Sequence record: DRR378314_1432
Length of the DNA stretch: 33,092 bases
Direction: 5' to 3' (one strand)
Below the pieces are notes generated by a model. It was not told where the DNA came from. It saw only the letters and a program-made list of their open reading frames with translations, and searched no databases. The stretch's first letter is position 1; the number at the start of each line of letters is the position of its first letter. A program made the position numbers and the translations under genes. This document shows positions 1 to 33,092 of the stretch, piece by piece.

Positions 1-79
1 GATGCATCGCGCCTATCGCAAGCCAGGTTGGCCAATAACGAGGGTGTGCAAACGACTGCGGATATGAGCTTTTAGACAT
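1..79 (-). CDS. lpxL: Lipid A acyltransferase, LpxL/HtrB family (5' end only, runs off the window)
   Basis: Not in the ORF track. Manual translation from the ATG at 79 gives MSKSSYPQSFAHPRYWPTWLAIGAMH, matching the HPRYW-x-TWL N-terminal signature of LpxL/LpxP. It starts 12 bp after the alanine racemase stop. Confidence 0.75.
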   Translation of the reverse strand, partial: MSKSSYPQSFAHPRYWPTWLAIGAMH

Positions 80-91
80 ACTGGTAACCGT

Positions 92-1192
92 TTAAACAAA
101 GGCTCCATGGTAGCGGCGCGGCGCTCTTGGTAGCACTCCCGTTAACAGGGTATAGCTGATGGTATCGCAATAGCGTGCTACCTCATCAATTGACAACACA
201 GCACCGTTGCTAGCAGCTCCCCACAGCACTACCTCACTACCGATAGCAGCCCCCGGCACGTCTGTGACATCTACGGTTAGCATATCCATGGAGACCTTGC
301 CGGCAATCGCACAGCGCTGACCATTCACTAACACCGGGGTGCCGTCTATGGCGTGGCGATCATAACCATCGCCATAGCCTGCCGCAACGACGGCAATTTT
401 AGAACGCCGAGATGCGCGCCAACGGCCACCATAGCCAACAGGCTCACCCTCCTCTAGTTCACGGAGGGCAATAATTTCGGAGCGTAAACTCATCACCGGG
501 CGCAGTTGCCGGGTGGTCTCGTTGGCTTCTTCCAGCGGGTCACTGCCATACAGCATGACACCAGGGCGATTCCAGTCGCCATGGGCGATTGGCCATGCCA
601 GTGTTGCGGGGGAGTTTGCTAGGCATAGGGGTGCATCAAGCGCTTCCGCCAATGCCGTTAAAGCAGCCATTTGCTGATTAAAGTAGCTGCCCTCACGTGC
701 ATCTGCTGTCGCAAAGTGGCTCATCAAATGCAGTTCGGTTACCTGTGGTGCGCTAGCTAACCGCTGCCAAACATCAGGTGCCTCGTCTAGAGAAAAGCCT
801 AAACGATGCATACCGGAATCCACTTTCATCCATACCGGAATAGGTTGACGGGGTGAAAAAGCCAATAAGGCCGCCACCTGCCACTCACTGTGAACGCTGA
901 TCCAAAAATTGTGCTGATCAACGAGCGCCAGCTCGTCAGCGGTAAAAATACCTTCCAGCAATACAATAGGTTTTTTAATTCCCCCTTCACGCAGGCTAAT
1001 CGCTTCTTCTATGCAAGCGACAGCAAATGCGGGCACCTCAGCTTCTAGCGCACGCGCGCACTCAAGCGCACCGTGACCATACGCATCCGCTTTAATAACG
1101 GCTACCGAGCGACTTTGAGGGGCGCAGCGGCACGCTAGCTGATAGTTATGACGCAGGGCGTCTAAATCAATATGGGCCACCAAGGGGCGCAT
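92..1192 (-). CDS. alr: Alanine racemase (Alr/DadX family)
   Basis: AVIKADAYGHG PLP-lysine motif, KVDSGMHRLG, SHFATAD, GYGDGY, GKVSMDM, TISYTLL. ATG at 1192 preferred; the track starts at GTG 1204. Confidence 0.93.
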   Translation of the reverse strand: MRPLVAHIDLDALRHNYQLACRCAPQSRSVAVIKADAYGHGALECARALEAEVPAFAVACIEEAISLREGGIKKPIVLLEGIFTADELALVDQHNFWISVHSEWQVAALLAFSPRQPIPVWMKVDSGMHRLGFSLDEAPDVWQRLASAPQVTELHLMSHFATADAREGSYFNQQMAALTALAEALDAPLCLANSPATLAWPIAHGDWNRPGVMLYGSDPLEEANETTRQLRPVMSLRSEIIALRELEEGEPVGYGGRWRASRRSKIAVVAAGYGDGYDRHAIDGTPVLVNGQRCAIAGKVSMDMLTVDVTDVPGAAIGSEVVLWGAASNGAVLSIDEVARYCDTISYTLLTGVLPRAPRRYHGAFV

Positions 1193-1245
1193 CACGTTTC
1201 TCACTTACACAGTCAATAGTTAACGGTTGATCAACCAATGGGCGT

Positions 1246-1281
1246 CAAAAACAACGCACCGAGCGATGAACTCGGTGCGTT
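1246..1281 (-). terminator. Intrinsic terminator after rpoS
   Basis: Perfect 11-bp stem AACGCACCGAG/CTCGGTGCGTT (1253-1281), followed on the minus strand by GTTTTTG. Confidence 0.75.
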
Positions 1282-1312
1282 ATGGTCGGTATGACACAAT
1301 AGCTTACCGCGA

Positions 1313-2284
1313 TTAGCTCTCGAAAATAGCGTTAAGAGAAAGGCCCTGCTTTTCCAATGAGCGGCGCAGTTTCTTTAGTGCTTCTACTTGAATTTGCCTA
1401 ACACGTTCGCGAGTTAAGCCAATTTCTGCACCAACTTCTTCCAACGTAGCGGACTCATGACCTCGCAAACCAAAGCGGCGTACCACCACCTCACGCTGCT
1501 TGTCACTTAGCTCATCCAACCAGTGGTCTACGTGCTCACGCACATCGCCATCCACTAAGCATGCTTCCGGCCCTAGCACATCGTCGTCGGTTAAGGTGTC
1601 GATTAACGGCTTATCGCTTTCGCCACCCATTGGGTAATCTACCGAGGAGACGCGCTCATTAAGCCCCAGCATCTTCTTAACCGTTTCTACTGGCTTGTCG
1701 AGATGATCGGCGATCTCTTCTGCTGTTGCTTCATGATCAAGCTTTTGGGTCAGCTCACGCGCTGCACGCAGGTAAATATTTAGCTCTTTAACCACATGGA
1801 TCGGCAAACGAATGGTGCGCGTTTGATTCATTAGCGCACGCTCAATGGTTTGTCGAATCCACCACGTGGCATAGGTAGAAAAGCGGAACCCTCGCTCAGG
1901 ATCAAACTTTTCCACCGCCCGGATTAGCCCAAGGTTACCCTCCTCAATCAAGTCAAGCAGCGTAAGCCCCCGATTAAGGTAGCGCCTGGCGATTTTAACA
2001 ACCAGGCGAAGGTTAGACTCGATCATCCTTGACCGTCCAAGCGGGTCACCTTTACGCGCTAAACGGCCGTAGTAGACCTCTTCTTCCGGCGTTAATAACG
2101 GCGAAAAACCAATTTCATTGAGATAGATTTGTGTCGCGTCCAAGCTTTGAGTCGATTGACGCTCATCACGGCTCAACGCTTTTTCAAAGGCGTCTTCCTC
2201 CGCGGAGACATCATCAACACTATCCAGCGCCTCTTCAACAGCGTCCAGGTCAACCTCCTGTAGATCCTTCTCCAGCATACTCAT
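1313..2284 (-). CDS. rpoS: RNA polymerase sigma factor RpoS
   Basis: [64 protein letters not shown]; lies downstream of nlpD. ATG at 2284 has a GGGGGA SD-like sequence. Confidence 0.97.
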
Positions 2285-2438
2285 GGTAGTATCCCCCGTT
2301 ATTTCGCCTAACCGCCATTTAGAAAGGTAAAGGTGGCCGCACTCCCTGTGCACTTACACCATTTTTGTTATATGACGCCCTAACTCTAGCTATTCGGGTA
2401 CCCCAAGCACACCAACTGAAAGGTTCGCTTGGCAATGA

Positions 2439-3536
2439 TTAACGGGACGGCAGATAGTCCAAGGGATTTTGAGGCTGCCCATCACGGCGTACTTCAAAGT
2501 GCAGTTTGACACTATCTGCATCGCTATCCCCCATCGTGGCAATCACTTCTCCCGCTTCAACGACATCATTTTCTTTAACGCTTAAGCTATCATTATGCGC
2601 GTAAGCACTCAGATACTGATCGTTGTGTTTGAGTAGTATTAAGTTACCGTAACCCCGAACGCCGCTACCTGCATAGACAACGATACCAGGGCCTGCCGCC
2701 TTGACAGGTTGCCCCTTTTGACCGTCGATATCAATCCCAGCGGTGATAGAGCCCCCCTGGCCAAACTCTCCAGTTACCTGGCCTGTTGCTGGCCATTGCC
2801 AGTTAACATTATCAACAGGTGTAAAGGTGCGTGAGGAGCGGTCAACGCGAGCGGTTTGGCTCGGCTGCTCAGCCTCAGCAGGCGGCGTAGTTGCTGCTGG
2901 CTCAGGCTCTGGGGTTGGTTCAGGTTTGGGCTCTGGCTTAGGCTCAGGCGTTGGTTCTGGCTCACTCGCGGGCTCTGGCTGAGACGCCTCAACAGTAGAC
3001 GTCGCCTCGGTGTTAGCGGCACTTGCGCTATCAGCCACTTGCTGCGCGGCGGCCACCGACGCTTGCTCAGCAGCTTGCTCAGCACGTTCCGCCCGCTCAG
3101 CCGTTAAACGCTGATTACGCTCAATCGCACTCTCATCAGGCAGTAACCAATCTAGCTGCTGATCGTTACTTGCCACGGAAGTCGTTTGAGGATTCAGGCC
3201 TGTTGCAACAGCGCCCGACGCAGGGCGCTCTGGGGCAGAGGAGCCTGCTGACGGGTTACTTGATGCCGCCGCTCCTGCACGCAACGCAATGGTTTGGCCT
3301 GGGTAAATTTGATAAGGCGCATCAATATTGTTGATTTGCGCCAACTGGCGATAATCAAGATTGTGCTGCCATGCGATGCCATAAAGGGTATCGCCTGCTT
3401 TAACAGTATATTGAGGTGAGTCTGCTACCGCGCGGCGCGCTTCACTTAAATCACGCACTTGTGGGGTGTTTTGCTGCTGATTGGCGCAGCCGCTGACAGC
3501 TAACGCCAATACTGACATTATGAAAACCTTACGCAT
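2439..3536 (-). CDS. nlpD: Lipoprotein NlpD (LysM + M23 domain)
   Basis: Lipobox VSG-C, LysM domain YTVKAGDTLYGIAW, M23 motifs GIDI, YAHN, LHFEVR; directly upstream of rpoS. Start at MRKVF (3536) preferred. Confidence 0.93.
   Translation of the reverse strand: MRKVFIMSVLALAVSGCANQQQNTPQVRDLSEARRAVADSPQYTVKAGDTLYGIAWQHNLDYRQLAQINNIDAPYQIYPGQTIALRAGAAASSNPSAGSSAPERPASGAVATGLNPQTTSVASNDQQLDWLLPDESAIERNQRLTAERAERAEQAAEQASVAAAQQVADSASAANTEATSTVEASQPEPASEPEPTPEPKPEPKPEPTPEPEPAATTPPAEAEQPSQTARVDRSSRTFTPVDNVNWQWPATGQVTGEFGQGGSITAGIDIDGQKGQPVKAAGPGIVVYAGSGVRGYGNLILLKHNDQYLSAYAHNDSLSVKENDVVEAGEVIATMGDSDADSVKLHFEVRRDGQPQNPLDYLPSR
2898..2979 (-). repeat. Low-complexity Pro-Glu/Lys/Thr repeat in the NlpD linker
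   Basis: Encodes PEPASEPEPTPEPKPEPKPEPTPEPEP as degenerate 6/12-nt units. Confidence 0.7.
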
Positions 3537-3543
3537 GGAAACC

Positions 3544-4515
3544 CTACTCCTTTTCAACGTCGCGCGCGTTTCCTATTGATCTATGCCCGGCATAGTGCAC
3601 TGCGCGACGGTTTAATAACACCACCAATAGTGCGCCAACCACCATTAGTGCCACAACGCCTACCGTTTGTGCAGATGCACCAGACAATACCGCATAGTCA
3701 CTAGGCAACAGATAACGATGAGCCAACGGGATCATTTGCCCATCAGGGCCAAGCTGATAACGTACCAGCTCTTTCCACGGCCATAACACGGGTAACGAGC
3801 CAACAATAAACCCGAGCAAAAGCTGTAGCGTAGAATCATGATGGCGACGCAGAAGCCACGACAGCAGTCGCGAAAATAACGCCAAACCAACAACACATCC
3901 CATGCCAAAGAGTATGATAATACCGATATCAAAGCTTCGAATAGCCCCTAAAATGGTGCCATAAAGTCCCATCGTAAGCAGCAAGAAGCTACCAGACACC
4001 CCTGGCAACAGCATGGCACTAATAGCAATACAGCCTGCTACCATGACTACCAGAGCTTCATTACCAATAAGTAACACCAGCGGCATCATACCTGGCAGCG
4101 ACTTGGCCAACAGCAGCCCTCCGACCATCGGCAATAAGTACCAAAATTTCCAGCCTTTTCCCGCCTTGGCGACAACAAACCCCGACGCGGCCACCAAGCC
4201 GAAGAAAAATCCCTCTATCAGCAGCGGCTGCGCTTCCATTAGCCAAAGCGCTATATGAGCCACACTGAAAAGGCTAACCGCAACGCCCAGTAGCAGCGGC
4301 ACTAAAAAGGCCAAATTCAAATGCTGAGCCAGCGCTAGCCAACCACCACGACGCCAAGCGATGAAGGCGCCGGGGCCAAACTGTTTGATGGTATTAATGA
4401 GTTCCTCATAAATACCGGTAATAAATGCGATCGTTCCACCTGAAACACCGGGCACCGCATCGGCTGCCCCCATCCCTGCGCCTTTTAAAAACAGCTCTAC
4501 AAATCGACGCTTCAA
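3544..4515 (-). CDS. DUF368 membrane protein (PopT-like undecaprenyl-phosphate translocase family)
   Basis: Duplicated motif GAADAVPGVSGGTIA / AMLLPGVSGSFLL, many TM segments, WPWK. TTG start overlaps the pcm stop. Confidence 0.88.
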   Translation of the reverse strand: MKRRFVELFLKGAGMGAADAVPGVSGGTIAFITGIYEELINTIKQFGPGAFIAWRRGGWLALAQHLNLAFLVPLLLGVAVSLFSVAHIALWLMEAQPLLIEGFFFGLVAASGFVVAKAGKGWKFWYLLPMVGGLLLAKSLPGMMPLVLLIGNEALVVMVAGCIAISAMLLPGVSGSFLLLTMGLYGTILGAIRSFDIGIIILFGMGCVVGLALFSRLLSWLLRRHHDSTLQLLLGFIVGSLPVLWPWKELVRYQLGPDGQMIPLAHRYLLPSDYAVLSGASAQTVGVVALMVVGALLVVLLNRRAVHYAGHRSIGNARDVEKE

Positions 4516-5189
4516 TCCACCACTCCTTGCAATAGAGGTACAAAGCGTACGGGTTCGAGCCGACGCTTTTCAAAGGCACTACCAATGCGTTTTATTTGGG
4601 TGAGCCATTGGCTACCGTCAGGCTCTTCTAATGGAGCAATGAGTACACCATCATGGCTAAGCTGCTCCAATAGAGCTTCTGGCAGCGTTTGAGCACAAGC
4701 GGTTAACAAAATCACATCAAAAGGCGCAGCTTCTTGCCACCCTTCACCACCATCAGCCACTGCCAGCGTCGCTGGGGCATCAAGCCGCCAAAGCCGCTCT
4801 GCAGCGCGTTGATGTAATGCATAAATGCGCTCGACCGAGTAAAGCATTGGCACCAGCCGGGACAGTATCAGCGTTTGATACCCCGAACCGGTCCCCACTT
4901 CAAGCACACGCTTTGGATTAGCCCGCAGCACCAGCTCGGTCATGCGCGCAACCGTCAATGGTTGCGATAGTGTCTGACCAAAACCAATAGGCAGCGCGGT
5001 GTCTTCATACGCACGATGCGCCAGCGCTTCATCAACGAACAAGTGCCTTGGCTCAACTGCCATAATATCGAGCACCCGTGCGTCTTGAATACCCTGCTGC
5101 TCAAGCCGCTCTACCATGCGATCTCGAGTCCGCTGAGAGGTCATGCCTCGTCCGCGCAGCTCGTTGGGCGAAAGCTCAGGCAAAAGCAT
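4512..5189 (-). CDS. pcm: Protein-L-isoaspartate O-methyltransferase
   Basis: [47 protein letters not shown]; follows surE. Confidence 0.95.
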
Positions 5190-5922
5190 CCAACCAGTCC
5201 TGCACGTCGCTGCGCGCGGGATGGCGCGTTAAGTCAGTTTGTAGTGGCGTAATGGAAACATAACCCGCTTCGATAGCAGAGAAGTCGGTATCTTCACCAT
5301 CATCAGCGTTAGCCGCCACCGGTGCTATCCAGAAGCGCGTACGACCACGCGGATCTTTTACGGGAACAGGTTTCTCTGCTGGTCCGCGATAGCCTAAGCG
5401 GGTCACTCTGACGCCTTTAATTTCTTCCCACGGAACATCTGGCACGTTGACATTCAAGAGGGTGCGGGGTGGCAGTGATAGCTGATCGGCAGCACCGATT
5501 AAGCTGGCCGCCACTTTCGCTGCCGTCGCGAAATAGCGCTCACCACACAGCGACATAGCAATGGCAGTCATGCCCAAATTGCGCCCTTCCATGGCAGCCG
5601 CCACAGTGCCTGAATAGAGTACGTCATCGCCAAGATTGCTGCCGTGATTAATCCCCGAAATCACCAAGTCAGGACGCTCATCCCAGACGCCGTTCACGCC
5701 CAGATAAACACAGTCGGCAGGCGTACCGTCTACGCTATAAAAGCCATTATCTAACGCGGTTAAAGAGAGCGGACGAGAAAGCGTCAGCGAGTTACTGGCG
5801 CCGCTGCGGTCTCGATCGGGAGCAACCACACGTAAATTCGCATGGGCGACTAGCGCATCATGAAGTGCCCGCAAGCCCGGTGCATGGACGCCATCGTCAT
5901 TGGAAAGCAGCAGTCGCCGCAT
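5176..5922 (-). CDS. surE: 5'/3'-nucleotidase SurE
   Basis: [49 protein letters not shown]. Confidence 0.96.
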
Positions 5923-5972
5923 TAACGTCTCCTTTATGGATGCCTAGCAAAGATAAGCGCAGGTTAGGCGCA

Positions 5973-7013
5973 TTAAGCAAAATCCGGATGAGCAATTAAC
6001 TCACTCACCACCGCCGTGGCAAAACTTCCCCGTGGTAAGGCAAATGAGAGTACCACGGCATTAGGTAATATCTCGATACTAGGCGAAATTAACCTTGCTC
6101 GCAGCGCCCGATGGGAGCGTTTCACAGCGCTTCTCACCAATCCCTCGCACAGCATTGGATGGCATGCTAGCAACCGTTTTTCGTAGTCTGCCACTTGATA
6201 TTCGGCGAGTTCCCCGACACCCCACAGGGCACCGGTTGGATGAACATCAAGCGCAGCGGCACGACCGATCAGGTCGTCGTCAACGGCGTCAACGGTAAAC
6301 ACACTGTGCGTGCCATCCAGCATGAGCATATCGCCCGCTAGCGGCTGGCACCACGTTCCATCCGTCAAACGCTCGCTCAGCAACTCGTTAAACAAGAAGC
6401 TACGCGCGGTGGAAAGCATCATTCCTTGGCGATCATCTCGCTTGCGCCAACCTTTCGCTAGAAGAGCTTCTGCACGCTGTAAATTCCGCCCTTCAGGACC
6501 AAAACGTTGGGGTCCAAAATAGTTAGGCACACCGTGGCGACAAAGCGCCTCCCAGCGGTCAAAAAAATTCGGACGTTGAACCGCTTCGCCACTAAGCCGC
6601 AAGGTAAAATGGTTCGTGCGATGGACACCGCGTTTGAGTTTTCGGGGATGCCTTGCCTGGGCCAACACCGTAATACCCACTGCCGCTAATGATTCGCTCA
6701 AATCACTTGGCGCCTCGCGTCCGGGCAAATGCACGCTTAACCACTGCCGCGTCACTGCGACACGATCCTTCATCCCGGAGTAGCCCACATCTCGAAGTGT
6801 GACACCACAAAGGCGGCTGACGCTTTTTACCACATCTAACGTGGTTTGATGGCGCTTTTCAAGACGTAACCACAGGTGCTCACCATGATTTTCAGGCGTA
6901 AAGTCCAGCTGCTCGTCGACGACAAAATCTTCTGGCTGAACGCGATAGCAACCTGGACTAGGGGCACCGAACTCGGCATCTAAGCAGCGCTGCCAAGCGG
7001 GTAAATTAAGCAT
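5973..7013 (-). CDS. truD: tRNA pseudouridine(13) synthase TruD
   Basis: [20 protein letters not shown] (catalytic Asp), [18 protein letters not shown]. Confidence 0.95.
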
Positions 7014-7494
7014 TTAACGCCTCTTGGTGTTCAATCAACACCACTGCTTCAGCGGCGATACCCTCGCCTCGCCCGGTAAACCCAAGCCGTTCAGTCGTCG
7101 TGGCTTTAACATTGACCTGCCCAAGGCTAATACCTAAATCTTCAGCGATGACAGCGCGCATCGTATCAATATGCGGCGCCATTTTAGGCGCCTGCGCCAT
7201 TAACGTGGCATCCAGGTTAACCACACAGAAGCCCTCTGTGTGAACCAGTTGAACCACGTGGCGCAATAAATGGCGACTATCTGCGCCAGCCCATGCTGGG
7301 TCAGTATCGGGGAAATGCCGCCCGATATCGCCGAGCGCACAGGCACCCAGCAGTGCGTCACTGATAGCATGCAGCAACACATCGCCATCCGAGTGGGCAA
7401 CAAAACCATGTTCGAAAGGCAGCTTAACGCCACCAATCATCAAATGGTCGCCAACGCCAAATCGGTGCACGTCAAATCCGTGGCCAATTCGCAT
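7006..7494 (-). CDS. ispF: 2-C-methyl-D-erythritol 2,4-cyclodiphosphate synthase
   Basis: [47 protein letters not shown] overlaps the ispD stop (TAATG) and has a GAAAGGAG SD. Confidence 0.97.
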
Positions 7495-8210
7495 TAACAA
7501 CTCCTTTCAGATTCAGAGGATTGGGCTACTTGCGACGCCATAATAGCGGCAGCAAGGGCAAGGTCATCAGGATGGGTGATCTTGAGATTATCACGACGCC
7601 CACTAACCAGCTTGGGGGCCTGACCAAGCGCTTCAACAGCCGAGGCTTCATCCGTGACCACACAGTGATTAGCAGCAGCGTATTCAAGGGCGCGCCGCAA
7701 AAGCGCATAGCGAAAAGCTTGAGGTGTTAACGCGTGCCACAGCCGATCCCGAGGCTCTGTTGCGGCGCTTAATTGTTCGGCATTGGCCCGTTTCATGGTG
7801 TCAGCAACCGGCATCGCCAAGAGTGCGCCACTTGAGTACTGCTGAGCAGCGTCATAAAGCGCCAGCAAATCAGATGATGTAATGCAGGGGCGTGCGACGT
7901 CATGCACCATCACCATATCGTTTGCTTGCGCATTTATAGCGTGCAGCGCATTTAAAACGCTATCCATTCGCTCCGCGCCACCCGCCACTCGTTGCCACTG
8001 GGGAAATGGCACCCATTCAGGCTCGAACCAATGATCATCACTATCCAGGCACAACACAAGATGCGCAGTGGGGAAGGCTCGGTGTAGTCGACTAAGTGTA
8101 TGGGCAAGAATGGGCTTTTCGCCCAGTGGCAGGTACTGCTTAGGCTTATCAGCGCCCATTCGCTTGCCTTGCCCAGCGGCGGGCACGATTAGCCACAACT
8201 TGTGACTCAT
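7494..8210 (-). CDS. ispD: 2-C-methyl-D-erythritol 4-phosphate cytidylyltransferase
   Basis: [43 protein letters not shown]. Confidence 0.96.
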
Positions 8211-8560
8211 TCGTCTATGTCCTCGCTAGGCGAGCTTGGCTGAGTCACTAGCCCCGCATTGATGCCCACTAGCTCTGCCTCAATGGCAACACCCGGCACC
8301 CAAAAGAACTGCTCATCGCTACGCACCATGCCCATGTCGCTACGCGCACGCTCTTCAATCGCATCCAGGCCGGTTTTTAGGTCGGTAACTTCAGCCGCTA
8401 ACCGAGCATTGCGCTCTCGCATCGGCACATTGGCAGCCTCTTGAACGGCAACGCGCTCCTCTACCAGCTGCAAATCCTCCCAGCCACCATTACCTAGCCA
8501 AAGCTGGTATTGGAGAAGCCCCAATACAGCAAGCAGCGCAACCGTTAGCCATTTATGCAT
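8207..8560 (-). CDS. ftsB: Cell division protein FtsB
   Basis: N-terminal TM then LQYQLWLGNGG, a coiled coil, IEERARSDMGMV..E.F; overlaps the ispD start. Confidence 0.92.
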   Translation of the reverse strand: MHKWLTVALLAVLGLLQYQLWLGNGGWEDLQLVEERVAVQEAANVPMRERNARLAAEVTDLKTGLDAIEERARSDMGMVRSDEQFFWVPGVAIEAELVGINAGLVTQPSSPSEDIDE

Positions 8561-8660
8561 CACCGCATCCCTTTGTTTAGGCCTGAACGAGGCGCATTAT
8601 GCCATCATGGGCTATTTCCAGCGAGTCACGCTTTATATGGCTGGCTTTATAAGGCGATTT

Positions 8661-9809
8661 TCATTTGAACGGCAATGCGTCGGTCGCCGCCTCACGATAG
8701 GCGCTGATATGGGCCCCCTCTTCTTGGCAAAATTGGGCGACTCCAGCCGCTAGGCCTGGGTGTACAAGATAGTGCAGCGAACGTACCCGCTGGGGCGCAA
8801 AACCGCGCACCAGCTTGTGCTCTCCTTGAGTACCGGGGTCGAACAAAGAGAGTCCCTTTTCCAGACAAAATTCAATGCCTTGGTAGTAGCAGGCTTCGAA
8901 ATGGAGACAGTCGGCAACCACCTCGCTTCCCCAATAGCGGCCATACAACGTGTTCTCGCCACGAAAATAGAGAGCCGCGGCCACAGGCTGGCCATCCAGC
9001 AGCGCCTGAACCAATACAAGCGCCTCAGGCATCGCATGACGTAATCGCTCAAAAAAAACGTCATTTAAGTAAGGAGGACGACCCCGCTCGTGGTATGTGA
9101 TCGTGTAGCAGCGAAAGAAATGCGCCATCGCTTCTTGCGTAATTGCCTCGCCCTCTAAACGGCGTAGCGTAAAGCCTTGCTCGGCGACCAAGCGACGCTC
9201 ACGTTTAATCATTTTGCGACGCTTCGACGTAAGGCTCGCCAGAAAGCCTTCAAAATCACCAAAGGTGCGATCTCGCCATTGGAACTGAACGCCTTCTCGG
9301 GCAATTAACGCTGGAAACTGGCGCTGCCAGGCATCCACTTCGTCATCTTGTGCAAACAGGAGGTGCCAACTCGATAACGCTTGCTCTTCACAGTGTGTTT
9401 GCCACGTCGCTGCTAATAACCCGCGAACATCCTCCGCGTTGGCATCATCGGCAATTAAAGTACGCGCACCAGGCACCGGGGTAAACGGAATGGCACTTAA
9501 TGCCTTGGGGTAATAATGGCCGCCTGCTCGCTCCAGTGCATCGGCCCATCCCCAATCAAACACATACTCACCGTAAGAGTGGTGCTTGCGATACATAGGC
9601 AACGCGCCCACTAAGCGGCTACCTTGCCATACGCACAGATGGCAAGGCTCCCAGCCGGTCGCCTCGCAGACAGAGCCACTGCTCTCTAAGGCATGCAAAA
9701 ACGCGTGTCGTAGGAAAGGCTGGTCGCTACTCACCAGTGCGTCCCATTGGACGGCATCCACAGCGTCGATAGCGGGTAGCATAATGCATGACAGTGAGCG
9801 CGAAAGCAT
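8661..9809 (-). CDS. GNAT-fold protein, DUF482/FemAB-like family
   Basis: HSYGEYVFDWGWA, YYPK, PFTPVPG, LYGRYWG, LHFEACYYQGIE, GTQGEHKL.RGF. Confidence 0.88.
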   Translation of the reverse strand: MLSRSLSCIMLPAIDAVDAVQWDALVSSDQPFLRHAFLHALESSGSVCEATGWEPCHLCVWQGSRLVGALPMYRKHHSYGEYVFDWGWADALERAGGHYYPKALSAIPFTPVPGARTLIADDANAEDVRGLLAATWQTHCEEQALSSWHLLFAQDDEVDAWQRQFPALIAREGVQFQWRDRTFGDFEGFLASLTSKRRKMIKRERRLVAEQGFTLRRLEGEAITQEAMAHFFRCYTITYHERGRPPYLNDVFFERLRHAMPEALVLVQALLDGQPVAAALYFRGENTLYGRYWGSEVVADCLHFEACYYQGIEFCLEKGLSLFDPGTQGEHKLVRGFAPQRVRSLHYLVHPGLAAGVAQFCQEEGAHISAYREAATDALPFK

Positions 9810-9969
9810 GATGCCTCCCGAGGCATATCGTTTAAATGGTGAAAGTGTGACCTTACCACCAACCAGACTGTCAGTGCTTTTGTTGATGCTGTCATTTCTA
9901 TTTAGTGTGAGGTATTCAAGTAGCAGGACAAACGACTATTGTTATTAAGAATTAACCCAAGGAGCTGCC

Positions 9970-11325
9970 ATGAAACGCGATTTAATGCGCCTGTTGCACA
10001 CTCAGCGTCATGCGTTTGGCCAAGCGCCCTTTCCCTCATTAAGGTTACGACGAGAGCGCTTAGCCCGCCTTGCACGAATGACTAAGCATCACCAGCGGGA
10101 GATTATCCAGGCCATTCAAACTGACTTCGGCAAGCGTAGTGAGACAGAAATACGCTTAGCGGAGATTAACGCGGTGCTGCATGCCATTCGTCATACACGG
10201 CGACACCTCTGGCATTGGATGCACCCATACGCTGCCAACATGCCATGGCGTTTATGGCCCGCCCGCGCCCGCATCGCTCCTCAGCCACTTGGCGTGGTGG
10301 GTATTATGTCGCCCTGGAACTACCCCTGGAGCTTAGCACTGATGCCCGCTATTGATGCTGTCGCAGCGGGCAATAGCGTCATGATCAAGCCCAGCGAGCA
10401 TGCCCCCAATACCAGCGCCCTGCTGGCTAAGCTGGTACCGCAGTACTTTACCGATGAAGAAGTATGCGTTGTTGAAGGCGGCCCAGAGATAGCACAAGCG
10501 TTTAGCGCACTACCTTTTGATCATCTGGTGTTCACCGGCTCGACGGCGGTGGGCCGCCAAGTTGCACGTGCCGCTGCCGAGCAGTTAACCCCGGTGACGC
10601 TTGAACTAGGTGGTAAATCACCCGCTATCGTGGCGAGTGATGCTGATCTGGATCGTGCGGCCGCCTCAATTATATTTGGCAAGGGAATGAATGCTGGCCA
10701 GACCTGCATTGCGCCGGATTATGTGCTCGTAGAAAGCCGCCATCTGGAAGCCCTTATTCAGGCGCTAAGTCGAGCTATCGAACAGCAGCGCCCCAGCGAT
10801 AAAGAGGCCACGGGCTTTGTCAGCCCCCACCATCAGAAACGCAGTGAACGGCTGATAGCACAAGCGAGAGATCACGGCTGCCGCATCATCGATACCGGGC
10901 AACACGCACCAGCGCTCGTCATTGATCCAACCCAAAATCTTGAGCTGATGCAAGAGGAAATTTTTGGCCGTGCACTACCGCTTATCAGCGTTAAAAACAT
11001 CGACGACGCGATCACCTTTGTGAATACCCGGCCTCACCCACTGGCACTTTATGCCTTCACCGACAATAAGTTGCTGCAAACAACCTTGCGTCACACCACT
11101 CGCTCTGGTGCGCTGGTATTTAACGAAACGCTGCTTCATCACGCGGTTCCCGCGCTGCCCTTTGGTGGCGTTGGTGAAAGCGGCATGGGGGCTTATCACG
11201 GTCGCCACGGTTTTGAACGATTCAGCCATTTACGAGGTATTTTTTATCAATCAAAACGGGCCTCTAGCGCACTGATAAGGCCGCCTTATAAACGCTGGCT
11301 ATTAAAATTACTCAGGATTGGCTAA
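9970..11325 (+). CDS. NAD(P)-dependent aldehyde dehydrogenase (ALDH3/coniferyl-aldehyde dehydrogenase-like)
   Basis: PWNYP, KPSE, FTGSTAVG, LELGGKSP, catalytic Cys in AGQTCIAPDY, EEIFG, PFGGVGESGMGAYHG; AGGAG SD. Confidence 0.9.
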   Translation: MKRDLMRLLHTQRHAFGQAPFPSLRLRRERLARLARMTKHHQREIIQAIQTDFGKRSETEIRLAEINAVLHAIRHTRRHLWHWMHPYAANMPWRLWPARARIAPQPLGVVGIMSPWNYPWSLALMPAIDAVAAGNSVMIKPSEHAPNTSALLAKLVPQYFTDEEVCVVEGGPEIAQAFSALPFDHLVFTGSTAVGRQVARAAAEQLTPVTLELGGKSPAIVASDADLDRAAASIIFGKGMNAGQTCIAPDYVLVESRHLEALIQALSRAIEQQRPSDKEATGFVSPHHQKRSERLIAQARDHGCRIIDTGQHAPALVIDPTQNLELMQEEIFGRALPLISVKNIDDAITFVNTRPHPLALYAFTDNKLLQTTLRHTTRSGALVFNETLLHHAVPALPFGGVGESGMGAYHGRHGFERFSHLRGIFYQSKRASSALIRPPYKRWLLKLLRIG

Positions 11326-11522
11326 AGCTGATGAATAACAGCCTACCATCGGTTTCGAAGCCTCCTTACCCGGAGGCTAAACAAGGCTAGGCAATCGTTT
11401 AGCGACGGAGTTTATTCCCCTAGCCGAAGCGAGTGGTGATATTCTTTTAGCCAACGCTTTTTTACCTGGTGCAACGAATTGGGCACCCAACGTTCAAAAA
11501 AACATTGCCATGGAGGCTATTG

Positions 11523-12386
11523 ATGGCGCATGACCTGCTTGACCGCTTACGCGAACGCTTAGAAGAATTAAACCGCTCAGAACGCAAAGTTGCCAATGTC
11601 ATCCTGGAGGACCCAGCAGTAGCCACCAGCTTGAGCATTGCAAGCCTTGCCCAAGCGGCCAGCGTCAGCGAGCCCACGGTCAATCGGTTCTGCCGCAACT
11701 TCGGCGCCAAAGGCTACCCCGATTTTAAAATCAAACTTGCCCAAAGCCTCGCAGGCGGAACGCCCTATGTGACGCGCGCTGTCGAGCCTGGCGATACAGC
11801 AACGCAGTATACCCATAAGATTTTTGGCGCGACGATTGCCGCCCTGGACGAAGCCCAGCGCGAGGTCGATATGGCCGCTGTTGAGCGCATGGTTGATTAT
11901 CTTACTCAAGCAAAACAGATCCATTTCTTTGGCTTAGGTGCCTCAGGTGCCGTCGCCCAGGATGCTCAGCACAAATTCTTCCGCTTTAACTTGCCCGTCA
12001 TGGCCTATGTAGATGTGCTGATGCAGCGCATGGTGGCCGCCGCCTGTCATACCGGTGACGTAGTGGTGATTATCTCGTACACAGGCCGCACCAGAGAACT
12101 GGTCGATATCGCACGCGTTGCTCGCGAAGCAGGCGCCGTGGTGCTGGGGATCACCGCCCCGAACTCACCGCTTTCCTTGGAATGTACCTCGACTCTCGAA
12201 GTCGCTACCCCCGAGGACACCGACCACTATATGCCCATGACCTCGCGGATGATTCAACTAACGCTGATCGATGCCTTAGCCACTGGGGTTACACTCAGGC
12301 GCGGCGAAGACTTCCTACCGCACCTGAAGAAAATCAAAGATAGCCTGCGCGATACCCGCTTTCCTGTGGAAAAGGCAGGTAAGTAA
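11523..12386 (+). CDS. hexR: RpiR-family regulator HexR
   Basis: HTH region [26 protein letters not shown] domain, [18 protein letters not shown] 11523 follows GGAGG. Confidence 0.88.
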
Positions 12387-12418
12387 TCAGTAAGACAGCT
12401 ATCGCTGATACGGGCCCT

Positions 12419-12778
12419 TTAACTGCTGACGGCAGTGGTAACGGTAATTTCTACTTTTAACTCATCAGCAGGCAGCGGCGCGCATACACAGGTGCGTGCC
12501 GGTGCATAGCCTTCGGGCACCCAGGCATCCCACACCTCGTTCATTGCTGCAAAATCATTACCGTCTTTAAGGTAGATGGTCGCGCTCAGTAGCTGCTCGC
12601 GGCTGGAGCCAATTTCTTTTAGCAAGGCATCGACCCTTGCCAGCATACTCTCGGTTTGCTCCTTAATTCCTTCGTGGCGCGCTTCAGGACCGCTTACCTG
12701 ACCACACAAATAGGCCACACCTTGATGAATAACGGCACGGCTCATACGGGCTTTTGTATCATGGCGCTGAATTGTCAT
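12419..12778 (-). CDS. RidA/YjgF family protein (YoaB-like)
   Basis: [35 protein letters not shown]. Confidence 0.88.
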
Positions 12779-12849
12779 GGTTCAATCTCCTGAGTAAGAC
12801 AAAAAAAGCAGTGTAAACCGCCACCGCTTCGTTGCCTATGCCTTCTTAA

Positions 12850-13335
12850 TCAAGCGCGCTCCGTAGGCACGGGGCGATGCTCGAAGACTCGTCGCAAAAC
12901 AAAGCTGGTGTGAGCTCCGGTGACGCCTTCAATACGGTTGATCACGTGCAGTAAAAGGTGCTGATAATCGTCCATATCACGAACCAGTATCTTGAGCTGA
13001 AAATCTGCCGCTTGGCCGGTGATAATCAAACACTCAATCACGTTGGGAATTTTACGAATATGACGTTCGAAGTTATCAAACCGTTCGGGAGTATGTTGAT
13101 CCATTGAAATGTGCAGCAACACCATCAGTTGATAGCCTAGCTGCCGCGCATCAACATCGGCCCGATATTGGGTAATTAAGCCGTGCTCCTCTAGCGCACG
13201 CACCCGGCGCAAGCAAGGTGAAGGGGAAAGCCCGATGCGCTCGGCTAACTCCTGGTTACTAATCCGCCCTTCCTGCTGTAACACATTCAGAATGTGGCGA
13301 TCAAAACGATCAAGTTCAAGCGGCACGACAGGCAT
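12850..13335 (-). CDS. Lrp/AsnC-family transcriptional regulator
   Basis: LDRFDRHIL..GRISNQELAERIGLSPSPCLRRVRALE HTH with a C-terminal RAM domain; divergent from leuA. Confidence 0.92.
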   Translation of the reverse strand: MPVVPLELDRFDRHILNVLQQEGRISNQELAERIGLSPSPCLRRVRALEEHGLITQYRADVDARQLGYQLMVLLHISMDQHTPERFDNFERHIRKIPNVIECLIITGQAADFQLKILVRDMDDYQHLLLHVINRIEGVTGAHTSFVLRRVFEHRPVPTERA

Positions 13336-13374
13336 AACAAGCAGCTCCTACCAATAAAAAATAACAATACGACA

Positions 13375-13399
13375 TTTATTGCCAATTATTGGCGATAAA
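13375..13399. promoter_or_regulatory. AT-rich inverted repeat between lrp and leuA (candidate operator)
   Basis: TTTATTGCCAA-TTA-TTGGCGATAAA: 11-bp arms with one mismatch. Confidence 0.4.
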
Positions 13400-13553
13400 A
13401 CCATATTTTCGCAATAACCTTTCGCCTTACTTCAAGTAAACTGTATTGACTGTCACAAGCAGTCCCTACACGGTGCCTTACCCAGACACCTGTTAACGCG
13501 GCTTACGCCACAAGCGGCCGTCCAACTAACTTACCGCCTTCAGGAAACTCACC

Positions 13554-15239
13554 ATGTCTGCTTTTGATCATCGCAAATACCGCCCTGCTCCGCGTGTTCC
13601 CGCCTTCAACCGCCAATGGCCTGACCGCGACCTAACGCAAGCGCCCATTTGGCTAAGTGAAGACCTACGCGATGGCAACCAGGCGCTACTAGAGCCGATG
13701 ACGGTTGAGCAAAAGCAACGCTTTTGGCAGCAGATTATTAAGGTAGGTATTAAAGAAGTGATGGTGGGCTTTCCCTCAGCTAGCCAACCAGACTACGACT
13801 TTGTCCGCTGGCTAATTGAAGAAGACCAAATTCCAGACGATGTCACTATTGCGGTACTCGTGCAGTGCCGTGAACACTTAATCGAGAAAACCTTTGCATC
13901 GCTGACGGGCGTCAAGCGCGCCATTATTCACCTGTATAACTCCACTTCGACCATCCAGCGCGAGCGGGTGTTTGAGATGGATCGAGCTGGCATTACCGAT
14001 ATTGCCGTGCAAGGCGCTACCTGGGTGAAGACCTATGCTGCCCAACACCCAGATGCTGACTGGCGTTTCCAATATTCGCCGGAAAGCTTCTCTAGCACTG
14101 AAATCGATTTTTCACTGGCCATCTGCGAAGCGGTGATGGATGTCTGGCAGCCAACGCCTGACAACAAATGCATCCTCAACTTGCCCACCACGGTAGAAGT
14201 TGCGGGGCCGCATCATCATGCTGACCAGATTGAATACTTTTGCCAGCACATCAGCCGTCGCGACAGCGTGATTATTTCGGTACATACCCACAACGACCGT
14301 GGTGGTGCAGTTGCCTCAGCAGAATTGGCACTGTTGGCGGGAGCTGACCGCGTCGAAGGCACGTTACTGGGTAACGGCGAGCGCACCGGCAATATGGATA
14401 TTGTCACCTTGGCGATGAACCTGTACAGCCAAGGCATCGACCCGCAGCTGGATCTTTCTAACCCGGACGAGATCGTTCAGGTGGTGCATGAGTGTACTGG
14501 TATTACTATGCATCCGCGCCACCCCTGGGTTGGCGAGATGGTATATACCGCGTTTTCTGGCAGCCACCAGGATGCTATTCGTAAATCCCTCAAGCATCAA
14601 AAACCCGACGAGCCGTGGCAAGTGGCCTACTTACCCATTGACCCGCATGATATTGGCCGCGACTACCAAGCCGTTATCCGGGTGAATAGTCAATCTGGTA
14701 AAGGCGGCATGGCCTTTTTGCTGGAGCGAGACTACGGCATTAATTTACCGCGTTGGATGATGCTGGCCCTTGCCCCTTACGTGCAACAAGAGAGCGAGCG
14801 CCGCAACGGCGAGCTTTCTAGTGAAATCATTCGCCAAGTGATGTTTGATAATTTCACTCAGGATGCGCCACTGGCATTGGCCGATTACCGGCTATCAAAA
14901 GGCCAGCACGAGGGAATAGAAATAACCCTTTGGCAAGGCTCTGAAACGCTGCGTTTGTCAGGTACCGGCAATGGCGCCATGTCATCCTTCACTGATGCCT
15001 GGAAGAAACATTCGGGCAGCAATGTAGCCATTATTGACTACAGTGAGCACTCCTTGGGTGGCGACAGCGAAGCCAATGCGATTGCCTTTGTGCAGTTGAA
15101 TATTGATGGACAACGACTTTGCGCTGTGGCCGAAGATAGTGACACCGTTAGCGCATCGCTGAAGGCGCTGCTGTCAGGCATTAATATGGCGCAGGCCACC
15201 AAGCAGCATCAACAGAAAGACGCTGCTATTGAGGCCTAA
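13554..15239 (+). CDS. leuA: 2-isopropylmalate synthase (LeuA, yeast/Mycobacterium/Pseudomonas type)
   Basis: DLRDGNQAL, HLYNSTS, YSPESF, HTHNDRG, GNGERTGN, AFSGSHQDAI, IRVNSQSGKGG, plus a C-terminal regulatory domain. Confidence 0.93.
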   Translation: MSAFDHRKYRPAPRVPAFNRQWPDRDLTQAPIWLSEDLRDGNQALLEPMTVEQKQRFWQQIIKVGIKEVMVGFPSASQPDYDFVRWLIEEDQIPDDVTIAVLVQCREHLIEKTFASLTGVKRAIIHLYNSTSTIQRERVFEMDRAGITDIAVQGATWVKTYAAQHPDADWRFQYSPESFSSTEIDFSLAICEAVMDVWQPTPDNKCILNLPTTVEVAGPHHHADQIEYFCQHISRRDSVIISVHTHNDRGGAVASAELALLAGADRVEGTLLGNGERTGNMDIVTLAMNLYSQGIDPQLDLSNPDEIVQVVHECTGITMHPRHPWVGEMVYTAFSGSHQDAIRKSLKHQKPDEPWQVAYLPIDPHDIGRDYQAVIRVNSQSGKGGMAFLLERDYGINLPRWMMLALAPYVQQESERRNGELSSEIIRQVMFDNFTQDAPLALADYRLSKGQHEGIEITLWQGSETLRLSGTGNGAMSSFTDAWKKHSGSNVAIIDYSEHSLGGDSEANAIAFVQLNIDGQRLCAVAEDSDTVSASLKALLSGINMAQATKQHQQKDAAIEA

Positions 15240-15243
15240 GCGC

Positions 15244-15585
15244 TTACTCAGCACACTCGATACATGTCAGCACTAACGGGTCCCAGGTGAGGCGTTTGGC
15301 ACCAATCCATTCGCCACACTTGATGCACTCGCCAAAGTTCTCTTGCTCAATACGCTGCAAGGCGCCGCTAATACGCTTAAGCGTCATTTGGCGGCGCTGC
15401 TCTTCTGCCTTTGCCATGGCTTGGCCCTGCAGCGCATCCATACGTGACAGCCGCCCTACCGACGTTTGATCAAGCACCACCGTCTCTCTTGAAGACGCGC
15501 TTTCAATGCTCTCCTCTCGTAAAGTGACCTCTAGCGCTAACAGCTTTTGGTGTATCGCGGCTGTGTCTACCTCAGGGTGGTTCAT
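15244..15585 (-). CDS. TraR/DksA family C4 zinc-finger protein
   Basis: CIKC...CIEC finger after a coiled coil whose tip reads SVGRLSRMDALQ; GGAGG SD. Confidence 0.85.
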   Translation of the reverse strand: MNHPEVDTAAIHQKLLALEVTLREESIESASSRETVVLDQTSVGRLSRMDALQGQAMAKAEEQRRQMTLKRISGALQRIEQENFGECIKCGEWIGAKRLTWDPLVLTCIECAE

Positions 15586-15603
15586 CTGCGCCTCCTAGTG
15601 ACC

Positions 15604-16458
15604 TCAGCGCAGAATAAGCACCGGCAAATGGGCATTGCGTAGCATAGCGGTCGTCGTACTGCCCACTAACAAGTGACGAATACGCGAATGGCCATAGGCC
15701 CCCATGACCAACAGGTCAATACCGTGCTCCTGCTTGTAAGCGCGCAAGGTTTCTTCCACTTCACCAGCGCGAATTGCGCCTTCAGCGTGGTGTCCAGCAG
15801 ACTCAAGAACATCGATTGCCCACTCAAGCTGTGATCGATTTTCTGCCGTCTCAGCGCCCACGATCACAACATGGCAGGCAGCGCCTTCAAAGAGCGGGCT
15901 TTTGGCCAGCATCTCAATGCCTTTGCGGGCCGTTTTGCTGCCATCAAACGCCATCATCACGTTTTTCGGCTGCGTAAACTGCTTAGGCACCATCAATAGC
16001 GGACGATGCATCTCACGCACAACGCGTTCAAGGTTAGAGCCTAAATGGCCACTGGCTTGATGCGCAGTTTCGCCACGCTTGCCTAACACCAGTAAGCGCA
16101 TCTCCTTTTCGTTCTCAACCAAGGTCTCTACCAACGTACCGTTACGCTGAAGGCAGAGTGGATCAGCAATACCAGCTTCGATTGCGCGTGCTTTTGCCGC
16201 ATCGAGCATATAGCGCCCCTGCTCACGGGCAACTTTCGCGCGCTGCTCTTCAATATCAGAAAGCTTTTCAAGCAGATGCTCTCGAGTCCCTAAACCTAAG
16301 TGACCGGTTAGGTCAGGCTCTGCCACCAGGGAGTGGTTATCCAGGGTATGAATAAAGCTTAATGGCGCACCAAGTGCCTTGGCGGCCCAGACAGCATAAT
16401 CACAGATACTTTCTGAATATTGAGATCCATCAATAGCGGCGAACACGCGATCAGACAT
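15604..16458 (-). CDS. Universal stress protein (tandem USP domains), copy 1
   Basis: AAIDGS, LLVLGKRG, LGSNLERVVR, AFDGS, LLVMGAYGHSRIRHLLVGSTT. Confidence 0.92.
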   Translation of the reverse strand: MSDRVFAAIDGSQYSESICDYAVWAAKALGAPLSFIHTLDNHSLVAEPDLTGHLGLGTREHLLEKLSDIEEQRAKVAREQGRYMLDAAKARAIEAGIADPLCLQRNGTLVETLVENEKEMRLLVLGKRGETAHQASGHLGSNLERVVREMHRPLLMVPKQFTQPKNVMMAFDGSKTARKGIEMLAKSPLFEGAACHVVIVGAETAENRSQLEWAIDVLESAGHHAEGAIRAGEVEETLRAYKQEHGIDLLVMGAYGHSRIRHLLVGSTTTAMLRNAHLPVLILR

Positions 16459-16627
16459 AGAAGCGACTCCTTGAGCGGGTGCGTTAAGATTTTTATTATT
16501 CTCACTCTTTTTTACACGAACTTATTGACCAGCGACACCTTAACGCGTTCTTTGTATTCATCCCTATCGTTATGGGGTGGATGGTACACTTAGCAGCCTA
16601 TCAACGCGGCCAGTTAAAGGAGTTACG

Positions 16628-17014
16628 ATGGGGCATGGTATCGCGAGCATGCTACTGGTAGCACTTGGCGGCGCATTGGGCGGCATGGGTCGCTATGCCG
16701 TTTCTAACCTTATGGCCCACCTGCTGGGCATAGCCTTCCCCTGGGGTACCTTACTGGTGAATGCCAGCGGTGCGTTTATAGCGGGCGGACTTCTTGGTTA
16801 CTACGGCGTGCCAACCACACAGCCGCTGTGGCTATTTACTGTTGCAGGCTTGCTAGGTGGCTACACCACCGTTTCTTCATTTAGCTTACAAACTATTGAG
16901 CTGTGGCAAAGCGGCCAAGCGCTGCGTGCCGCCTTAAATATTGCTGCTACCTTGGTGCTCGGCATGGTGATGGCCATGCTCGGTTGGCTGTTGGCTAAGG
17001 GGTTGTTGCTATGA
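16628..17014 (+). CDS. crcB: Fluoride channel Fluc/CrcB, subunit 1
   Basis: GGALGGMGRY, FPWGTLLVN, GLLGGYTTVSSFS. ATG 16628 follows AAGGAG. Confidence 0.88.
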   Translation: MGHGIASMLLVALGGALGGMGRYAVSNLMAHLLGIAFPWGTLLVNASGAFIAGGLLGYYGVPTTQPLWLFTVAGLLGGYTTVSSFSLQTIELWQSGQALRAALNIAATLVLGMVMAMLGWLLAKGLLL

Positions 17015-17397
17015 ACTGGCAAACTTACCTAGCCGTAGGGATTGGTAGCGGGCTTGGCAGTGCCCTTCGCTACGGGGTATCTCTCGTGTCTTTGGCAGCA
17101 TTTGGTGGCTATTTCCCCTGGGGCACGCTGCTGGTTAACGTGCTGGGTTCTGGGATCATCGGTTGGATTGCCGCTACCGCCTCACGTTTCCCTAAAGGCA
17201 AGCTTGCGCACTGGCAGCCGCTATTAGTGGCCGGCTTTTGTGGCGGCTTTACCACGTTTTCACTCTTTAGCCTGGAAACATTGCACCTTATTCAACAAGG
17301 GCTTTCTGGGCTAGCGCTGCTTTATGTACTTATCAGCCTACCGCTTTGGTTACTGGCGGCCTGGCTAGGAGAACGCATAGCGCTTTCTCGTCTATAA
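17011..17397 (+). CDS. crcB: Fluoride channel Fluc/CrcB, subunit 2
   Basis: GSGLGSALRY, FPWGTLLVN, GFCGGFTTFSLFSLE; ATGA overlap with the first crcB. Confidence 0.9.
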   Translation: MNWQTYLAVGIGSGLGSALRYGVSLVSLAAFGGYFPWGTLLVNVLGSGIIGWIAATASRFPKGKLAHWQPLLVAGFCGGFTTFSLFSLETLHLIQQGLSGLALLYVLISLPLWLLAAWLGERIALSRL

Positions 17398-17410
17398 CCG
17401 TAGGTATTTT

Positions 17411-18385
17411 ATGCGCGAGCAGTTAGAGCGGCATCAGTCTTGGCTTTACCTGGGATTTATCTGCTTAGGGCTTACGTTGGGTCTGATAGCTCCCTTACTA
17501 GCGTCATCACTTGAACAGCTGTTATGGCCGCTCCTCGGCATACTGCTCTACGCCACCTTTACTCAGATACCGCTATTACATATCAAGCAAAGCGTTACCG
17601 ATAAACGCTTTATGGCAGCGCTGCTGATTGGCAACTTCATTATCATTCCTGCGCTACTGGGGATGTTGGTGCTAGGTCTTTTAGTAGTGGGGCTACCACT
17701 TCCCCCACCGGTAATGGCGGGTGTTTTGCTAGTGCTACTGATGCCCTGCACAGACTGGTTTATTACTTTCACGCACTTAGGCAAAGGCGATGCCGCCCGG
17801 GCTGTTGCGGCAACACCACTGCTGCTGCTCATCCAAATGGTCGCACTGCCCGTTTATCTGTGGCTATTTTTAGGCGGAGAGTGGTTTCAGTTAACCTTTT
17901 CTACCAACCTTCTCAGCGCATTTGCTGGACTGATCCTGCTGCCCTTGAGTTTGGCATGGCTGACAGAACTTGCCGCCAAGCGATCTTCAGCTATCAAACG
18001 CTCTGTGGGCTGCCTCATTTATTTACCAGTGCCGCTGCTAGCACTGGTGGTGTTCATCATTGCCGCGTCGCAGGTGAATAGCGTGCTAGGGCTTAGCCAT
18101 GTGCTGTGGCAGGTTGTGTTTATCTTTATCGGCTTTTTAGTCATCGCTGGGTTGTTGGGTAAAGCGTTAGGCAGTCTATTCAAACTACCGCTTACCAGCG
18201 CCCGAACACTTGCCTTTAGTTTTGGCACGCGCAATTCGTTTGTCATGCTGCCCATTGCGCTTACCCTGCCCAATGGCTGGCAAGCCGCGGTAGTCGTTAT
18301 TGTTTTTCAATCGCTAGTGGAGTTATTTGGCATGATAGCGTTGATACGCTGGGTGCCCGGCAAGCTAATTCCGAGCCAGCTATAA
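17411..18385 (+). CDS. Acr3/SBF (BART superfamily) transporter, arsenic-resistance-protein-like
   Basis: About 10 TM segments, GNF, LMPCTDWFITFT.LGKGD with the conserved Cys, RNS, QSLVEL. Confidence 0.8.
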   Translation: MREQLERHQSWLYLGFICLGLTLGLIAPLLASSLEQLLWPLLGILLYATFTQIPLLHIKQSVTDKRFMAALLIGNFIIIPALLGMLVLGLLVVGLPLPPPVMAGVLLVLLMPCTDWFITFTHLGKGDAARAVAATPLLLLIQMVALPVYLWLFLGGEWFQLTFSTNLLSAFAGLILLPLSLAWLTELAAKRSSAIKRSVGCLIYLPVPLLALVVFIIAASQVNSVLGLSHVLWQVVFIFIGFLVIAGLLGKALGSLFKLPLTSARTLAFSFGTRNSFVMLPIALTLPNGWQAAVVVIVFQSLVELFGMIALIRWVPGKLIPSQL

Positions 18386-18419
18386 AAAACGCCGGCCCCT
18401 TAGCGTGGTGACCGGCGTT
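18384..18419 (-). terminator. Terminator hairpin between convergent acr3 and usp
   Basis: AACGCCGG/CCGGCGTT stem (18388-18419) with a T run on the minus strand. Confidence 0.6.
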
Positions 18420-18435
18420 AAAGCGTACGTATTGA

Positions 18436-19293
18436 TTAACGCAATATCAGTACCGGAATTCGGCTACCGCGTAACATCGCTGTGGTGGTACTGCCGACCA
18501 GCAAGTGGCGAATACGCGAGTGGCCATAAGCGCCCATCACTAGAAGGTCGATCGCATGCTCCTGCTCGTACGCTTGCAAGGTGTCGTCTACCTCACCGGA
18601 ACGGATGGCGCCTTCGGCTTGGTGGCCGGCATCGCGTAGCGTCGTCAACGCCCAATCAAGCTCGCTGCGGTGCTCGGCGGTTTCAGCACCCACAATCAGC
18701 ACATGGCATTCGGTACCGGTAAATAACGGCGAACGCGCCAGCATTTCCACCCCTTTACGGGCAGTTTTGCTACCGTCAAACGCAATCAGTACCTTTTCAG
18801 GTTGCTTAAAGGCTTTGGGCACCATGAGCATTGGGCGATGCATTTCACGCACCACACGCTCAAGGTTAGAACCTAGGTGGCCGCTGGCGTGGTGAGCGGT
18901 TTCACCACGCTTGCCTACCACCAACAAACGTATGTCTTTCTCTAGCTCTACCAAGGTTTCGACCAGCGTGCCGTTAAGCTGGCGAATAATGGGATCAACG
19001 ACCCCATCTTCTACTGCCCGTGCCTTGGCAGCTTCCAGCATAAGCTTGCCTTGTTCACGGTTTACCTTAGCGCGCTGTTCATCAAGCTCAGAAAGCTCTT
19101 TCATCAAGCGCTCGCGGGCACCAAATCTTAGGTTACCCGACAAATTTTGCTCTGCTGGCACATCAGAATGATTGTCCACCACATGCACAAAGCTAAGCGG
19201 CGCATTTAATGCCAAGCTTGCCCAAGCGGCGTAGTCACAGACGCTTTCTGCATACTGGGAGCCATCAATCGCGGCGAGTACGTGTTCAGTCAT
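18436..19293 (-). CDS. Universal stress protein (tandem USP domains), copy 2
   Basis: Same motifs as 15604..16458; 19 bp downstream of sulP with an AAGGAG SD. Confidence 0.92.
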   Translation of the reverse strand: MTEHVLAAIDGSQYAESVCDYAAWASLALNAPLSFVHVVDNHSDVPAEQNLSGNLRFGARERLMKELSELDEQRAKVNREQGKLMLEAAKARAVEDGVVDPIIRQLNGTLVETLVELEKDIRLLVVGKRGETAHHASGHLGSNLERVVREMHRPMLMVPKAFKQPEKVLIAFDGSKTARKGVEMLARSPLFTGTECHVLIVGAETAEHRSELDWALTTLRDAGHQAEGAIRSGEVDDTLQAYEQEHAIDLLVMGAYGHSRIRHLLVGSTTTAMLRGSRIPVLILR

Positions 19294-19312
19294 ATCGCTC
19301 TCCTTGCGGTGG

Positions 19313-20803
19313 TTAGTGGCCGCCCATTAGCTTTTCAACTGCTTCAGGGTCGTTGTGTACCGCGTAACGATCTACCACGGTGGCACTGGCTTCACTCAAG
19401 CCCACCAGCTCCACCTCAGTACCTTCACGACGGAACTTAATCACCACGCGGTCCAGGGCCTGAACAGCGGTAATATCCCAGAAGTGGGCACGGGAAAGGT
19501 TGATGGTGACCTTATCGATGCTCTCTTTAAGATCGAAGGCCGCAATAAAACGCTCAGAAGAGGCAAAGAACACTTGGCCAACTACTTGGTATTCACGCTC
19601 TTTACCGGGCTCTACTTCTTTCGAGCCGATATACAGGATGTTGCCAACTTTATTAGCAAAGAACATCGCCGCCAGCAGTACACCGACAAAGACACCAATC
19701 GCTAAATTGTGCGTCCCAACAGTCACCGCTACTGTGGCTAGCATAACGATATTGGTACTCACCGGATGTTTTTTAAGGTCGCGAATCGACTCCCAGCTAA
19801 AGGTGCCTATCGATACCATAATCATCACCGCTACCAGCGCTGCCATAGGAATCTGCGAGACCCAATCAGCGAGAAAGACCACCATCAACAACAGAACAAC
19901 ACCAGCGATAAGCGTTGAGAGTCGAGTCCGGCCACCGGATTTTATGTTGATGACTGACTGACCAATCATTGCACAGCCTGCCATACCGCCCAGTAAACCC
20001 GATCCGATATTAGCGATACCCTGACCTTTACACTCACGGTTTTTATCGCTGGGTGTATCCGTTAAGTCATCAACAATGGTGGCTGTCATCATAGATTCCA
20101 GAAGGCCCACCACCGCCAGCATGATGGCGTAGGGAAAAATGATCATTAGCGTTTCTAAATTAAGCGGCACGCTAGGCCATAAGAACATTGGCAGTGTATC
20201 GGGCAGTTCGCCCATATCACCTACCGTGCGTATATCCATGCCGCTTACCATATACACCCCGGTAAGCACCACGATGCATACCAGAGGAGAAGGGACCGAC
20301 TTTCCAATCGCCGGCAAGTACGGGAAGAGATAGATAATGCCTAAGCCTGCTAGCGTCATGGCATACACATGCCACGTCACATTAGTTAACTCAGGCAGTT
20401 GCGCCATGAAGATTAATATCGCTAGCGCATTCACGAACCCGGTGACCACCGAGCGGGATACAAAACGCATCAGCTCTGCAAGTTTTAAGTAGCCTGCGAT
20501 AATCTGTAATACCCCAGTCAATAGCGTGGCCGCCAGTAAGTACTCCAGGCCATGTTCGCGAACTAAGGTAACCATCAGTAGCGCCATCGCACCGGTAGCT
20601 GCTGAAATCATACCCGGGCGACCACCAGTAAAGGCGATCACTACCGCGATACAAAACGAGGCGTATAGGCCCACTTTGGGGTCAACGCCCGCAATAATCG
20701 AAAATGCAATCGCTTCAGGAATTAGCGCTAGGGCAACAACGATGCCTGAGAGCGTGTCGCCTTTGATGTTAGAGAACCACTCTTGCTTACTGAAAAGTGC
20801 CAT
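19313..20803 (-). CDS. SulP/SLC26-family anion transporter with STAS domain
   Basis: [45 protein letters not shown] domain [12 protein letters not shown]. Confidence 0.93.
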
Positions 20804-20958
20804 TCAGGGAGTCCATAGTTGAAGGTGAAACACTACGCACTACCGCCACACCGAGGTGAAACGAGAACGCGCAATTAAGCGAATAGGTTGTCAAAACAGT
20901 GCTGCATCACGAAGATACGGGGCAGCATCAATAGCCAATGAACGGCCATAGGATGCAC

Positions 20959-20994
20959 AAGCGCCGACATAACGCGATAGGCGTCATGGCGCTT
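20959..20994 (-). promoter_or_regulatory. Stem-loop in the sulP 5' leader
   Basis: Minus strand AAGCGCC-ATGACGC-CTATC-GCGTTAT-GTC-GGCGCTT: two 7-bp helices with a 3-nt bulge and no U tail. Confidence 0.55.
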
Positions 20995-21013
20995 ATATAA
21001 AGGAGGGAGTTAC

Positions 21014-21061
21014 TTAGGGCGGAGTCATCAGCCCAGAAAAGATGTGAGTAAATGCAGTCAT
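21014..21061 (-). CDS. Putative leader peptide MTAFTHIFSGLMTPP upstream of sulP
   Basis: Manually read ATG ACT GCA TTT ACT CAC ATC TTT TCT GGG CTG ATG ACT CCG CCC TAA. It lies between an extended -10 and sulP. The SD is weak. Confidence 0.5.
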   Translation of the reverse strand: MTAFTHIFSGLMTPP

Positions 21062-21110
21062 AAGTAATATTCTGTACGGTTGCAATAAGCAAGGTGCGAC
21101 AAAGCGCAGC

Positions 21111-21119
21111 ATTCTAACA
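21111..21119 (-). promoter_or_regulatory. Extended -10 element (TGnTAGAAT) for the leader-sulP-usp transcript
   Basis: Minus strand reads TGTTAGAAT, about 50 nt upstream of the leader ATG. Confidence 0.45.
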
Positions 21120-21329
21120 GCATCACAGCCGCATTGCATCTCACGCCACTCTGGTAGTCCACACTGTGATACGCGCTGATACGCCCCCACCTCTACTTAG
21201 GCAGGGTGACCTCGCGACTGATTGTGGCGTACCATTGCGCCACCAGAAACGATGACAATTGCCAACGTTTTATGTTGAAGCGGCACACATAGTCACGTGC
21301 CGAATATGCCCGCCAAAGAGGAGAAATAG

Positions 21330-22346
21330 ATGATGAGTCAGTCAATTGCGGTGATTAAAGGCGACGGTATCGGCCCCGAAATTATGGATGCCACCCTGCG
21401 CGTACTTGATGCGCTGGAGTGCGGCCTGAATTATGAGTTTATCGATGCTGGCCTGGCGGCGCTTGAAAAACACGGCACGCTGATTCCTCAAGAATCGCTT
21501 GATGCCATCGAGAAGTACGGTATTGCCCTGAAAGGCCCGCTGACCACCCCTATTGGCAAAGGTTTCTCCTCCATCAACGTGCAACTGCGTCGTCATTTTG
21601 ACTTGTACGCCAACGTGCGCCCGGCGATTAGCTTCCCCGGTACGCGTTCGCGTTACAACGATATCGATATGATTACCGTGCGGGAAAACACCGAAGGTGC
21701 CTACCTCTCTGATGGCCAAGAGATGATTGACGATGGCAATACCGGCATCTCAGTCATCAAGGTAACCCGCCAGGGTTCCGAACGCATTGTGCGCTATGCG
21801 TTTGAGCTAGCAAAAAATAACGGCCGTAAAAAAGTCACCGCTGTACATAAAGCTAACATCATTAAAACCAGCTCTGGCCTGTTTTTGGATGTCGCTCGGG
21901 AAGTCGCCAAAGAGTATCCCGAGATCGAATTCCAGGAAATGATTGTAGATAACGCCTGCATGCAGCTAGTGATGAATCCGCACCAGTTCGATGTCGTTGT
22001 CACCACCAACCTGTTTGGCGATATTCTTTCTGACCTATGTGCTGGACTAGTGGGCGGATTAGGCTTGGCGCCCGGTGCTAATATCGGCGAAAAGGCTGCT
22101 ATTTTTGAAGCAGTTCACGGTTCTGCACCGGATATTGCCGGACAAAAAATCGCCAACCCTTGTGCCCTGCTGTTAGCAGCCGCCCAAATGCTTGACCACT
22201 TAGGCATGAACGAAAAAGGTGACGCGATTCGTCACGGAATTCGCGCGGTACTGGAGACACGCCGCGATATGGTGACACCCGACATGGGCGGCACCGGCAC
22301 AACCGATACATTTGCCCAAGCGCTCGTAGAGCACTTAACCGCTTAA
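21330..22346 (+). CDS. icd: Isocitrate dehydrogenase, short (~335 aa) probably NAD-dependent type
   Basis: GDGIGPEI, KGPLTTPIGKGFSSINVQLR, RENTEG, VHKANI, NLFGDILSDL, FEAVHGSAPDIAG; GAGGAG SD. Confidence 0.85.
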   Translation: MMSQSIAVIKGDGIGPEIMDATLRVLDALECGLNYEFIDAGLAALEKHGTLIPQESLDAIEKYGIALKGPLTTPIGKGFSSINVQLRRHFDLYANVRPAISFPGTRSRYNDIDMITVRENTEGAYLSDGQEMIDDGNTGISVIKVTRQGSERIVRYAFELAKNNGRKKVTAVHKANIIKTSSGLFLDVAREVAKEYPEIEFQEMIVDNACMQLVMNPHQFDVVVTTNLFGDILSDLCAGLVGGLGLAPGANIGEKAAIFEAVHGSAPDIAGQKIANPCALLLAAAQMLDHLGMNEKGDAIRHGIRAVLETRRDMVTPDMGGTGTTDTFAQALVEHLTA

Positions 22347-22361
22347 CTGTTTAAGTGCTTC

Positions 22362-22397
22362 TCCCATCACCGCACCGCATCTTACGCGGTGATGGGA
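22362..22397 (+). terminator. Hairpin after icd
   Basis: Perfect 12-bp stem TCCCATCACCGC/GCGGTGATGGGA with a poor U tail. Confidence 0.55.
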
Positions 22398-22443
22398 TCC
22401 TTGAGCTTTAAGCCTGACTTTTCTTAGCTTAGGGAAGCTCACA

Positions 22444-23013
22444 TTGCCTATCTCCTCACAGCAAGCTGCCGAACACTTCAGCCATATGCGACCTCGCCTG
22501 CTTGCATTTGCACGCTTGCAGCTTAGAGAGAGTGCTGCCGCTGAAGATGCCGTTCAGGAAACGTTGCTCACCGCGTTTGAAAAAACCAGTTCATTTGAAG
22601 GGCGCTCAGAATTTGAAACCTGGGTATTTGGCATCTTGAAATTTAAGATACTTGACCATCTGCGCCAGCAGAAAAAACAGGGGCGCTGGCAGCCGCTAAA
22701 TGACTCAATCGACGAGGACACGTTAGACCGGCTATTCAAATCAAATGGGCATTGGCAGGCCAGCGCCCGCCCGCACGACTGGGGAGAACCTGAGCATATT
22801 TTAGAGAACCAGCGCTTCTGGCAAGTGTTCGATGCCTGTTTAATAGCACTACCCGACAGTATCGCGCGGGTATTTACCTTACGAGAACTGATGGGATTAT
22901 CGACACAGGATATTTGTAAGGAACTCGACATAACAGAAACTAACTGCTGGGTTATCTTACACCGAGCACGGTTAAGGTTAAGAGCCTGTTTGGATAACGG
23001 CTGGACTCAGTAG
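22444..23013 (+). CDS. ECF-type sigma-70 factor
   Basis: Region 2 AEDAVQETLL..FEGRS..TWVFGILKFKI; region 4 VFTLRELMGLS..IC..L.I...NCWVILHRARLRLR. Confidence 0.9.
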   Translation: MPISSQQAAEHFSHMRPRLLAFARLQLRESAAAEDAVQETLLTAFEKTSSFEGRSEFETWVFGILKFKILDHLRQQKKQGRWQPLNDSIDEDTLDRLFKSNGHWQASARPHDWGEPEHILENQRFWQVFDACLIALPDSIARVFTLRELMGLSTQDICKELDITETNCWVILHRARLRLRACLDNGWTQ

Positions 23014-23025
23014 GAGCCAATAAAG

Positions 23026-23241
23026 ATGCTAATGTGCCGTGAAGCAACGCGTTTGATGTCACTTAAGCAAGATAGAGCACTCACTTTTCGCGAACGTACT
23101 GCACTACGCATACATCTCTCTATGTGTAGCGCCTGCCGCGCCTGTGCCCGCCAATTTGACCTGCTTCACAAAATTGGTGAGCACCACCCCGCTGCACCAA
23201 AAAAATCGACAGAAAGCGGTGGTCGTTATGAGCCTCGCTAG
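23026..23241 (+). CDS. zf-HC2 (ZAS-type) soluble anti-sigma factor
   Basis: N-terminal Cys (MLMCREAT) and H-x3-C-x2-C (HLSMCSAC); follows the sigma gene with an AGGAG SD. Confidence 0.88.
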   Translation: MLMCREATRLMSLKQDRALTFRERTALRIHLSMCSACRACARQFDLLHKIGEHHPAAPKKSTESGGRYEPR

Positions 23242-23911
23242 TGCTTTTCCCATCAAAGGAACAGCACTAGCTAGCCTATTTTTTAGCCCGTTATTATTTA
23301 CAACCGCTAGCGGGCAAGAGATACGCTTTACACCTAACCAAATCATGACCTGGCCTACCCGAAGCTTCGAAGGCGAAACACGCTATTCCATTGTTGAGAA
23401 ATCAGGCCAACGAGTGCTTGAAGCCAATGCTCAGGGCCAGGCCTCTGCACGCTACCTGGAACGCGATATTAATTTAAATGAAACGCCCTATCTTCACTGG
23501 TGCTGGCAAGTAGACTCAATCTATCCGGGCGTTGATGAGACAGCGAAAGCGGGCGATGACTATCCAGCACGGGTTTACGTGGCTCGCAAGACAGGGATTC
23601 TTCCCTGGCAGGTCGAATCGGTTAACTATGTCTGGTCCTCTACCCAACCTCAGGGTGCCTCGTGGCCAAATGCCTTTACTGACCGAGCACAACTGATGGC
23701 GTTGCAAAGTGGCAATAGCGCGGTTGGGGAATGGGTGGCAGAAGTACGCGATGTCCGTGCTGACTACCAAGCTCTTTTTGGCAGTGCTCCTAGCCAAGTC
23801 AACGGTATCGCCTTAATGAGTGATGGTGATAATACAGGCGGCAACGCCACCGCGTGGTTTACCCAACTAGGCTTTTCTAGCCTTAGCACTCCCCCTACAT
23901 GTCCCCAATAG
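23228..23911 (+). CDS. DUF3047 family exported protein
   Basis: Signal-peptide-like N-terminus, TPYLHWCW, GDDYPARVYV, NYVW, IALMSDGDNTG. ATG 23228 preferred over the track start. Confidence 0.82.
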   Translation: MSLASAFPIKGTALASLFFSPLLFTTASGQEIRFTPNQIMTWPTRSFEGETRYSIVEKSGQRVLEANAQGQASARYLERDINLNETPYLHWCWQVDSIYPGVDETAKAGDDYPARVYVARKTGILPWQVESVNYVWSSTQPQGASWPNAFTDRAQLMALQSGNSAVGEWVAEVRDVRADYQALFGSAPSQVNGIALMSDGDNTGGNATAWFTQLGFSSLSTPPTCPQ

Positions 23912-24034
23912 TCAAACAAGGCTAGCATACCATTTATTTATACAAAACCATTACAAACAGAGTGCCTTTTATTAAGATCTGATCTACTATCACCCTATTC
24001 TCGGTGACAACAGACTAGATTTAAGGGACTACCA

Positions 24035-25300
24035 ATGCTCGCATATTTCGCTTCTGACGCCTTACGTAGCGCCCTAACCCAACATACTGCGTGTATCTAT
24101 TTTTCATCGGAAGGCATTATCCAAGAGGCTAGTGAGCCGTTTTTAGCCTCTATGGGGTACTTATTAGCTGACATTAAGGGGCAGCATCACCGTATTTTTT
24201 GTTTTCCTGAAGAAACGTCTAACCGTCAATATGATGATTTTTGGAAATCACTTGCAGCAGGTGTAAGCCAGCAGGGGCGTTTTCGGCGCATGAATGCACT
24301 TGGCGAAGAGGTATGGCTTGAGGCCACCTATTTACCGATCAAGAACCGTCGTGGCAACGTTGTACAGATTTTAAAAGTAGCCACTGACGTGACTAAAGAG
24401 CACCAAAACGCCGCTAGCGAACGTTTCATTCTTCAAGCCCTAAATAGCTCAATGGCAGTCATTGAATTCACAACTGACGGCTTTATTCTGGATGCCAATA
24501 CTAATTTTGAACAAGTAATGGGTTATCCTCTGCACAAACTTCGTGGCGAACATCATCGACTGTTCTGCGATAACGATTTTTACCGAGAACACTCAGATTT
24601 CTGGCAACGCTTAAGCCAAGGGGAGTATAAGCAGGGTAAGTTCTTACGCCTAAATGCCCAAGGAGGCGCCGTTTGGCTGGAAGCTACTTATAACCCTATC
24701 TTTGATGACGAGGGTAAGGTGGTAAAGGTCGTTAAGTTTGCTACCGATATTACTCAAGCAATGCTGGCAACTGAAGCGGCTCAAGCCACAGTAAGCAGCG
24801 CCCAAGCATCGTCTAGCCAAACCGAGCGAATTGCTCAAAATGGGTTAACCCACTTGCAAACGGTGCTTTCCGACTCACAACATGCCGCCCATACGCTCAA
24901 CGAAGCACAGCAACTAATCACTGCACTAAACCAACAAGCGGAACAGATTAACAAAATCACTGCATCAATCGCGCAAATTGCCAGCCAAACAAACTTGCTT
25001 TCATTAAATGCCGCGGTGGAAGCAGCAAGAGCAGGTGAACAGGGCCGTGGATTTGCTGTAGTAGCAAATGAGGTACGCCAATTAGCCAAAGGATCAAGTG
25101 AAGCGGTGAGCGAAATCACTCGAGTCCTAAAAGAAAATAATGCACTTGTTGCCCGCACCACCCAGGCAATGCAGCAAGTGGTCAAGCAAGGTGAAAGCAG
25201 TCAAACGAGTGTTAAAGAAATAGAGTCAATTGTGAGCGAAATTTTGCAAGGCGCGCAGAGTGTTTCTCACTCTATCGAACGACTCTCTTTAGCACCTTGA
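24035..25300 (+). CDS. Soluble chemoreceptor with two PAS/PAC domains (BdlA-like)
   Basis: Two repeats of G.HHR.FC..FW..L..G..WLEATY.PI, MCP tip [34 protein letters not shown], no TM segment. Confidence 0.9.
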
Positions 25301-25307
25301 TAAGAAG

Positions 25308-25337
25308 AAAACTCGCCATGTTTATGGCGAGTTTTTT
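25308..25337. terminator. Bidirectional intrinsic terminator
   Basis: AAAACTCGCCAT-GTTT-ATGGCGAGTTTTTT between the convergent MCP and peroxiredoxin genes. Confidence 0.8.
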
Positions 25338-25365
25338 AGTCTTAAAACGAGGTAGCGTTAACTTA

Positions 25366-26016
25366 TTAGCGCAATTTCGTTTTACGCAGGTACGGCAGAA
25401 CAGCGTCGAATTCACCGAACTTCTGCTTGGCATCTTCATCAGACACGCTCGGCGGAATAATAACGTCCTGACCAACGGTCCAGTCAGCAGGCGTTGCAAC
25501 GCCATGTTTTGCCGTGGCTTGCAGTGCATCCAGAGCACGCAGAATTTCTGCGAAATTACGGCCTACCGTCATCGGGTAGGTCATCGATAGCTTCAACTGC
25601 TTATCCGGCCCGATAATGAACACCGAGCGTACCGTTGCGCTATCGGCGGGGGTGCGGCCATCTGGCAGATAAGCATCTTCTGGCAGCATATCGAACAGTT
25701 TGGAAACCTTTAGGCCTTCATCGGCAATAATGGGGAAGCCAACCTTATTGCCGCAAACTTTCTCGATATCGCTTGCCCAGCGTTTGTGGTCTTCAACGCC
25801 ATCCACAGAGACGCCAATGACTTTGGTGCCGCGCTTTTCCCATTCGGGGCTCAGCGTTGCCACTGCGCCGAACTCTGTGGTGCAGACCGGCGTGAAATCT
25901 TTAGGGTGAGAAAAGAGGATCGCCCAGCTATCGCCGATCCAGTCGTGAAAATGAATCGGGCCTTGGCTAGTTTCTGCTTCGAAATCAGGCACTACCGCAT
26001 TGATACGTAATGACAT
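25366..26016 (-). CDS. 1-Cys peroxiredoxin (Prx6/LsfA family)
   Basis: FSHPKDFTPVCTTE, TVRSVFIIGPD, YPMTVGRNF, VATPADW; GAGGAGG SD. Confidence 0.93.
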   Translation of the reverse strand: MSLRINAVVPDFEAETSQGPIHFHDWIGDSWAILFSHPKDFTPVCTTEFGAVATLSPEWEKRGTKVIGVSVDGVEDHKRWASDIEKVCGNKVGFPIIADEGLKVSKLFDMLPEDAYLPDGRTPADSATVRSVFIIGPDKQLKLSMTYPMTVGRNFAEILRALDALQATAKHGVATPADWTVGQDVIIPPSVSDEDAKQKFGEFDAVLPYLRKTKLR

Positions 26017-26118
26017 CGTTCCTCCTCATTAGGGTCAAGTGACCTTAATACCTTATATGACTTTCAACGCCTTCACTATAGAACGTTTCGCGCTATAGCA
26101 GTGAAACATTTGCTATGC

Positions 26119-27156
26119 TCAATCCAGCGACGTGGCGTCTTTCTCTTCCCGCTTGATGCGCTTTACCCAGCGCTGTTTTGCATAGTGGCGCAAGTTCGCC
26201 ACACTGTCGGTTTCATCGACAATATCTTGACCTAATATCGTCTCAATGATGTCTTCTAGGGTGATAAGGCCCACAAAGGTGCCGTGTTCATCATAAACCA
26301 CCCGCATGTGCAGGTGATCCTTCAACATTGATGTAAACACCTGCTCGACATTGTTCGATACTTCGACACTACCAATTGGGTGCATCAGCTCGCGCATGGT
26401 TTTGGCATCATCGGCGTGATACATGTCGGCCTTGTGCACATAACCAAATGCCTGCTCGCCGTTATCCATCACAGGGAAACGCGTGAATGGCATTTTGCCA
26501 TACTGCTCGTCAAACTCCTTGACCGTCATGTTAGGCAATACCGTTTCACAGACAGTACGGGGCGTCATCGCTTTATTGACCGCAATTTCATGCAAATTCA
26601 GCATGTTAATAATGGTGCGTGACTCATCCGCATCCAACACTTGCTCTTCTAAACCTACCCGCGCCAACACTTTAATTTCATCGCGCAAGTCAACATCATG
26701 CTCCGACTTTCCTAAGCGGCGCGTAATCTGTTCAGACATCCAGATAAACGGCAGCAACCCAATGATCATTGGGTTCAGTAACCGTGGCAACACCGGTGAT
26801 AGACCTCGCCAATAGGTAGCACCAATCGTTTTGGGAATGATTTCAGAAAGAATTAAAATCAGCATGGTCATGACGGCAGACACAATGGCAATAGAGGCTT
26901 CGCCAAACACGACCGCGGCCTGCGCCCCCACTGCCGTTGCACCGACAGTATGCGCAATGGTGTTAAGCGTTAAGATCGCGGCCAACGGCCGATCAATATT
27001 GGTTTTTAGCTTCGTCAGCGCTACATGAAGCTTGGGATTATCTTCTTTTTGCTTGGCGATATAGCTCGGCGTAATAGACAGCAATGCTGCTTCAAGAATA
27101 GAGCACAGAAAAGAGAACGCGATTGAAAGGGTAGCAATCGTGATAAGAAGGAACAT
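26119..27156 (-). CDS. CNNM (DUF21) + CBS domain protein, CorB/CorC-like
   Basis: SFLCSILEAALLS, ILTLNTIAHTVGA, EIIPKT, MTPRT, GLITLEDIIE..G.DIVDETD. Confidence 0.88.
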   Translation of the reverse strand: MFLLITIATLSIAFSFLCSILEAALLSITPSYIAKQKEDNPKLHVALTKLKTNIDRPLAAILTLNTIAHTVGATAVGAQAAVVFGEASIAIVSAVMTMLILILSEIIPKTIGATYWRGLSPVLPRLLNPMIIGLLPFIWMSEQITRRLGKSEHDVDLRDEIKVLARVGLEEQVLDADESRTIINMLNLHEIAVNKAMTPRTVCETVLPNMTVKEFDEQYGKMPFTRFPVMDNGEQAFGYVHKADMYHADDAKTMRELMHPIGSVEVSNNVEQVFTSMLKDHLHMRVVYDEHGTFVGLITLEDIIETILGQDIVDETDSVANLRHYAKQRWVKRIKREEKDATSLD

Positions 27157-27273
27157 GGGAGCTCATAGTGATGGATGATGCATCGTATATAAGGTCACGA
27201 CTGCTTGGTGTCAATGCGTAAACACATGTTTATTTTCTTACAGCCAGCTAACATCATTTCTCATGAACATTTC

Positions 27274-28158
27274 TCACCACTGCCATTCACTTCTCGCCAC
27301 TGCATCGTGGGCATGTAAACTTTCTGCGTGAACTACCTTTAGCTGGAACCCTGAAATATCAGCCATCTTTCTAAGCGCTCCATCCAGACGTTTGGCGGCA
27401 TCTTCACAGAACATCAGATTCTGACCATTGGCGAGCGCAAATGCCTGCTCATCAATACGTTTAACAGCTGTCTGTAACGCTGTCCCCAGGGCGTTCTCAA
27501 TACGCTCAATAAGGTCGGCAAGCGGTATGTCATCGTTTCCTGCCAGCCGTATGGAACAGTGGGCAACACTGCGCTGACTATGTGGAGTGGCGAGTACCCC
27601 TTCCTCGCTGCCTAGCCACGCGAGTACGGCCTGCTTGGTTAAGGGAATCTCTTCAAAATCTTCCGCAAACGCTTGCTGAATTAGCTGTCTTGCTAATGCC
27701 GCTGAGCAGGGGCAAGTTGAGGAGTAACCAACGGATACGTCTAGCTCCACCTTGAAACCTGACGGTGTGAGCTGGCTGTGCAGTGTAAACGGATAGCCTT
27801 TCCAACCTGACAAAGGGCTGATCAGCGCGTCACGTTTAAGTAATGCCTCCCCACTGAACGTTAGGTAAGCGTTTTCTGATAATGCGTGGTGACTCTCCAA
27901 AAAAGCCGCAAGAACACGATGAAGTAACGTGGGCGTTAGCGCCTGGTGCTCTAATGCATCCAATGCGGTATACAGCCGTGACATGTGGATACCGCGAGCA
28001 CCGGCTTCTTCAAGGCTAACGCCCGCTGACACATTAGCGTTTACTTGGCTCCCCGCCAGCCTTACTGGCAGCGCCACGCCTTCCATACCAACCCAGGAAA
28101 GCGTGCCCGGTAAACGGGCAGGTTGTTGGGCAATATCGGGTAAAGTAAAAGCCGTCAT
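27274..28158 (-). CDS. folE2: GTP cyclohydrolase IB (zinc-independent FolE2)
   Basis: LPDI, GIHMSRLY, YSSTCPCSAAL, ATPHSQRS, VKRIDEQAFA, MFCEDAA, ESLHAHDAVA. Confidence 0.93.
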   Translation of the reverse strand: MTAFTLPDIAQQPARLPGTLSWVGMEGVALPVRLAGSQVNANVSAGVSLEEAGARGIHMSRLYTALDALEHQALTPTLLHRVLAAFLESHHALSENAYLTFSGEALLKRDALISPLSGWKGYPFTLHSQLTPSGFKVELDVSVGYSSTCPCSAALARQLIQQAFAEDFEEIPLTKQAVLAWLGSEEGVLATPHSQRSVAHCSIRLAGNDDIPLADLIERIENALGTALQTAVKRIDEQAFALANGQNLMFCEDAAKRLDGALRKMADISGFQLKVVHAESLHAHDAVARSEWQW

Positions 28159-29267
28159 TAAATTGCCTCGTTCGTTGATGAGTTAAAGGGTGTGAAATAA
28201 CGATAAAGCTGCGCCACAGTGGCAGGCGCGACATTTTGAGTAATGAAGACAAACCGAGAAATGCGGTCATTAACACACTGCATCGGCAGAGGCGTCGGCG
28301 GGTGGAAAATGTGCTGGACGCCGTGCAGCGCCAGCGGTTCATCACGATCGGTAAGGTGCACAATCGCTTTAATGCGTAGCATTTTCTCGCCCATCAACGA
28401 CATCAATAGATCCAGCCAGTTTTCCAAAGCGTCTGGGGTAATTAATTCCTCAACGCAAAAACAAAACGCATTGATATTCTCCCCATGGCGAGTCAACGTT
28501 GGCTGGCTAGTGGGCTGCACAAAAGCAGCGCTACTGTCGCCCTGCTGCTTCTCCTCGTGCTTAACATCTTCAGCATGGATAACGCTGTAACGTGCTGACT
28601 TCAGCCACTGCTCTACCTGGTATCGTTGAGAATCCCGACGAAAAAGCCCTGCGCCTACCAACAACTCGGGCGAAAGATTACCGTTCACCACCTGCCACTG
28701 CTCTGCGGCGGGATTGATGGACGCCAGTTGGTTAGCCAGTGGTGTTAGGCGAACTTCGTCGACCAGGTCAGTTTTGGTGATGAGTAATCGGTCAGCTATC
28801 GCAATCTGGCGCTGTGACTCACGATGCGCCTGCAGCGTTGCCTCACCGTTCGCGGCATCAACACAGCACACCACGCTATCCAACTGGAAACGGTGGGCAA
28901 GCCAATGATCGGTCATTAACAGCTGTAAAATAGGGGCGGGATCGGCCAGTCCTGTGGTTTCAATCACAACACGGGAAGGTGCTGGTTTTCCCTCTGCCAA
29001 CAGCGAATCAATAGCCTGCTTTAGCGTACGGCTTAAGTCTCCCCTCAATGTGCAGCACAAACAGCCGCTGCTCATCTCCACCACCGCTTGCTCATCACTC
29101 TGGGTAATCAGTTGATGATCTAGTCCAATATCACCAAACTCATTAATTACGATCAGCGTGTTTTGCATTGACGCTTGGCGTACCCAGCGATTGAGTAACG
29201 TTGTCTTACCGCTCCCTAAAAATCCGGTCAGTACATTAACCGGTGTCAGCGTGGAGAACTGCATCAC
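28158..29267 (-). CDS. COG0523 (CobW/ZigA/YeiR) G3E metallochaperone GTPase
   Basis: GFLGSGKTT, NEFG, GCLCC, ETTGLADP, TKTD, CobW_C domain. Confidence 0.92.
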   Translation of the reverse strand: MMQFSTLTPVNVLTGFLGSGKTTLLNRWVRQASMQNTLIVINEFGDIGLDHQLITQSDEQAVVEMSSGCLCCTLRGDLSRTLKQAIDSLLAEGKPAPSRVVIETTGLADPAPILQLLMTDHWLAHRFQLDSVVCCVDAANGEATLQAHRESQRQIAIADRLLITKTDLVDEVRLTPLANQLASINPAAEQWQVVNGNLSPELLVGAGLFRRDSQRYQVEQWLKSARYSVIHAEDVKHEEKQQGDSSAAFVQPTSQPTLTRHGENINAFCFCVEELITPDALENWLDLLMSLMGEKMLRIKAIVHLTDRDEPLALHGVQHIFHPPTPLPMQCVNDRISRFVFITQNVAPATVAQLYRYFTPFNSSTNEAI

Positions 29268-29749
29268 TCCCCCCGTGCCTTGCGGAAATGGTGCTCTTTA
29301 CGCTCCTGGCGCTCCTTTGCCTCAATGCAAAGCTTTGCCGTGGGACGAAAAAGTAGTCGTTGAAGACCAATTGGCTCGCCAGTCTCTTCACAGAAGCCGT
29401 ATTCACCATTTTCGATGCGCTGTAAGGCTGCATCGATATTAGTGATCAACCGACTTTCGCGATCTGCTTGGCGAAGTGACAACCGTAGCTCCTCCTCAAA
29501 CGAGGCCTGATCAGCCTCGTCGCTATCTCTCTCATGAGAGGCGATAGCCGTTTTCACCTCGCTTAAATGCGCTTCAAGCTCCGCACGTTCGTTTAAAAGC
29601 CGCCGACGAAAAAAAGCAAGCTGCGCGGCATTCATGTACTCGTCTGCTGATGAGGCCAACAGCACTGCCTCCTCAGCTTTTTTGGCATCTGGGAATTCAG
29701 CGCCACTGTCTGTTCTGGCAGTTACTGACTGAGTGATATCGGGTTGCAA
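29264..29749 (-). CDS. dksA: Zinc-independent DksA paralogue (DksA2-like)
   Basis: YMNAAQL..F, DEADQA coiled-coil tip, CEET/CIEA (only 2 of 4 Cys). TTG start with an AAGGAG SD. Confidence 0.88.
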   Translation of the reverse strand: MQPDITQSVTARTDSGAEFPDAKKAEEAVLLASSADEYMNAAQLAFFRRRLLNERAELEAHLSEVKTAIASHERDSDEADQASFEEELRLSLRQADRESRLITNIDAALQRIENGEYGFCEETGEPIGLQRLLFRPTAKLCIEAKERQERKEHHFRKARGE

Positions 29750-29769
29750 TGGTTAGACTCCTTTTGATA

Positions 29770-29792
29770 AAAACGTTATAACATAACAAATA
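29770..29792. promoter_or_regulatory. Zur box
   Basis: AAAACGTTATAACATAACAAATA closely matches the gammaproteobacterial Zur palindrome (GAAATGTTATA-N-TATAACATTTC-like). It lies between the divergent dksA2 operon and DUF1826. Confidence 0.82.
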
Positions 29793-29853
29793 AAACTCTG
29801 CGACCTAACCTTTCTCAATGCTAATGCACTGCTAAACGTAACAGGAGACCTAC

Positions 29854-30513
29854 ATGCCCACTCCACACTCTCATCAAGCAGTATCTTGGCGACTACCACA
29901 ACACGCCGCACTGGATACCGACATCAGCGTGCTTCCGCGTATATTTGAAGAGCAGATTAACATCGCTATTCTGCACCGCGCTCTGCCCGCCGATGTGGCG
30001 CTTAGCGCAAACGCACAGAGCCAGACATCGCGCGACTGGCAGTATGCATGGCTTGGCAGCCCGACAGATGACTTTAAAAATGACTTGCGTCGCAAGCTCC
30101 CAGAGCCCTCAGCAGGAGATGCGTTGGTTGACGATATCGCAACCATTGCTGAAGCCATCGCATTCCTGTTTGATACCGATACCGTGGGCATTCGTCTACG
30201 CTTATTAACAGCGGCGATGTGCCCACGTTTTCACTGCGACAACCTGCCGGTACGTTTAGTGACCACCTATGTCGGCCCGGGTAGCGAATGGTTACCTGAA
30301 AATGCGCTTAACCGCGCAGGGCTAGGTGCCCCAACGCCTGATCGCCCAGAGATTATCAGCGACCCAAGCGCTATTCAGCGGTTGCATGCCGGTGATATCG
30401 CGTTGCTAAAAGGCAGCGGCTGGGAGGGCTGTGAAGAGCATGGCTTAGTGCACCGCAGCCCCTCTTTGGAGGCAGGTCAAAAGCGGCTATTGCTAACGAT
30501 AGACCCCGCTTGA
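29854..30513 (+). CDS. DUF1826 family protein
   Basis: AMCPRFHCD, RLVTTYVGPGSEWL, LLKGSGW, GLVHRSP, RLLLTID; AGGAG SD. Confidence 0.88.
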   Translation: MPTPHSHQAVSWRLPQHAALDTDISVLPRIFEEQINIAILHRALPADVALSANAQSQTSRDWQYAWLGSPTDDFKNDLRRKLPEPSAGDALVDDIATIAEAIAFLFDTDTVGIRLRLLTAAMCPRFHCDNLPVRLVTTYVGPGSEWLPENALNRAGLGAPTPDRPEIISDPSAIQRLHAGDIALLKGSGWEGCEEHGLVHRSPSLEAGQKRLLLTIDPA

Positions 30514-30524
30514 TCGACTTACCC

Positions 30525-30558
30525 CTGTCACTAATTCGTCACTCCCCCCTGATAGGAT
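30525..30558 (+). promoter_or_regulatory. PHO box with downstream -10 element
   Basis: CTGTCAC-TAAT-TCGTCAC (30525-30542; consensus CTGTCAT-AWAW-CTGTCAY), then exactly 10 bp, then TAGGAT (30553-30558) preceded by TGn. Confidence 0.68.
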
Positions 30559-30583
30559 TTATCGAATTAAATCGCTTACGGGA

Positions 30584-31297
30584 ATGGTCATGGATAACAA
30601 ACTACTGCTGGCAGGTGTAATAAGCATCTCGATGTTAACGTCGACGGCGTATGCTGAGTCATTAGGCAATCTAGCCTTTTCTGACACAACGCCCTATACC
30701 TCAGACATGACCCTAAAAGATGATTTCACCATTGCCGGTGATGACGATTTAATGGCGATGGATGCCATTAATAGCAACGGTTATGCCAACGCCATTATCG
30801 AAATACCCACAGGCACGTCTGCCAAATGGGAAGTTAGCAAAGAGGACCCGAATGCGGTTTATTGGGAGTATAAAGACGGCGAGCCGCGCGTTGTAAATTA
30901 CCTGGGTTATCCCGGCAATTATGGCGCCATCCCGGGTACTGCCCTGCCCAAAGAACTAGGCGGTGACGGTGACCCACTCGATGTGATCGTCTTAGGCCAA
31001 GCGTTACCGCGCGGTGAAGTCGTTGATGTACGTGTTATTGGCGTTTTAAAAATGTTAGACGACGGCGAGCAAGACGACAAACTGGTGGCAGTACTTACCC
31101 AGGATTCACCGTTTGCCCATATTGAAAGCATGCAGCAACTCGATAGTGAGTTCCCTGGTGTTAGCCAGATTGTTGATATCTGGTTCGCGAATTACAAAGG
31201 CCCTGACGGTGGTATGGAAGGTCTTGGGTTTGAAGACGCCGAGTCAGCGTTAGCCGTACTAGCAGCAGCTGCTGAGAATTTTTCAGCCACGCAATAA
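30584..31297 (+). CDS. ppa: Family I inorganic pyrophosphatase with an N-terminal signal peptide
   Basis: EIPTGTSAKWE, YPGNYGAIPGT, DGDPLDV signature, DDGEQDDKL, WFANYK. N-terminus MDNKLLLAGVISISMLTSTAYA-E. The start may be 30590. Confidence 0.88.
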   Translation: MVMDNKLLLAGVISISMLTSTAYAESLGNLAFSDTTPYTSDMTLKDDFTIAGDDDLMAMDAINSNGYANAIIEIPTGTSAKWEVSKEDPNAVYWEYKDGEPRVVNYLGYPGNYGAIPGTALPKELGGDGDPLDVIVLGQALPRGEVVDVRVIGVLKMLDDGEQDDKLVAVLTQDSPFAHIESMQQLDSEFPGVSQIVDIWFANYKGPDGGMEGLGFEDAESALAVLAAAAENFSATQ

Positions 31298-31332
31298 TCT
31301 GATTAAATCAAACCGTCGTATTTTAAATCGCT

Positions 31333-31370
31333 TAAACATCACTGCTCGATTGATAGAGCAGTGATGTTTA
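31333..31370. terminator. Perfect 15-bp inverted repeat downstream of ppa
   Basis: TAAACATCACTGCTC-GATTGATA-GAGCAGTGATGTTTA. Confidence 0.65.
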
Positions 31371-31428
31371 TACCTTTCCCCATGCTTAACGTTATTGGGC
31401 GTTTTCCAATGGTTAATGACCCAACACT

Positions 31429-31452
31429 AAAACGCCCCCATAAAGGAGGCGT
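31429..31452 (-). terminator. Possible terminator after luxS
   Basis: Minus strand ACGCCTCC-TTTAT-GGGGGCGT followed by TTT. Confidence 0.45.
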
Positions 31453-31483
31453 ATTGCTGATATTGCATGCTTTCATTTACTGC

Positions 31484-31951
31484 TTAAGCAAATACGTCAG
31501 TCCACTCACTGCGCTTAGCCAGCAAGCCTTTGGCTAGCGCTTGGGCACCTTCCAGGCTGTGACTGGCGGCCCAGCCGCACTGCATCTCATTACAGGCGGG
31601 TACTTCCGTGGCAGTCAGCACATCGTTGAGCGTTTGCTCGATAATGCTTAGCACGCCGTCATAATCGTCGTGGTTAATCATCGCGATATAAAAACCGGTT
31701 TGGCAACCCATCGGGCTGATATCAACCACTTTATCGGTGTGATTACGCGACATTTCAGCCATCAGATGCTCCAGGGAGTGCAGCGCAGGCATCTCCATGT
31801 GCTCTTTGTTGGGCTGGCAAATACGCAGATCATACTTGTGGATACGGTCGCCATTTTGGCCTTCTTTAATATCGGCCAAACGCACGTAAGGTGCTTTTAC
31901 CTTGGTATGATCCAAGTTAAAGCTTTCGACGTTCATTTTCTTTTCAGTCAT
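31484..31951 (-). CDS. luxS: S-ribosylhomocysteine lyase (AI-2 synthase)
   Basis: [39 protein letters not shown] 31951 follows GGAG. Confidence 0.96.
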
Positions 31952-32005
31952 GTTGGCTCCGTCATCTAGGTACAACGCTTACTTATTCTACACCGTTACC
32001 GCTTT

Positions 32006-32359
32006 TCACACCTTGGGAGCGTCGAAATTCCACGGCTCGTCGGTATAAACACACACGTTGGCATCTTCAATATCGCCGTCGGGTGACTCGACGTGCTTAG
32101 CGAAAAAATCTTGTATCTCTTTGCGCTGACAATGGGCTTCAAACTCTTCTCGGCTGGCCCAGATTTCATGAAACACGATCGGGTAGCTGGTGCCCTGGGC
32201 AAACGGATTGTCGATTTGCCGAGTCACAGTGTAGTGAATACAAGCATCTTCGCGATGGGTGTTTGGCTCTAAAGACTGCAGCGCTTTAAATACCGCTTCT
32301 TCTTTTCCCGCTTTGGGCTTAAAGCTGGCGATACAGTAAATTTTTTCCGACATGGTCAT
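32006..32359 (-). CDS. ABM-domain protein (putative quinol monooxygenase / LsrG-like fold)
   Basis: IASFKPKAGKEE, THREDACIHY, FHEIWASREEFEAH pattern of the ABM family. Confidence 0.78.
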   Translation of the reverse strand: MTMSEKIYCIASFKPKAGKEEAVFKALQSLEPNTHREDACIHYTVTRQIDNPFAQGTSYPIVFHEIWASREEFEAHCQRKEIQDFFAKHVESPDGDIEDANVCVYTDEPWNFDAPKV

Positions 32360-32414
32360 ATCCTAAGCGGTTAAGTTGGCATCATTATGCGGCCTGTCGG
32401 TGTGGGTTAACAAC

Positions 32415-33092
32415 CTAACGGCTCATTCGTTCAGCCAGCATTTCCAAATCTGGCACTGTCATATCCGGCTCTCCTCCCCAGGGGTCGAAGGGCGCATCAG
32501 GGTGACGGCGCACCCAGGCGCTATGTAAACCTGCATGCGTTGCTCCAATCACATCAAAAGGATTGCTTGAAATTAGCCAGGTATGTTCTGGGCGTGCTTC
32601 TAAACATGCGCGTAAGTAGGCGTATACCGCAGGATCAGGCTTGAAGCGCTTAACGTCATCAACACTTACCACCGCATCCATGTGGTTTTCCACGCCTGCG
32701 CGGGCCAGTAGCTTAGTGACAGCTTCTTGAGTGCCGTTAGAAAACGCCACGCAGCGAATTCCAGCATCACGTAGTTGATCTAGGGCAGGCAGCACATCTG
32801 GGAATGCAGGTAACTCCGCATAAACCGCCATTAAGTGGTCATGGTCGTTATCAGAAAGACCGCTTTGCATCGCACGATCAGTGAACAGTAATGCCTCCCG
32901 GATGCACTCCGAAAACGGCACATAGGCTCCCATCAAACCATGGCGAAAGCTGTATTCCAGCTGTTTTTCCCGCCAGCGCTTAGCAAAATCCCCAGCTTTG
33001 GCGGCGTCACTGAGGCGGCGCTCCAGCTCAACCGTTACCCCTTGGGTATCAATGAGCGTGCCGTATACATCAAAAGCAAGTACCGGTTGCAT
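32415..33092 (-). CDS. Haloacid dehalogenase type II (L-2-haloacid dehalogenase-like)
   Basis: AFDVYGTLID, WREKQLEYS, FSNG, FKPDPAVY, SSNPFDVIGA. The ATG lies at the very edge of the window. Confidence 0.88.
   Translation of the reverse strand: MQPVLAFDVYGTLIDTQGVTVELERRLSDAAKAGDFAKRWREKQLEYSFRHGLMGAYVPFSECIREALLFTDRAMQSGLSDNDHDHLMAVYAELPAFPDVLPALDQLRDAGIRCVAFSNGTQEAVTKLLARAGVENHMDAVVSVDDVKRFKPDPAVYAYLRACLEARPEHTWLISSNPFDVIGATHAGLHSAWVRRHPDAPFDPWGGEPDMTVPDLEMLAERMSR

Follow-up and report, generated by a model that had tools for sequence, protein, structure and literature searches.

A conserved putative leader peptide ending in Thr-Pro-Pro-stop upstream of sulP-usp operons

The window analysed here is the whole stretch of 33,092 nucleotides from sequence record DRR378314_1432, and the features described below lie on its minus strand (Table 1). 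Two co-oriented genes, sulP and usp, stand 19 nt apart at the downstream end of the region, and a Usp-like gene adjoins sulP in 96 of 101 unique loci. The sulP product scores below the cut-offs of the NCBIfam models sulP, DauA and BicA and is a member of an uncharacterised SulP subfamily; sulP orthologues from different genera share 74-99% identity. Four public RNA runs contain only long contigs, from a relative about 96% identical, that span the whole region and reveal neither start nor end nor level of a transcript.

Ahead of these genes the sequence-only reading had described an extended -10 element, a 15-codon frame, a pyrimidine tract just after its stop, a two-helix hairpin and a weak Shine-Dalgarno (SD) sequence before sulP, and each is found where it had been placed. 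They are TGTTAGAAT at 21119-21111; the frame MTAFTHIFSGLMTPP, with its ATG at 21061 and its TAA at 21016-21014; CTCCCTCCTTT at 21009-20999; the hairpin P1 (-22.1 kcal/mol, z = -4.08); and UGGA at 20815-20812 (-3.0 kcal/mol, in the median class). The genes that follow are likewise SulP (Sulfate_transp and STAS domains) and then a tandem Usp. The heptamer ACTCCCT, noted both after the frame and before the sulP ATG (20803), does occur twice (21010-21004 and 20812-20806); C-richness is conserved at both places, but the heptamer itself is not.

Table 1. Positions of genes and leader features in the window
Feature	Position	Strand	Description
Extended -10 TGTTAGAAT	21111..21119	minus	Read directly; followed by the G+C-rich discriminator GCTGCGC
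5' leader block CTTTGTCGCACCTTGC	21089..21104	minus	Conserved in a subset of the genus
Leader peptide ORF MTAFTHIFSGLMTPP	21014..21061	minus	15 codons + TAA; putative
Small hairpin over last six codons (GGGC...GCCC)	21017..21034	minus	Lineage-specific, predicted
Conserved core ACT CCG CCC TAA (Thr-Pro-Pro-stop)	21014..21025	minus	From codon counts, 70 loci
C/U-rich, G-poor tract GTAACTCCCTCCTTT	20999..21013	minus	Directly 3' of the stop; candidate rut-like Rho-loading segment
Two-helix hairpin P1	20956..20997	minus	-22.1 kcal/mol, z = -4.08, 0/200 shuffles as stable
Hairpin P2 (predicted)	20925..20956	minus	In MFE and centroid folds of the leader
SD-holding hairpin (predicted)	20807..20844	minus	11-bp helix 20844-20832 / 20819-20807
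sulP	19313..20803	minus	496-aa SulP-family transporter; Pfam Sulfate_transp 3.4e-58, STAS 1.4e-10
usp	18436..19293	minus	Tandem universal stress protein; Pfam Usp 1.1e-34, two stretches

The conservation of the frame was assessed in 102 non-identical upstream regions of sulP orthologues, searched on the sense strand between 40 and 450 nt ahead of sulP for [Thr/Ser/Leu]-Pro-Pro followed by TAA or TAG. Of at least 593 orthologous loci, the analysis covered the best 80. A short frame with this end is present in 70 of the 102 unique leaders, compared with none of 102 on the antisense strand and a mean of 1.0 (maximum 4 of 102) in 20 rounds of shuffling. These 70 motif loci span 17 named genera, including Vreelandella, Pseudomonas, Vibrio and Aeromonas, so that the element is spread over many Gammaproteobacteria; both of the main branches in the SulP tree are represented, and many of the hosts are halophiles. 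An ATG that gives a peptide of 6 aa or more is found in frame in 58 of the 70, against 6 and 11 in the other two frames, and some in-frame ATG, GTG or TTG in 69. The SD sequence of the mini-ORF is mostly poor, reaching -6 kcal/mol or better in 9 of 69 loci (-2.7 in the window). Each of 5 genomes contains the 18-mer once, and a composite pattern applied to 41 genomes matched sulP leaders only, with no control matches. The frame is missing from 32 of the 102 orthologous leaders, having been lost repeatedly while the operon was retained, and is thus dispensable.

Since the search pattern itself fixes the first two bases of both proline codons, independent evidence comes only from the frequency of the motif and from the wobble positions. 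The wobble bases of the Thr and both Pro codons vary while the residues stay constant, which is the synonymous variation that had been expected of a conserved short frame ending x-T-P-P. The residue at -3 is Thr in 60 loci (ACG 33, ACT 26, ACA 1), Ser in 6 (AGT) and Leu in 4 (CTT); the codons for Pro(-2) are CCG (44) and CCA (26), and those for Pro(-1) are CCC (56), CCA (8) and CCT (6). Position -4 is hydrophobic (M, I, P, A, L and similar). The peptides are 6-23 aa long, with N-termini that are unrelated between lineages and only the last three or four residues conserved; the 70 peptides contain just two Pro codons, always the last two, with no run of Pro codons elsewhere. At position -6, Gly (GGG) and Trp (UGG) alternate with the GG kept, which looks like a constraint on nucleotides rather than on the residue, and the 21-nt block is almost invariant within the genus, so that selection on the peptide and selection on the RNA are inseparable there. 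Lack of conservation of the frame or of its TPP codons in relatives, which had been named as grounds for rejection, is clearly not what is seen. The comparative pattern strongly supports a real leader peptide with a functionally relevant Pro-Pro-stop end, and its best explanation would be a new leader-peptide family, defined by the end hydrophobic-Thr-Pro-Pro-UAG. We think it probable that the frame is a functional, translated regulatory uORF.

The promoter is conserved as well. The extended -10 form TGNTANNNT lies upstream of the mini-frame in 48 of the 70 motif loci, compared with 1 of 70 in the antisense control, and wherever it occurs in these loci a GCGC-type block follows it. A simple -35/-10 scan of the window gave no promoter pair and no -35 match. 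Judged from the position of the extended -10, transcription would start near 21104, about 43 nt before the mini-ORF. The CTTTGTCGCACCTTGC block is kept in the window and in L001, L008, L011-L013, L016, L021 and L041; the MFE fold of the window leader, a single-sequence prediction, joins 21100-21093 to 20852-20845 in a helix that encloses the entire leader.

The stop codon is strongly biased. TAG ends 63 of the 70 frames, TAA the other 7 and TGA none, TGA being seen only in two dubious extra loci; among the window's long frames, for reference, TAG is the stop of 4 of 27. The stop is followed by C in 44 loci, by G in 16, by A in 6 and by T in 4. Of the contexts described in PMC4176338, Thr, Ser or Leu ahead of Pro-Pro gives the weakest elongation stalls of the EF-P type, and this weak -3 context, together with the TAG count, points to the termination step and not to an elongation pause of the RAPP or MgtL kind. 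Read-through of the stop or a +1 frameshift at CCC-UAG was considered and rejected: in the three frames the next stop lies a median of 30, 26 and 24.5 codons away, so that none is kept open, and a last codon CCA or CCT is also unable to slip.

The tract that follows the stop is distinctive in composition. In 69-70 of the 70 loci an excess of C over G begins 2-5 nt past the stop; over the first 30 nt the fractions are 0.41 for C and 0.18 for G, against an upstream background of 0.27 and 0.29. The tract is G-poor and C-rich over its first 30 nt in 69 of 70 loci, and over the first 80 nt C outnumbers G in all 70. At positions +10 to +14 from the first base of the stop, 0-4 loci have G and 39-53 have C. 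Ensemble folds predict that the tract is mostly unpaired; its strongly C-rich part, at about 15 nt, is short for a complete rut site.

Taken as a whole, the 306-nt leader has more structure than its shuffled versions (z = -3.54, 0/100). The helices of P1 comprise 20996-20988/20965-20957 and 20987-20981/20975-20969, and relatives have a hairpin of different sequence at the same position in their single-sequence folds. A MAFFT alignment of 31 Halomonadaceae leaders gave no consensus pairs with RNAalifold; the alignment of such variable leaders is too poor, so that conservation of the hairpin is argued solely from the single-sequence folds. The small hairpin over the last six codons, a possible RNA-polymerase pause hairpin if the predicted fold is correct, has equivalents in Pseudomonas (UGGC...GCCA) and in L017/L024 (UGGAAG...CUUCCA) but no counterpart in AT-rich lineages. 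A terminator-like hairpin with a U-run was found in the leaders of all three loci scanned for one (L085, L030 and L070, chosen after a looser script had flagged them), and none is present in the window. No conserved alternative pairing was found across the leaders.

Rfam, in which the sul1 motif among others had been named as worth a search, contains no family that matches the leader: positions 20500-21600 of the window gave no relevant match at E up to 10, and sixteen related loci gave none at E up to 0.1. A covariance model of the 41-nt core, built from sequence only, was run against 151 genomes, one per family of the class, and gave a good score only for the nearest genome's own sulP leader (24.5 bits). 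Three weak matches (15-17 bits) lack a SulP within 1.5 kb and appear to be due to chance. The core is too short for this model to map the distribution of the element.

We propose that the leader acts as a translated cis-regulatory peptide in which slow termination at Pro-Pro/UAG shields an adjacent Rho-loading tract, a reading to which we give a little less than an even chance. The conserved extended -10 would start the sulP-usp mRNA about 43 nt ahead of the mini-ORF, and a ribosome translating its 6-23 codons would arrive with peptidyl-Pro-Pro-tRNA in the P site and UAG (in the window, UAA) in the A site. Release on a C-terminal proline, by RF1 only and in the poor UAG-C context, would be slow, and the lingering ribosome would cover the first part of the G-poor, C-rich tract. 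By analogy with tnaC and speFL, this tract would be a Rho entry site; a pause would let RNA polymerase pass the leader, roughly 60-300 nt long, into sulP-usp (ON), whereas prompt release would expose the tract and transcription would be cut short. In a few lineages an intrinsic terminator just behind the tract would make the cut instead. The signal would then be whatever alters the rate of RF1-catalysed release on Pro-Pro, or some ligand. That termination is the sensitive step we judge slightly more probable than the contrary, whereas Rho as the effector seems to us somewhat less probable than not. Stalling at the stop might attenuate or activate sulP-usp, and the signal might be an anion or stress signal, as the sequence-only reading had suggested.

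The chemical principle has precedents. Peptidyl-Pro-Pro-tRNA is a poor substrate for release factors, E. coli proteins that end in Pro-Pro become SsrA-tagged, and uORF2 of cytomegalovirus UL4/gp48 ends in Pro-Pro-stop and acts on scanning ribosomes. Unlike the sulP leader, however, these are unregulated side effects or a eukaryotic viral uORF, not bacterial operon leaders. The rate of release on Pro-Pro is reported to vary with RF1 abundance, with cytoplasmic pH and with the SAM-dependent GGQ methylation of RF1 by PrmC (Indrisiunaite et al. 2015; Pierson et al. 2016). The leader could be pictured as a ligand-free gauge of termination capacity, in which a Thr-Pro-Pro-UAG peptide of at least 6 residues reports the rate of RF1 on peptidyl-Pro-Pro-tRNA, its hardest substrate. 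We find this decidedly unlikely; if it were true, a sulfur or SAM shortfall, a pH shift or growth arrest would lengthen the pause and turn the transporter and the stress protein ON.

Other readings of the same leader have to be set against slow termination. The two Pro codons, invariant in all 70 motif leaders (partly by construction), might instead sense proline supply or EF-P activity during elongation, as in MgtL/mgtP: limiting Pro-tRNA or EF-P, for example under osmotic stress, would slow the Pro codons and so decide the fate of the leader. For such Pro codons the mgtL-type leaders offer an established precedent, and many of the hosts are halophiles, yet the identity of the stop and the +4 base should be irrelevant to such a sensor, and TAG is found in 63 and TGA in none of the 70. 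With only two Pro codons, always last, and residues at -3 that form the weakest EF-P-dependent stall context (PMC4176338), we regard an elongation sensor as rather unlikely. A uORF that is translated constitutively, without sensing, might keep Rho or nucleases off the leader or set a basal level, with regulation acting at another point, either the promoter and its GC-rich discriminator or the start of uORF translation. Promoter and discriminator are indeed conserved, the frame is lost repeatedly while the operon stays, and a peptide of as few as 6 residues, of which the last three or four are conserved, leaves little room for a ligand pocket. A mere spacer, however, would need no invariant Pro-Pro, preceding Thr, TAG and C-tract over 17 genera, and we consider this reading unlikely.

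Two further possibilities concern the RNA itself. In a translational switch of the ermC type, the tract or the region covered by the ribosome would pair so as to hide or free the sulP ribosome-binding site. In the window the UGGA, together with the second ACTCCCT, lies within the predicted 11-bp helix, and for the short leaders of the L017/L038 lineage folding predicts pairing between the tract and the sulP SD/AUG region (pairing mass 13.4 and 9.6 of 22 nt). An anti-SD role of the tract, or a switch of sulP start accessibility, may apply in this lineage alone. Over the 70 loci, however, complementarity of the tract to sulP initiation regions gives no general signal (mean z +0.42; cognate -6.15 and non-cognate -6.20 kcal/mol), and when a ribosome is placed on the stop the sulP start shifts in predicted accessibility by a mean of -0.011, rising by more than 0.1 in 1 locus and falling by more than 0.1 in 5. 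The distance from stop to sulP also varies, from about 59 to 360 nt (about 60 nt in Vibrio and Photobacterium), and such a switch seems to us very unlikely. An SD of -6 kcal/mol or better precedes sulP in just 3 of 69 loci. Equally improbable, in our view, is an RNA- or DNA-level element in which the frame is incidental: a site bound by a protein or sRNA, a hairpin at which polymerase pauses, or a C-rich seed within an attenuated transcript that acts in trans. This would account for the near-invariance of nucleotides within the genus, for the GG kept at -6 and for apparent compensatory changes in the small hairpin (GGGC/GCCC and UGGC/GCCA, and TTG with CCA in L013, L018, L020 and L052); a self-contained small transcript would also result from the promoter, mini-frame, C-tract and terminator of three lineages. 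Against it stand the excess of in-frame starts (58/70 vs 6/70 and 11/70), the variation at wobble positions with residues kept, the persistence of ACG CCR CCY TAG in AT-rich lineages that have no hairpin partner, and the absence of an Rfam match.

Comparison with known systems places the proposed slow-termination leader closest to tnaC and speFL, in which the ribosome, while held on the stop codon, hides the rut site next to it (10.1101/604074, PMC12360218). TnaC is likewise a short uORF, leading a catabolic and transport operon, and its rut site is described as immediately adjoining the stop, with a spacer of about 200 nt between it and the first gene (PMC12360218). The sulP peptides differ in ending with Pro-Pro and UAG or UAA (RF1), in being as short as 6 residues and in conserving only the last three or four. 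TnaC has 24 residues, of which the conserved Trp12, Asp16 and Pro24 form the tryptophan pocket, and its stop is UGA, released by RF2; judged from the unaligned list of peptides, these three residues have no counterpart in the sulP leaders. SpeFL, as reported for Gammaproteobacteria, arrests on a UAG stop with RF1 blocked and the rut site masked, and has 34 residues in separate sensor and effector domains that bind ornithine; its orthologues use all three stop codons (10.1101/604074). The speFL pause hairpin includes the 3' end of the uORF (10.1101/604074, PMC12360218). With its mostly UAG/RF1 termination, its candidate Rho-loading tract by the stop and the predicted small hairpin at the 3' end of the frame, the sulP leader would be similar; it differs in avoiding TGA and in having no conserved N-terminal domain. 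As in both systems, a short, putatively translated ORF lies in the 5' leader, in 70 of 102 cases, downstream of what appears to be a conserved promoter. A conserved sensor part of the nascent peptide was not found, the N-termini being unrelated and the minimum length 6 residues.

The RAPP/RGPP arrest peptides (CruR, ApdA/ApdP; RAGP in SecM) share Pro-Pro at the point of arrest, which occurs during elongation, with Pro-tRNA in the A site. They need Arg-Ala/Gly before Pro-Pro, whereas the sulP leader has Thr, Ser or Leu at -3, a hydrophobic residue and never Arg at -4 in the 70 loci, and a stop rather than a sense codon after Pro-Pro. CruR, which controls a transporter operon through Rho, is described as a protein of 145 residues with a CXXC metal sensor and with RAPP at 139-142, not directly at the stop (PMC9426467). 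The mgtA and mgtCBR uORFs are tabulated among leader uORFs in PMC12360218. Classical attenuators (trpL, hisL, pheL) combine a series of regulatory codons with antiterminator and terminator hairpins that exclude one another, the U-run coming last; the sulP leader has only two Pro codons, and U-run hairpins resembling terminators were seen in the three chosen lineages, with none in the window. In the literature covered, no leader peptide is described for sulP/sup-uspA; subscription journals and supplementary small-ORF or Ribo-seq lists lay outside this scope and may hold one.

To our knowledge, natural leader peptides of bacteria that act at termination are few, namely TnaC, SpeFL, PepNL and those of the MsrDL type, and each has taught something about gating by the ribosome. 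If our reading is true, the sulP leader would be the smallest of them, and the most widespread among those without a known ligand. Being defined by a three-residue end and the identity of the stop codon, it should be easy to dissect by mutation and toeprinting, and it would provide the first regulatory handle on a highly conserved, uncharacterised SulP-Usp pair. An unchanged leader-sulP-usp-dksA module also forms part of the backbone of Tn1403-family transposons, which many Pseudomonas plasmids carry, so that whatever signal is sensed would be read on mobile DNA as well.

The sequence-only reading had proposed testing whether a short ORF ending in Thr-Pro-Pro recurs upstream of sulP with synonymous variation, and both features are found. 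Orthologues of sulP were taken from genomes within the host's own genus and order (30 loci; 39 of 41 searched genomes have a SulP match) and from named species genomes (best 80 of 593 confirmed loci; SulP identity 74-99%, in hosts as distant as Pseudomonas, Vibrio and Aeromonas, among others), the host genus being Vreelandella/Halomonas. Removal of 9 identical upstream regions left 102 unique regions, the window included, and 70 of these carry a [Thr/Ser/Leu]-Pro-Pro-TAA/TAG frame on the sense strand, 40-450 nt upstream of sulP. The antisense control gave 0/102 and 20 rounds of shuffling a mean of 1.0/102 (maximum 4); when both strands of all the locus sequences (~812 kb) are counted, 69 of 86 matches are leaders and 17 lie elsewhere. 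Because kin are not independent, locus counts overstate the number of events and genera are the safer unit: the 70 carriers span 17 named genera, and the frame is missing from 10 sampled named genera (Marinomonas 0/4, for example) and present in 3/8 Marinobacter leaders. Carriers fall on both main branches of a SulP tree of 101 rows (locus L049 left out), which suggests an old feature with repeated loss, or one that moved together with the gene.

Evidence that a reading frame is conserved, and not a nucleotide string, has to be weighed on both sides. The peptides are 6-23 residues long (e.g. MTLSNSTQALSTSGLMTPP, MLTLQNMIWLPTPP, MNKSHTGVTVTPP, MSLTPP and MHITPP) and unrelated among lineages ahead of the last 4-7 residues. 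In 58/70 carriers an in-frame ATG yields an uninterrupted peptide of at least 6 residues, against 6/70 and 11/70 for the other two frames, and with GTG and TTG counted an in-frame start is found in 69/70. Residues are kept while wobble bases differ: Thr is ACG in 33 carriers, ACT in 26 and ACA in 1, the first Pro (n=70) is CCG in 44 and CCA in 26, and the last (n=70) is CCC in 56, CCA in 8 and CCT in 6. Since the search pattern itself fixes bases 1-2 of the Pro codons, the independent evidence comes from motif frequency, start codons and wobble variation. Against a reading frame stand a 21-nt block that is nearly invariant within the genus, a switch between Gly (GGG) and Trp (UGG) at position -6 that looks like nucleotide constraint, and the rarity of a good mini-frame SD (-6 kcal/mol or better in 9/69), although the genuine start of sulP fares no better (3/69 reach -6 kcal/mol). 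The last six codons can also fold into a small hairpin in Halomonadaceae and Pseudomonas, with apparently compensatory changes between lineages (GGGC/GCCC, UGGC/GCCA, UGGAAG/CUUCCA); TTG (Leu) goes with CCA (Pro) in loci L013, L018, L020 and L052. AT-rich lineages keep ACG-CCR-CCY-TAG with no hairpin partner. In our reading the structure was added in particular lineages, where it may act as a polymerase pause hairpin reminiscent of that described for speFL. The mini-frame probably encodes a leader peptide that is translated and functional and belongs to a hitherto undescribed family; to this extent the sequence-only reading is supported, while pausing, polarity, effector and signal are what we infer.

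The motif is specific to its place. The genus-type 18-mer has exactly one copy in each of 5 genomes, and the composite of Thr-Pro-Pro-TAG and C-tract matches in 8 of 41 genomes, at sulP leaders only, with 0 control matches in the 41. A Usp-like gene flanks sulP in 96/101 loci. An extended -10 and GC-rich discriminator precede the frame in 48/70 loci, versus 1/70 antisense; in the window (21101-21119) and its equivalents in those 48, the extended -10 invariably has a GCNGCGC-type discriminator behind it. Promoters under stringent control typically have GC-rich discriminators. The discriminator is kept even in genera whose short leaders lack the mini-ORF (loci L022, L095 and L099), and is notable beside the dksA-like gene of the mobile version.

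The stop codon is TAG in 63/70 carriers and TAA in 7/70, TGA occurring in only two extra loci, which have no start or resemble chance matches; for comparison, TAG closes 4/27 long open frames of the window. The next base is C in 44/70. The residue ahead of Pro-Pro is Thr, Ser or Leu, contexts in which EF-P-dependent stalling at polyproline is weakest both in vitro and in vivo (PMC4176338). TAG bias, following C and residue context together argue for a frame that would be built for fast arrival at the stop and then slow RF1 termination on the Pro-Pro end. They speak against an elongation pause.

The stop is followed by a C/U-rich, nearly G-free tract at positions +5 to +19, counted from the first stop base, with G at +10 to +14 in 0-4 of 70 loci. 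The first 30 nt have C 0.41 and G 0.18, whereas upstream sequence has C 0.27 and G 0.29. Across the first 80 nt, C outnumbers G in 70/70 loci, and folding predicts that most of the tract is unpaired. From known footprint geometry, about the first 10 nt past the stop would be covered by a ribosome whose A site holds that codon. Three other roles of the tract found no general support: it shows no general complementarity to the region where sulP translation starts, predicted sulP-start accessibility is in general unchanged by a ribosome on the stop, and no frame is kept open beyond the stop. Locus L043 (Vreelandella utahensis) has lost the mini-ORF, yet a long pyrimidine tract, CTCTCCTTCTCCGTTTCCCTCCC, remains between promoter and gene, ~70 nt ahead of sulP; the C/U-rich tract may therefore serve some function independently.

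Past +20, what the leaders have in common is only generic: one or two stable hairpins, in many cases with a U-rich stretch behind them. A loose script flagged this combination in 43/70 leaders, and canonical terminator-like sites were confirmed in three loci chosen from those already flagged (L085 of Aeromonas media, L030 and L070). With its conserved core ahead of a degenerate spacer, the leader looks like a Rho-dependent attenuator, and it matches the published tnaC and speFL logic, where the rut site next to the stop is shielded by a ribosome held there (10.1101/604074, PMC12360218). The Thr-Pro-Pro-UAG end and C-tract point to pausing at termination coupled to premature transcription termination. 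Rho would be the likeliest effector, an assignment that we make only tentatively. The sulP leader may work as TnaC and SpeFL do, yet it is set apart by lacking their conserved sensor domain and by stop usage, since SpeFL uses all stop codons and TnaC uses UGA. Unlike RAPP peptides, it has no Arg-Ala/Gly before Pro-Pro. A 2025 review tabulates Rho attenuators that act through uORFs, namely tnaC, mgtA, corA, mgtCBR, speF, cruR, his, mdtJI and topAI; sulP is not among them (PMC12360218).

A mobile version occurs in Pseudomonas, where leader and sulP of the L061 type are 100% identical on many plasmids (105 matching records, 50 at ≥99% identity) and the peptide MLTLQNMIWLPTPP* moves unchanged with sulP-usp-dksA. 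On pPC9 these genes are flanked by a mer operon on one side and a class 1 integron on the other, an arrangement that corresponds to sup-uspA-dksA-yjiK, the backbone of Tn1403 (PMC6399125) and its transposon family. The gene table of this region, which is incomplete, annotates no small ORF.

In the window, the leader elements named by the sequence-only reading were all recovered (see table). The 306-nt leader fold is more stable than 100/100 shuffles (z -3.54), and Rfam gave no relevant match in the leader region or in 16 related loci. In MFE and centroid folds GUCGCACC, a conserved block at the 5' end, is paired with GGUGUGGC, which lies immediately ahead of the ribosome-binding region of sulP; the pairing is predicted to close the leader into one domain.

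Coordinates of the sulP leader and neighbouring features (window positions unless a locus is named)
Feature	Position	Strand	Remarks
SBF-family transporter gene	17411-18385	+	bile acid/Na+ symporter type; beyond usp
Tandem usp	19293-18436	-	
sulP	20803-19313	-	
Intergenic region	20804-21329		526 nt; between isocitrate-dehydrogenase-type gene and sulP
ACTCCCT copies	21010-21004; 20812-20806		
Weak SD	20815-20812		UGGA, ahead of sulP
GGUGUGGC	20845-20852		
Two-helix hairpin	~20997-20956		-22.1 kcal/mol, z -4.08
Pyrimidine tract	21009-20999		CTCCCTCCTTT
15-codon ORF	21061-21014	-	MTAFTHIFSGLMTPP + TAA
Last-six-codon hairpin	21017-21034; L061 987-1004; L017 3093-3110		
GUCGCACC	21093-21100		
Extended -10	21119-21111	-	TGTTAGAAT
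Isocitrate-dehydrogenase-type gene	21330-22346	+	divergent from sulP
ECF-type sigma factor gene	22444-23013	+	Sigma70_r2 + r4_2; downstream of the dehydrogenase gene
Pseudomonas leader with sulP-usp-dksA	L061 850-2700; L111 (NC_019906.1 64238-76088)		

In a ~96%-identical relative, contigs from four public runs join window position 18480 straight to 19305, skipping 824 nt, so that this strain would carry sulP without usp.
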